Part shown: positions 1-15,428 of the stretch, piece by piece | Layout: the number at the start of each line of letters is the position of its first letter | Numbering within the stretch: position 1 is the first letter of the stretch | Source of the DNA: a virus | Taxonomy: Duplodnaviria; Heunggongvirae; Uroviricota; Caudoviricetes | IMG/VR virus record: IMGVR_UViG_2778261504_000013 | Coordinates: 1 to 15,428 of that record | DNA: 15,428 nucleotides | Direction: 5' to 3' (one strand) | Notes under the pieces: model-generated | The model's database searches: none | The model's input: only the letters and a program-made list of their open reading frames with translations | Told to the model about the DNA's origin: nothing | Position numbers and translations under genes: made by a program

Positions 1-896
<896 letters not shown>

Positions 897-1539
897 CGAA
901 AGTATCTTAGCGGGCATGAAAATGGCAAATAACGGTCAAACATCGTGGCGTTGACACCGAAGCTGTAACTGAACCATTCTCTGATTTTGTCCATACGGTA
1001 CATGCTCTACCCATTCATTGAGGGGATTTGCTCTATTTAATTAGGAATAAGGTCGATTACTGATAGAACAAATCCAGGATACTGTGTTTAGTAATCAGAT
1101 TTGTTCGTGACCGATATGCACGGGCAAAACGGCGTGAGGTTGTTAGCGCAACCTCCTGCCACCCGCTTTCACGAAGGTCATGTGTAGAAGGCCGCAGCGT
1201 AACTATCACTGATGAATTCAGGACAGCCAGTGGCTACGGCTCAGTTTGGGTTGTGCTGTTGCTGGGCGGCGATGACGCCTGTACGCATTTGGTGATCCGG
1301 TTCTGCTTCCGGTATTCGCTTAATTCAGCACAACGATAAGAGCACTCAGTGCATTTAAGCCAAGCCCCATAAGGGAGAATGCTCTTACCTGTTGTGCAGA
1401 CAAAAAACCGCACGGCGGCGGGTTTAAGCTGTGTGGCGAAGTTACCCATCTTTACCAAGTATTCGGTAATAAAATAACTTGTGGTGTTCTCATTTTTATG
1501 CCGATAAAATAAACGGTCCACTTTCAAATGGAGCGATTC

Positions 1540-2460
1540 ATGATTTTTCTCAGAACTGAAAACGGCATCGAGAAACTTGAAAACTGGGAGAAAATTATAT
1601 CCAGACCAAACTTTGTCACCACTATAGACAAAGGAGTTCAACAACTTGAGGAGATAATTGGTTACTACAAATTTAAAGAAGAAATCCACTGTGGTCTAAC
1701 TGGTTGCAACCAACCACATCAAATGGGTTATATTGTAAAAACATCTAGTGGCATTGAAACCAACATCGGAAATAAATGTGGTAAAAACGAATTTGGTGTG
1801 GAATTTGGTGAAAACGTTCTTAGTTTCAATAAATTTATGCAACTCGAAACCAATCGGGAAATTATTAGCACCGCAAAAAGTAAATGTGAAGAGTGGCAAA
1901 AAAATATTGAAACGATACGAAATATCAAACCCACAATAGATTATCTATCTTCTACCATCGAAAATAGTAAAAATTCCAATTACTCCGGAAGACTTGGTGC
2001 TACAGAAATTCGTTTTTTGACCAAGAGCCAGACAGGCCTTGTAACCCTTTCTGAAGTGGAAACTGATAAGAATACCAAAACAATTCTGTTCGCAATGAAT
2101 GAACACATGCGCGAGTCTGGAGAGGCAATAAGTGAATTCTACATAGGAAAAGTATCATTTAGTCATGTTCTTTTACCAGAAAACAATCTTCGTGATTTTT
2201 TTGTTGCGCTCAAAGAAGATCTAAAAAAAATTCAGTGTATTGATCTACAAACAGCCCCAAGCCCAGAAATTTCTAATGTTGCCAAAATTGCCAGTTCAAT
2301 CGAAGAACGAATCAAGCGATTAAAAAAACTGAAACATGAAGCCAGTAAATTCCTAACTAAAAAAAATCTGCGTCCCATCGCAAACAAAATAAAATACTCA
2401 TCGACAGCGGATGAACTTGAATTCCATAATTTCGAACGCTTTTTAAAAGGGCTGAAATGA
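1540..2460 (+). CDS. Hypothetical protein, AT-rich orphan gene (about 306-310 aa), function unknown
   Basis: Long ORF of clearly lower GC than its flanks; GGAG lies 6 nt upstream of ATG 1540 (the alternative ATG 1528 has no SD); followed by a hairpin terminator. Contains a Cys/His cluster (HCGLTGCNQPHQ ... NKCGKNEFG). I recognise no family. Confidence 0.65.
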   Translation: MIFLRTENGIEKLENWEKIISRPNFVTTIDKGVQQLEEIIGYYKFKEEIHCGLTGCNQPHQMGYIVKTSSGIETNIGNKCGKNEFGVEFGENVLSFNKFMQLETNREIISTAKSKCEEWQKNIETIRNIKPTIDYLSSTIENSKNSNYSGRLGATEIRFLTKSQTGLVTLSEVETDKNTKTILFAMNEHMRESGEAISEFYIGKVSFSHVLLPENNLRDFFVALKEDLKKIQCIDLQTAPSPEISNVAKIASSIEERIKRLKKLKHEASKFLTKKNLRPIANKIKYSSTADELEFHNFERFLKGLK

Positions 2461-2461
2461 T

Positions 2462-2484
2462 AAAAGCCCCGAAAGGGGCTTCTA
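2462..2484. terminator. Bidirectional intrinsic terminator between the convergent orphan gene and Q
   Basis: Stem 2464-2470 (AAGCCCC) pairs with 2475-2481 (GGGGCTT) around a GAAA tetraloop; U-rich flank is better on the minus-strand side (TTTTA), so it may act as the terminator downstream of Q. Confidence 0.6.
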
Positions 2485-2574
2485 TCAAAATCATTTACGC
2501 ATTATTCCGCATGCTTAAAAGCATACATGACAGATTCGGACAAAATCAAGTGCAATGTCGCAAAAACCCTAAGC

Positions 2575-3405
2575 TTAGTTCACATCATCACCAAAACTTG
2601 TCACATTCTGAAAAGCAATATCGGCCTTACGCTCTTCCTGGTGGCAAATGTCAACCAGAGAATCAAGAAACGGCTTCCAATTACGCGTCCATGTCCTGAC
2701 ATGTAGCTCGGGTATCCGCTTCAGTACAACTTTATATACTGTGGTAGACGGTACCGTGGAAAATCCATTTCCGCTGCAACGTTCGCAGATTTTAAACACT
2801 GGCACACCACGCTCGCTTGTGGCTTTGCGGTCCAGTACCTCTCCCTTTCCACCACAACGACACCTGGCACTTATCACTCCCTTCCCTTTACATACATCGC
2901 AAACGACTGGTACAACTTCCGTTACCTCTGTCCATTTCTCCCAGTCTGACGGTCGAACAGCACGGGAGCGACTGGCCCAATATGGTGCTTTACCCCATGG
3001 GTATGAAACCTTACGAATGACCTGCTTACGGGGTGTTAGTCCGGTACCACTGCAACTATGGCATGTTACGCTGGTGTCTGCCGATCGGGAATACTCAGCA
3101 AAAGCAAACTGCGCCAGTACCAGCATACACCAGCCAAATTCACCACCAGCTGCTTTACGCACATTCTTCGGTGCAATTTCCATCGCGTGACGCGCCAGCG
3201 CCTGGACTGCCATCTGCTCATCAGTCTTGCTGATACCGGCCTTCCCGAAGAAGGCCGCCAAGCCAAACCGCTCACGATTGCTGGTGGTACCAATAGCCGC
3301 CATAACATCGGTGCCTGTAAGACGTTCCGGAGAGGTTCCTTTCACATCGTCGCCGATATACATTCCCTGAGGACTGAAGTATTTTAGCGATGCCTCAAGC
3401 TTCAT
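2575..3405 (-). CDS. Late antiterminator Q-like protein with four DnaJ-type CxxCxGxG zinc-finger repeats
   Basis: CHSCSGTG, CDVCKGKG, CRCGGKG and CERCSGNG repeats; last gene of the cro-side operon (the lambda Q position); start overlaps the upstream stop (TAATG). The family assignment is from memory of Q proteins of the Qin/phage 82 type and is not search-verified. Confidence 0.7.
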   Translation of the reverse strand: MKLEASLKYFSPQGMYIGDDVKGTSPERLTGTDVMAAIGTTSNRERFGLAAFFGKAGISKTDEQMAVQALARHAMEIAPKNVRKAAGGEFGWCMLVLAQFAFAEYSRSADTSVTCHSCSGTGLTPRKQVIRKVSYPWGKAPYWASRSRAVRPSDWEKWTEVTEVVPVVCDVCKGKGVISARCRCGGKGEVLDRKATSERGVPVFKICERCSGNGFSTVPSTTVYKVVLKRIPELHVRTWTRNWKPFLDSLVDICHQEERKADIAFQNVTSFGDDVN

Positions 3406-4262
3406 TATTCACACTCCCCAACCAGATTAAGAATAACCGCCGCGCCATTGTCTTTCATATATTCGCCCTTTCCGCTTGCCAAAAACCAACGACACACCTC
3501 CACGGCTTCAGCCCGTGTCACCGGTTTGATGGTCATCAGCAATTTTTCAAGGTAGCGCTCGCGGTCATATACCGATTCGTGATGCTCAGAGTAACCATAC
3601 TCATCGCCCTGTTCTTTAGACGCAGTGTGGCGAACACTGTAGAGCCAGTCCCAGTAAACAAACTCACGAACTACGTCTGACAATGTATGAGGCTCTGGCA
3701 GTACATCACGATAGCCATCAACATATGCACGACGCTGATCATCAATTTCATTCATACGGATGCCATCAATTCTGCCCGCTGTCTTCTCGGCTGCAGTCCA
3801 GCCCCAGAGATGATCGTCGATAAATTTCTGGGAAGACTGGATCACTCGCTCGGCTTCCACATCTTCGAGTGCTGCTTCATAGCTACCAAACGTAGCCCTG
3901 ACTGATGTTGCTTTTTTGATATTCTCCCGGGCGATCCTGATTGCCTGTGCCGGGTTATCCATGCCGATGGTACCGAAAGCAATCTGGAAAGGATCACCAC
4001 CATTCGCCAGCAGATAACGCGAATAGCGTTCCTGGGCCTCTTTTGGGGAAATTTTAATTTTCACCAGCGCAGCCTCAGCAGCATCCAGATGTGCGGGTTC
4101 GTTCAGACGGATAACCTCCAGCACCCAAAGATAAGCATCAGTCTGCTTATGCCCGGTGATTCTCCGTTGCTCTGGCAGGGGCTTGATGTTTGCGAGGGCG
4201 GAGCTGTACGCTGCCGTCGGGATGGTGAATAGTGCTTTATGTTCGTTGTTATCAGTACGCAT
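3405..4262 (-). CDS. Hypothetical phage protein (285 aa), in the nin-like position between primase and Q
   Basis: Translationally coupled at both ends (TAATG overlaps at 4260-4264 and 3403-3407); no recognisable motif. Confidence 0.65.
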   Translation of the reverse strand: MRTDNNEHKALFTIPTAAYSSALANIKPLPEQRRITGHKQTDAYLWVLEVIRLNEPAHLDAAEAALVKIKISPKEAQERYSRYLLANGGDPFQIAFGTIGMDNPAQAIRIARENIKKATSVRATFGSYEAALEDVEAERVIQSSQKFIDDHLWGWTAAEKTAGRIDGIRMNEIDDQRRAYVDGYRDVLPEPHTLSDVVREFVYWDWLYSVRHTASKEQGDEYGYSEHHESVYDRERYLEKLLMTIKPVTRAEAVEVCRWFLASGKGEYMKDNGAAVILNLVGECE

Positions 4263-5230
4263 TACGCAACCGCCTTTTTCTTATGGAAAACCAGCTCTCG
4301 AACCTGATCACCGTTCATGAGCATATTGTTGAAATCATCGTGATCCGGCCAGTACACGCTCACGCGCTGCAGGTCATTCTTTGCCATCAGATTGGCATGA
4401 GCACATTCGCAAGCCGCAGCCAGCCCGGTGGCGCTGTTCTCGTCACGGTCGGCAAAAATAATCAGGTGCAGAACACCAGCTGGTACGCGGAACTTTTTCA
4501 TAAAGCCGCTGTTAATGGTTGCCCAAGTGTTCACGTTATAAATCTGGTGCGCTGACAGCGCTGTTTCGATGCCTTCGGCGATACCCAGAGTGCTAGCAAC
4601 AGGAAACATGCGGATAGCTACAGAACGAGCGTGATCCAAATAGTTATCTTCCTGCAGGGATTTGAGGCGCTTTGCACTGCTACCGATATCTGCTTTTTTA
4701 TCACCATCAAGCAGAGTCTGGTGCAGATAGCACAACTCCCCTTTATCGTCCGTAGCAAGTGAATAAAGAGACTGGAACACACTCCCGTTGTGTCTCTGCC
4801 TGGCATTGAACCGGATCGCCTCAGCAGGAAGACTGAATATTCCACGAGAATTAAGATACGCTGCGCCGGATGTACCACGCAGTGCCTCCAGTTTTGAAAA
4901 CTTGCTCAATACCCGTTTGCGTAAGCTGGTGGCGCTGCTGGTTACCGGGATTTTAACCCGTTGGTAATCATTACCGATCAGGCGGTCTATTTCGGTACAA
5001 ATCTCGTTAAATGGCTTCGCCTGTGTCAGGGTGACAAGTTTCATACCATCGCCACTACCACATACACAGATCCACGTTCCTGCACCGTCGCGGTCATCAA
5101 TTCGGAACTTGCCACGTGCACCGCATACCGGGCATTCACCCTTGAAGTGATTTTTTCCTGTTATCGGCGGCAAGCCGAAGTGCTCTAATATTTCAGGCCA
5201 GCGGCCTTTCGCTGCAGCTGCTGTTTTCAT
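4262..5230 (-). CDS. DNA primase with N-terminal zinc-binding domain and Toprim domain
   Basis: CPVCG ... WICVCGSG zinc-binding motif; Toprim signatures IAEGIETALS and IIFADRDEN (DxD); coupled to the helicase gene. Confidence 0.8.
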   Translation of the reverse strand: MKTAAAAKGRWPEILEHFGLPPITGKNHFKGECPVCGARGKFRIDDRDGAGTWICVCGSGDGMKLVTLTQAKPFNEICTEIDRLIGNDYQRVKIPVTSSATSLRKRVLSKFSKLEALRGTSGAAYLNSRGIFSLPAEAIRFNARQRHNGSVFQSLYSLATDDKGELCYLHQTLLDGDKKADIGSSAKRLKSLQEDNYLDHARSVAIRMFPVASTLGIAEGIETALSAHQIYNVNTWATINSGFMKKFRVPAGVLHLIIFADRDENSATGLAAACECAHANLMAKNDLQRVSVYWPDHDDFNNMLMNGDQVRELVFHKKKAVA

Positions 5231-5231
5231 C

Positions 5232-6890
5232 TTACTGACTCAAACTGTTTATATTTTTCTGGAGTTGTTGCTTTGCTTGCATGATGCGCCAAGCCTCAGT
5301 GCCTATTGGCATCTCGCTTCGCTCACCTCGTTCCTGAGACAGAGGAATCGTTGCCTGCAATTTTTCTATAGTTCTCTGCGTCCGCTGACGGCCTTTGGCA
5401 AACCGAATCAGCTTGTGTTTGATGTAGTTACTTACTTCTGGGCTTATTTCCATCGGGAAACTGCTCAACCCATCAGGCCATTCACCGAATTTCTCCCTGA
5501 AAGTGTGAGCACACCATCCATCACTGACTGGACGCCCCAGCGAAGCACGCTGGCGCTGATAAAATTTGATCTGACTCCACCAGGACTGTTTCTCTGTCTT
5601 CGTCGACTGATGCTGATTTTTACCCAGCTTATTAAGTTTGCGGCTAGTGTCAGTATCAACATCTTCACCTCGCAGCGGCTTGTGTCCACATTTAGGGCAA
5701 ACATAGACGCCAGCTGGCTTCATGTAGTGGCATTGAGGGCATTCATGTGGCAGTTTTTCGGCCCGTTCCTCAACTGCGCGGCGCGCGCTTTCCTCCATGC
5801 CGTCAGACTTACCGGGAAGATCGTCGTACTCGATTGAATCCGGATAACCCAAACGGTGCACGGTGCCGCTGTGATCGAAGATAAGGCAGGACTCTTTACC
5901 CGGTGCGGTGCGCAGCCCACGCCCGAGTGCCTGCAACCAGCGAATTTCGCTTTTTGTTGGCCTGGCGTAGATGATGCAACGAACGTCACTATCAAAGCCG
6001 GCCACCAGAACGCCCACACTAACGATGATTTTCGTTGCACCAGTTTCAAAGCGGTGAATGATGGTCTGGCGCTCATCTACCGGAGTGTCTGCGGTCATTA
6101 CCTCAGCGTTAACACCTGCGAGGTTAAACTGGATTGTCAGGTAATTGGCGTGGGCTACGTTGACGCAGAAAGCGATGGTAGGTAGATCCCGACCATTCTC
6201 CAGCCAGTTCTGTACGATGTCGCCCACCAGCGTAGAGCCGCACATGATTTCAGCCAGCTGTGTTTCGTTGTAATCGCGGCCGTACTCAAGCGAAGATGTG
6301 GTTTTAACACCTTTCAGATCCGGCTTAGTTGGCGCGTAAAATTCGTATTTACTCAGATCGCCACGCTGGATTAACTCGCCGATGGTGGTCGGCTTAATCA
6401 GTCGGTCATAGTATTTGCCCAGGAACGGAGAAAACGGAGTACCCGACAGGCCAATCACCTTTACGCCTTTGCCGCGCAGACGTTCGATATCCTTCAGGAT
6501 GCGTTTTTTACGCAGGTGCGCTTCGTCGATAATCAGCAGATCGATATTTTCAGGAAAAACACGACGAATAAGCGTGTCAGTGCTGGCAATCTGAATTTTC
6601 CGGTCCGGATCGTAGTTCGGGTGATCCGCCCAGATATAACCGATTTCATCTCCAGGTAAACCATACTGCACGAACCGATTAGCCGTCTGACCAATCAGGA
6701 TGGTGTACGGAACACAGAACAGAACACGCATACCACGGCTGACAAAACCAGCAACGATGAAGGCTGCCAGACCCGTTTTACCGCTACCTGTTGGCGAGTA
6801 AACCATGAAGGTGTCGTTTGCCTTCCAGTCACGGCGCAACATGTTTAGCGCTCGCTCCTGTGCAAAATTCGGCGTGATTGTCAGCTGCAT
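5232..6890 (-). CDS. Superfamily 2 (DEAH-type) DNA helicase, replication module
   Basis: Walker A SPTGSGKTG, DEAH box IIDEAH, motif III LSGTPF, motif VI QALGRGLR; C-terminal zinc ribbon CPQCH ... CPKCGH. Confidence 0.85.
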   Translation of the reverse strand: MQLTITPNFAQERALNMLRRDWKANDTFMVYSPTGSGKTGLAAFIVAGFVSRGMRVLFCVPYTILIGQTANRFVQYGLPGDEIGYIWADHPNYDPDRKIQIASTDTLIRRVFPENIDLLIIDEAHLRKKRILKDIERLRGKGVKVIGLSGTPFSPFLGKYYDRLIKPTTIGELIQRGDLSKYEFYAPTKPDLKGVKTTSSLEYGRDYNETQLAEIMCGSTLVGDIVQNWLENGRDLPTIAFCVNVAHANYLTIQFNLAGVNAEVMTADTPVDERQTIIHRFETGATKIIVSVGVLVAGFDSDVRCIIYARPTKSEIRWLQALGRGLRTAPGKESCLIFDHSGTVHRLGYPDSIEYDDLPGKSDGMEESARRAVEERAEKLPHECPQCHYMKPAGVYVCPKCGHKPLRGEDVDTDTSRKLNKLGKNQHQSTKTEKQSWWSQIKFYQRQRASLGRPVSDGWCAHTFREKFGEWPDGLSSFPMEISPEVSNYIKHKLIRFAKGRQRTQRTIEKLQATIPLSQERGERSEMPIGTEAWRIMQAKQQLQKNINSLSQ

Positions 6891-6940
6891 TGTGCTGTCC
6901 CCGCAGTGATGAGATAATAATTTTGTGATGTGGTTTTCAT
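6881..6940 (-). CDS. Possible 19-aa upstream ORF (MKTTSQNYYLITAGTAQCS) coupled to the helicase start
   Basis: Strong SD GAGGAGGAA 5 nt upstream of ATG 6940; its stop overlaps helicase codons 2-3, while the helicase's own SD is weak. Too short to call on coding signal alone. Confidence 0.3.
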   Translation of the reverse strand: MKTTSQNYYLITAGTAQCS

Positions 6941-7001
6941 GGATTCCTCCTCACATGGCTGGTGGTCTCCCCAAAGGCTGCCAGCCCCTTTCCGAATCAA
7001 C

Positions 7002-7370
7002 TCACTTAAATTTCGTCGCACGAATAACGTCAATTCCGTTCTCGCTATATCGAAGAGGGTGCTTACCATCCCTGAGCAGGACAAAACCTGACATCCCCTC
7101 AGGTAGCTGAGCCAGCTTCATCAACGAACGGTTGCGGGGAGACTTCTTATCGACCTCAATGGCACACTGCTGGCCGTCTGATGATGTAACCAAGCAATCA
7201 ATAAACCCTTTACGACCACCGCTAATGCTGATGCTGAAATTGCGTTGCAGGTGGTATCCCTGAGACTTGATTTTTTTCTGCATCACATAATCGAAAACGA
7301 CTTTGTCATCGGAGCGGATGAATTGCTCTTCCAGGAGAGCGATTAAATTTTGCTTCAGGTCTTCACTCAT
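7002..7370 (-). CDS. Small protein with possible PD-(D/E)xK / VRR-NUC-like nuclease core, upstream of the helicase
   Basis: Segment GRKGFIDCLVTSSDGQQCAIEVDKKS ... Q ... GFVLL resembles the VRR-NUC core; the track's start at 7406 is TTG, so ATG 7370 is preferred. Family assignment is low confidence. Confidence 0.5.
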   Translation of the reverse strand: MSEDLKQNLIALLEEQFIRSDDKVVFDYVMQKKIKSQGYHLQRNFSISISGGRKGFIDCLVTSSDGQQCAIEVDKKSPRNRSLMKLAQLPEGMSGFVLLRDGKHPLRYSENGIDVIRATKFK

Positions 7371-7619
7371 ACTTTTTATCCATCTTGTACTAGCTTTCTG
7401 GTACAATCGTTTTTTCAGGGGTATCCCCCTTTAGATCGAGATCTACCTAACCTATGTACCCGTCTGTTGGAAAAGCCTGTTCCAGTGCTTCGCACTAACA
7501 CACGGGCACTCCTCCCCCTCCCCTCCTCTCACTGAATTTTGCATGTACTCCTTAGCTAGTACACAAAATGCAATGAGATTTGGGATTCAGCCACCGGACA
7601 CCTTTAAGCCCGGTACCAA

Positions 7620-7913
7620 TCAGGAGCGCGATTGCGTTCCTGCCAGGGGCGGCTGAGTTGTATACCCCTGTAAAGCTCTGCCCTGATTTCTCACGAACAG
7701 GCGGAGCCTTGTGTTTGCTTCATGCCTTGCTCTGTTCTCCTTACGGAATGAAACAGGCTCAGCGTCAAAAGTGATTTCGTATACCTCCGCATATTTCAGG
7801 GCGACCTTCCGTCTCAGTGACGGAGGCAGCCCCTGTAACTGCTGCTGAATCCACTCTTTGTCTGCCTGGCAGTACCTAGATGGCATCTCTGTCTGAACGT
7901 AATTCTGGGACAT
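7620..7913 (-). CDS. Hypothetical early protein (97 aa) immediately downstream of cro
   Basis: ORF with GGAGGTGA upstream of ATG 7913; overlaps the cro 3' end by 38 nt; in the cII-like position but with no resemblance to lambda CII. Confidence 0.5.
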   Translation of the reverse strand: MSQNYVQTEMPSRYCQADKEWIQQQLQGLPPSLRRKVALKYAEVYEITFDAEPVSFRKENRARHEANTRLRLFVRNQGRALQGYTTQPPLAGTQSRS

Positions 7914-8163
7914 ACAAGCCCTTCACCTCCCCCGTGCGCGCTAAGCTTGGATGTGGAAAAAGCTCTGGTAGGTCTGGACGAAATTCATACGCTTGGATCT
8001 TTCCGTCTACAGCTGCAACCAATAACGGCACAAATTCTGGTGAAATCTTGTTCTTGCAGTTCAACCAATCGCAGACTGTTGACTGGGCCTTTCCGCATCG
8101 CTTGGCTAAGGCTTGCTGACTTCCAAGAATCTCAATAGCTTTCTCTATGGCTTTATGTTTCAT
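7876..8163 (-). CDS. cro: Cro-like HTH repressor (Cro/YdaS type)
   Basis: 95 aa, HTH SQQALAKRCGKAQSTVCDWLN; divergent from the cI-like gene; AGGAGA SD upstream of ATG 8163 (the track's upstream extension is less likely). Confidence 0.7.
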   Translation of the reverse strand: MKHKAIEKAIEILGSQQALAKRCGKAQSTVCDWLNCKNKISPEFVPLLVAAVDGKIQAYEFRPDLPELFPHPSLARTGEVKGLYVPELRSDRDAI

Positions 8164-8185
8164 AATCGCATCTCCTATTGAACGC

Positions 8186-8214
8186 ATAATAACAACAGGA
8201 AAAGCGATATTCAA
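8186..8214 (-). promoter_or_regulatory. Candidate PR-like sigma70 promoter for cro (TTGAAT-17-TATTAT on the minus strand)
   Basis: Read on the minus strand: -35 TTGAAT (8209-8214), 17-nt spacer, -10 TATTAT (8186-8191), about 25 nt upstream of the cro start. Confidence 0.5.
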
Positions 8215-8230
8215 CGTTAAACCTAGAATA

Positions 8231-8250
8231 TTTATCGGAAAGCCGATAAA
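8231..8250. promoter_or_regulatory. Operator: perfect 20-bp palindrome TTTATCGGAAAGCCGATAAA in the cro-cI intergenic region
   Basis: 8+4+8 inverted repeat seen directly; its 14-bp core ATCGGAAAGCCGAT matches two sites at the promoter downstream of cI (11/14 to the 9028-9041 site). Confidence 0.55.
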
Positions 8251-8282
8251 CTAGCCAAGATAGAGAGGGGAGGAAAATCGCA

Positions 8283-8975
8283 ATGACATTTTCAGAACGA
8301 CTTGATTTAGCTATGCGCAACGCAAAATTTACGCAAGGTAGGCTGGCCAAAGAAGTGGGTATGGCTCAGTCCAGTGTTAATCAACTACTTAACAAAGCCA
8401 ACGGTTCCAGAAAAACAGTCGAAATAGCAAAAGTTTTGGGCGTTAACCCGGAATGGCTCGCATCGGGTGTTGGCCCAATGGAAATCGTGACCTCTGCAGA
8501 CTCACACCAAATACGTAACATTTCTGAAGATTGGGTTACTGATTCGTATGTCGTGGATGTTTTAGACATCAGATATAGTTGCGGACCTGGTAGTTATAAC
8601 TCTGATTTTCCTGACATTGTCAGATCTATAGCTATAGAACCAGGATACGCATCAAGAGTTTTTGGCGGCAGACCAGCATCAGCAATCAAAGCAATAAACG
8701 CCCACGGCGACAGTATGAAAGGCACAATAGACCCTGAAGACTTGGTATTTGTAGATGTATCAGTTCGCACATTTAATGGTGATGGTATATACGCCTTTAC
8801 ATACTCTGGAACATCGCACATCAAAAGACTTCAAAAAATCAAAGATACTCTAACGGTGATATCTGACAACCCAGCTTACAAGGATTGGGCTATCGAACCG
8901 GAAGACTTCGAACAACTTCACATTGACGGAAAAGTAATTGTCAGTTGGCCTATGACACTACACCGTTTTGCATAA
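8283..8975 (+). CDS. cI: CI-type prophage repressor: N-terminal HTH plus C-terminal S24 (LexA-like) autopeptidase
   Basis: HTH QGRLAKEVGMAQSSVNQL; S24 catalytic Ser in AHGDSMKG and Lys in HIKRL; possible Cys-Gly cleavage site (YSCGPG); strong SD GGGGAGGA; divergent from cro. Confidence 0.85.
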   Translation: MTFSERLDLAMRNAKFTQGRLAKEVGMAQSSVNQLLNKANGSRKTVEIAKVLGVNPEWLASGVGPMEIVTSADSHQIRNISEDWVTDSYVVDVLDIRYSCGPGSYNSDFPDIVRSIAIEPGYASRVFGGRPASAIKAINAHGDSMKGTIDPEDLVFVDVSVRTFNGDGIYAFTYSGTSHIKRLQKIKDTLTVISDNPAYKDWAIEPEDFEQLHIDGKVIVSWPMTLHRFA

Positions 8976-8993
8976 GCAAAAATCATTTAACCC

Positions 8994-9018
8994 GCCCACT
9001 CTTAAGTGGGCTTTTTTT
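8994..9018 (+). terminator. Intrinsic terminator after cI
   Basis: GCCCACT-CTTA-AGTGGGC perfect stem-loop (8994-9011) followed by T7 (9012-9018). Confidence 0.7.
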
Positions 9019-9027
9019 GGAAGAAAA

Positions 9028-9069
9028 ATCGATAAACCGATTGACAGGTGAAATCGGTAAACCTATTAT
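9028..9069 (+). promoter_or_regulatory. PL-like early promoter (TTGACA-17-TATTAT) with two overlapping operator copies
   Basis: -35 TTGACA 9041-9046, 17-nt spacer, -10 TATTAT 9064-9069; operator-like 14-mers ATCGATAAACCGAT (9028-9041, abutting the -35) and ATCGGTAAACCTAT (9053-9066, over the spacer and -10). Confidence 0.6.
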
Positions 9070-9109
9070 CTTGACATAGGTATCGAACTCACCAAAGCAA
9101 TTATAGAGG

Positions 9110-9529
9110 ATGAGAAAAATGTCATCGTATATGGGGTTACCAACAAATCAGCACGATGCTCTTGAGAATATTCAGCTCTTAGTAGGGGCTGGTGCACTAC
9201 TGTATAGCAGCAATAACCCTGAGTTAATTGAACTTGCCAGCTCCATCCTGGCTGTAACTCAAAAATATAGCCTCACCGCGTCACGTTTATGCAAACAAAA
9301 TTTAGCTATTAATTCCCAGAATCGGATTCGCACCCAACGCGAAGCCTGCGGCTTAACAACCGCCGAACTCGCCAGGCTGCTCGATCTCGATGAAGAAATC
9401 ATCATCCAGTGGGAGAGCGGAGAGTATGAACCAACTATCAGTATGCTTATCCCTCTGGCTAATGTTTTTGGCTGTGACCCAATGTGGTTATTGACTGGTG
9501 CTTATAAACAAAATCAGGAGGAAGCATAA
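9110..9529 (+). CDS. XRE-family HTH protein (C-terminal HTH), first gene of the PL-like operon
   Basis: C-terminal HTH TQREACGLTTAELARLLDLDEEIIIQWESGEYEPT; the start may be ATG 9119, which has better SD spacing; N-terminal domain unknown. Confidence 0.65.
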   Translation: MRKMSSYMGLPTNQHDALENIQLLVGAGALLYSSNNPELIELASSILAVTQKYSLTASRLCKQNLAINSQNRIRTQREACGLTTAELARLLDLDEEIIIQWESGEYEPTISMLIPLANVFGCDPMWLLTGAYKQNQEEA

Positions 9530-9530
9530 G

Positions 9531-9722
9531 ATGAAAATGTTCAAAGGCCTTACCAACGAACCGGAGACAGTTTTTCATCACATTGCCGTACTGCTTGAAG
9601 CGGGGTTAATCATTTCGGCTTCCGGTGATGAAGAATGTGATGAACTTTCGGATGATATCTTTCTACTGGCACAACAATACGCCAGAAGCGCATGCGATGC
9701 ATTTAAGGAGCAAAGAACATGA
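9531..9722 (+). CDS. Small acidic hypothetical protein (63 aa)
   Basis: AGGAGG SD; acidic stretch SGDEECDELSDD; stop overlaps the next start (ATGA). Confidence 0.5.
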   Translation: MKMFKGLTNEPETVFHHIAVLLEAGLIISASGDEECDELSDDIFLLAQQYARSACDAFKEQRT

Positions 9723-9910
9723 AAACTCCATTAAATATTCTTGAGGAAGTGGCAGCACAAATAAAAGAGAATACATCAATGCTTGAATTTATATTTAAGA
9801 ATTCGCCCGACCAAGGAGAGACAGACGATTATTTATGCTGTCTCATTCGCTCCATGAATAAGACCTGTGAAATGGCTTACGAGTATATAGAAACACTACG
9901 CAACGAATAA
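9719..9910 (+). CDS. Small acidic hypothetical protein (63 aa)
   Basis: AAGGAG SD 8 nt upstream; translationally coupled to the preceding ORF. Confidence 0.5.
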   Translation: MKTPLNILEEVAAQIKENTSMLEFIFKNSPDQGETDDYLCCLIRSMNKTCEMAYEYIETLRNE

Positions 9911-10094
9911 AGAACTCTCAATAAAAAATCACACATAAAAACATGACGGCCTCTGGTCGGGGGTTTTCACAACCAGAAAATAATGGTGATGCATGAAAAA
10001 CAGAAGTGCTTATAAAACCGCATTATTAATGGCTAATGCAGGATACTGGTCAGTTGCAATACTGTTTCTCAGGAAAGCATACGGGAAATAACAA

Positions 10095-10454
10095 ATGACA
10101 CATGAACCCATTAATACATATCGTCGCCGTATAGCTGTTGCGGCACTCCATCGAATAAAACGTAAAACAGGTGTTAATCTGCTTATTGTTGACCTTCCTG
10201 ATGGGAACATTACGACCATAGAAATAACTGAACAGTTTATAAACCAGTTGCTGTTACGCTTCGAAGGTATTACCCGTGGCGAATTGGGCCGGGTGGAGGG
10301 TGAAACCGAAATCCACACTGCATACCAGAATGCTATCGGGATTAATCAACATACTGAATACCTGACTGAAACCGGAAAGTTAATTATAGACAACCTTTTT
10401 CAAGAGGTTATTGATTACGCGAAAGAAAAATATATCAGCGGAGGAATTAACTGA
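10095..10454 (+). CDS. Hypothetical protein (119 aa)
   Basis: ORF in the operon after a 184-bp gap; weak SD; stop overlaps the next start (TGATG). Confidence 0.55.
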   Translation: MTHEPINTYRRRIAVAALHRIKRKTGVNLLIVDLPDGNITTIEITEQFINQLLLRFEGITRGELGRVEGETEIHTAYQNAIGINQHTEYLTETGKLIIDNLFQEVIDYAKEKYISGGIN

Positions 10455-10669
10455 TGGCTAATTTATCCCCTGTATCTGTTGTGCACGAAAAAGTGCAGAT
10501 CGTTATGACAATTGAAAATGGCCAAGTCACAGGTGTCTGCAAAGTCCGCGATGGCGAGCTGATTGCCAGCATGGATACATTCATACGGCTGGCAGAAAGA
10601 GCGGGGTATCAGATAACAGCACCTGCTCAGGAGGAAACCGGTGGCATTAACAGCAACACGCATTCCTGA
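10454..10669 (+). CDS. Hypothetical small protein (71 aa), possible partner of the downstream toxin-like ORF
   Basis: Coupled to the upstream gene and overlaps the downstream ORF by 29 nt, the usual antitoxin-toxin geometry; no recognisable motif. Confidence 0.45.
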   Translation: MANLSPVSVVHEKVQIVMTIENGQVTGVCKVRDGELIASMDTFIRLAERAGYQITAPAQEETGGINSNTHS

Positions 10670-10862
10670 GTGGGTGCACCTGCAGGCGGTCCGTGTTCTC
10701 CGCCAGTTCAGAGCCAGACGAATTCATCCCTGTCGTATGCACGGCTCCGGAAACCTGAGTCTGAGGGTTAATCGCCGCTGGCGGCTGCTGTCCCGAGACG
10801 GCGGCCAGAACTGGGAAGTAATGAGCCATGAACGATACAGCAAAGTTAAGGACCGGAAATGA
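10641..10862 (+). CDS. Candidate RelE/HigB-superfamily toxin-like protein (73 aa, GTG start)
   Basis: AGGAGG 7 nt upstream of GTG 10641; C-terminal segment LSLRVNRRWRLLSRDGGQNWEVMSHERY resembles the RelE/HigB core (LRV ... EVMTHKEY). Shorter than typical family members, so it may be degenerate. Confidence 0.4.
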   Translation: MALTATRIPEWVHLQAVRVLRQFRARRIHPCRMHGSGNLSLRVNRRWRLLSRDGGQNWEVMSHERYSKVKDRK

Positions 10863-10892
10863 ACAATAAATCTTCAAACCAAAAGGAGAGTA

Positions 10893-11474
10893 TTGATGAT
10901 TAATTCAACCATTACCCCTGAACCTACATTAACAGGCATCCGTTTTGGTAATCGAATTATTGGCTATTCAACTGCGGTTCGCCAGATCGACAACGGTAAC
11001 TATGACAAACGAATTCCGGACGGGCTCGATCTGATAGCTTGCATTATGGAAGGGATTGAAAGCGGCTGGTTTATGCCGTGTATTGAAAAACAAATCATCC
11101 TATGGCGCTGGCTTGTTGTCGCCGTGTTCATTGCTGAGGAGCAGGAGAAGAACGGGACTGTCGATGTTCAGAATGACAAGGGCGGCGTAGATACAGCCGT
11201 TGTATACACGGGAAAACCCGGTTCAATCAGCATTTATCCGTGGTCTGAGCGCTTCGCGCTCGCTAACCATATCGAGGCGGGCGCAATTGAAAAATACGGG
11301 CCTGACGTTGGTCAGCAGATGGCGCTGCGTATGTATCAGGACATGGTTGTAACTGACGAGAAATGCGGATTCAGGCTGTCAGCGATGGGCCGGGAGGGAC
11401 TCAACATACTACATGACAGCTTCATTGAACTGATTCAGAAAGACGGTATGCCAGACATGCCGGTTATGCACTGA
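10893..11474 (+). CDS. Hypothetical protein (193 aa)
   Basis: AAGGAG SD 7 nt upstream; no recognisable domain. Confidence 0.6.
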   Translation: MMINSTITPEPTLTGIRFGNRIIGYSTAVRQIDNGNYDKRIPDGLDLIACIMEGIESGWFMPCIEKQIILWRWLVVAVFIAEEQEKNGTVDVQNDKGGVDTAVVYTGKPGSISIYPWSERFALANHIEAGAIEKYGPDVGQQMALRMYQDMVVTDEKCGFRLSAMGREGLNILHDSFIELIQKDGMPDMPVMH

Positions 11475-11485
11475 GGTGGACGAAA

Positions 11486-12235
11486 ATGAACATAGTAACG
11501 ATCAATAACAAACAGCTTCCGGCAGTCGAATATCGCGGTCAGCGTGTTGTGACGCTGGCAATGATTGATGAAGTCCACCAGCGCCCGGAAGGTACCGCCC
11601 GTGCTGCGTTTAACCGCAACCGTTCTCACTTTATCAAAGGGGTGGATTTTCTTGAAATGACTGCGGACGTAATACGTACGGAGTCACTTTCTGATGCCTT
11701 TGCCGCGCGAACTGCCAAAGGGATCATTCTTTTCGAGTCTGGTTACCTGATGTTGACGAAGCCTTTTAACGATGCTCTTGCATGGCAGGTTCAGCGCGAA
11801 CTGGTTAACAGCTATTTCCGAACTCACGCGCCGCTGACGGAAATGGAGATGATCGCTGCAATGGCCGCCGATGCCGTTCGCCAGCAGAAGCGCCTGAGTC
11901 ATGTTGAAGAGAAGATCGAAACGGTCACCAAAGCTGTGGAGAACATCAAACGCGGCACAATGCGCACCGGATATGTCGGTTACCGCCAGGTGGTAGCCAA
12001 AAGCGGAATGAGTGACGCCAAGTGTCGGAATCTGGTCAACGCCTACCACATCCCTACCGACACGCACGAATTTATGACTCCGGACGGTCTGTTGTCTCGC
12101 AGGGCTGTCGTCGAGCTTGAGACATTTATGGCGGCGTTCCACCAAATGATGTCAGAGGCTGAACCACGCGGCACACGCTGGTATCACCCGAAGATGGGGC
12201 TTTTTCAGGTAATCGGATGGGAGGATAAAGCATGA
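11486..12235 (+). CDS. ORF6N-domain protein (antirepressor / Rha-like regulator family)
   Basis: N-terminal LAMIDEVHQRPEGTARAAFNRNRSHFIKGVDFLEMT matches the ORF6N pattern (..kRN..rF..g.dF..lt); GAGGTGGA SD; stop overlaps the next start (ATGA). Confidence 0.65.
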   Translation: MNIVTINNKQLPAVEYRGQRVVTLAMIDEVHQRPEGTARAAFNRNRSHFIKGVDFLEMTADVIRTESLSDAFAARTAKGIILFESGYLMLTKPFNDALAWQVQRELVNSYFRTHAPLTEMEMIAAMAADAVRQQKRLSHVEEKIETVTKAVENIKRGTMRTGYVGYRQVVAKSGMSDAKCRNLVNAYHIPTDTHEFMTPDGLLSRRAVVELETFMAAFHQMMSEAEPRGTRWYHPKMGLFQVIGWEDKA

Positions 12236-12801
12236 TCATCCAGTCAAAACTTATTCGCGCCGCTCTGGTGTGCGCTGCTAAAAACGACGTTCGTTATTAC
12301 CTGAACGGTCTTCACATCACGCCAAAACATATTGAGGCAACCAATGGTTTCGTAGCACTGCGCATGACTCACGGCATCCGGACGAAGAAAAACATCATTG
12401 TCCAGTTCGAAGGTGGCGTCCCGGCCAAAGCCGAAACGACAGAGCTGATTTTTAGTAAAGAGCCGATCGCTGTTCATCGCGACCAGTTTCAGCGCCGGCT
12501 GTCCATTACCGGCATTAAATTGGTGGACGGTTGTTTTCCGGATTTGGAACGCATCATTCCGAAAAAATTTGACCTCTGTACACACCCGGTGATCCAGGCG
12601 GGTTACCTGAGTTATCCAGAGAAGATGTTTGGTCGTGAGCGTAAATTTATTCCCGTCCAGTTACGTTCCTCCGGTGACGGGCAAGCGGTCAGAATTCAGT
12701 TTGATTCCATCATCAACTCAATGTATGGCAATCCTGAATTTGTTGTGATGCCTTGTCGTGATCATGGCGATTTCAATGTGGCTCAGGAGCATCCGGAATG
12801 A
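12232..12801 (+). CDS. Truncated DNA polymerase III beta-clamp (DnaN) homologue, domain II plus partial domain III
   Basis: Three collinear matches to E. coli DnaN as I recall it: NDVRYYLNGL vs QDVRYYLNGM; IKLVDGCFPDLERIIPKKFD vs SKLVDGRFPDYRRVLPKNPD; EFVVMPCRD vs AYVVMPMRL. Only 189 aa, lacking domain I. Confidence 0.7.
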   Translation: MIIQSKLIRAALVCAAKNDVRYYLNGLHITPKHIEATNGFVALRMTHGIRTKKNIIVQFEGGVPAKAETTELIFSKEPIAVHRDQFQRRLSITGIKLVDGCFPDLERIIPKKFDLCTHPVIQAGYLSYPEKMFGRERKFIPVQLRSSGDGQAVRIQFDSIINSMYGNPEFVVMPCRDHGDFNVAQEHPE

Positions 12802-12836
12802 AAATCGAATACCAGGACGCCGCAGGAGGTGAATCA

Positions 12837-12920
12837 ATGAGCTGGCCTGATGCAATCGTAACTCTGGGGGTGGTATTCGCAGTAGCGTTTGTTGTGTTCT
12901 CGATTTGTCGATGGGGATAA
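12837..12920 (+). CDS. Small single-pass membrane peptide (27 aa, MSWPDAIVTLGVVFAVAFVVFSICRWG)
   Basis: Strong SD AGGAGGTGA 6 nt upstream of ATG; hydrophobic core typical of a transmembrane helix; below the size cutoff of the ORF track. Confidence 0.4.
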   Translation: MSWPDAIVTLGVVFAVAFVVFSICRWG

Positions 12921-12924
12921 CCAC

Positions 12925-13092
12925 ATGTTCGCTTTGATTCAACGCGGTCAGATATACACGGACAGAGCTGGATACCCCGTGGTGATTACTCGCATCACTG
13001 AGCACTCAGTGTTCTTTCGACGGATGGACGGACGATCCGGGCGGGTACGCATTGGTGAGTTAAACTGCCTGTTCGAACATATTGACCACTAG
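12925..13092 (+). CDS. Small hypothetical protein (55 aa)
   Basis: ATG 12925 with a GGGGA upstream; internal start within the track ORF 12889-13092. Confidence 0.4.
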   Translation: MFALIQRGQIYTDRAGYPVVITRITEHSVFFRRMDGRSGRVRIGELNCLFEHIDH

Positions 13093-13170
13093 GAGTACCG
13101 CAAAATTCTCGCGGACACTGAGCAGGAAAAGCACCTGAAAAAATTACGAGCCATAAAAAGGAAGTAAAGA

Positions 13171-13317
13171 ATGAATAAAGCATTTGAACGATGGGTCCAC
13201 CAGCGTTACGGCAATCGCTATGACCTGACGCGAGATGTTGACGGCTTCTACTGTCGTGAAGTTGTGAAGCGAATGTTTGAAGTGTGGTGCCACTGCCGTG
13301 GGCTGAGTGTTGTGTGA
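13171..13317 (+). CDS. Small Cys-containing hypothetical protein (48 aa)
   Basis: AAGGAAG SD; ORF MNKAFERWVHQRYGNRYDLTRDVDGFYCREVVKRMFEVWCHCRGLSVV; sits just upstream of xis. Confidence 0.4.
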   Translation: MNKAFERWVHQRYGNRYDLTRDVDGFYCREVVKRMFEVWCHCRGLSVV

Positions 13318-13325
13318 GGTGATGT

Positions 13326-13535
13326 ATGGGGCTGGATTGCGTGCCTATATCAACCTACTGCCGCGACGCGGGAGAAACGGTTGATGCCGTTAACAAACGG
13401 ATACAAAGAGGAATATGGAAAGAAGGGGTTCATGTATTAAAAGTCGATGGAGTTAAAGAACGCTGGGTCGACTTAATAGAGGTTTCAAAATGGGCAAGAA
13501 AGAACAAGGATTATTATCTCTGCCAAGAGGAGTAA
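13326..13535 (+). CDS. xis: Excisionase-like protein
   Basis: 69-aa ORF immediately upstream of and overlapping int by 46 nt, as in lambda xis-int; GAGGTGA SD; small basic winged-helix-like sequence. Confidence 0.6.
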   Translation: MGLDCVPISTYCRDAGETVDAVNKRIQRGIWKEGVHVLKVDGVKERWVDLIEVSKWARKNKDYYLCQEE

Positions 13536-14668
13536 CTATTCGTAAGCATAAAACTGCTTCAACACTAGTTATCACTTTCACATATAAAGGGGTTCTTTGC
13601 AGGGAGCCCCTGTCTCGGCTTGAGGCAAATACACGTGGTATTAAATATGCTGAGCGCCTGCTAGGGGAGATACAAAATCAGATCGCCAGTGGAACGTTTG
13701 AATATGCGAAATATTTCCCCAGTTCCAAAAAACTGGAGTTATTCGGTATAGTAAAGAAAACCAAAAATATTAAGTCCTATCTTGATGAATACCTGAAAAT
13801 TTGCATGAACCGCAATCTGTCGCCGTCAACCATTGGCGGTTACGAAAAATGTATATCAGCACTATCAGAGCTACATAAACTACATGTAACAGAATTGACG
13901 CCTGCGGTACTAAAAAATTGGATAGCCAGCCGAAAAACTAAGCTGAAAACAATCAGGAATAACCTGTCATTTCTGCGCAGCGCCATTGATGAGGCTGTAA
14001 CTGATGGCCTGTTGACTATTAACCCGGTAACTCTTGTCAGCGCCAGCCGGTATCACGTGGTCGACAGTAAACCGAACGCCGACGATTACGAAGTTGATCC
14101 GTTTGCGCCTGCGGAAACCAGTGCCATATATCAGCACTGCAAGTATCAGGAATGGCAGAATCTGTTCCGCTTCGCCTTCAATACAGGGCTACGCAGCTCT
14201 GAGCTATGCGCATTACGTTGGACCGATATCGACTTTATAGGTAATACAGCGCACATACAGGCGGCCAGTGTCGTAGGGGTACTTAAAGGCACCAAGACAA
14301 AAGCCGGTACCCGTAAGGTGGAGCTGAACAGTGAGGCGCTGGCGGCCCTGCAGGCGCAGAAGCAATACACCTTTATGAAAAGTGAGTTCATATTCAGCGA
14401 TCCGAAAACGGGAGATCCCTGGACGAACGCCGACGCTATCCGTAAAAAAGCATGGGTGCCGACCCTAAAAAAAGCTGGTGTGCGCTACCGTAACCCGTAC
14501 CAGACGCGCCACACATTCGCCACCAGACACATTAGCCAGGGTGTAAACCTTTTCTGGCTTGCCGGGCAGATGGGGCATAAGGGGCCGGAAATGCTGTTCC
14601 GCAATTACGGTAAATACCTGGCTGAATACGACGGGAAAACCGCAATGGAAGCTGGAATGAAGAAGTGA
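13490..14668 (+). CDS. int: Tyrosine recombinase (phage integrase)
   Basis: Catalytic signature TGLRSSEL (Arg), TRHTFATRH (His-x-x-Arg), HKGPEMLFRNYGKY (His and Tyr nucleophile); N-terminal arm-binding-like region; last gene of the operon. Confidence 0.9.
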   Translation: MGKKEQGLLSLPRGVTIRKHKTASTLVITFTYKGVLCREPLSRLEANTRGIKYAERLLGEIQNQIASGTFEYAKYFPSSKKLELFGIVKKTKNIKSYLDEYLKICMNRNLSPSTIGGYEKCISALSELHKLHVTELTPAVLKNWIASRKTKLKTIRNNLSFLRSAIDEAVTDGLLTINPVTLVSASRYHVVDSKPNADDYEVDPFAPAETSAIYQHCKYQEWQNLFRFAFNTGLRSSELCALRWTDIDFIGNTAHIQAASVVGVLKGTKTKAGTRKVELNSEALAALQAQKQYTFMKSEFIFSDPKTGDPWTNADAIRKKAWVPTLKKAGVRYRNPYQTRHTFATRHISQGVNLFWLAGQMGHKGPEMLFRNYGKYLAEYDGKTAMEAGMKK

Positions 14669-14674
14669 TTTGAA

Positions 14675-14706
14675 GAAAAAACCCGGCAAATGCCGGGTCT
14701 TTTTGA
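14675..14706. terminator. Bidirectional intrinsic terminator between int and the convergent 196-aa gene
   Basis: ACCCGGCA / TGCCGGGT inverted repeat (14681-14698) flanked by an A-run upstream and T5 downstream. Confidence 0.7.
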
Positions 14707-14709
14707 TGG

Positions 14710-15300
14710 TTATTCTGTCGCGCCACCTATCGAAACATAATCATGAAATTGATCGTCAATGAGTCGGTCCTTACAGATAACATGTACAATGTGACGACAA
14801 CAGTTTTCATCATCATACGCACGACCCCAGCGAACAATCTCATCTACAGACAGATCATTCGCACTCCATGGCAAAGTACCTGAAACACCACGCGCACCTG
14901 GACCAAGTATGTCCATAAATTTCTTCGTGCGTGAATTGTAGATCCGTACCTCGGCAATTCGAATGATGCTACTAGCCCAAAGAGCACCACCGGCAATACT
15001 TTGAATGTTATCGCAGATGAGAAACTCATGCTTTCGCGCAAGCATTTTATAGATCTCACGCGCCAAACCTGCTGATTGGAAATCCTGTGCGATAACAGCG
15101 CTTTTCACTTGCTTTCCGGTCATCATCTGACCGTTCTCTTCGATAAAATTAAAGTCGTTGAACTGTATACGACCTATTCTTATCGTTTTGTTATCGTCTA
15201 CCATATCAAGACCCAAGAGGGTATTGACCAGATCCTGCATTGGAACCTTCGAATCAAGAAGGTCACTGCCATAGTCTAAAAAAAGTCGTCGGTGGAACAT
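14710..15300 (-). CDS. Hypothetical protein (196 aa), AT-rich, convergent with int; function unknown
   Basis: Complete ORF (in-frame stop 11 codons upstream of the ATG), no strong SD; no motif I can assign; lies at the att-proximal edge of the prophage or in flanking DNA. Confidence 0.6.
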   Translation of the reverse strand: MFHRRLFLDYGSDLLDSKVPMQDLVNTLLGLDMVDDNKTIRIGRIQFNDFNFIEENGQMMTGKQVKSAVIAQDFQSAGLAREIYKMLARKHEFLICDNIQSIAGGALWASSIIRIAEVRIYNSRTKKFMDILGPGARGVSGTLPWSANDLSVDEIVRWGRAYDDENCCRHIVHVICKDRLIDDQFHDYVSIGGATE

Positions 15301-15428
15301 CCCAGTTGATACACATCCAAGTAGTACTGAAACTCACCAGAACTGACAATGGGTGATGCTGCCAACTTACTGATTTAGTGTATGATGGTGTTTTTGAGGT
15401 GCTCCAGTGGCTTCTGTTTCTATCAGCT

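Follow-up and report, generated by a model that had tools for sequence, protein, structure and literature searches.

Several replication systems start from folded or G-rich transcripts, among them ColE1 with its RNA II, phage T4 with ori(uvsY) and ori(34), and mitochondria with CSB II. G-clusters on the non-template strand nucleate R-loops, and replication of phage lambda requires transcription close to its origin. In Shiga-toxin and Salmonella prophages, replication of the non-lambdoid ('Eru') type sets the toxin gene dosage and the stability of lysogeny. As at the locus described here, the genes O and P are replaced in 'Eru' Stx-phage replication regions by a protein of unknown function together with a helicase or a primase (Llarena et al.; PMC8951638). 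In contrast to the present analysis, the papers on these phages classify proteins only and describe no non-coding element or origin; the replication mechanism of the modules is stated to be unknown (PMC8951638).

The window, that is, the whole stretch of DNA that was analyzed (15,428 nucleotides), stems from a Fels-1/phi467-type lambdoid prophage, in which the early-right operon is transcribed on the minus strand. The gene order is cI / cro-like, 97-aa gene, gap, 122-aa gene, helicase, primase, 285-aa gene and Q. The genes closest to the gap are the following.

7620..7913, minus strand: gene for a 97-aa protein (phrog_852), from the open reading frame with its translation and a PHROG scan; no Pfam family
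7002..7370, minus strand: 122-aa gene (phrog_1347), an optional and variable slot
5232-6890, minus strand: SF2 (RadD-like) helicase, a constant downstream partner of the element
4262-5230, minus strand: zinc-ribbon/Toprim primase, likewise a constant downstream partner of the element

Between the two annotated minus-strand coding sequences, the stretch without coding extends from 7371 to 7619 (249 bp). The sequence-only reading had given its length as 213 bp, which is wrong, as the downstream gene starts at 7370 and not at 7406. Downstream lie the 122-aa gene, the SF2 helicase and the Toprim primase. We show below that the 249-bp gap is a single conserved non-coding cis element, transcribed within the early-right operon, and that the replication module consists of the 97-aa protein, this element, an optional nuclease gene, the SF2 helicase and the Toprim primase.

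The element resembles the lambda origin in its place in the early-right operon, downstream of cro and of a gene in the cII position, where read-through from pR would reach it. However, the lambda origin lies inside gene O and is made of four iterons and an AT-rich region, whereas PHROG and Pfam scans found no O or P homolog in the module, and there is no AT-rich unwinding element anywhere across the gap (GC 0.40-0.53). More generally, no gene of the module matched an O-, DnaA- or Rep-type initiator family, with the 97-aa and 285-aa proteins left without assignment. No direct-repeat iterons were noticed by eye in the aligned sequences; this class shows two inverted palindromes. A single DnaA-box-like string was seen by eye, a weak 7/9 match around positions 7375-7383, which belong to the leader of the optional 122-aa gene. 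An initiator that covaries with repeats, as at iteron origins, was found neither in the 97-aa protein nor in the helicase, and the variable gene X is optional.

Downstream, 154 of 156 loci encode a helicase homolog on the same strand. The slot of the 122-aa gene holds a homolog of it in 59 of 156 loci, and in other relatives it is taken by a NUMOD4/HNH endonuclease gene or is empty. The 122-aa protein is a putative nuclease, with a PD-(D/E)xK-like motif read by eye. Upstream, the 97-aa gene is the constant partner, found in 161 of the 168 loci with enough room; of the seven exceptions, three (L083, L084 and L096) have the gene just past the distance cut-off, and the other four are presumed to be of the same kind. 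Homologs of the 97-aa protein come from Enterobacterales only, and every one is named hypothetical. The protein has a conserved basic helix (R-x-ENRARHEAN-x-RLR), and an AF2 model predicts three helices with low confidence (pLDDT 62). Foldseek, PDB sequence, profile and NCBIfam searches returned nothing usable about its function.

We recovered the element in 181 related loci from Escherichia, Salmonella, Klebsiella, Yersinia and metagenomes. In nearly all of them it is located between the homolog of the 97-aa gene and the helicase homolog, while the intervening gene is variable or missing. The whole gap is 75-99% identical across genera, and its conserved blocks vary less than the adjoining coding sequence. 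When viral loci were fetched via the 97-aa protein, all 80 that are complete downstream had the element; 68 of them match the covariance model. Ten of the model-negative viral loci were read, each with a divergent version, and two loci stop at a contig end. The element is the most conserved sequence of a module of the non-lambdoid type, it is unannotated, and it presents a target of about 250 bp for experiments.

The element is probably new as well as unannotated. In 58 E. coli genomes whose sequence here is nearly identical, the RefSeq annotation contains no RNA feature at this position, and a literature search for STM0899-STM0901 of Fels-1 and for small RNAs in that region found nothing relevant. 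A covariance-model scan of the whole window with Rfam release 15 in E-value mode gave no match in 7371-7620 and two weak matches elsewhere, and ARAGORN found 0 tRNA or tmRNA genes in the window. The search for a plasmid replicon gave a single match, to a 439-kb record; since the list of E. coli genomes includes this record too, the match is uninformative. A small open reading frame in the gap (MQNSVRGGEGEE..., 30 codons, minus strand from 7549) was rejected as a gene, since its frame is not preserved in homologs: the start codon is lost in Combat2C1, KY171 has an in-frame TAA, and S792 has a +2 indel.

The sequence-only reading had raised a structured leader or a small RNA as possibilities, and the structured part of this idea has found strong support. 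The features of the gap are listed in the order in which they are transcribed.

7593..7614, minus strand: H0 hairpin of the MFE fold, directly 3' of the UGA stop at 7620-7622 and starting 6 nt past it
7520..7585, minus strand: H1, a long hairpin of the window MFE fold, topped by palindrome 2; the polypurine tract begins with the 3' strand of this hairpin
7544..7563, no strand assigned: palindrome 2, TGTACTAGCTAAGGAGTACA; family consensus GTACTAG-N4-CTAGTAC
7509..7530, minus strand: polypurine tract of 22 nt on the sense strand, with the twin G-run GGGG-A-GGGGG at 7514-7523
7456..7509, minus strand: core junction (P1, P2, P3), from covariance model R1 and alignment A6
7439..7455, minus strand: AUAGGUUAGGUA followed by GAUC, nearly invariant; GATC sites at 7434-7437 and 7440-7443
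7410..7429, minus strand: H5, a GGGGG-AUA-CCCC hairpin (7418-7429), then an A-run at 7410-7415
7385..7406, no strand assigned: palindrome 1 (H6), sense-strand sequence TTGTACCAGAAAGCTAGTACAA; the 122-aa gene has its start codon 14 nt further downstream

From 5' to 3', the fold thus consists of H0, H1 capped by palindrome 2, the twin G-run left unpaired, the P1-P2-P3 junction, AUAGGUUAGGUA-GAUC, a small hairpin with the A-run, and palindrome 1. The sense RNA has a folding energy of -92.9 kcal/mol (z -5.4), compared to -71.1 kcal/mol (z -3.8) for the antisense RNA. As single-stranded DNA, the sense strand also folds strongly (z -5.6). G.U pairs outnumber A.C pairs by 136 to 8, and we therefore assign the fold to the sense strand. 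Compensatory changes maintain helices on the transcribed strand, as is typical of structured cis-acting RNAs in general.

Evidence of this kind comes from H0 and the core. H0 exists in 52 distinct variants and is doubled in tandem in some relatives; its stem is variable, while its 10-nt loop CUUAAAGGUG (7599-7608) is nearly invariant. Across 38 variants in a gapless MAFFT alignment, pairing holds in 89% of cells, versus at most 49% in slid controls. Five of the six pairs show double-sided changes, and the covariation score is 0.587, versus 0.236 in shuffled alignments (0 of 500 shuffles reach the observed value). A long hairpin equivalent to H1 is predicted in 14 class representatives despite their differing sequences, most clearly in 12. 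In the core, P1 is formed by GUGCCCGU/ACGGGUAC (7502-7509 paired with 7456-7463), P2 is an AGUGC-GAA-GCACU hairpin (7484-7496) that includes GCGAAGC, and P3 is a GGAA-CAGGCUU-UUCC hairpin (7469-7483). In alignment A6, which was fitted to the model and is therefore biased towards structure, 89.8% of the core cells pair versus 29-58% in slid controls, and 10 of 22 pairs change on both sides. For P1, six of eight pairs have changed on both sides, and entire helices are exchanged between classes; P2 shows UA to CG changes, and P3 is without any variation. The junction is not uniform, as some classes lack P2 and have a re-paired P1. Further downstream, a weak hairpin P4 (AGGUU/GAUCU) is possible, with two invariant G.U pairs and one covarying pair (AU 21, UA 7, GC 5). 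The GGGG/CCCC hairpin that had been spotted earlier is present (GGGGTATCCCC at 7418-7428); the sequence of H5 differs among relatives, and the A-run is retained.

Much of this could be explained if the element were a cis-regulatory mRNA leader or intercistronic domain that controls the downstream replication genes, with no replication start at this place. We regard this as a close rival of the origin proposed below, only slightly less probable, though not likely in itself. The structure is sense-strand-specific and shows covariation, invariance of the kind seen in the loops and at the junction is typical of bases that contact a protein or make tertiary contacts, and H0 begins 6 nt past the stop codon of the gene for a small basic protein, the basic helix of which could bind nucleic acid. 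Because the element has no internal promoter or terminator, it is part of the operon transcript. A leader might work through the 97-aa protein at the CUUAAAGGUG loop or loops, through processing or stability, or through protection of a 250-nt untranslated stretch against Rho, and the sense strand, G-rich, C-poor and highly structured, is indeed the opposite of a Rho loading site. However, the element is not a fixed ribosome-binding-site switch, because the next gene varies (122-aa gene, HNH endonuclease gene or helicase gene), and there is no strong intrinsic terminator between the element and Q on which it could act. A leader function also does not explain the perfect palindromes of the double-stranded DNA type, with loop positions that covary (TAGACGTCTA versus TAAGCGCTTA), the conserved GATC sites, or why the module never loses the element.

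The small RNA half of the earlier suggestion fared less well, and a free-standing small RNA is unlikely. Scans of the gap found neither a sigma-70-type promoter nor a sense-strand intrinsic terminator, and an independent small RNA gene was rejected on these grounds. The sole terminator-like call consists of palindrome 1 and a T-run on the antisense strand, with a stem-to-T-run spacing that is not conserved. An RNA might still be cut from the operon transcript and act in trans, either as a small RNA with a GGUUAGGUAGAUC seed or as a protein sponge, for example for CsrA. The invariant single-stranded motifs, the many GGA motifs (3-6) and the Shine-Dalgarno-like motifs in the purine tract would suit such a role, as would the frequent occurrence of small RNAs from prophages in pathogenic E. 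coli (bioRxiv 10.64898/2026.05.13.724894). Nevertheless, we consider it very unlikely, since the scans revealed no promoter of the sigma-70 type and neither a sense-strand intrinsic terminator nor a U-tail from which a stable 3' end could result, Rfam families including Csr/Rsm gave no match, and strict linkage to replication genes is unexpected for a regulator that acts in trans.

HK022 put and lambda nut are cis-acting folded RNAs of lambdoid early operons as well, and H0 is boxB-like in that it has a variable stem and a conserved loop. The element could be thought of as a processive antitermination site of the put or nut type (a boxB-like hairpin with the 97-aa protein), for pR transcription up to Q. 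A folded RNA in a lambdoid early operon, the conserved H0 loop next to the gene for a small basic protein, and the lack of a recognized N homolog among the two pL-operon ORFs that were scanned all speak for this idea. It is highly improbable all the same. Unlike put and nut sites, the element is single-copy and has another size (about 250 nt versus about 70 nt for put) and another architecture, and the 10-nt loop CUUAAAGGUG is not a GNRA-like pentaloop. An unfiltered covariance-model search found no second copy in the window, and hence none in the pL operon; the next best score, 10.5 bits, was the same locus on the opposite strand. In HK022, model R1 found nothing above 6.6 bits between 22.0 and 36.0 kb, which covers the expected put region (from the IS903 copy to the O-like gene), and blastn with the gap as query did not retrieve HK022 from 50,697 phage records. 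A put-like site pair or a homolog of HK022 put was rejected accordingly. A nut-like boxA/boxB site was rejected too, since conservation is lacking for CGCUCCUGA, the CGCUCUUA-like boxA string, and no H0-type loop lies near pL. Moreover, there are no clear intrinsic terminators from pR to Q, and the 97-aa protein is predicted to be folded and helical, not an N-like disordered arginine-rich peptide.

The inverted repeats described in the sequence-only reading are real. They are TTGTAC-N10-GTACAA at 7385-7406 and TGTACT-N8-AGTACA at 7544-7563, and they have the pattern TGTAC-N10-GTACA in common. With one mismatch allowed, this pattern has exactly 2 matches in the 15.4-kb window, both in the gap; shuffled sequences have a mean of 0.21 matches, and 4 of 200 reach two matches anywhere. 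The 7-mer CTAGTAC is confined to the two palindromes, where it occurs in inverted orientation. The expected conservation in relatives was also borne out, as, of the 68 distinct homologous versions, about 55 have GTAC-N10-GTAC at both of these offsets. In some other classes, both palindromes are swapped jointly for other palindromes or for tandem 8-mers (TTAGACGTCTAA, TTTAGCCGTCTAAA), and tandem 8-mers resembling AGACGTCT occur in some relatives. The palindromes are 18-20 bp long and flank the core, with a centre-to-centre spacing of 147-158 bp across versions. Palindrome 1 is kept in relatives without the 122-aa gene.

These properties raise the possibility that the element acts as double-stranded DNA only, with the palindromes and the invariant core bound by phage or host proteins as an origin or operator, and with RNA folding as a mere side effect or a means of Rho avoidance. 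Two palindromes of the same type at fixed offsets around a core, and their joint replacement in other classes, are what one would expect in this case. Palindromic positions covary even where they would be in an RNA loop (TAGACGTCTA versus TAAGCGCTTA), and half-sites decay on either strand, so that the equivalents of U.G and C.A both occur. However, recognition of a duplex cannot explain the covariation in H0, H1 and P1 with its bias of G.U over A.C, and helical phasing is not kept over the range of spacings, which also led us to reject DNA looping at a fixed helical phase. We therefore think that an element acting as duplex DNA alone is quite unlikely.

The palindromes may still be paired binding sites, as had been proposed. 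Their conserved positions and joint replacement agree with this; what failed to materialize is a protein that tracks the palindrome type. None was found among the proteins that were compared systematically, namely cro (by its N-terminal sequence), the 97-aa protein, the product of the variable gene X and the helicase. The 97-aa protein is 97% identical between loci with different palindromes. As near-identical proteins go with different palindromes and vice versa, the 97-aa protein, cro and the helicase were rejected as specificity partners, and the putative 122-aa nuclease was rejected as palindrome binder, because the palindromes remain in many loci without the gene.

Between palindrome 2 and the core lies the polypurine tract. 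A polypyrimidine run is present on the plus strand, as had been noted, with a length of 22 nt (7509-7530) and not 25, since an A interrupts it at position 7531. No other purine or pyrimidine run in the window is as long, and none of 500 shuffles reaches 22. In the predicted fold of the window, the second G-run is unpaired. The twin G-run (G4-8, a spacer of 1-3 nt, G4-8) occurs in every version that was inspected, a partly circular result, as these 94 distinct versions had been filtered for G-runs; even among close relatives the G-run length varies from 4 to 8. A G-quadruplex, suggested earlier for the G-rich strand, is a weak proposition: the window permits a two-tetrad motif only, and a canonical motif is found in 50 of the 94 versions. 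The canonical G-quadruplex was rejected for this reason, being absent from the window and present in about half of the versions only. The element does have the sequence features of an R-loop origin, in that it is transcribed, carries on its G-rich non-template strand a conserved twin G-run predicted to stay unpaired, and has no terminator upstream.

The comparison with known R-loop systems is instructive on both sides. Like ColE1/pMB1 RNA II, the element is part of a long sense transcript at the start of replication functions and has several stem-loops, which in RNA II need to fold correctly, and a G-rich RNA segment, which in RNA II is thought to hold the origin RNA-DNA hybrid. However, there is no sequence or Rfam similarity between the two, no antisense promoter of the RNA I type was found here, and the phage encodes its own helicase and primase. 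Mitochondrial CSB II (G6AG8) may be seen as analogous in its two adjacent non-template G-runs, 1-3 nt apart, although it belongs to another organism and another polymerase, and the element allows a two-tetrad quadruplex at most. At T4 ori(uvsY) and ori(34), a persistent R-loop of a transcript starts replication, and the SF2-type helicase UvsW acts on it; the helicase of the present module also belongs to SF2 and is non-hexameric, but it is closest to RadD. Moreover, the T4 origins consist of a middle promoter and an AT-rich unwinding element, neither of which is present here.

Taken together, the data suggest that, most likely, an uncharacterised phage replication module has its origin or replication control region in the gap. 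An origin would fit the obligatory linkage of the element to the helicase-primase module. More specifically, we tentatively propose that the element is a transcription-activated origin of the R-loop type, or a preprimer, which we consider a real possibility that falls short of being likely. After loss of repressor, RNA polymerase would read through from pR, and the nascent RNA would fold in such a way that the twin G-run is left free. The free G-run could then anchor a stable RNA-DNA hybrid on the C-rich template. Either this hybrid or the displaced, hairpin-forming strand would serve as the place of entry for the non-hexameric SF2 helicase, the primase and possibly the 97-aa protein, the last of these docked on the invariant loop or the core. 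A dimeric factor on the two palindromes at either side would limit or regulate the region. Entry at an R-loop would allow the module to work without a recognizable initiator of the lambda-O or DnaA type. Against this proposal stand the missing classical origin marks, the lack of a compared protein that follows the palindrome type, the non-uniform junction and the phage's own primase, owing to which a transcript would not strictly be required as a primer. For the strand-specific RNA-type structure and the invariant loops, a purely RNA-level regulatory role is an equally good explanation.

If there is an origin in the gap, it would represent a new lambdoid replication start that is coupled to transcription and depends on RNA structure, and it would explain how a module without a recognizable initiator can function. 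If, in addition, replication starts at an R-loop, the element would be the counterpart in a bacterial virus of priming at ColE1 RNA II and mitochondrial CSB II. The proposal can be extended to a family of temperate enterobacterial phages, including Fels-1 and Stx2e-type prophages: these would start replication without a recognizable O-, DnaA- or Rep-type initiator, by means of a folded domain of about 250 nt in the pR transcript, a G-run R-loop, entry of the SF2 helicase and the Toprim primase, and a 97-aa protein that reads an invariant RNA loop. In this general form the proposal is speculative, and we would not call it likely. If the element is a regulatory RNA instead, it defines a new and sizeable RNA family with a conserved protein-sized partner.

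Whatever its role, the element can be annotated in hundreds of prophages with the help of the covariance model and the alignments. In one close relative of the window, stx2e is located just past Q.

The DNA of the window comes from a lambdoid prophage and is its immunity and replication region; most closely related to it are Escherichia phage phi467, Salmonella phage Fels-1, two Klebsiella phages and many E. coli prophages. The early-right operon lies on the minus strand and is interrupted by a non-coding gap of 249 bp (not 213 bp, as the sequence-only reading had it), which we call the element:

8283-8975, plus strand, cI, LexA-like
8214-8186, minus strand, pR-like promoter
7876-8214, minus strand, YdaS/Cro-like gene
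7620-7913, minus strand, gene for a 97-aa protein
7371-7619, non-coding gap between the 97-aa and 122-aa genes
7002-7370, minus strand, gene for a 122-aa protein
5232-6890, minus strand, SF2 helicase, RadD-like
4262-5230, minus strand, primase, zinc-ribbon/Toprim
between primase and Q in operon order, gene for a 285-aa protein
2575-3405, minus strand, Q

None of the module genes matched known O-, P-, DnaA- or Rep-type initiator families, and the 97-aa and 285-aa proteins are unassigned. The 122-aa protein has no Pfam, NCBIfam or PDB sequence match; a D...E-x-K-like string (GFIDCLV...AIEVDKK) suggests a putative PD-(D/E)xK nuclease. A prophage of E. coli STEC308 (locus L001) matches the window at 98% identity over 6900-7955 (~1 kb) and shares its gene order between the cro region and Q; stxA2 (Stx2e-type) and a tRNA-Arg follow closely after Q (L001 187-1146). 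Since this stxA2 prophage carries the same module, Shiga-toxin phages are also served by it.

Among 5426 complete E. coli genomes, blastn found the gap in 83, and it also found it in Fels-1 and Klebsiella phages, with identities of 75-99%. It is never annotated; the RefSeq records of 58 E. coli genomes that carry it almost unchanged list no RNA feature there. A nine-sequence alignment shows a conserved core of ~65-110 nt that is less variable than the coding sequence on either side. A pattern search of viral, genome and metagenome collections and a protein-anchored scan with the 97-aa family together yielded 181 element loci. A 97-aa homolog lies just upstream in 161 of the 168 loci with room for the gene, and three of the seven exceptions (L083, L084, L096) were confirmed to have it just past the distance cut-off. 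Downstream, 154 of 156 loci have a helicase homolog coded on the same strand; the slot before it holds a 122-aa homolog in only 59 of the 156, and otherwise a NUMOD4/HNH endonuclease gene or nothing. When viral loci were fetched via the 97-aa protein, the covariance model of the core (R1) matched at the same offset in 68 of 80; of those without a match, the ten that were read have a diverged form of the element, and two loci are truncated where their contigs stop. Members of the 97-aa family occur only in Enterobacterales and are all named hypothetical.

The NUMOD4/HNH homing-endonuclease-like gene stands directly after the element, in place of the 122-aa gene, in L004 (838-1440, E. coli TUM1886), L016, L083 and L091, and the highly conserved element may be its homing target. 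Relatives with no intervening gene (L199, L202, L213, L166 and others) carry a conserved palindromic motif, GGTT(T/C)TTCCTGGAAGAGTGA, 20-40 nt upstream of the helicase start codon, which is absent from the equivalent place in the window (6891-7001).

Several familiar identities were tried. The only plausible small ORF in the gap has lost its start codon or acquired an in-frame stop or frameshift in relatives, and G-run lengths differ among near-identical sequences. Rfam in E-value mode gave no match in the gap, and ARAGORN found nothing there. Scans show neither a sigma-70-type promoter nor a sense-strand terminator in the gap, which argues against the free-standing small RNA gene considered earlier; a trans-acting RNA or protein sponge is to our minds very unlikely. 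Still less probable is a put- or nut-type antiterminator: the second copy that a put-like pair needs is absent from the window, R1 has no match in the HK022 early region searched, and a nut site is ruled out. As far as tested, the element is no classical iteron and AT-rich origin: it has no AT-rich block, and no direct repeats were noticed by eye. G-quadruplex prediction, proposed by the sequence-only reading for the G-rich strand, found no canonical motif in the window, and roughly half of the versions have one.

The 255-nt RNA of the mRNA-sense (minus) strand has a predicted folding energy of -92.9 kcal/mol (z = -5.4), compared with -71.1 (z = -3.8) for the antisense strand; as single-stranded DNA, the sense strand also folds strongly (z = -5.6). 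Its main parts are, in transcript order:

7593-7614, minus strand, hairpin H0, 6 nt after the stop codon, stem variable and loop CUUAAAGGUG nearly invariant
7520-7585, minus strand, long hairpin H1, apex formed by palindrome 2, 3' strand by the first part of the purine tract
7456-7509, minus strand, junction of helices P1, P2 and P3, following a twin G-run

For H0, 38 distinct variants were aligned without gaps; 89% of cells pair, and in slid controls no more than 49%. Five of six pairs show double-sided changes, and the covariation score was reached by no shuffle. Some classes of relatives have two tandem copies of H0. A long hairpin equivalent to H1 is predicted at the same position in the 14 class representatives, of unrelated sequence, most clearly in 12. 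The twin G-run (GGGG-A-GGGGG in the window; G4-8, N1-3, G4-8 family-wide) has its second run unpaired in the window's predicted fold. On the plus strand, the polypyrimidine run reported earlier is indeed there, but measures 22 nt (7509-7530) instead of 25, a length reached by no shuffle. Homopolymers are prone to slippage, so variation in G-run length is expected, and otherwise nearly identical prophages differ by 1-2 nt (6, 7 or 8 G) at window 7514-7523 and at homologous positions in L166/L167/L169 and L003/L007.

In the junction, 89.8% of cells pair in a model-fitted alignment of 43 distinct sequences, versus 29-58% in slid controls. Whole P1 helices are swapped between classes (GUGCCCGU/ACGGGUAC, GGAGUUG/CAACUCC, UUGAUCU/AGAUCAA), P2 is a GCGAAGC mini-hairpin with UA to CG changes, and P3 is invariant. 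The junction is not uniform, because some classes lack P2 and pair the P1 3' strand downstream. It is followed by a nearly invariant AUAGGUUAGGUA segment with one or two GATC sites, then by a small hairpin that varies, an A-run and a further hairpin formed by palindrome 1. The hairpin previously described as GGGG-ATA-CCCC near 7415-7430 exists, as GGGGTATCCCC at 7418-7428. Core helices contain 136 G.U against 8 A.C pairs, which assigns the fold to the mRNA-sense strand, in the form of RNA or of displaced non-template DNA.

Both inverted repeats of the sequence-only reading are present, TTGTAC-N10-GTACAA at 7385-7406 (palindrome 1) and TGTACT-N8-AGTACA at 7544-7563 (palindrome 2). Both fit TGTAC-N10-GTACA, a pattern that has no further copy in the window when one mismatch is allowed (expectation 0.21). 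The repeats also proved conserved: in ~55 of 68 distinct versions, GTAC-N10-GTAC stands at these same two offsets (consensus GTACTAG-N4-CTAGTAC), and in other classes both sites are swapped together for other palindromes or tandem 8-mers, e.g. TTAGACGTCTAA and TTTAGCCGTCTAAA. Since some replacement palindromes keep their symmetry through changes at would-be RNA-loop positions (e.g. TAGACGTCTA vs TAAGCGCTTA) and half-sites decay on either strand, their sequences suggest recognition as duplex DNA by a dimer. That the element is a duplex-DNA site only, as the palindromes taken by themselves might imply, is nevertheless unlikely beside a fold that belongs to one strand. The sites are 147-158 bp apart with no phase lock. 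As palindrome partners we rejected the 97-aa protein (~97% identical across loci with different palindromes), Cro (one cro type, different palindromes), the 122-aa protein (gene optional) and the helicase (N- and C-terminal identities do not track palindrome type). In L004, L083 and L120, from classes without GTAC palindromes, the core flanks contain tandem in-register 8-mers (AGACGTCC ATATTTCT GAATGGCT TGACGTCT) that resemble the MetJ 'met box' AGACGTCT, which may be coincidence or a pointer to a binder of ribbon-helix-helix type.

We tentatively favour a model in which the element acts as a transcription-activated origin or preprimer. Transcription running on from pR would yield the folded RNA, its G-run would nucleate an R-loop on the C-rich template, and the R-loop would provide the single-stranded entry site needed by the SF2 helicase and primase; a possible role of the 97-aa protein is to read the invariant loop or core, and a regulator may bind at the palindromes. 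The model is meant to explain the obligatory linkage to a replication module without recognisable initiator, the elaborate strand-specific fold with invariant loops, and the conserved unpaired non-template twin G-run bracketed by palindromes. Such working would be like that of ColE1 RNA II, T4 R-loop origins and mitochondrial CSB II, analogies from established knowledge and not claims of family membership. The nearest rival, a possible one, is a leader acting at the RNA level only, which would control how the replication genes are expressed, processed or made resistant to Rho. It accounts for the fold equally well, but leaves the DNA-type palindromes and the GATC sites unexplained, and does not account for the element never being lost.

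The element belongs to no Rfam family and is unannotated, and its conservation and covariation are surprisingly strong for an unannotated gap. We infer that it acts in cis in replication or regulation, and there is a real chance that it is a new RNA family. For the non-lambdoid ('Eru') Stx-phage replication regions, papers classify proteins only and call the mechanism unknown (PMC8951638); the element offers a concrete entry point into an unstudied replication system.

Elsewhere in the window, a strong terminator-like hairpin with T-run right after cI (8994-9011, plus strand) is probably the cI terminator, and a near-consensus promoter ahead of the plus-strand early-left genes (TTGACA-17-TATTAT, 11/12 matches, 9041-9069, plus strand) is probably pL. 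A terminator-like hairpin with a T8 run (2366-2385, minus strand), ~190 nt downstream of Q on the same strand, is a candidate for a terminator overridden by Q. A weak partial match to RsmY (14678-14717; 20.6 bits vs a gathering score of 57) is limited to a GC-rich hairpin with U-tail; this hairpin, ACCCGGCAAATGCCGGGT, called as a plus-strand terminator at 14681-14698, sits between convergent ORFs and has the look of a terminator, possibly bidirectional, and not of an Rsm RNA.

Follow-up and report, generated by a model that had tools for sequence, protein, structure and literature searches.

Three related 14-bp sequences lie on either side of a cI-like repressor gene in the stretch of prophage DNA analysed here (15,428 nucleotides, hereafter the window), and they raise the question of whether they are the operators of an immunity switch and, if so, whether that switch is wired like lambda's. 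From sequence comparisons, we put at roughly 80% the probability that these 14-mers serve as operators in an immunity switch of the lambda/434 type, carried by a lambdoid prophage of E. coli. The immunity type is uncharacterised, and the switch is of the ordinary, textbook kind.

The regulator genes and the three sites

The two regulator genes are divergent, with an intergenic gap of 119 nt between the start of cro at 8163 and that of cI at 8283. The cro-like gene (7876-8163, minus strand), the first of the early-right operon, encodes a 95-aa protein with a YdaS/Cro-type helix-turn-helix (HTH); it matches Pfam YdaS_toxin (E=1e-14) and PHROG 35, transcriptional repressor (E=1e-22), and its start is backed both by the relatives (MKxxAIEKAI) and by an AGGAG ribosome-binding site. 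The cI-like gene (8283-8975, plus strand) encodes a 230-aa repressor that joins a 434-type HTH N-terminal domain to an S24 self-cleaving C-terminal domain (Pfam Peptidase_S24, E=7.5e-17, together with HTH families; PHROG 4, E=1e-53). The S24 dyad consists of Ser144 in GDSM and Lys181 in HIKRLQ, and the putative cleavage site is Cys100-Gly101 in the linker, which aligns with Ala-Gly in relatives. Since cI carries a self-cleavage domain of this kind, SOS induction would be expected. When cI is searched with phmmer, the top PDB matches to its residues 4-62 are chains of the 434 repressor (E=3.6e-4 to 8.7e-4), and the two proteins have in common the Gln at the start of helix 3 and another at position 6 of the helix. 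Helix 3 of Cro (AQSTVCD) in turn resembles helix 3 of cI.

The sequences and positions of the three 14-mers were predicted correctly at the outset. The first, in the cro-cI region (OR), is the core of the strong operator at 8234-8247, ATCGGAAAGCCGAT, and it is the sole exact instance of ATCGG-N4-CCGAT in the window. The extended 20-mer around it (8231-8250; TTTATCGG AAAG CCGATAAA), which occupies the position analogous to OR3, had been described as a perfect palindrome. We reject that description because the four central positions are asymmetric: the element is an interrupted 8-4-8 palindrome with 8-bp arms and a non-symmetric 4-bp centre, so that 16 of its 20 positions are symmetric. The other two 14-mers, at 9028-9041 (ATCGATAAACCGAT) and 9053-9066 (ATCGGTAAACCTAT), have one mismatch each, and the spacing of this pair is 25 bp.

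Both lie at a P_L-like promoter on the plus strand (9041-9069), which is present as proposed, with TTGACA at 9041-9046, a 17-nt spacer, TATTAT at 9064-9069 and 11 of 12 consensus positions. It follows an intrinsic terminator after cI (8994-9018, plus strand; a 7-pair stem with 5 G-C pairs, then a T-run) whose stem is conserved in relatives, and its operon runs to the integrase gene (13490-14668). The promoter-proximal site, centred near -16.5, does lie over the spacer and reach 3 nt into the -10, as had been claimed; the distal site, centred near -41.5, abuts the -35 rather than overlapping it, and shares with it only its last base, T9041. A search for a third OL site found none, and the -62 position falls in the T-run of the terminator. 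Two further elements nearby were considered and set aside: ATAGG/ATCGA at 9077-9087 form a direct repeat that is not conserved, and a second TTGACA (9071-9076) becomes ATGACA or ATGGCA in relatives and is without a -10. Rfam and tRNA scans of the window gave no matches.

How readily could such sites arise by chance? Allowing at most one mismatch, ATCGG-N4-CCGAT has exactly three matches in the 15.4-kb window, against 0.39 expected under a Markov model; the corresponding probability of three or more matches, ~0.01, is not free of bias, the pattern having been taken from the three sites themselves. More telling than this figure is the confinement of the matches, for all three fall within roughly 250 nt of intergenic DNA either side of cI. 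Nor does the motif occur at any comparable frequency elsewhere: 42 kb of the near-identical prophage of strain Ch1, with its host flank, contain the same sites and no further matches at that level. One could still suppose that the 14-mers resemble one another by chance, or as a by-product of A/T-rich, promoter-like composition, and that nothing binds them specifically. Consistent with such a view, the pattern was defined after the sites had been seen, and at two mismatches it is not distinctive (11 matches in the window versus 5.8 expected). The absence of other matches in the 42 kb argues against it, as do the comparisons that follow.

Linkage of the sites to the cI and cro alleles

All 21 viral contigs whose cI is at least 89% identical keep the sites at the same offsets, and none of 63 loci with a cI of 43-49% identity has them at those positions. 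The surrounding immunity module, from ~7935 to ~9500, is common to these 21 contigs and to 25 E. coli genomes with differing flanks. The 25 genomes, each with one copy, were found among 5426 complete E. coli genomes (about 0.5%) and include STEC and ETEC strains; the near-identical copy of the prophage in strain Ch1 adjoins mlrA/yehV. Among 50,697 phage records the best cI identity is 52%, and no deposited phage in that set has the immunity type of this cI. Within the library of papers searched, neither the 14-mers of the window nor the operators of its relatives turned up.

Conservation within the module follows the half-sites closely. The half-sites of the strong OR operator vary in one of ten columns across 11 variants, and those of the P_L-distal operator are invariant in 17 variants. 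Within the sites, the central 4 bp carry most of the substitutions; at the P_L-proximal operator, the changes seen in relatives affect either this centre or position 3 of the half-site, where C becomes A. Both P_L hexamers are conserved as well. Half-sites thus vary in 0-1 of 10 columns beside a hypervariable stretch, the 6 nt (9047-9052) that separate the -35 from the proximal site, of which 5 vary. From these data the probable operator consensus for this cI/cro immunity type is AT[C/A]GG-N4-CC[G/T]AT.

Scanning related prophages reveals the same layout with other half-sites. Six heteroimmune relatives carry 5-4-5 motifs of their own, with half-sites ATCGC, ATAGC, ATAAC, ATACG and ACAAC; each relative's motif is found in OR in all six, and again, downstream of cI, as a pair with a spacing of 24-25 bp in five of them. 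For example, L032 uses ACAAC-N4-GTTGT, which is close to the 434 motif ACAA-N6-TTGT. In L002, the one relative checked in this respect, the placement of sites on the cI promoter and on P_L, including the geometry of the distal operator, is identical to that in the window to the base, and L026 agrees with the window in how its sites are placed on the cro promoter. With invariant half-sites beside hypervariable bases, strict linkage of the sites to the cI allele, and the same architecture built from other half-sites in six relatives, we regard chance similarity as having a negligible claim on these data.

The recognition helices change together with the sites. Across seven immunity types, helix 3 of cI parallels helix 3 of Cro, and both co-vary with the half-site; a Gln-to-Lys change at helix position 6, for example, goes with a G-to-C change at half-site position 5. 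Because cI and Cro are always co-inherited, their separate roles cannot be told apart by co-occurrence.

Co-inheritance also extends to a third DNA-binding protein, and hence to another possible reader of the sites. The first gene of the P_L operon (9119-9529, plus strand) encodes a 136-aa Xre-type HTH protein (PHROG 4836, 'CII-like regulator', E=1e-51; Pfam HTH_3), and the 14-mers could be its autoregulatory sites instead of cI/Cro operators. The protein has a bona fide HTH_3 domain, its gene is part of the co-inherited module bounded by mosaic joints near 7935 and 9500, and two of the three sites are on its own promoter. A near-identical HTH domain is, however, encoded at the same gene position in phi467, where it is annotated DicA, and in phiP27; the OR/OL motifs of these two phages are entirely different (AAATCAAGTAAAA and CCAAAGTATCA) and go with their own cI and cro. 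On this comparison we reject the 136-aa protein as the binder, and across the seven immunity types the motif tracks helix 3 of cI and Cro instead; autoregulation by this protein is therefore very improbable. The original prediction, that the sites follow lambda's OR/OL logic and define the immunity specificity of the prophage, draws support from the allele linkage, the phylogenetic footprint, the layout in six relatives and the helix covariation, which together point to cI and Cro as the probable readers.

Probable promoters and operators between cro and cI

The cro gene is preceded by a P_R-like promoter on the minus strand (8186-8214), with a -35 TTGAAT (8214-8209), a 17-nt spacer and a TG-extended -10 TATTAT (8191-8186). 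A promoter scan gives it 9 of 12 consensus positions plus the TG extension, the predicted transcription start lies near 8179, and L026 has TTGACA-17-CATAAT at the equivalent position. For cI, the candidate promoter is a P_RM-like element on the plus strand (8224-8252), with a -35 TAGAAT (8224-8229), a 17-nt spacer that contains the strong operator, and a -10 TAAACT (8247-8252). The candidate is weak: in the window it scores under the threshold of the promoter scan, and the final two positions of its -35 are variable. Its -10 is kept as TA[A/G]ACT in 11 of 11 variants, and its geometry is that of a tool-called promoter in L002 (TTTACT-17-TATATT), whose -10 begins on the operator's last base. 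Indeed, in every relative the cI-proximal site is a perfect palindrome, the last base of which opens a -10-like hexamer. By geometry, then, the strong OR site would be the analogue of lambda OR3, placed over the probable cI promoter.

Three other candidate elements in this region did not survive comparison. TAGAAT (8224-8229) fits better as a weak -35 than as the -10 of cI, since its last T becomes C or G in 6 of 11 unique OR variants from close relatives. A leaderless cI transcript from GAAAAT (8273-8278) would be without a usable -35, and the Shine-Dalgarno sequence of cI is conserved in relatives. Finally, the inverted repeat ATATTC-N13-GAATAT (8207-8231) is rejected as a Cro site, its right arm not being conserved.

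Since the strong operator lies at about -61 of the cro promoter, in the spacer of the probable cI promoter, it cannot alone shut off cro. Weaker matches are present on the cro promoter itself. One of them, at 8195-8208 (ACAGGAAAAGCGAT), fills the P_R spacer beside the -35, in the position analogous to OR1, which is also the position of site S1 in L026. Relative to the degenerate pattern ATMGR-N4-YCKAT it has two mismatches in the window and one in L017 and strain Ch1, and its equivalent in L022, L023 and ETEC1732 has none (ATAGGTAAATCGAT). The N-terminal domain of cI is identical in all of these, and 8195-8208 is a candidate weak operator. The middle match, at 8213-8226 (AACGTTAAACCTAG), lies over the -35 of P_R and the candidate -35 of P_RM, in the position analogous to OR2. 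It is doubtful: it has three mismatches, is not significant alone, and acquires one more mismatch in six contigs (the L005 group). Its centre and right part resemble the P_L-proximal site, the block is conserved among relatives, and L026 and L002 have a perfect site at the equivalent position, so that it could, tentatively, serve as an OR2-position operator. A further sub-consensus match, at 8165-8178 (ATCGCATCTCCTAT; about +2 to +15 of P_R), departs from the degenerate pattern at one position and shows no variation among relatives; its conservation is uninformative because it coincides with the cro ribosome-binding site, and the match may be an operator or merely that site. Taken one at a time, none of these weak sites upstream of or within the start of cro transcription is significant. 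As a cluster at 8135/8165/8195, with 30-bp spacing, sub-consensus matches have a chance probability of ~0.003, although this evidence is confounded by translation signals.

The OR of the window thus has one consensus site, over the candidate P_RM, a match with two mismatches in the spacer of P_R and, between them, a doubtful one with three. The claim that only one strong site is visible here holds for consensus sites; what it left out are the sub-consensus sites that sit on the cro promoter. Taken at face value, such a layout might mean that in the cro-cI region 8234-8247 alone is bound, the remaining matches being noise. The single-site reading would imply either some other means of repressing cro, for instance a loop of ~800 bp between the P_L pair and OR, or no tight repression of cro, as in a leaky or defective prophage. 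It is consistent with the sole consensus site, with the 2-3 mismatches of the other candidates and the further decay of the middle one in six contigs, with a distance from OR3 to OR1 compressed to 39 bp, against 46-50 bp in relatives, and with precedents elsewhere, the Cro of N15 binding only OR3 (PMC6649833) and that of PY54 being reported to bind essentially one site (PMC4488713). Yet at the same position in the P_R spacer a full consensus site is present in a sister lineage whose cI has an identical DNA-binding domain, 2-3 OR sites occur in each of the heteroimmune relatives examined, and the cluster over the cro promoter is improbable as noise. We consider a single-site OR unlikely, and favour an OR in which weaker sites on the cro promoter are also occupied. 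For the same reason, the suggestion that the switch may work differently from lambda's was only half right, for what is a weak site at 8195-8208 in the window is a full consensus site in that sister lineage.

A proposed mechanism and comparison with known switches

In the mechanism that we infer, cI dimers would read the 5-bp half-sites AT[C/A]GG across four A/T-rich, probably non-contacted base pairs, and the Cro-like protein would bind the same operators by means of its similar recognition helix. With two repressor dimers bound at P_L, the leftward operon, which extends from the HTH regulator to the integrase, would be blocked. In OR, it is most likely through the strong operator that Cro switches off transcription of cI and that cI represses its own gene. 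The weaker sites, namely 8195-8208, perhaps 8213-8226 and perhaps 8165-8178, would be responsible for repressing cro, probably with the aid of cooperative binding. Spacings in OR are 18, 21 or 39 bp, and cooperative pairing there is uncertain because these differ from the 24-25 bp usual in relatives.

With its sole consensus operator over the cI promoter and degenerate sites on the cro promoter, OR might have an affinity order inverted with respect to lambda. We think this rather doubtful. Were it so, repression of cro in the lysogen would need long-range cooperation with the P_L pair, over ~800 bp, or unusually strong pairwise cooperativity, and cI would be kept very low by tight auto-repression, resulting in a hair-trigger prophage.

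Our results leave the general understanding of such switches unchanged. Their interest lies in the seven heteroimmune variants on one protein scaffold, in which the recognition helices of cI and Cro shift together with one or two operator bases. This family is a compact natural data set for the rules of HTH recognition and for the design of orthogonal repressor/operator pairs.

The 434 repressor binds 14-bp operators, and the repressor and Cro of phage 434 (PDB 2OR1, 1RPE, 1PER, 3CRO) share similar recognition helices. The best solved match to the N-terminal domain of cI is the 434 repressor, although the sequence similarity is only remote. As in 434, cI and Cro here have similar recognition helices, and the operators are 14-bp dyads with conserved outer half-sites and a variable, A/T-rich 4-bp centre that is presumably not contacted; variability at the centre is what indirect readout in 434 leads one to expect (PMC3317979). 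The two systems differ in the half-site (ATCGG here, ACAA in 434), in the spacing of OR and the number of good sites in it, and in Cro, which here belongs to a YdaS/lambda-Cro-like Pfam family and not to the all-helical 434 Cro type.

Lambda is resembled in the divergence of cro and cI, in an operator family common to OR and to the promoter that reads in the cI direction toward int, and in a repressor with an S24 self-cleavage domain. In lambda, the centres of the OR sites lie at roughly -17/-41/-64 from the cro promoter and -66/-42/-19 from the cI promoter; those predicted here are similar, at -22.5, -40.5 and -61.5 from the cro promoter and -57.5, -39.5 and -18.5 from the candidate cI promoter. 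In contrast to lambda, the sites measure 14 bp instead of 17 bp, P_L comes directly after the cI terminator and no rex-like genes intervene, OL contains two sites instead of three, the first P_L gene encodes an Xre-type HTH protein and not N, and the OR3 position holds the best site, while lambda cI binds best at OR1.

Two-site OLs and altered affinity orders are already known variants. The E. coli lambdoid switch of 933W lacks an OL3 site and has a non-lambda order of operator affinities, and its non-cooperativity was shown experimentally (PMC3317979). 933W thus provides a precedent for the two-site OL, although its repressor and operator sequence are different. A single consensus site at the OR3 position has a parallel in the immB switches of N15, phiKO2 and PY54. 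All three are linear-plasmid prophages whose Cro folds are unrelated, whose sites measure 16 bp and whose repressors differ; nevertheless, in these switches it is OR3 that has the near-symmetric consensus and is the only site that Cro binds well, with OR1 and OR2 deviating from it (PMC6649833, PMC4488713), much as the strong operator of the window stands apart from its neighbours on the cro promoter.

Prophage setting and the three 14-mers

The window is part of an E. coli lambdoid prophage. On its minus strand are a Cro-like gene of the YdaS/Cro family (8163 to 7876) and genes for a DEAD-box helicase, a primase and the Q antiterminator. The plus strand has the genes for a cI-like repressor (8283-8975; an HTH and an S24 peptidase domain), a 136-aa HTH protein of the Xre type and a tyrosine integrase (13490-14668), as well as small ORFs. 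Since cI and the promoter behind it face int, and cro faces replication, Q and the late genes, the map is lambda-like. The copy in strain Ch1 is 98.6% identical, with gene order unchanged; there, xis and int adjoin mlrA/yehV, and Q is followed by the lysis, head and tail genes. An IstB-like ATPase gene of the IS21 family (96-896; E=2.5e-90), located past Q at the window's left end, suggests an insertion sequence inside the prophage. The early-right operon contains about 215 nt without a long ORF (7406-7620, minus strand), between ORFs of 97 and 134 aa; the adjoining gene encodes a NUMOD4-domain protein by the Ch1 annotation. The transcript strand of this gap has an unusually stable fold (-54 kcal/mol, z=-3.9), which includes a long hairpin (around 7537-7575) and the G-rich stretch GGAGGGGAGGGGGAGGAG. 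The gap has no match in Rfam and could be a terminator, an antitermination element or a small RNA.

The three 14-mers lie where the original prediction placed them: 8234-8247 (ATCGGAAAGCCGAT) in the cro-cI gap (OR), and 9028-9041 (ATCGATAAACCGAT) and 9053-9066 (ATCGGTAAACCTAT) downstream of cI (OL). The 20 bp at 8231-8250, described there as a perfect palindrome, in fact read TTTATCGG-AAAG-CCGATAAA, that is, 8-bp arms around an asymmetric 4-bp centre. After cI comes a terminator (8994-9018), followed by a P_L-like promoter (TTGACA 9041-9046, 17-bp spacer, TATTAT 9064-9069) that agrees with consensus at 11 of 12 positions. The proposed overlap of 9028-9041 with the -35 amounts to a single base, its last, while 9053-9066 does span the spacer, together with the first three -10 bases.

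With at most one mismatch to ATCGG-N4-CCGAT, only these three 14-mers match in 15.4 kb, where 0.39 are expected, and the same three are the only matches in 42 kb of Ch1 prophage and host flank. At two mismatches, a scan of the window shows no enrichment. The statistical argument therefore depends on where the sites lie and on comparison, not on how many matches there are.

Linkage to the cI allele and the recognition helices

All 21 IMG/VR contigs with cI of at least 89% identity have the OR site and one or more P_L sites at unchanged offsets, and no others across about 5.7 kb per contig; the sites are absent from the corresponding positions of 63 other loci, mostly with cI at 43-49% identity. 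The OR-cI-OL module occurs in 25 of 5426 complete E. coli genomes, as a single copy in each, and no cI above 52% identity is found among 50,697 deposited phage records. Across 11 OR and 17 OL variants, the half-sites (the 5-bp arms) of all three sites are almost invariant, and five of the six columns separating the -35 from the proximal P_L site vary. Changes within sites affect the central four bases or replace C by A at half-site position 3; from these substitutions we derive the working consensus AT[C/A]G[G/a]-N4-[t/C]C[G/T]AT.

Relatives at 43-49% cI identity share the C-terminal domain and diverge in the N-terminal domain. Seven heteroimmune variants of the cro-cI region (loci L001-L003 and L026-L084) are built on one cI/Cro scaffold, with one- or two-base differences between their half-sites. 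Each relative examined has its own 14-bp 5-4-5 motif within the cro-cI gap, the cI-proximal site being a perfect palindrome in all, and in five of six the motif recurs beyond the end of cI as two copies 24-25 bp apart (25 bp in the window); L003 has no downstream match within its available DNA. In L002, a promoter scan finds a P_L-like promoter arranged exactly as in the window, its -35 sharing one base with the distal site and three bases of its -10 covered by the proximal one. In L002-like relatives cI starts 11 nt past the operator without a Shine-Dalgarno sequence, which suggests a leaderless cI mRNA, as in lambda; the window's group has a 24-nt insertion bearing a strong Shine-Dalgarno sequence.

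At helix 3, cI and Cro vary in step with each other and with the half-site. For example, the window combines AQSSVNQ (cI) and AQSTVCD (Cro) with ATCGG; L026, AQSSVNK and AQSTICD with ATCGC/GCGAT; L001, AQPSVWK and KQPSVWA with ATAGC/GCTAT (a half-site also found in L077); L002, SQPAIQK and SQPAVHK with ATAAC/GTTAT; L003, AQPTIWR and AQPTVWR with ATACG/CGTAT; and L032, SQAAIQK and SQAAVQK with ACAAC/GTTGT. Between the window and L026, Gln34-to-Lys in cI pairs with G-to-C at half-site position 5, with helix 3 of Cro barely altered. Among solved structures, the cI N-terminal domain is best matched by the 434 repressor, which binds 14-bp operators. Taken together, the family motifs, the helix 3 covariation and the likeness to 434 are strong indirect evidence that cI and Cro both read the 14-mers and that these set immunity specificity, the latter as originally proposed.

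The 136-aa HTH protein encoded behind P_L might instead read the sites, and its gene is co-inherited with the module, between mosaic joints near 7935 and 9500. Phages phi467 and phiP27, however, carry a near-identical HTH domain at the equivalent position, yet their repeated OR/OL motifs are unrelated, and we reject this reading in favour of cI and Cro. The first joint falls inside cro after codon ~75, where relatives carry several alternative C-terminal tails, and the second inside the HTH gene after codon ~127. The first P_L gene (9119-9529) is fusion-like: its N-terminal ~55 residues and the next 63-aa ORF (9531-9722) share PHROG 4587, its family is a 'CII-like regulator' by PHROG, and its C-terminal Xre HTH has near-identical counterparts in phi467 ('DicA') and phiP27 L10, despite differing immunity regions.

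Layout of the cro-cI gap

The cro promoter consists of a -35 TTGAAT (8214-8209), a 17-bp spacer and TGnTATTAT (8191-8186), with an inferred start near 8179. The strong site (8234-8247), its centre about 61 bp upstream of this start, stays clear of the promoter. It lies instead in the spacer of what is probably the cI promoter (TAGAAT 8224-8229, 17 bp, TAAACT 8247-8252), and would thus be the OR3 analogue. This assignment draws on the retention of TA[A/G]ACT at 8247-8252 in all variants and on analogy with L002, where the scan places the cI-proximal operator in the cI promoter spacer and the -10 begins on the operator's last base. In N15 and phiKO2, Cro prefers OR3, which is close to consensus (PMC6649833).

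L026, the closest relative in the DNA-binding domain, has one operator filling the spacer of its cro promoter (TTGACA-17-CATAAT) and another abutting the -35. In the window the same spacer is filled by 8195-8208 (ACAGGAAAAGCGAT, two mismatches). Its counterpart is ATAGGAAAAGCGAT in Ch1 and L017 and a full match, ATAGGTAAATCGAT, in L022, L023 and strain ETEC1732, the only member inspected of the 90-95% identity band (11 of the 25 genomes); all five have a cI N-terminal domain identical to the window's. Sub-consensus matches at 8135, 8165 and 8195 form a cluster with a chance probability of about 0.003; 8135-8148, 8165-8178 and 8195-8208 lie exactly 30 bp apart, from the cro promoter into the first cro codons. 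It is doubtful that 8165-8178, over the cro ribosome-binding site, is an operator, or that 8213-8226 (three mismatches) is the middle one. The prediction of only one strong site holds for consensus sites in the window's OR; it passes over weak candidates at the OR1 and OR2 positions and the full match in L022, L023 and ETEC1732. Several sites are thus probably retained in OR, those at the OR1 and OR2 positions being weak in the window's lineage; a truly single-site OR is the less probable, if conceivable, arrangement.

A model of the switch and its known counterparts

In the lysogen, cI dimers would occupy the P_L pair, probably cooperatively given its lambda-like spacing of 25 bp, as well as the cro-promoter sites, and cI would limit its own synthesis through 8234-8247. 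After induction, Cro at this consensus site would shut off cI. RecA-stimulated self-cleavage of cI is predicted from its S24 domain with Ser144, Lys181 and Cys100-Gly101. The presumed cleavage site (8580-8585, codons 100-101) is Cys-Gly (YSCGPGS), as in UmuD, and Ala-Gly (FSAGPGS) in the 43-49% relatives. An inverted affinity order, with cro repression dependent on looping or strong cooperativity, seems unlikely.

The operator sequence and the whole cI scaffold family appear to be uncharacterised, and our literature search found no paper containing any of the operator sequences, the window's or its relatives'. As a type of switch, this is textbook material. Both a two-site OL and a non-lambda affinity order are already documented in 933W (PMC3317979).

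What the first reader, a model, noticed from the sequence alone, without database searches (positions are those of the whole stretch)
9110..9910. Operon-proximal module: C-terminal-HTH protein followed by two coupled small acidic proteins
These are the first genes transcribed from the strong PL-like promoter, the position occupied by N and anti-host functions in lambda. The HTH protein has HigA-like architecture (N-terminal domain plus C-terminal XRE HTH) but no adjacent toxin. The two 63-aa acidic proteins are translationally coupled and could be DNA-mimic or anti-defense factors (anti-restriction or nuclease inhibitors).
Basis: inference. Interest (0 to 1): 0.5.

Follow-up and report, generated by a model that had tools for sequence, protein, structure and literature searches.

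The report
Hairpin-protein trio heading prophage early operon
The first three genes of this E. coli-type prophage's repressor-controlled early operon encode small two-helix hairpin modules, one fused to an unusually acidic helix-turn-helix domain and two free-standing; the family is uncharacterised and has no measured function, and it looks more like a protein-protein regulatory module than an antitoxin or DNA mimic.

Summary
Three tightly packed genes (9119-9529, 9531-9722, 9719-9910, + strand) follow a near-consensus promoter. Operators of the neighbouring cI-like repressor overlap that promoter.

- ORF2 is a free-standing paralogue of ORF1's N-terminal domain.
- ORF3 is a free-standing copy of a second hairpin type. 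In other prophages that type sits in the same N-terminal slot of the same HTH protein.
- AlphaFold models both ORF1's N-terminal domain and ORF3 as two-helix hairpins.

An HMM search of 1.84 billion proteins found 54 relatives. Each is either stand-alone (about 60-70 aa) or, where a partner domain was detected, fused to 1-3 XRE HTH domains. Named members come from six genera of Enterobacterales.

Across 91 related loci, ORF1's hairpin type tracks the cI type, while the downstream small-protein sets assort freely. ORF1's HTH is conserved but acidic, with D-E-E at the start of its recognition helix.

The HigA reading fails its membership tests. The DNA-mimic reading has no support from fold or family searches. 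An anti-host role is not excluded.

Best guess (confidence about 0.35): the hairpins bundle with each other, SinI/SinR- or AimX/AimC-like, to set the activity of the HTH protein. This is a new variant of a known kind, of moderate interest.

The parts
8994..9018 (+). Intrinsic terminator ending the cI-like repressor gene (8283-8975); it separates the cI transcript from the early-left operon
   Evidence: 7-bp stem with 5 G-C pairs, followed by a T7 run
9028..9066 (+). Two operator-like 14-mers, ATCGATAAACCGAT (9028-9041) and ATCGGTAAACCTAT (9053-9066), overlapping the -35 and -10 hexamers. They are of the same type as ATCGGAAAGCCGAT at 8234-8247 in the cI/cro intergenic region
   Evidence: Binding by cI is inferred, not shown
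9041..9069 (+). Sigma-70 promoter TTGACA-17-TATTAT (PL-like)
   Evidence: 11 of 12 consensus positions. Each immunity type in related loci has its own promoter and operators at the same place
9119..9529 (+). ORF1, 136 aa (139 aa if started at 9110): N-terminal helical hairpin plus C-terminal XRE HTH
9119..9298 (+). ORF1 N-terminal hairpin domain (HP2 type, residues 1 to about 60: short N-terminal strand motif, helix 11-29, loop, then a helix from 34). It is the immunity-linked variable part
   Evidence: AF2 pLDDT about 86-92 for residues 11-50; phrog_4587 hit at residues 3-58, E 2.6e-7; aligns end-to-end with ORF2; its type is 1:1 with the cI type
9326..9490 (+). ORF1 XRE HTH domain. It is conserved across immunity types but acidic, and its recognition helix begins D-E-E
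   Evidence: In 337 of 344 matching E. coli genomes the DNA match starts only at about 9326
9531..9722 (+). ORF2, 63 aa: free-standing HP2-type hairpin, a paralogue of ORF1's N-terminal domain
   Evidence: phrog_4587, E 3e-33; phmmer 19-25 bits, collinear with the N-terminal domains; family search
9719..9910 (+). ORF3, 63 aa: free-standing HP3-type hairpin, overlapping ORF2 as ATGA
   Evidence: phrog_6882; AF2 model with helices 4-28 and 34-62, pLDDT 92.6; 27 bits to the N-terminal domain of the HTH protein P0095; dN/dS 0.06-0.13

Best explanation
The block is a regulatory module built from one kind of small protein-interaction unit, a two-helix hairpin of about 60 residues, present three times. 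One copy forms the N-terminal domain of an XRE-type HTH protein (ORF1). Two copies are free-standing and translationally coupled (ORF2 of the same sequence family, ORF3 of a second family).

All three are made together as soon as the cI-controlled early-left promoter fires. I propose that the hairpins pack against each other into mixed helical bundles. ORF2 and ORF3 would then set, or compete for, the oligomeric state and partner choice of ORF1's hairpin, and so the activity of its HTH domain. SinI does this for SinR, and AimX for AimC.

Shown: the gene structure, promoter and operators, the paralogy, the hairpin fold prediction, the exclusive association with HTH domains, the synteny and the purifying selection.

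Inferred: hairpin-hairpin binding, any effect on ORF1, and what ORF1's HTH binds.
For: 1. ORF2 aligns residue 2-60 to residue 2-60 with ORF1's N-terminal domain (19-21 bits) and with another N-terminal-domain allele (25 bits). ORF3 aligns end-to-end with the N-terminal domain of P0095, a 223-aa protein carrying the same HTH module (27 bits).

2. AF2 models ORF1 as a hairpin followed by a five-helix HTH (pLDDT 81) and ORF3 as a hairpin (pLDDT 92.6).

3. The hairpin helices are 36-47% strongly hydrophobic over 240-260 degree arcs. That is more than a lone hairpin can bury.

4. The HP2 profile search of 1.84 billion representatives returned 54 proteins. Most are stand-alone proteins of about 60-70 aa. 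In the 11 larger ones where I detected a partner domain, it is 1-3 XRE HTH domains. A domain found only free or attached to one partner domain points to a function tied to that partner.

5. In 89 of 91 related loci the HTH gene is followed directly by at least one free hairpin gene. These loci are highly redundant E. coli prophages.

6. The HP2-HP3 pair, with its ATGA overlap, persists at 42-55% identity in distant loci. This suggests stoichiometric co-production.

7. There is precedent for small helical proteins that mimic or bind a repressor's oligomerisation domain: SinI/SinR and phage AimX/AimC (bioRxiv 10.1101/2025.11.23.689978).
Against: - No interaction was computed or measured. No multimer prediction was available.
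- ORF1, ORF2 and ORF3 are co-transcribed and coupled, which is unusual for an antagonist and its target. It fits a fixed hetero-complex better than a switchable antirepressor.
- The downstream small-protein sets assort freely with ORF1's hairpin type, so there is no sign of cognate pairing.
- Distant loci L091-L093 have only free hairpins and no hairpin-HTH fusion, so the hairpins can function without a fused HTH in cis.
- HP2 and HP3 cannot be linked by sequence.
- ORF1's HTH has net charge -5 where P22 c2 has +6, and D-E-E where c2 has S-N-V. I saw no sequence shared across immunity types upstream of ORF1 (by eye). Whether ORF1 binds DNA at all is therefore doubtful.
Confidence: 0.35

Rival explanations
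1. The hairpins are autonomous early anti-host or anti-defence inhibitors that bind proteins rather than mimic DNA. The HTH fused to the first copy would be an accessory regulatory domain, as in Acr-Aca loci and Acr-Aca fusion proteins. Lambda cIII, Kil, Gam and Ral occupy comparable PL-operon positions.
For: - Earliest position in the operon, with small size and acidity.
- Strong diversification into many types, variable copy number (1-5 small helical ORFs) and mosaic assortment.
- The hairpins persist in loci that have no hairpin-HTH fusion.
- An acidic, partly conserved loop and helix-2 start: D32, E38, G40 and D41 of alignment A7.
- That small diverse acr genes sit beside a conserved HTH aca gene is my own knowledge, not tested here.
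Against: - PADLOC, Pfam and NCBIfam give no hit for ORF2 or ORF3. No anti-defence library was available.
- Foldseek finds only generic hairpins.
- An Aca-like autorepressor should recognise its own promoter. Here the HTH is conserved while the promoter and operator region differs completely between immunity types, and the recognition helix is acidic.
- Known anti-defence arrays usually hold unrelated proteins, not paralogues of the regulator's own domain.
Confidence: 0.25
2. ORF1 is an immunity-specific modulator of the switch that acts on the cognate cI repressor or Cro by protein-protein contact. TP901-1 MOR, an HTH protein that binds the CI N-terminal domain, works this way. ORF1's variable hairpin would recognise the matching cI.
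For: - The hairpin type of ORF1 is 1:1 with the cI type in all loci where cI was recognised (N0-cI0, N1-cI1, N2-cI2, N3-cI3).
- The mosaic junction falls at the hairpin/HTH boundary.
- The acidic HTH is unlikely to be a canonical operator binder.
- MOR precedent: PMC11149083 and PMC7250872.
Against: - The linkage is equally explained by adjacency. Only about 50 nt separate the operators from the hairpin coding sequence, and there is no conserved sequence in which recombination could occur.
- No interaction was tested.
- This reading does not explain the free hairpins, or why their types are independent of immunity.
Confidence: 0.12
3. ORF2 and ORF3 are DNA mimics, that is, anti-restriction or nuclease inhibitors that act through phosphate-like charge arrays.
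For: pI 4.45 and net charge -7 and -6 over 63 aa, with acidic clusters at the hairpin tip: SGDEECDELSDD in ORF2 and PDQGETDD in ORF3.
Against: - The charge density of about -0.1 per residue is modest. As far as I recall, classical mimics such as T7 Ocr and ArdA are far more acidic (own knowledge, not computed here).
- Similar acidity recurs across the family, including fused hairpin domains and whole HTH proteins, so it does not single out ORF2 and ORF3.
- No known mimic appears among the 50 listed Foldseek PDB matches, all of which have E>0.1.
- About half of each helix is hydrophobic, which is unlike a solvent-exposed charge array.
Confidence: 0.05
4. ORF1 is a HigA- or MqsA-type antitoxin. 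Its toxin could be the ParE-like gene at 10641-10862.
For: The architecture of an N-terminal domain plus a C-terminal XRE HTH resembles some HigA and MqsA proteins. A ParE-like toxin-domain gene lies in the same operon (70.8 bits).
Against: - No HigA model is hit. The MqsA and HipB-type models reach 25-26 bits against cutoffs of 62-72, on the HTH only.
- The ParE-like gene is 1.1 kb away. It overlaps the end of a different 71-aa gene, which is the more likely antitoxin.
- The ParE-like gene is absent from 56 of 91 loci that retain the HTH gene.
Confidence: 0.03
5. ORF2 and ORF3 are non-functional leftovers of recombination between HTH-gene alleles, that is, orphaned N-terminal cassettes.
For: - The region is highly mosaic.
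- Databases hold hybrid and frameshifted forms: P0131 is an ORF3(N-terminal)/ORF2(C-terminal) hybrid, and P0127, P0128, P0130 and P0136 are frameshift variants.
Against: - Both genes have their own Shine-Dalgarno sequences and start codons.
- All 25 full-length copies in related loci are intact, and ORF3 dN/dS is 0.06-0.13.
- Many stand-alone family members are diverged beyond 50% identity.
- The HP2-HP3 pair is conserved at 42-55% identity.
Confidence: 0.03

Closest known systems
SinR/SinI (Bacillus subtilis), with paralogues SlrR/SlrA
   Same: An XRE-type HTH regulator whose helical oligomerisation domain has a small free-standing paralogue encoded next to it. The small protein forms a mixed helical bundle with the regulator (mechanism as summarised in bioRxiv 10.1101/2025.11.23.689978).
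   Different: The domain order is reversed: the hairpin is N-terminal here. There is no Pfam SinI match. The genes are co-transcribed and coupled rather than separately regulated. There are two free hairpins from two sequence families. The HTH is acidic. No interaction has been shown.
Arbitrium AimC repressor / AimX small antirepressor (Bacillus phages)
   Same: A phage lysis-lysogeny module in which a small helical protein binds the repressor's oligomerisation domain and blocks its assembly.
   Different: AimX was not reported there as a paralogue of AimC's domain. The system is Gram-positive and peptide-signal controlled. There is no sequence relationship.
TP901-1 / phi13 CI-MOR
   Same: A small HTH protein, encoded at the start of the early lytic operon, that works by contacting the repressor rather than only by binding DNA (PMC11149083, PMC7250872).
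   Different: MOR has no hairpin domain or free hairpin paralogues. No ORF1-cI contact has been tested.
Anti-CRISPR (Acr) loci with Aca HTH regulators and Acr-Aca fusion proteins (own knowledge)
   Same: Small, diverse, often acidic early proteins adjacent to, or fused with, a conserved HTH domain behind a strong early promoter.
   Different: The gene order differs: here the HTH gene comes first. The small proteins are paralogues of the HTH protein's own domain. The promoter differs between immunity types while the HTH stays constant. No Acr or Aca similarity was tested or found.
HigA / MqsA antitoxins
   Same: An N-terminal partner-binding domain plus a C-terminal XRE HTH.
   Different: There is no adjacent toxin and no family-model match. 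The N-terminal fold here is a hairpin, not MqsA's zinc-binding domain.
P22 c2 / 434 repressor N-terminal domains
   Same: ORF1's HTH superposes on the P22 c2 DNA-binding domain at 0.8 A rmsd over 63 columns with 32% identity, and matches it by sequence at E 5e-6.
   Different: Net charge is -5 against +6 over the aligned span. D-E-E replaces S-N-V at the start of the recognition helix. The HTH is C-terminal, and there is no S24 peptidase domain.

Membership tests
XRE / Cro-CI type HTH proteins (Pfam HTH_3) | Match to the HTH_3 profile above the gathering score | tested here: met
   residues 73-127, 45 bits against a cutoff of 23
XRE / Cro-CI type HTH proteins (Pfam HTH_3) | Five-helix HTH fold | tested here: met
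   TM-score (target-normalised) 0.90 to P22 c2
XRE / Cro-CI type HTH proteins (Pfam HTH_3) | Sequence-specific operator binding through a polar or basic recognition helix | tested here: inconclusive
   The recognition helix begins D-E-E, and the domain has net charge -5 where P22 c2 has +6. I saw no shared upstream sequence across immunity types (by eye). Binding itself cannot be tested here
HigA-type antitoxin | Match to a HigA family model | tested here: not met
   no HigA model among the NCBIfam hits at E<=0.1; only HTH-level matches to MqsA, HipB-type and DicA models, all far below their cutoffs
HigA-type antitoxin | Adjacent, usually overlapping, RelE/ParE-superfamily toxin gene | tested here: not met
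   The neighbours are cI (beyond a terminator and promoter) and ORF2. The ParE-like gene at 10641-10862 overlaps another gene and is absent from 56 of 91 loci
DNA-mimic proteins (Ocr, ArdA, Ugi and similar) | Fold or family similarity to a known mimic | tested here: not met
   no significant family hit; Foldseek PDB matches all have E>0.1 and are generic hairpins
DNA-mimic proteins (Ocr, ArdA, Ugi and similar) | Very high, surface-arrayed negative charge | tested here: inconclusive
   Net -7 and -6 over 63 aa, clustered at the hairpin tip, but moderate and recurring across the family including fused domains. No surface electrostatics were computed
DNA-mimic proteins (Ocr, ArdA, Ugi and similar) | Binds and inhibits a DNA-binding enzyme | not testable with these tools
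   Needs biochemistry
SinI/SinR-type regulator-antagonist pair | The small protein is homologous to the regulator's oligomerisation domain | tested here: met
   ORF2 against ORF1's N-terminal domain: 19-21 bits, collinear over 59 residues. ORF1 residues 3-58 hit ORF2's PHROG at E 2.6e-7. For ORF3 this holds only against the N-terminal domain of another allele, P0095
SinI/SinR-type regulator-antagonist pair | Sequence membership (Pfam SinI domain), with the HTH N-terminal and the helical hook C-terminal | tested here: not met
   No SinI hit; the domain order is reversed
SinI/SinR-type regulator-antagonist pair | The heteromeric bundle displaces the regulator homo-oligomer | not testable with these tools
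   No multimer prediction or experiment was available
PHROG families 4587 (ORF2), 6882 (ORF3) and 4836 (ORF1) | Profile match | tested here: met
   E 3e-33, 3e-40 and 1e-51. Families 4587 and 6882 are labelled 'unknown function'. Family 4836 is labelled 'CII-like regulator'; I found no experimental basis for that label, and the deposited phage records carry only generic or putative names
Secondary-channel factors (GreA, DksA, TraR including lambda Orf73) | Acid-tipped coiled coil plus a globular or zinc-finger anchoring domain; family profile match | tested here: not met
   No Pfam hit at E<=1. None appears among the 50 listed Foldseek matches. There is no anchoring domain and no C4 zinc-finger pattern

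The most novel reading that the evidence does not exclude
The hairpins form a diversifying recognition code among co-resident lambdoid prophages. Each phage's HTH protein carries an immunity-linked hairpin. The free hairpins, whose types match the N-terminal domains of other immunity types (ORF3 matches the N1-type domain of P0095), act as decoys. They would capture or disable the hairpin-HTH proteins of rival prophages, or of the phage itself, when the early operon fires. That would be a protein-level cross-talk or interference layer on top of classical repressor immunity.
Probability: 0.08. Interest if true: 0.75.

Novelty: new variant of a known kind. Interest (0 to 1): 0.45.

Why it matters
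- Prevalence: the module heads the early-left operon of a widespread group of E. coli prophages. 344 of 5,426 complete E. coli genomes match part of the 8900-10100 region. The group includes Stx1- and Stx2-converting phages and the Stx2e phage phiP27.
- Annotation gap: all three proteins carry only generic or putative labels, such as 'hypothetical' or 'HTH domain-containing'.
- If the hairpins modulate an early HTH protein, they add an unstudied control layer to the induction switch of toxin-converting phages.
- If they are anti-host inhibitors, they form a compact and diversifying inhibitor family.
- Either way, the fusion/fission pattern (hairpin alone, or hairpin plus 1-3 HTH domains) gives a clear experimental handle.

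Tried and rejected
- BLASTP of ORF1's N-terminal domain against ORF2, and of ORF2 against ORF3, found nothing. phmmer and the PHROG profile were needed to see the ORF1-ORF2 relationship.
- hhalign (0.2% probability) and iterative HMM searches could not link the HP2 and HP3 families, or the extra small helical ORFs of distant loci. I therefore do not claim that ORF2 and ORF3 are homologous to each other.
- Foldseek of the ORF1 model against PDB and BFVD matched through the HTH, with no informative match to the hairpin. Foldseek of ORF3 against PDB returned generic hairpins.
- Profile searches of PDB sequences returned only de novo designed helical repeats for HP2 and nothing significant for HP3.
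- NCBIfam and PADLOC gave nothing for ORF2 or ORF3. Rfam gave no hit in the window.
- The 184-nt gap after ORF3 has no significant RNA structure (z = -0.25) and only a 4-bp conserved stem.
- Two scans of the species-representative genome collection found no relatives.
- The search for related loci rejected the diverse hairpin alignment because no stretch was conserved enough to search with.
- Literature searches found nothing on this family.
- Gre/DksA/TraR-like and lambda cIII-like readings were considered. Neither has profile support, and the Gre/DksA/TraR reading has no fold support either.

Full report
**Context.** The window is a lambdoid prophage of the phi467/phiP27 type. Megablast links 9327-10700 to Escherichia phage phi467 at 88.7% identity. 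344 of 5,426 complete E. coli genomes match part of 8900-10100, but only 7 match the whole stretch. The layout resembles lambda with strands swapped:
- On the minus strand: a Q-type antiterminator (2575-3405), a primase (4262-5230), a helicase (5232-6890) and a YdaS-type Cro (7876-8214).
- On the plus strand: a cI-like S24 repressor (8283-8975), then the finding, then an ORF6N-domain gene and an integrase (13490-14668).

**Observation.**
- A terminator (8994-9011) ends cI. It is followed by TTGACA-17-TATTAT at 9041-9069, which matches 11 of 12 consensus positions.
- Two 14-mers overlap the promoter hexamers: ATCGATAAACCGAT and ATCGGTAAACCTAT. A related palindrome, ATCGGAAAGCCGAT, lies between cI and cro. 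That cI represses this promoter is therefore a reasonable inference.
- Related prophages of other immunity types each have their own promoter and repeats at the same place.
- ORF1 most likely starts at 9119, not 9110. ORF2 starts 1 nt after ORF1's stop. ORF3 overlaps ORF2 as ATGA. Both have Shine-Dalgarno sequences.
- Pfam places HTH_3 at ORF1 residues 73-127. ORF2 and ORF3 have pI 4.45.

**The three proteins share one kind of module.**
- ORF1 residues 3-58 hit phrog_4587, the family of ORF2, at E 2.6e-7.
- ORF2 aligns collinearly over 59 residues with ORF1's N-terminal domain, at 27% identity and 19-21 bits. It also aligns with a second N-terminal-domain allele at 25 bits.
- ORF3 aligns end-to-end (27 bits, 37% identity) with the N-terminal domain of P0095. 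P0095 is a 223-aa protein that carries the same HTH module in the same genomic slot.
- AlphaFold models ORF1 as a short N-terminal strand motif, helix 11-29, a loop, a long helix from residue 34, and then a five-helix HTH (pLDDT 81). It models ORF3 as helices 4-28 and 34-62 (pLDDT 92.6).
- ORF2's family (HP2) and ORF3's family (HP3) cannot be linked by sequence. I treat them as two families with the same predicted fold, the same slot and the same fusion partner.

**The family.**
- ORF1's relatives keep a nearly invariant HTH but carry at least eight unrelated-looking N-terminal types, and either one or two tandem HTH domains. The window's single-HTH form looks like an HTH1/HTH2 hybrid.
- A full HMMER pass over 1.84 billion representatives with an HP2 profile returned only 54 proteins. 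Most are stand-alone proteins of about 60-70 aa. In the 11 larger ones where I detected a partner domain, it is 1-3 XRE HTH domains.
- Named members come from Escherichia, Salmonella, Klebsiella, Kluyvera, Enterobacter and Serratia. All are labelled 'hypothetical' or 'HTH domain-containing'. None is in the species-representative genome set.

**Synteny.**
- In 91 loci the order is cro(-) | cI | [hairpin-HTH] | free hairpin(s) | downstream genes. A free hairpin gene follows the HTH gene in 89 loci. These loci are highly redundant.
- ORF1's hairpin type is 1:1 with the cI type. The downstream sets (ORF2+ORF3, or a single 66-68-aa HP2 protein of two kinds) assort freely.
- The DNA mosaic junction falls at the hairpin/HTH boundary, at about window position 9326.
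- More distant loci hold 3-5 small helical ORFs after cI, sometimes with no HTH fusion at all. They still keep the HP2-HP3 pair with its ATGA overlap at 42-55% identity.
- ORF3 is under purifying selection, with dN/dS 0.06-0.13. ORF2 has too few substitutions to judge, but it is always intact.

**The HTH is odd.**
- It superposes on the P22 c2 DNA-binding domain at 0.8 A rmsd.
- Over the aligned span it has net charge -5, where c2 has +6. The window's own cI and Cro HTH regions are +4 and +3.
- It has D-E-E where c2 has S-N-V at the start of the recognition helix.
- The motif DLDEE[IV]I[IL]QWE is kept in more than 100 relatives. More distant family members have ordinary recognition helices, such as VTAQAVYLWE.
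- Canonical operator binding by ORF1 is therefore doubtful. A protein-binding role is conceivable, as for MOR of TP901-1 or MBF1, a bridging-factor HTH protein that appears among the PDB sequence matches (the role is my own knowledge).

**Mechanism.**
- The hairpin helices are 36-47% strongly hydrophobic over 240-260 degree arcs. A lone hairpin cannot bury that surface and must bind something.
- The domain occurs only free or attached to HTH domains, and free copies sit directly behind the fused copy. The most economical reading is therefore hairpin-hairpin bundling that sets the oligomeric state or partner choice of the HTH protein. This works like SinI/SinR or AimX/AimC, but the proteins are not members of those families.
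- Several points weaken this reading: the three genes are co-expressed in a coupled way, cognate pairing is absent, and some distant loci have only free hairpins. I put it at about 0.35.
- The main rival is that the hairpins are autonomous early inhibitors of host or defence proteins, with an accessory HTH. It remains at about 0.25.

- HigA: there is no family-model match and no adjacent toxin. The ParE-like gene at 10641-10862 pairs with another small gene and is absent from 56 of 91 loci.
- DNA mimic: the acidity is moderate and recurs across the family. No fold or family similarity to known mimics was found.

**Verdict.** The block is an uncharacterised hairpin/HTH fusion-fission family restricted to prophages of Enterobacterales. 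I class it as a new variant of a known kind (a regulator plus small paralogous modulators), of moderate interest. Its function is untested.

Noticed in passing
window 10641-10862 (+), with 10454-10669 (+): A 73-aa ORF matches Pfam ParE_like (PF24732) at E 1e-19, 70.8 bits against a cutoff of 24.4. It overlaps by 29 nt the end of a 71-aa acidic ORF (phrog_340, with a weak 'anti-repressor' PHROG hit). This is a possible toxin-antitoxin pair inside the early-left operon. It is present in 35 of 91 related loci.
   Followed up: partly
window 8213-8247 and 9028-9066: Operator family ATCGG-N4-CCGAT: two exact pattern matches overlapping the PL-like promoter, plus a palindromic copy and a degenerate copy between cI and cro. 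Other immunity types have unrelated repeats at the same positions (L001, L002, L005, L008, L049).
   Followed up: partly
ORF1 relatives P0001-P0120; window 9440-9529: Most database relatives are 213-244 aa with two tandem HTH domains (recognition helices DLDEEIIIQWE and HTYSDPINDWE). Salmonella forms have up to three. The window's single-HTH form reads as an HTH1 start joined to an HTH2 end (PLANVFGCDP|MWLLTG), which suggests a deletion between the repeats, or a duplication in the reverse direction.
   Followed up: partly
proteins P0127, P0128, P0130, P0131, P0136: Databases hold frameshifted ORF2 and ORF3 variants and a 39-aa hybrid, ORF3(N-terminal)-ORF2(C-terminal), joined at an EE motif. 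Some genomes therefore carry decayed or recombined copies.
   Followed up: no
window 9911-10094; L003 3961-4074: The gap of about 184-200 nt after the last hairpin gene is conserved in blocks across loci. It contains a 4-bp conserved stem (CGGC/GCCG-type) followed by a G-rich then T-rich run. In one lineage it holds a 37-aa ORF with its own GGAGG, which is not conserved in the window. The RNA fold is not significant (z = -0.25).
   Followed up: partly
window 12232-12801 (+): A 189-aa ORF gives a weak, sub-threshold Pfam hit to the central domain of the DNA polymerase III beta clamp (E 0.0047, 17.6 bits against a cutoff of 27). It might be a clamp-like phage protein.
   Followed up: no
window 11486-12235 (+): A 249-aa ORF with an N-terminal ORF6N domain (E 2e-12), as found in KilA/Ant-type antirepressor-like proteins, lies in the same early-left operon.
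   Followed up: no
window 2575-3405 (-) and 9070-9120: The phage has a Q-type antiterminator (Pfam Antiterm, E 3e-52). No N-like gene occupies the first PL position; the hairpin-HTH gene sits there instead.
   Followed up: no
loci L091-L094 (about 3700-5050): Distant relatives carry 3-5 consecutive small ORFs (60-87 aa) that look helical by eye between cI and the conserved 119-aa gene. Several overlap as ATGA. Most are unlinked by sequence to HP2 or HP3, with only 9-13-bit pairwise similarities.
   Followed up: partly

Follow-up and report, generated by a model that had tools for sequence, protein, structure and literature searches.

The gene for a minimal RelE/HigB-fold protein of a lambdoid prophage behaves as a single-gene cassette, independent of the gene that overlaps it

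A type II module consists of a toxin and an adjacent cognate antitoxin that co-occurs with it. In the solved toxins of the RelE/ParE fold, N-terminal helices, usually two, lie on a three- to four-stranded antiparallel sheet. HigB (P. vulgaris, 4px8; E. coli HigB, 6kml) has 92-118 residues and two such helices, and we take H54, R73, D90, Y91 and H92 to be the catalytic residues of the P. vulgaris protein. In the HigBA module the toxin gene comes first and is followed by the gene for HigA, an XRE-HTH antitoxin. The ParE gyrase poisons (ParE1/ParE2, PaaA2-ParE2, RK2 ParE; PF05016) go with antitoxins of the ParD/PaaA type, and in the three-component PaaR-PaaA-ParE system an upstream HTH regulator is joined to a small antitoxin and ParE. 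The E. coli mRNA interferases RelE, YoeB and YafQ have partners of the RelB/YefM/DinJ type; the catalytic set of RelE is K52, K54, R61, R81 and Y87. The phage T4 protein RegB is an early endoribonuclease with a RelE/YoeB fold and no known antitoxin (PMC3014915). Here we compare with these systems a locus in which a small RelE/HigB-like gene is overlapped by the gene upstream of it.

The window, that is, the whole stretch of 15,428 nt that was analysed, is a lambdoid-type prophage. On its plus strand, a 71-aa ORF with an ATG start (10454-10669) overlaps by 29 nt a 73-aa ORF with a GTG start (10641-10862). A Shine-Dalgarno sequence, AGGAGG (10629-10634), stands 6 nt 5' of this GTG, within the 3' end of the 71-aa ORF. 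These features agree with a preliminary description, in which the two ORFs were read as a possible antitoxin and a RelE/HigB-like toxin. At the sequence level both ORFs are genuine genes, and chance ORFs are excluded. For the 73-aa product, which belongs to phrog_1525, the protein database contains 61 relatives (best E=5e-40), PF24732 being present in all 61; for the 71-aa product it contains 68, and this product matches phrog_340 with E=2e-24. In 66 distinct homologous start regions of the 73-aa family, the codon aligned to GTG 10641 is ATG in 49 and GTG in 15, and a Shine-Dalgarno sequence of the GGAG/GAGG type is found in 53. Residues 1-11 of the 73-aa protein are also conserved at the protein level. 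An alternative start at GTG 10674, which would give an overlap-free protein of 62 aa and was chosen by PGAP in one genome, was rejected because a start codon stands there in only 21 of the 66 regions, against 64 with ATG or GTG at 10641. An antisense ORF of 76 aa (10647-10877, minus strand), spanning the whole toxin-like gene and considered as a possible partner, is interrupted by stop codons in 67 of 107 distinct homologues, which shows that it arose by chance.

The 73-aa ORF is a full-length member of Pfam family PF24732 ('ParE_like', 'ParE-like toxin domain'), with 70.8 bits against a cutoff of 24.4, E=9.9e-20 and profile positions 2-67 of 67 covered. The gene is already catalogued, both through this curated family and through near-identical proteins (96% identity) that RefSeq names 'ParE family toxin-like protein'. 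Relatives in some phage records are called 'HigB-like protein', 'mRNA interferase' or 'putative toxin antitoxin system protein'. The name of PF24732 rests on structural inference, and literature searches with PF24732 and with the RefSeq name found no publication on the family. AlphaFold2, with 32 homologues in the alignment, gave a confident model (pLDDT 89.9, pTM 0.76) composed of a strand (2-5), a helix (10-24), three strands (39-42, 47-51 and 57-62) and a C-terminal helix (63-71). The model shows the RelE/ParE arrangement of the solved toxins, with one N-terminal helix in place of the usual two. The RelE/HigB-like assignment is thus supported by the PF24732 match and by the fold, and the structure prediction proposed as a check of it came out in its favour. 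The profile search proposed alongside matched PF24732 and not the Pfam RelE/ParE and HigB models. The remark on the small size of the toxin-like ORF relative to canonical members is also correct, since the solved toxins matched by the protein have 84-121 aa. An exhaustive profile search for the family returned only 111 cluster representatives, nearly all of 60-90 aa. The 73-aa protein, which is very basic (pI 11.9), is a minimal, unusually small and conserved member of the RelE/HigB/ParE superfamily.

R48 never varies among 55 diverse members of the family, whose identity to the query is 25-62%, and the conservation of H63 and Y66 reaches at least 90%. This pattern points to purifying selection. 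The codons of these three candidate functional residues (10782-10784, 10827-10829 and 10836-10838, plus strand) belong to the conserved core WRLLS.D.G..W..MSHE.Y (10782-10838), inside which lies an Asp-box-like hairpin, SRDGGQNW (BNR motif, 10791-10814). The Arg/His/Tyr cluster suggests the kind of residues used by RelE-type RNases. The top PDB sequence for the broad family profile was P. vulgaris HigB at a non-significant E=1; this alignment covers the sheet and the C-terminus and places R48 on R73 and Y66 on Y91, and a separate alignment is locally similar. His54 of HigB is not conserved in the 73-aa family, where the aligned position is variable. PDB sequence searches with the single sequence and with the narrow and broad profiles otherwise gave only chance Asp-box matches. 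The Pfam models for ParE/RelE, HigB, YoeB and YafQ did not match the 73-aa protein (PF05015, the HigB model, at E up to 10; PF05016), and NCBIfam and PADLOC gave zero matches for the 73-aa protein, the 71-aa protein and the 119-aa product of the gene that precedes them. Alignment of the family by hhalign found no similarity to E. coli RelE (sequence checked against K-12, E=0.46), to which the likeness is one of fold only, and none to RK2 ParE (approximate sequence). As the similarity to characterised toxins is non-significant, the argument from catalytic residues stands on a weak alignment.

The question of a toxin-antitoxin pair was addressed by a survey of 133 loci encoding relatives of the 73-aa protein (47 species-representative genomes, 80 viral contigs, 5 annotated records and the window), whose neighbourhoods were scanned with HMMs for both the 71-aa and the 119-aa family. 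The 119-aa gene, here called p1737 (10095-10454, plus strand; phrog_1737, E=1.9e-52), has no known function. All three genes are present in 83 loci, p1737 and the toxin-like gene with no space for the 71-aa gene in 34, and the toxin-like gene with neither upstream family in 16, from Serratia, Erwinia, Xenorhabdus, Pectobacterium and Brenneria. The 71-aa gene is therefore missing in 34 of the 117 enterobacterial and Yersinia loci that bear the toxin-like gene, among them loci of Kosakonia, Phytobacter, Pseudocitrobacter, Enterobacter, Pseudescherichia, Yersinia and phage AsXd-1. Conversely, it is carried without the toxin-like gene by some prophages of Klebsiella and Salmonella and by Stx phages. 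Among 50,697 phage records, the toxin-like gene was found in 66, the 71-aa gene in 30 and p1737 in 20. The first two share 8 records; the remaining 22 of the 30 with the 71-aa gene are Stx-converting phages, phiP27 and others. Since the 71-aa gene comes and goes independently of the toxin-like gene, the two do not appear to form a classical toxin-antitoxin pair, and the pairing put forward in the preliminary description is not supported; in a consensus scan, no separate promoter was found for the two genes either.

Among the downstream genes, too, no cognate antitoxin gene that co-occurs with the toxin-like gene was found. The genes 3' of it fall into at least 12 different families across related loci. 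In the window, the downstream gene (10896-11474, plus strand; phrog_1515, E=9e-89), of unknown function and not a constant neighbour, has no Pfam domain, no antitoxin domain and no HTH. It was considered as a HigA-type antitoxin and rejected, the downstream families being variable and an HTH domain being found in none of them, so the order of a HigBA module is not reproduced here. A ParD/PaaA-type antitoxin and a RelB/YefM/DinJ-type partner are likewise absent from the locus. Among the neighbours examined (the downstream families and the neighbours in Sortsne, KMB41 and Serratia phages), no antitoxin-type Pfam domain was detected, with the sole exception of a borderline winged-helix match in a 72-aa ORF that precedes the toxin-like gene in Serratia. 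Co-divergence of the toxin-like gene with its neighbours was also considered as a sign of cognate pairing. The correlation is positive overall, as expected from gene linkage, and is broken in many pairs; therefore it provides no argument for such pairing. Toxin-like genes at least 95% identical adjoin 71-aa-family proteins that are down to 36% identical to each other.

The 29-nt overlap itself, which had been taken as the usual antitoxin-toxin arrangement, turned out to be a by-product of the way in which the toxin-like gene is inserted. Klebsiella prophages with the same backbone carry p1737 and the 71-aa gene either with or without the toxin-like gene. When a prophage without it (L133) is aligned to one with it (L137), the difference is a clean indel of ~220 bp, from just before the Shine-Dalgarno sequence to the stop codon of the toxin-like gene. 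By this presence/absence comparison, the corresponding mobile segment in the window extends over approximately 10626-10862 (plus strand). Its 5' end brings a Shine-Dalgarno sequence and no in-frame stop for the preceding gene. The overlap exists because the upstream reading frame enters the cassette and runs on until a TGA, and the final ~9 codons of the 71-aa ORF are read from the toxin cassette. Upstream genes that reach the common TGA gain a ...(D/N)S(D/N)T(N/H)S tail, as do the gene for the 71-aa Rem-like protein, its 84-aa variant in phage LMessi and, in AsXd-1, a p1737 gene of 135 aa. The same 29-nt overlap is seen with three unrelated upstream proteins. The 73-aa gene thus appears to be a promoter-less single-gene cassette of ~220 bp with its own Shine-Dalgarno sequence, placed at gene junctions of phage operons. 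In practical terms, a small basic ORF is easily mistaken for the toxin of a toxin-antitoxin pair when an upstream ORF overlaps it, and the overlap described here is a cassette artefact.

The preliminary description had already noticed that the 71-aa protein has no recognisable antitoxin fold, and indeed it fits no known antitoxin family or fold. Searches of Pfam and NCBIfam and with PADLOC gave no match for it, no DNA-binding or antitoxin domain (RHH, HTH, AbrB, Phd/YefM and similar) was found in it, and the PDB holds neither a structural neighbour nor a sequence relative. Its AlphaFold2 model is of moderate quality (pLDDT 74, pTM 0.33) and comprises a beta-hairpin, one helix and a disordered tail. 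Some relatives of this small acidic protein match a new Pfam family, PF27490 'Rem', in hits that are marked weak. The family alignment aligns to residues 42-79 of Rem from the Qin prophage of E. coli K-12 (b1561) with an hhalign E of 3.4e-4 and a probability of 38%. This alignment covers the beta-hairpin and helix core of Rem; the identity is only 21% and the Pfam match is weak. To our knowledge, Rem has no known function. The 71-aa ORF is probably a Rem-like accessory gene in its own right, which adjoins the toxin-like gene without being its obligate partner.

The position of the toxin-like gene in the prophage gives an indication of when it could be expressed. The minus strand of the window carries a cro-like gene and genes for a DEAD-box helicase, a primase and a Q antiterminator. 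On the plus strand, an S24/HTH repressor gene (8283-8975) is followed by a string of small genes that ends with xis and int (13490-14668). After the repressor gene come a terminator-like hairpin (8994-9011) and a strong, near-consensus sigma-70-like promoter (9041-9069, with 11 of 12 matches in a consensus scan). This promoter is embedded in operator-like repeats, ATCGATAAACCGAT / ATCGGTAAACC (9027-9067), which recur in the cro-cI intergenic region (8233-8251). The consensus scan of the plus strand after 9069 found no other convincing promoter or terminator before about 12996. Between 9069 and the two overlapping genes there is only a match of 9 of 12, inside the start of p1737; weak promoters could escape such a scan. 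The toxin-like gene thus lies within an apparently repressor-controlled early-left operon. The promoter at 9041-9069 is likely the repressor-controlled early-left promoter that drives this operon, as judged from the consensus scans and the repeats.

We think that the 73-aa protein is a solitary phage effector with a RelE/HigB fold that is made during lytic growth, a reading to which we give a probability of about one half. In the lysogen, the early-left operon (from the repressor gene and the 9041 promoter onward to xis and int) would be silenced by the prophage repressor, so that the protein would be made after induction or infection. A gene that is switched on only in a cell committed to lysis would need no antitoxin. 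The effector would act on a nucleic-acid process of the host or of the phage. Its most likely activity would be ribosome-associated mRNA cleavage of the RelE/HigB type through R48, H63 and Y66, ParE-type gyrase poisoning being less likely. T4 RegB is the analogy that we favour, as a possible precedent for a solitary phage RNase with a RelE fold. The analogy is one of logic and not of family membership, since RegB is larger than the 73-aa protein, has an extra helix and uses two histidines. An antitoxin may alternatively be encoded elsewhere in the phage, be a host factor, or correspond to interchangeable, non-homologous upstream genes, of which the winged-helix-like 72-aa ORF of Serratia would be an example.

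Among the other explanations, the one that survives best is that the RelE-fold protein is no longer a toxin and acts as a small basic nucleic-acid- or ribosome-binding regulator, or as an anti-defence factor, harmless to the host. No antitoxin would be needed in that case because the protein does no harm. This would agree with the lack of a constant partner gene and with the presence of the gene in many prophages without obvious decay. Moreover, canonical members bind the antitoxin through a surface formed by two N-terminal helices, of which the protein has only one, and the failure of the ParE, RelE, HigB, YoeB and YafQ models of Pfam to recognise it points the same way. However, the conserved Arg, His and Tyr at positions aligning with active-site residues of HigB, and the very basic charge typical of ribosome-dependent RNases, are suggestive of a retained activity, and we consider a harmless protein unlikely.

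It could also be argued that p1737 is the true partner, either in a p1737-toxin module with the Rem-like gene as an optional insert or in a three-component system analogous to PaaR-PaaA-ParE. In all 117 enterobacterial and Yersinia loci the gene stands upstream of the toxin-like gene, while the flanks outside the two genes are variable, with 8 or more families on the upstream side and 12 or more on the downstream side. Of the 20 phage records with p1737, 17 also hold the toxin-like gene, and in Pseudocitrobacter there is a natural in-frame fusion of the two. The p1737 protein is also mildly acidic. Nevertheless, when loci were sampled from the p1737 side, the gene stood alone in Enterobacter, with a 64-aa gene in E. 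coli, with the Rem-like gene in Salmonella and with the toxin-like gene in Kluyvera. The toxin-like gene is hence missing in 3 of the 4 families sampled, and such families are abundant, with entries in 84 and 110 blocks of the collection; Klebsiella prophages without the toxin-like gene add to them. Taken with the survey of the toxin-bearing loci, these samples imply that all four presence/absence combinations of p1737, the Rem-like gene and the toxin-like gene occur. Distant homologues of the toxin-like gene lack p1737 (Serratia, Erwinia, Xenorhabdus, Pectobacterium, Sortsne and OS31), and toxin-like genes at least 95% identical adjoin p1737 proteins down to 24% identical. The protein itself has no Pfam domain, no HTH or other DNA-binding or antitoxin domain and no PDB relative, and source annotations call it only 'hypothetical protein' or 'Fels-1 prophage-like protein'. 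Unlike PaaR, then, p1737 lacks an HTH and is not co-inherited with the toxin-like gene. A junction that recombination favours in one phage lineage accounts for its constant adjacency no less well, and a partnership with p1737 seems to us distinctly improbable. A classical type II pair, in which the 71-aa protein would bind and neutralise the 73-aa toxin with translation coupled through the overlap, is very unlikely in view of the independent occurrence of both genes, even if gene order, sizes and charge (pI 5.1 upstream against 11.9 for the toxin), the Shine-Dalgarno sequence within the upstream gene, an upstream model with a structured core and a disordered C-terminal tail as in many antitoxins, and the arrangement in 83 of 133 loci would fit it.

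Returning to the solitary effector, it is tempting to extend this proposal, as a possible and rather tentative generalisation, to the whole of PF24732. The family could be a distinct class of antitoxin-less, minimal RelE/HigB-fold effectors that temperate and virulent phages use in lytic growth and carry as promoter-less single-gene cassettes at gene junctions. By analogy with T4 RegB, its members could cut mRNA of the host or the phage on the ribosome, or they could block macromolecular synthesis in the host by some other means. If the 73-aa protein is active, phages would here employ a toxin fold with no antitoxin to accompany it. This would then be informative about the way in which RelE/ParE toxins were recruited between toxin-antitoxin modules and phages, and about the takeover or shut-off of the host by prophage early operons.

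The members of PF24732 found in our survey are mostly from phages and prophages and have 60-90 aa. In podophages of the genera Sortsnevirus and Murrayvirus (Sortsne, KMB41), a member lies directly upstream of the lysis cassette, and the Sortsne record has no annotated integrase. The 120-125-aa gene upstream of it in Sortsne and KMB41 was tested as a distant p1737 or Rem-like relative and is unrelated. A Foldseek search against predicted viral structures retrieved 'ParE-like toxin domain' proteins of Yersinia phage fHe-Yen9-04 and of RaK2, a jumbo Klebsiella myovirus (PMC3622015). In Serratia phage OS31, the member is located between a ParB-like gene and an unknown gene, and Xenorhabdus genomes contain several copies adjoining a 441-aa ORF. 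Plasmid or prophage addiction does not fit these settings as a role.

Close relatives of the 73-aa toxin-like gene (10641-10862, + strand; PF24732, ParE_like) are found in both phage and bacterial records. The isolated Escherichia phage phi467 (LN997803) carries an intact copy with 96% protein identity (3528-3749 of locus L005), which was left unannotated in that record. Aeromonas phage AsXd-1 (L003), Elizabethkingia phage EKP1 (H22) and Chryseobacterium sp. 18061 (L027) contain genes or products 73-96% identical to the enterobacterial one, the AsXd-1 gene being 92% identical at the DNA level. The named hosts of these three fall outside Enterobacterales, and their host labels or the purity of their assemblies look doubtful.

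Several family members are extended or fused. In Pseudocitrobacter faecalis DSM 27453, the 119-aa upstream gene p1737 (10095-10454, + strand) and the toxin-like gene form one 199-aa ORF (L009, 3623-4222) as a result of a 1-nt deletion in the Shine-Dalgarno sequence of the latter, where GGAGGG becomes GGGGG. Two other loci, L101 and L104, compared on spacing alone, show the same p1737 spacing as L009. A different arrangement is displayed by P0253 (226 aa), P0284 and P0292 (both 198 aa), in which the ParE-like domain follows a conserved N-terminal extension about 130 aa long. Since the extension of P0284 is homologous to that of P0292 along its length, these proteins look like true domain fusions. 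Xenorhabdus genomes (L042-L048 and L052; X. budapestensis, X. hominickii, X. japonica and others) contain two or three copies per genome of an 84-aa member, one of them (L052) frameshifted. Every copy lies a few bases 5' of a 441-aa ORF, an arrangement suggestive of a repeated mobile element.

Between strands 2 and 3 of its three C-terminal strands, the toxin-like protein has a hairpin, SRDGGQNW (residues 51-58; 10791-10814, + strand), that matches the BNR/Asp-box motif SxDxGxxW. This motif explains the chance-level matches of the protein to Ycf48 and arabinanase beta-propellers. Asp-boxes have also been described in microbial ribonucleases.

The 71-aa ORF (10454-10669, + strand), which overlaps the toxin-like gene by 29 nt, is distantly related to Rem of E. 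coli K-12 (hhalign E=3.4e-4). The rem gene lies in the Qin prophage of MG1655 (L157, 1644651-1645872), directly 3' of relB-relE-hokD. Thus, a Rem-family gene adjoins a RelE-superfamily toxin gene there as in the window, with the order reversed; the shared adjacency may be a coincidence. A 76-aa ORF antisense to the entire toxin-like gene (10647-10877, - strand) was rejected as a chance ORF because stop codons break its frame in 67 of the 107 distinct homologues.

Elsewhere in the prophage, operator-like repeats (CCGATAAAC, ATCGATAAACCGAT and ATCGGTAAACC; 8233-8251 and 9027-9067) occupy the cro-cI intergenic region and, in the strong promoter at 9041-9069, surround the -35 element and the spacer. 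The repressor probably binds to these repeats. The gene in the cro position, divergent from the repressor gene (7876-8214, - strand), matches Pfam YdaS_toxin (E=1.6e-14). YdaS-type proteins are Cro-like HTH regulators, and therefore this further "toxin" label in the window should not be trusted as it stands. An IS21-type IstB ATPase gene (96-896, + strand; Pfam IstB_IS21, E=2.5e-90), situated at the window's left end, adjoins the late-regulation region with its Q antiterminator (2575-3405, - strand), a position that suggests an IS insertion within or beside the prophage.

Follow-up and report, generated by a model that had tools for sequence, protein, structure and literature searches.

A short gene in the early operon of a lambdoid prophage was found to encode a genuine homologue of DnaN, the beta sliding clamp of bacteria, having the beta-clamp fold and retaining domain II together with half of domain III. 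We here call this protein mini-clamp, and use the term window for the whole stretch of 15,428 nt of DNA that was analyzed. Judging from its residues, the retained part of the clamp appears to be the very part that forms the pocket for clamp-binding motifs and may thus bind peptides. Our preferred reading, to which we assign a probability of roughly 0.4, is that mini-clamp would be a free-standing 'pocket module' that originates from the bacterial clamp and would bind the peptide of a clamp client off DNA, either as a decoy or as an adaptor. By such a mechanism a soluble, monomeric, non-ring protein would be produced from the leftward operon soon after induction or infection, its pocket would bind a peptide of the clamp-binding-motif type off DNA, most likely that of a host clamp client, and this client would either be competed off the host clamp or be held for use by the phage. 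The beta clamp is a central hub of bacterial replication and repair, and also a drug target, and to our knowledge all known clamp partners bind one and the same pocket via a short motif. These clamp-binding motifs (of the QL[SD]LF type) dock in a hydrophobic cleft and are used by the alpha, epsilon and delta subunits of Pol III, by Pol II, IV and V, by Hda, by MutS and MutL, and by others.

When probed as a single sequence, mini-clamp displayed a similarity to DnaN that seems weak but specific. The TIGR00663 dnaN model matched residues 6-113 with profile positions 136-252 (E 1.9e-4, 20.5 bits; cut-off 137.65) and the Pfam model DNA_pol3_beta_2 (PF02767) gave E 0.0047 and 17.6 bits (cut-off 27), such that mini-clamp scores below the curated DnaN family cut-offs of both models, and no match to PF00712 was found in the Pfam search. 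Using phmmer against the PDB, the top match was E. coli DnaN (E 0.003), with mini-clamp residues 5-114 corresponding to DnaN 136-253 in an alignment running through the motifs DVRYYLNG and KLVDGxFPDxxRxxPK. The searches with family profiles made the match to DnaN decisive, with E 1.2e-12 for a 39-sequence profile against the PDB using hmmsearch, and with a probability of 99.5% and E 2.4e-22 for a 151-sequence family alignment compared with E. coli DnaN using hhalign, the identity between the two proteins being 27% across the full alignment. The AlphaFold2 model of mini-clamp (pLDDT 91.2, pTM 0.87) agreed with this result, as all 50 of the 50 PDB matches listed by Foldseek for that model were beta clamps (E ~3e-6, probability 1.0). 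Profile and structure comparisons thereby bore out the proposal of the first-pass annotation, made from the DNA letters alone, that the protein is a beta-clamp homologue lacking domain I, and the three collinear DnaN segments that it had noted do exist, as DVRYYLNG, KLVDG..FPD..R..PK and the C-terminal VVMPxR strand.

The 'domain II plus partial III' of the first-pass annotation was correct with regard to domain II, and the partial domain III could be specified by hhalign as its second half, DnaN 315-366. When residues 112-180 of mini-clamp were compared separately, DnaN 310-366 was matched with a probability of 96.5% (E 8e-10), and DnaN 245-316 with only 0.8%. An alternative local placing by HMMER of residues 116-150 on DnaN 253-289 was overruled by these profile-profile tests of the half domains and by a conserved N..Y motif. 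In the AlphaFold2 model the C-terminal unit consists of a strand, a helix (123-133) and then strands at 142-146, 153-157 and 169-172, with an extra short helix (159-164) beside the exposed side of the protein. It ends in a tail that differs in both length and sequence among the homologues, with pLDDT values of 78 and then 53 in the final two 10-residue blocks. The three tandem clamp domains (~366 aa) are thus absent from mini-clamp, which at 189 aa is covered by hhalign at DnaN 128-258 and 315-366 only, the missing parts being domain I and DnaN ~259-314, i.e. the first half of domain III including I272/L273. Clamp rings comprise twelve repeats, with adjacent repeats alternating in orientation, and by its alignment mini-clamp would correspond to three of these twelve, namely domain II and the domain-II-proximal half of domain III. 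Mutation of I272/L273 renders beta monomeric (review PMC11139829). Both partner elements of the head-to-tail dimer interface, in which domain I meets domain III at I272/L273, fall within the parts missing from mini-clamp, and a normal head-to-tail dimer is therefore impossible, as had been foreseen. A closed, DNA-encircling ring loaded by a clamp loader also seems unlikely given the missing interfaces. Removal of half of domain III should at the same time expose part of the hydrophobic core, making self-association conceivable.

Table 1. Location of mini-clamp, its structural parts and the surrounding features in the window. Pocket residues are given as mini-clamp residue = E. coli DnaN residue.
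Feature	Position	Strand	Basis
cI-like repressor (HTH + S24 peptidase, LexA family)	8283..8975	+	Pfam Peptidase_S24 E 7.5e-17
Terminator-like hairpin, repressor gene	8994-9011		Consensus/sequence scan; promoter-like site downstream
Promoter-like site (TTGACA, 17-nt spacer, TATTAT; 11/12 matches)	9041..9069	+	Consensus scan only
Antirepressor-like gene, 249 aa	11486..12235	+	Pfam ORF6N E 1.9e-12; PHROG 1726 anti-repressor E 6e-70
Mini-clamp CDS (short beta-clamp homologue, 189 aa)	12232..12801 incl. stop codon	+	ORF list and translation
DnaN domain II equivalent, residues 1-116 (DnaN ~128-258)	12232..12579	+	phmmer, hmmsearch, hhalign
Pocket subsite I (in residues 1-116): R21=R152, L24=L155, T37=T172, G39=G174, F40=H175, P103=P242, R107=R246, I108=V247			
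Equivalent of second half of DnaN domain III, residues 117-177 (DnaN 315-366)	12580..12762	+	hhalign
Pocket subsite II: Q122=N320, Y125=Y323, M173=M362, P174=P363, C175=M364, R176=R365; plus V171=V360			
Variable C-terminal tail, residues 178-189, without DnaN counterpart	12763..12798	+	Low-confidence model
Small ORF, 40 aa, one hydrophobic stretch (AIVTLGVVFAVAFVVFSI)	12798..12920	+	Sequence; RefSeq annotation, strain E110019
Excisionase	13326-13535	+	PHROG 2917 E 2.5e-41
Tyrosine integrase	13490-14668	+	Pfam Phage_integrase and Arm-DNA-bind_2

Mini-clamp is encoded by an intact, genuine gene that is selected for, with dN/dS values against its homologues of 0.05-0.19 that signify strong purifying selection. 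One E. coli copy of the gene carries a frameshift. The gene starts with an ATG overlapping the TGA of the upstream ORF6N gene (gcATGAtc) and has GGGAGGA 6-7 nt 5' of that ATG, whereas its own TGA overlaps the ATG of the small hydrophobic ORF. It is translationally coupled to the ORF6N gene and followed by a small hydrophobic peptide ORF, in line with what had been noted at first. The antirepressor-like protein has an ORF6N domain at its N-terminus and a C-terminal domain that it shares with E. coli proteins bearing the annotation Rha family regulator; its gene was found directly upstream of mini-clamp in 80 of the 104 related loci listed, nearly always with the 4-nt overlap. The small downstream ORF contains an internal ATG at 12838 preceded by AGGAGG, and its true product may therefore be of 27 aa; it is not conserved, with the downstream neighbour of mini-clamp varying among the related loci. 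With regard to the position in an early phage operon, the order of features supported the original description: a cI-like repressor that marks the immunity region (named 'LexA family transcriptional regulator' in RefSeq) is followed by a terminator, a strong promoter-like site, genes on the + strand, and finally xis and int, as in a lambdoid prophage. The promoter-like site is likely to be the early-left promoter of the + strand operon holding mini-clamp, an operon whose end is marked by the excisionase and integrase genes. Neither the window nor the annotated homologous region showed a polymerase gene. The possibility of a defence-system component was rejected, as neither mini-clamp nor its immediate neighbours matched any PADLOC-DB defence-system model.

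The clamp-binding-motif pocket of DnaN is made up of 18 residues in subsites I and II (review PMC11139829). All 18 have aligned counterparts in mini-clamp and 11 of them are identical (R152, L155, T172, G174, P242, R246, Y323, V360, M362, P363 and R365), to be set against the 27% identity across the alignment as a whole. In the 151-member alignment, having a median identity to the mini-clamp query of 29%, the four most conserved columns were the equivalents of R152, G174, P242 and M362. Mean column entropy in that alignment was 1.33 bits for the pocket compared with 2.78 bits for the rest of the protein (Mann-Whitney p = 8e-7), with part of this enrichment being expected for any clamp homologue, as pocket residues are the best conserved ones in DnaN generally and also anchor the alignment. 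Substitutions in the pocket of mini-clamp include R176 to V, V344 to G, M364 to C and N320 to Q, and the equivalent of H175 is never His in the E. coli clade but F, S or C among 15 near-identical alleles. These changes in the E. coli clade could reflect either an altered specificity or decay of the pocket. According to PMC2685083, the clefts are destroyed when beta is shortened by its last five residues; the equivalent of that last strand (VVMPCR) is kept in mini-clamp. Because the pocket is the most conserved feature of the family, sequestering of clamp-binding proteins would be the mechanism that best fits the evidence among those originally put forward. In the proteins of this prophage and in the Dhillonvirus replication proteins, no canonical clamp-binding motif was found at a terminus and the internal matches were chance-like only, and a phage-encoded partner is therefore not evident.

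Comparing mini-clamp with E. coli DnaN itself (366 aa; PDB 1MMI, 2POL), the likeness extends over domain II and, in domain III, over the final beta-alpha-beta-beta-beta unit, with the motifs DVRYYLNG, KLVDGxFPDxxRxxPK and VVMPxR and the pocket residues in common. Mini-clamp differs in being half as long, in lacking domain I and the first half of domain III, in being basic instead of acidic, and in being encoded by phages among accessory or early genes. The monomeric beta variant I272A/L273A, crystallized with delta (PDB 1JQL), is ring-incompetent with a pocket that still binds the LF plug of delta (PMC11139829), which demonstrates experimentally that an off-ring clamp pocket is able to bind clients. 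That variant is a laboratory point mutant of the three-domain protein, whereas in mini-clamp the interface elements are deleted. A shorter in-frame dnaN product of E. coli named beta*, reported by Skaliter, Paz-Elizur and Livneh in J Biol Chem in 1996, reportedly consists of domains II and III and forms a ring, acting as a processivity factor that is said to be trimeric. Its start nearly coincides with that of mini-clamp, the N-terminus of which corresponds to DnaN 128-136, and both lack domain I; beta* however keeps the entire domain III, while mini-clamp is devoid of its interface half. Herpes simplex virus UL42 is a monomeric processivity factor with a clamp fold that works without a ring (Kazlauskas et al. 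2016, PMC4889955), and thus provides a precedent for a non-ring clamp derivative binding a polymerase peptide. UL42 differs in that it comprises two full PCNA-like domains and is in every case encoded alongside its polymerase, mini-clamp being made up of one and a half domains and being found both in the presence and in the absence of a polymerase gene. Stand-alone PolIII-beta homologues are also known to occur in phage genomes, and their role in those without an encoded polymerase has been asked for (Kazlauskas, Krupovic, Venclovas 2016, PMC4889955). One protein annotated as 'DNA polymerase III beta subunit' is the 209-aa gp20 of Burkholderia phage AH2 (PMC3483164), the BFVD structure of which (I6NLH9) matched our mini-clamp model with E 6e-7 and TM 0.71. 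AH2 gp20 and the phage PolIII-beta homologues are the same kind of object as mini-clamp, and those reports end at annotation. The late activator MuC of phage Mu is, according to PMC12867686, a phage protein with a clamp-binding motif that uses the host clamp outside replication; mini-clamp would be the inverse, with the phage bringing the pocket instead of the peptide.

Relatives of mini-clamp were found in 978 clusters (50% identity) at E <= 1e-10, with nearly all of the best 150 of these clusters having lengths of 170-210 aa, and BFVD predicted structures of phage proteins of 180-210 aa superposed on the mini-clamp model with TM 0.7-0.82. Mini-clamp is thus a member of a large family of fixed architecture and no accidental or one-off prophage truncation. 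Carriers include both temperate and virulent phages. The gene is found in the early-left operon also in Providencia phage PSTCR3, whereas in Dhillonvirus and Kagunavirus it stands alone and runs antisense to the structural genes, a position that points to an accessory role and not to that of a core replisome part; in Vibrio phage X29 it lies among exonuclease, Dam and SSB genes. A Pol I of their own, together with SSB and helicases, is encoded by some carriers, and for this prophage no polymerase gene was seen in the regions named above, so that mini-clamp is not tied to a phage polymerase. Two fusion proteins that were considered as clues to a partner (P0013 and P0035) were read-through or spurious extensions, and hence uninformative.

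The basic character of mini-clamp (pI 9.1 and net charge about +5, with DnaN having a pI of 5.25) would not be needed by a pure peptide decoy, and hints at nucleic-acid binding. It agrees with a monomeric, DNA-bound tether similar to UL42, in which the basic surface would lie on DNA while the pocket holds a polymerase or other enzyme, thereby increasing processivity or local concentration although no ring is formed; for the prophage studied here this enzyme would be the host's Pol III or Pol I, and for virulent phages their own Pol I. The median pI of 8.4 in the family, the conservation of both the pocket and the equivalent of the DnaN loop 148-152 (AKNDVR), the Pol I, SSB and helicases of some carriers and the gene neighbourhood in X29 are in accordance with such a role. 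We nonetheless hold it to be unlikely, since around one-quarter of the family is acidic or neutral (25th percentile 6.4, 5th percentile 5.05), since the genes mostly do not adjoin replication genes, as exemplified by the early-left operon here and the lone antisense genes of Dhillonvirus and Kagunavirus, and since no canonical clamp-binding motif was found in the Dhillonvirus Pol I, helicases or SSB. Self-assembly into a clamp-like ring or half-ring, giving a true loader-independent or phage-specific sliding clamp, could proceed e.g. by formation of a two-fold dimer via the exposed half-domain III, with two such dimers adding up to twelve repeats. Four times three repeats does make twelve, by arithmetic and by the pseudo-symmetry of clamps, the deletion of a half domain should leave a partner-seeking surface, and the shorter beta* form of E. 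coli is, as mentioned above, said to assemble. This possibility appears quite improbable to us, with both canonical interface elements gone according to hhalign, with AlphaFold2 giving a confident monomer that carries its extra short helix by the exposed side, and with no clamp-loader gene seen beside mini-clamp, either in the window or in five regions inspected in virulent phages and Vibrio phages. From clamp geometry we also infer that chains having an odd number of repeats are unable to form a simple cyclic ring, closure being possible in a head-to-head, tail-to-tail arrangement only.

Two further explanations, both of which we judge to be very unlikely, involve a defined protein partner. 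The idea of the first-pass annotation that the fragment might heterodimerize with or poison host DnaN would make it a subunit that caps or inserts into the host clamp, blocks ring closure or loading, and arrests host replication. A lambda-like early operon would, by analogy with lambda, carry host-modulating genes, and a clamp homologue expressed early from a prophage operon, having free edges that normally should pack against clamp repeats as inferred from the hhalign alignment, could suit that purpose. Its structural basis was however lost with the finding that domain I and the first half of domain III, i.e. both canonical halves of the DnaN-DnaN interface including I272/L273, are missing, and in the host dimer the surfaces that these free edges could fit are already occupied from within the same chain. 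Lambdoid phages replicate via the host Pol III holoenzyme, and a general clamp poison would therefore harm the phage itself. The upstream antirepressor-like protein could alternatively be the partner, with its conserved C-terminal motif (RWYHPKMGLFQVIGWE) docking in the mini-clamp pocket to form a two-protein regulatory unit. The overlapping gene pair can be followed to mini-clamps of as little as 31% identity, the motif shows purifying selection on its peptide (5 synonymous versus 1-2 non-synonymous codon changes) and loosely resembles clamp-binding motifs such as QLGLF and AMSLF, and a similar ending, HPAVGRFQII, is present on an otherwise unrelated small paired Cys-x-x-Cys protein upstream of another mini-clamp. 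Against this stands that 469 E. coli genomes contain this C-terminal domain, mostly on plasmids and within proteins bearing the Rha family regulator annotation, compared with 61 that have mini-clamp, which makes the domain ~8x commoner. In the AlphaFold2 model of the antirepressor-like protein (overall pLDDT 49, hence usable for the C-terminal domain only) RWYH and GLF form beta strands of a folded domain (pLDDT ~75) and not a free tail. Moreover, the residue at the penultimate position of the motif is not constant (L, I, S, R or G), although genuine clamp-binding motifs use that position as a key anchor, four unrelated C-terminal types are found upstream of near-identical mini-clamps, and the virulent-phage members have no such neighbour. 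On the grounds of domain spread, folded strands and variable anchor, the antirepressor tail was downgraded as a cognate clamp-binding motif. A captured dnaN in decay and without function, or a resolvase of the RusA type as suggested by the label of PHROG 3007 that is common in GenBank phage records, we consider to be next to negligible and refuted as far as sequence analysis reaches. The frameshifted E. coli copy would agree with decay, but the low dN/dS and the fixed length over 978 clusters speak against it, and RusA was rejected since the fold is that of a beta clamp and no RusA match was found in Pfam for mini-clamp (E <= 1) or for any of 81 diverse members (E <= 0.01), of which 24 matched PF02767 and one PF02768 at the latter threshold.

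Returning to a pocket that binds client peptides off DNA, a wider version, which we put forward tentatively and as doubtful, would be that phages have repeatedly kept a ring-incompetent pocket module as a soluble receptor that titrates or captures certain clamp clients of the host, such as Hda, the clamp-loader subunit delta, MutS/MutL or translesion polymerases, thereby reprogramming replication and repair early. The F/S/C variation at the 'bridge' position equivalent to H175 could then be a tuning of client specificity. If true, such a mini-clamp would be the first natural protein aimed at clamp clients and not at the clamp. A pocket-only phage family would also be a new viral route to interfere with or borrow the host replisome, would offer a natural minimal scaffold with which to study or screen ligands of the clamp pocket, and would answer the question raised in 2016 (PMC4889955) about the role of stand-alone PolIII-beta homologues in polymerase-less phages.

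With regard to characterized short or phage-encoded clamp homologues, the searchable literature held annotation-level mentions only and no published function, and the pocket-retaining, two-and-a-half-unit architecture was absent from the descriptions in those literature texts that were searchable. RefSeq and GenBank already call some members beta-clamp-like, with the RefSeq name 'beta clamp domain-containing protein' being given to copies at 99.3% nucleotide identity as well as to one other family member (P0030). The family is otherwise annotated in three incompatible ways, as 'DNA polymerase III beta subunit', which overclaims, as 'RusA-like Holliday junction resolvase', which is unsupported, or as 'hypothetical protein'. 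The second of these is the label of PHROG 3007, which matched mini-clamp residues 1-179 with E 9.9e-65, and it is repeated in many GenBank phage records. The record of Vibrio phage X29 carries the RusA label too, yet its own note reads 'similar to DNA clamp; PF02767'.

The similarity of the mini-clamp, as we call the 189-aa protein encoded in the early-left operon of the window, to the beta sliding clamp DnaN is real. When used as a single sequence it gave a weak match to Pfam DNA_pol3_beta_2 (E 0.0047, below the cut-off), a match to TIGR00663 at E 1.9e-4 and, as best sequence match in the PDB, E. coli DnaN at E 0.003, with the alignment carried by the clamp motifs DVRYYLNG and KLVDGxFPDxxRxxPK. 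A profile of 39 family sequences found E. coli DnaN in the PDB at E 1.2e-12, and hhalign of a 151-sequence family alignment against the same protein gave a probability of 99.5% (E 2.4e-22). The AlphaFold2 model was confident (pLDDT 91.2, pTM 0.87), and all 50 PDB matches listed by Foldseek for this model were beta clamps. Profile comparison and structure prediction, two of the checks proposed in the first-pass annotation, thus both gave a clear match and upheld its claim of a beta-clamp homologue. The gene is also under strong purifying selection, with dN/dS of 0.05–0.19 against homologues of 70–97% identity.

Global profile alignment placed residues 1–116 upon DnaN 128–258, i.e. domain II, skipped DnaN about 259–314 and placed residues 117–177 upon DnaN 315–366. 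Domain I, which forms the opposite face of the dimer interface, is wholly missing, as had been noted from the sequence. Comparing the C-terminal unit (residues 112–180) separately with each half-domain of DnaN, we obtained a probability of 96.5% (E 8e-10) for DnaN 310–366 versus only 0.8% for DnaN 245–316. The family consensus 'ig.N..YL' corresponded to 'IGFNVSYVL' of DnaN (N320, Y323) and 'VVMPxR' to its C-terminal strand. The original description as domain II plus partial domain III was hence correct, and its surviving part of domain III can be pinned to DnaN 315–366. I272 and L273, mutation of which yields monomeric beta (PMC11139829), fall in the absent half. Since the pocket of DnaN, where the clamp-binding motifs of its clients dock, is built from residues of domain II and of the second half of domain III (PMC11139829), the retained pieces are spatial neighbours; together they make up about a quarter of a ring.

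All 18 pocket residues listed for DnaN (PMC11139829), forming subsite I (R152, L155, T172, G174, H175, R176, L177, P242, R246, V247, V360, M362) and subsite II (H175, N320, Y323, V344, M362, P363, M364, R365), had aligned counterparts in the mini-clamp, and 11 of the 18 were identical in the window protein, as compared to 27% identity overall. In an alignment of 151 members, whose median identity to the query was 29%, conservation was highest in four columns, the equivalents of R152, G174, P242 and M362. Pocket positions made up 11 of the 24 most conserved columns, and the pocket columns as a whole had a mean entropy of 1.33 bits versus 2.78 bits elsewhere (Mann–Whitney p = 8e-7), an enrichment to be read knowing that the same residues are best conserved in DnaN too and anchor the alignment. 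Judging from sequence, the family appears to have shed all ring-forming parts and kept all cleft parts, including the last strand, deletion of which destroys the clefts of beta (PMC2685083).

The residue bridging both subsites, H175 in DnaN and His in 89% of the family (CAC or CAT), is not His in the E. coli clade. Among 15 distinct alleles with 96–100% identity (loci L006, L007, L061–L078, L117 and L132), the corresponding codon 40 was TTC (Phe, as in the window) in seven, TCC (Ser) in seven and TGC (Cys) in one, thus differing at the middle base only, and it was the sole evenly split amino-acid polymorphism of the gene; more distant relatives could also have TAC (Tyr) or CGT (Arg). When 5,426 complete genomes of E. 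coli were compared, 60–61 carried near-identical DNA, and the closest genome copy, in strain E110019 (99.8% identity), is annotated as frameshifted. The non-His residue together with this frameshifted copy may reflect either specificity tuning or the onset of decay. In E110019 an IS3-family transposase is inserted 3' of the mini-clamp, between the small peptide ORF and a DUF4222 gene.

Features of the window and of related loci
Feature	Position	Strand	Remark
IstB-like ATPase gene (IS21 family helper)	96-896		left edge of window; Pfam E 2.5e-90
Q antiterminator	2575-3405	minus	
Zn-ribbon/Toprim primase-like gene	4262-5230	minus	Zn-ribbon/DUF7146/Toprim
SF2 helicase	5232-6890	minus	ResIII/DEAD
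Cro/YdaS-like gene		minus	
cI-like S24 repressor	8283-8975	plus	
Terminator-like hairpin	8994-9011		
Strong promoter-like site	9041-9069	plus	
Small ORF	10641-10862		matches PHROG 1525 only (unknown function)
ORF6N antirepressor-like gene	11486-12235	plus	249 aa
C-terminus of ORF6N protein	12163-12231		motif (R/K)WxHPKMG(L/I/S)FQxIGWE
Mini-clamp gene	12232-12801	plus	189 aa
Codon 40 of mini-clamp	12349-12351		
Small hydrophobic ORF	12798-12920		40 aa; second possible start at 12838
Excisionase	13326-13535	plus	closes run of small genes together with integrase
Integrase	13490-14668	plus	
Mini-clamp, Dhillonvirus TheodorHerzl (L004)	4971-5489		opposite strand to capsid and spanin genes
Mini-clamp, Kagunavirus Schulenburg (L143)	4965-5486		opposite strand to capsid and spanin genes
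Mini-clamp, E. coli E110019 (L001)	13001-13569		frameshifted
IS3-family transposase, E. coli E110019 (L001)	13784-14997		

The window contains a lambdoid E. coli prophage's immunity and early region, with the mini-clamp within a run of small plus-strand genes that lies 3' of the repressor, hairpin and promoter-like site and extends to excisionase and integrase. Its ATG shares bases with the TGA of the ORF6N antirepressor-like gene, the two forming an ATGA preceded by GGGAGGA, and its own TGA with the ATG of the small hydrophobic ORF. In the latter, AGGAGG precedes the second possible start at good spacing, and the real product may be a 27-aa single-pass membrane peptide; unrelated genes take the place of this ORF in other loci. 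The homologue of the small ORF further upstream is called 'ParE family toxin-like protein' by RefSeq in E110019, and a PADLOC search gave no match to the window ORF. The replication module, made up of the SF2 helicase and the primase-like protein and not of lambda O/P type, is followed by a 285-aa protein (PHROG 6204, function unknown), and the IstB-like gene adjoins the late-regulation region, which suggests an insertion sequence beside or within the prophage.

Among 104 related loci listed, mainly enterobacterial prophages and biased to close relatives, 80 had a modular antirepressor-like gene directly upstream, almost always with the ATGA overlap; in Providencia phage PSTCR3 such a pair, its mini-clamp only 31% identical, lies between cI and int. 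In Deseoctovirus and Segzyvirus the mini-clamp is last in a short operon opened by a ParB-like gene, in Vibrio phage X29 it lies amid exonucleases, Dam and SSB, and in Dhillonvirus and Kagunavirus, the two tabulated phages being virulent siphoviruses, it stands alone and antisense to structural genes. In Schulenburg it is flanked on both sides by annotated terminators, as an accessory gene with expression of its own might be. Dhillonvirus encodes a Pol I itself and no polymerase gene was seen in the window or the annotated homologous region, so the protein is not tied to a phage polymerase.

The best-supported reading is that the mini-clamp is a soluble, non-ring protein, the cleft of which would take up a peptide of the clamp-binding-motif type. 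An off-ring pocket can bind clients, as monomeric I272A/L273A beta was crystallised with delta (PMC11139829). The protein could then act either as a decoy, stripping a client from the host clamp, or as an adaptor, keeping a client for the phage; given the early-left operon position and the accessory-gene look of the family, we favour a decoy or competitor for this prophage. The main rival, a DNA-bound tether similar to UL42, agrees with the basic nature of the protein (pI 9.1 versus 5.25 for DnaN; family median 8.4) and seems rather unlikely to us. Self-assembly into a ring is more doubtful still, for an odd number of alternating repeats should, from clamp geometry, be incapable of closing a simple cyclic ring, so that non-canonical head-to-head interfaces would be required. 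Heterodimerisation with host DnaN, as earlier proposed, we consider highly improbable, because loss of domain I and of the I272/L273 half of domain III leaves the normal interface without structural basis.

The peptide bound by such a cleft might be sought in the upstream antirepressor-like protein, the C-terminal motif of which, RWYHPKMGLFQVIGWE, is strikingly conserved (5 synonymous versus 1–2 non-synonymous codon changes). The upstream ORFs compared were those of L005, L012, L019 and L080; the consensus is kept from E. coli through to Providencia, Xenorhabdus and Photorhabdus, most of the codon changes being synonymous. It bears a loose resemblance to a clamp-binding motif, and a similar ending, HPAVGRFQII, occurs in an otherwise unrelated small paired-Cys-x-x-Cys protein upstream of another mini-clamp (L080). 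However, the C-terminal domain is present in 469 E. coli genomes, where it belongs to proteins with a Rha family regulator annotation and is also carried by plasmids, mostly without mini-clamp, and the motif is predicted to form strands of a folded domain, in a model only moderately confident there, which makes docking of this tail in the pocket unlikely.

The clamp similarity of the family is already on record in databases, and the literature on such genes gave annotation-level mentions only; neither the architecture, which joins domain II to the pocket half of domain III, nor the selective way in which the cleft was retained was found described. What stand-alone PolIII-beta homologues do was explicitly left open by Kazlauskas et al. 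2016 (PMC4889955). The family is real, widespread, uncharacterised and open to experiment, with function assigned by inference only. At E <= 0.001 an exhaustive profile search gave 6,878 cluster representatives, the weakest probably including real DnaN proteins; the number fell to 978 with a cut-off of 1e-10 and to 34 with one of 1e-30. Nearly all of the best 150 were 170–210 aa and matched end to end. With tblastn the family was found in 217 phage records, mostly of Salmonella, Escherichia, Klebsiella and Vibrio phages, and BFVD holds many phage proteins of 180–210 aa with the same fold (TM 0.7–0.82). PADLOC defence models gave no match to the mini-clamp. Database annotations disagree with one another, many phage records (H18, H20–H22, H24, H28, H31 and H40–H42) being labelled 'RusA-like Holliday junction resolvase'. 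This label, which stems from PHROG 3007, looks like a propagated misannotation: none of 81 diverse members matched a RusA family, 24 of the 81 matched DNA_pol3_beta_2, and the X29 record bears it despite its own note 'similar to DNA clamp; PF02767'.

Follow-up and report, generated by a model that had tools for sequence, protein, structure and literature searches.

A widespread, unannotated 27-codon gene for a predicted single-span membrane peptide in Escherichia and Shigella phages and prophages

Introduction

Does an open reading frame of only 27 codons, lying shortly before the excisionase and integrase genes of a tailed phage, represent a real gene, and if so, what might its product do? 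The question is raised by a stretch of viral DNA of 15,428 nucleotides (Duplodnaviria; Heunggongvirae; Uroviricota; Caudoviricetes; IMG/VR record IMGVR_UViG_2778261504_000013, positions 1 to 15,428), which in its full length is referred to here as the window. A preliminary description, made from the window sequence, proposed that the frame is a real gene for a hydrophobic single-helix peptide, likened its position to that of Kil-type host-killing peptides and pointed to a toxic or exclusion role. Here we assess the open reading frame (ORF), its relatives in public collections, the contexts in which they occur and the functions that may be considered for the product.

The Open Reading Frame and Its Start Signals

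The two features from which the argument starts are:

12837 to 12920, plus strand: small core gene of 27 codons and a TAA stop, encoding MSWPDAIVTLGVVFAVAFVVFSICRWG, the unit that is conserved throughout the family
12824 to 12829, plus strand: Shine-Dalgarno sequence AGGAGG, with a 7-nt spacer to the ATG at 12837 and a TGA directly after AGGAGG

Read from the sequence and from a list of ORFs of at least 20 aa, the frame begins with ATG at 12837-12839 and ends with TAA at 12918-12920, so that the coordinates and the 27-aa length first given for it are correct. The strong, well-spaced Shine-Dalgarno sequence that the preliminary description had reported is likewise present, and its core is kept in nearly all of the upstream sequences of homologues. 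AGGAGG followed by a start codon 5-9 nt downstream occurs only four times in the whole window, and two of the other three sites are the start, or likely start, of longer ORFs. One observation concerns annotation elsewhere in the window: an ORF of 74 aa with a GTG start (9498-9722) contains an internal ATG at 9531 after AGGAGG, which is the likelier start and gives 63 aa. That the 27-codon ORF is more than a chance occurrence follows from its conservation among homologues and not from the window alone.

The region was also considered as a possible RNA element or terminator, an identity that was ruled out in view of the missing fold signal and Rfam match. Shuffled sequences fold at least as well as the RNA around the ORF (z=+1.36), Rfam gave no match anywhere in the window, and the two terminator-like matches between 12000 and 13600 are weak and no more than shuffles give. 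Within the same interval, no promoter-like site was found on either strand.

Gene Neighborhood

The annotated or recognizable genes closest to the ORF are as follows:

12232 to 12801, plus strand: upstream gene for a 189-aa, beta-clamp-domain-like protein, its stop overlapping an ATG at 12798
12925 to 13092, plus strand: downstream DUF4222 gene of 55 aa, beginning 4 nt past the peptide stop and ending at TAG 13090-13092
13326 to 13535, plus strand: excisionase gene, closing the same-strand gene string together with the integrase gene
13490 to 14668, plus strand: integrase gene, the end of the same-strand gene string

On the 5' side, the same strand carries genes for a CI-like repressor and a CII-like regulator, together with several small ORFs, a gene for an anti-repressor-like ORF6N protein, and the beta-clamp-like gene. 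The order on the 3' side is the DUF4222 gene, a 48-aa ORF, excisionase and integrase, with the peptide ORF about 400 nt from xis, and the helicase, primase and Q genes lie on the opposite strand. This flanking gene order puts the peptide gene close to the distal end of a lambdoid prophage's early-left operon, which would comprise the same-strand string from the CI-like repressor to xis-int. As no promoter of its own was found, the gene would probably be expressed after infection or induction and be silent in a repressed lysogen.

Two details of the neighbors deserve mention. PHROGs places the 189-aa protein in phrog_3007, "RusA-like Holliday junction resolvase" (E=1e-64), Pfam and RefSeq give it a DNA polymerase III beta-clamp-like domain, and the phrog_3007 label may be wrong. 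The excisionase and integrase ORFs overlap by 46 nt (13490-13535), and the same overlap is annotated by RefSeq in relatives.

Homologues and Selection

A tblastn search against 50,697 phage records returned 70 records that matched at least 80% of the peptide length at 55-96% identity, and in the first loci retrieved from this search the ORF had exactly 27 codons every time. Public collections were then scanned at the DNA level with a pattern that fixed 21 bases (M1, W3, P4, D/E5, A6, G11, A15, R25, and W26), leaving 18 codons free and 9 fixed; it demanded neither a stop codon nor an open frame. A stop nevertheless falls exactly after codon 27 in 134 of the 135 pattern matches, the single exception being a chance match in Pseudomonas. 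These 134 homologues comprise 54 distinct DNA sequences encoding 31 peptides. Despite a pS of 0.42, none of the 54 sequences has an internal stop in the sense frame and there are no frameshifts; both alternative sense frames contain stops in 53-54 of the 54.

The substitutions point in the same direction. Over the 18 pattern-free codons, dN/dS in the sense frame is 0.36, compared with 0.59-2.15 in four other frames, and a neighbor-joining tree requires 75 synonymous vs. 76 non-synonymous changes where 26% synonymous changes are expected (p=6e-10), while the same test gives p>0.2 in the four other frames. Most replacements exchange one hydrophobic residue for another. One antisense frame, the third positions of which coincide with those of the sense frame, equals the sense frame in synonymous excess and is open across 81 nt. 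This excess is an expected artefact of the coincident third positions, and the frame was discounted only on its lack of a start-to-stop ORF of at least 20 aa in the window. Two antisense ORFs (12834-12926 and 12718-13005, minus strand) were considered as genes and rejected, with stops in 16-38 of the 54 sequences and dN/dS of about 1-2.

Because the pattern fixed 9 codons, W3, P4, A6, G11, A15, R25, and W26 are invariant partly by construction; matches obtained without the pattern agree with these residues, except for P0010, which has S4 and G5. The initiation signals are also conserved, even where the upstream genes are unrelated. A 4-nt Shine-Dalgarno core is found at -16 to -7 in 36 of the 38 distinct 25-mers upstream of the homologues, and the start codon overlaps the stop of an upstream gene in 118 of 129 loci, as ATGA in 104 and as TGATG in 14, with the arrangement of the window in a further 10. 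Although the pattern placed no condition on codon 2, the first base of this codon is A in each of the 54 sequences (encoding T, S, N, or I, with Ser always AGC), which is what constraint on the overlapping TGA would produce.

The claim that this is a real gene is thus strongly backed by the conservation of its length, by selection and by the initiation signals across homologues. The analysis shows the ORF with its signals, that it is conserved and under purifying selection, that it has spread as a module, and that a helix is predicted for its product. On this footing we consider it probable that we are dealing with a real, translated gene for a single-span membrane peptide, translation and membrane insertion being the inferred parts of that reading.

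Spread and Mosaic Contexts

The gene is carried by at least 994 of 5426 complete Escherichia coli genomes, or roughly one in five, with up to five copies per genome and 116 places on plasmids. Carriers include P1-like plasmids, the lytic phage Av-05, a prophage in the outbreak lineage O104:H4 and 933W, the Stx2 phage of O157:H7. When one genome per species was searched (185,579 species), the gene was found only in Escherichia and Shigella, barring two tiny contigs. These matches outside the enteric bacteria, in Xanthomonas pisi (L129, 431-bp contig) and Acinetobacter idrijaensis (L132, 369-bp contig), are likely to be assembly contamination; the X. pisi peptide is that of 933W. As far as these searches see, the family therefore appears confined to phages and prophages of Escherichia and Shigella. 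In the cryptic lambdoid prophages of K-12 (Rac, e14, DLP12, and Qin) only noise of 20 bits or less was detected, and the absence of the gene from them may explain why small-protein screens centered on K-12 would have missed it.

The same 27-codon gene is present in virulent coliphages, namely Av-05 (L006 2001-2084, Vequintavirinae), vB_EcoM_TH18 and relatives, and it is therefore not limited to temperate phages. In these virulent phages it is coupled through ATGA to an upstream gene that is labeled EaA in related records.

The surroundings of the gene are highly variable. Among the sampled loci there are 46 different 40-mers upstream and 44 different 45-mers downstream, and these were sorted into five or more kinds on either side. 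Upstream genes are of the Ea22/DUF551 type (most loci), the 933W p77 type, the M8 type or the beta-clamp-like type, and downstream features include DUF4222, a hok/mok leader, hairpins resembling intrinsic terminators, and two other genes. In all 41 loci with peptide type A or C the downstream feature is DUF4222, and type A alone occurs in four upstream contexts. Since the peptide type tracks the downstream and not the upstream feature, exchange is taken to happen in the linker that holds the Shine-Dalgarno sequence and ATGA. The tight linkage to DUF4222 in two sequence types might be the mark of a two-gene module.

The linker itself, CAGGAGGTGAATCAATGA (window 12819-12840, with homologous junctions in L002-L126), joins the end of a DUF551/Ea22-type gene, the Shine-Dalgarno sequence and the start of the peptide. 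A comparison of these loci suggests that recombination has recurred at this junction within the mosaic "ea" region of lambdoid phages, and the peptide gene would then mark the site. In the 933W-type Stx phages (L004 2001-2450, L136, and L137), the peptide gene ends about 90 nt before sokW/hokW, with no annotated gene in between. A further mosaic is seen in PP818812.1 (L007, "Actinobacillus phage vB_Apl-pPE4"), in which the 36 nt upstream are those of E. coli phage ArgO145 and the first 30 nt downstream are those of 933W, followed by an annotated gene of the Hok/Gef family; from these matches, the stated host Actinobacillus looks questionable.

Such exchange raises the possibility that the ORF is not a functional gene at all and owes its presence only to a conserved recombination linker or to recent common descent. 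Upstream contexts do switch at this junction, many copies are near-identical, and databases contain N-terminal fusions of 40 to 87 aa and three C-terminal extensions of 29-53 aa. However, the 54 distinct sequences have diverged considerably at synonymous sites and still show neither stop nor frameshift, they carry the synonymous excess and the mainly hydrophobic-for-hydrophobic replacements described above, and their length stays at exactly 27 codons regardless of what comes next, be it a gene, a hok locus or a terminator. We therefore regard this explanation as very improbable.

The gene instead finds its place among the interchangeable accessory genes of the lambdoid exo-xis or "ea" region, which include ea22, ea8.5, and orf60a/61/63/73 and are non-essential (PMC4195576). 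It shares their neighborhood, their mosaic distribution and their interchangeability, and its usual upstream neighbor is an Ea22/DUF551-type gene. None of the exo-xis ORFs treated in that paper corresponds to the peptide, however, and none of the products it names is called a membrane protein, the word "transmembrane" being absent from its text.

Predicted Product

The preliminary description had proposed a single hydrophobic helix, and the predictions agree with it. Residues 6-24 have a mean Kyte-Doolittle hydropathy of 2.76, and AlphaFold2 gives one helix over residues 3-26 (16-39 when the query is a 40-aa form with an upstream extension, in which pLDDT is 89-94 across the last 20 residues). 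Trp3 and Trp26 are 23 residues apart, a spacing that is about the thickness of a bilayer, and the peptide would form one transmembrane helix with these two residues at the two membrane interfaces. Under the positive-inside rule, the acidic N-terminus (Asp/Glu5) would be periplasmic and Arg25 cytoplasmic, giving an N-out, C-in topology.

Gly11, Ala15, and mostly Ser22, all small residues, recur along one side of the helix at positions i, i+4, and i+11, although two of these three positions were fixed by the scan pattern. They could be suggested as a packing face of the helix, and we offer this as a suggestion only. Conservation is distributed around the helix (conservation moment 0.20), and the idea of a packing face is weak because conservation is not confined to one side.

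Possible Functions

In kind only, the peptide most resembles the single-span inner-membrane modulators of E. coli that have 50 aa or fewer, such as AcrZ, MgrB, MgtS, CydX, and KdpF. It appears to share with them its size class, one hydrophobic helix with short termini, interfacial Trp residues and a strong Shine-Dalgarno sequence, and genes of this class are, like this one, regularly missed by gene callers. It differs from them in that no sequence similarity was found and in that its gene is carried by phages within an early operon, where it is coupled to the gene before it. On this likeness a course of events can be proposed. The gene would be switched on with its operon upon infection or induction and remain off in the repressed lysogen; translation would start from its own strong Shine-Dalgarno sequence and in most phages would also be coupled through ATGA or TGATG; and the inserted helix would pack on itself or on a larger host or phage protein of the inner membrane and alter its activity, much as the bacterial membrane proteins of 50 residues or fewer do. 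Its role would be an accessory one during lytic growth. The partner-binding step is the likeliest mode of action that we see, but taken alone it is a tentative proposal by analogy that we hold to be possible though rather unlikely.

A more specific version, to which we assign a lower likelihood still, is that the peptide is a dedicated phage effector that binds one particular host inner-membrane protein and re-tunes it in lytic growth. Candidate targets could be a transporter or channel that phages use to bring in their DNA, or the FtsH/HflKC protease system, which governs the lysis-lysogeny decision. If true, this would amount to an unrecognized function common to Shiga-toxin phages, P1-like plasmids and some lytic coliphages. 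Natural variants with and without the upstream partner gene exist, and with its short length and defined start the gene is experimentally tractable.

The preliminary description took another direction and likened the locus to the site of Kil-type genes. This analogy fails on position, kinship and predicted location in the cell. The peptide ORF is about 400 nt from xis, whereas in the Rac prophage kilR adjoins sieB and is about 4.5 kb from xisR, with ydaE, racC, recE, recT, ralR, and rcbA in between, and in lambda kil lies between cIII and gam. Kil proteins are FtsZ inhibitors of 47-73 aa that block formation of the FtsZ ring and cause filamentation, and, to our knowledge, they have not been described as transmembrane peptides; this peptide matches no Pfam family, Kil included. 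What it has in common with lambda Kil and Rac KilR is that all would be small accessory products of the lambdoid early-left operon, but the Kil genes are near cIII or sieB and far from xis.

A host-killing or membrane-damaging toxin, either Kil-like or of type I (Hok, Ibs, ShoB, and DinQ), must still be weighed. The peptide is short and very hydrophobic, as are Hok/Gef proteins (among them hokW of 933W), Ibs, ShoB, and DinQ, and many short hydrophobic peptides are toxic when over-produced. Toxins also occur in its neighborhood, with the gene directly upstream of hokW/sokW in 933W-type phages. Nonetheless, hok adjacency is only one among several interchangeable downstream contexts, the peptide has no homology to the Kil or Hok families, and its C-terminal tail has only one positive charge. 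The regulation also differs. Type I toxins are tightly repressed, whereas this gene lacks an antisense RNA, a mok-like leader, an occluded Shine-Dalgarno sequence and a promoter of its own among the features searched for, and no translation-blocking fold was found. Its open mRNA, with a consensus Shine-Dalgarno sequence and coupling to the upstream gene, is the opposite of type I toxin silencing, and its translation looks constitutive within the operon. Given also that Kil genes do not adjoin xis, we think a toxin improbable.

A superinfection-exclusion or defense factor, acting on an inner-membrane component that other phages need for DNA entry, seems to us no likelier than a toxin. Small membrane exclusion proteins are known in phages, including HK97 gp15, T4 Imm, and DicB via ManYZ, and an interchangeable accessory module for a membrane peptide, shared by many temperate phages and a lytic phage, would fit such a role. 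On the other hand, PADLOC gave no match, no sequence link to known exclusion proteins was found in Pfam or PHROG, and with no promoter of its own found the gene would probably be off in a repressed lysogen, the very state in which exclusion by the prophage would count most. A toxic or exclusion role, as put forward in the preliminary description, is thus not supported by any finding made here.

Annotation and Database Status

The 27-codon form is without annotation in every record inspected (933W, Stx2 II, Min27, ArgO145, Av-05, vB_Apl-pPE4, PhiR12_1, E. coli M8, O104:H4, and the P1-like plasmid pC5104). In O104:H4 and pC5104 the ORF occupies a gap of 82 to 84 nt between annotated genes. The description of the gene as unannotated therefore stands for the 27-codon family in these records but not for the arrangement in the window, where RefSeq calls a longer, 40-aa frame in close relatives and names its product a hypothetical protein (L001, WP_021501359.1; L135, WP_001467557.1).

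Protein databases give a similar picture. A collection of 5.8 billion proteins, queried with the 40-aa form, contained only three 40-aa clusters, and the source names available for two of these are all E. coli. An exhaustive HMMER search of 1.84 billion representatives matched nine proteins; the seven that were inspected are N- or C-terminally extended versions plus one 29-aa variant, and the five with a source name are all E. coli "hypothetical protein." Overall, the databases hold fusions extended at the N-terminus to 40 to 87 aa and three forms extended at the C-terminus (29-53 aa). The peptide is represented there only where a chance in-frame extension, as in this window, lifts the ORF above the size limits of gene callers or, once, as the 29-aa variant.

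Profile searches of Pfam, PHROG, and NCBIfam with the 27-aa or the 40-aa form returned only sub-threshold noise, PADLOC assigned the peptide to none of its families, and a PDB profile search gave no match. No paper containing the peptide was found by a literature search with its sequence strings; it is not present in the Pro-SMP finder paper, and no peptide string was found in the accessible part of the supplements to a Ribo-seq study of intergenic small genes in O157:H7 Sakai. The literature searched contained no ribosome-profiling or proteomic record of it. The new element is accordingly a widespread and systematically unannotated gene, of a kind already known among the small membrane peptides of phages and bacteria, and it cleanly illustrates how a conserved micro-protein of phages escapes standard pipelines.

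The Upstream Leader and the 40-Amino-Acid Form

The 40-aa frame called by RefSeq brings us to the features that are particular to the copy in the window:

12798 to 12836, plus strand: in-frame leader of 13 codons, MKIEYQDAAGGES, made up of 7 codons of a 74-aa gene and the remnant of a DUF551 tail
12784 to 12789, plus strand: second Shine-Dalgarno-like site CAGGAG, read from the sequence, 8 nt 5' of the ATG at 12798
12819 to 12836, plus strand: 3'-terminal remnant of a gene of the DUF551/Ea22 type, GCCGCAGGAGGTGAATCA, identified by alignment, elsewhere read as ..PPQEVNQ and a stop and here as AAGGES

The frame of the peptide is open on the 5' side as far as the ATG at 12798, which gives the 40-aa form, MKIEYQDAAGGES plus the 27-aa core. 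This ATG overlaps the TGA (12799-12801) of the preceding 189-aa gene as ATGA, and with its own CAGGAG the 40-aa form can be read just as well as the 27-aa form. The alignment shows two breakpoints in the leader region. The window follows E. coli M8 as far as ATGAAAATCGAATACCAGGAC, which makes up the opening 7 codons of a 74-aa gene that M8 carries intact, and from GCCGCAGGAGGTGAATCAATG on it matches phage PhiR12_1, in which the corresponding DNA is the end of an Ea22/DUF551-type gene in another frame (..PPQEVNQ and a stop); the match to the PhiR12 phage starts at window position 12818. As judged from this alignment, the leader is a deletion scar that fell in frame by chance, and it stands outside the family proper. 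An identical leader also precedes a core that differs from that of the window at about 13 of 27 residues (P0003), and AlphaFold2 models the leader without secondary structure (pLDDT 55-67).

Which form is made from this copy? As the ATG at 12798 is a bona fide start with translational coupling and a Shine-Dalgarno sequence, and as the deletion joined the peptide gene in frame with the beginning of another one, this phage probably makes a 40-aa isoform, alongside or instead of the 27-aa form. The stronger proposal is that the RefSeq 40-aa protein (12798-12920) is the real product of this window and that the start at 12837 is little used, being covered by elongating ribosomes. In its favor, ATG 12798 lies 8 nt after CAGGAG, shares ATGA with the end of the 189-aa gene and serves as the native start of the 74-aa gene in E. 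coli M8, and the 40-aa form is present in protein databases from 427 contigs. Against it, the 13 residues are a fusion scar of 7 foreign codons and an out-of-frame DUF551 tail, modeled as disordered and missing from all other contexts, with window-type loci making up only 10 of 129. The leader is moreover unchanged before the divergent core of P0003, and the internal Shine-Dalgarno sequence and ATG are the conserved signals. We consider this proposal quite conceivable but somewhat doubtful; the two forms can also coexist and are not mutually exclusive.

The gene on the other side of the peptide has also been altered. In relatives (among them PhiR12_1), CAG stands in place of the TAG at 13090-13092 and the protein has 80 aa, in a frame that corresponds to the window up to 13167; the TAG thus truncates the DUF4222 protein of the window just past the Pfam domain. 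With its upstream partner gene deleted and a nonsense codon in the DUF4222 gene, this copy may sit in a decaying prophage.
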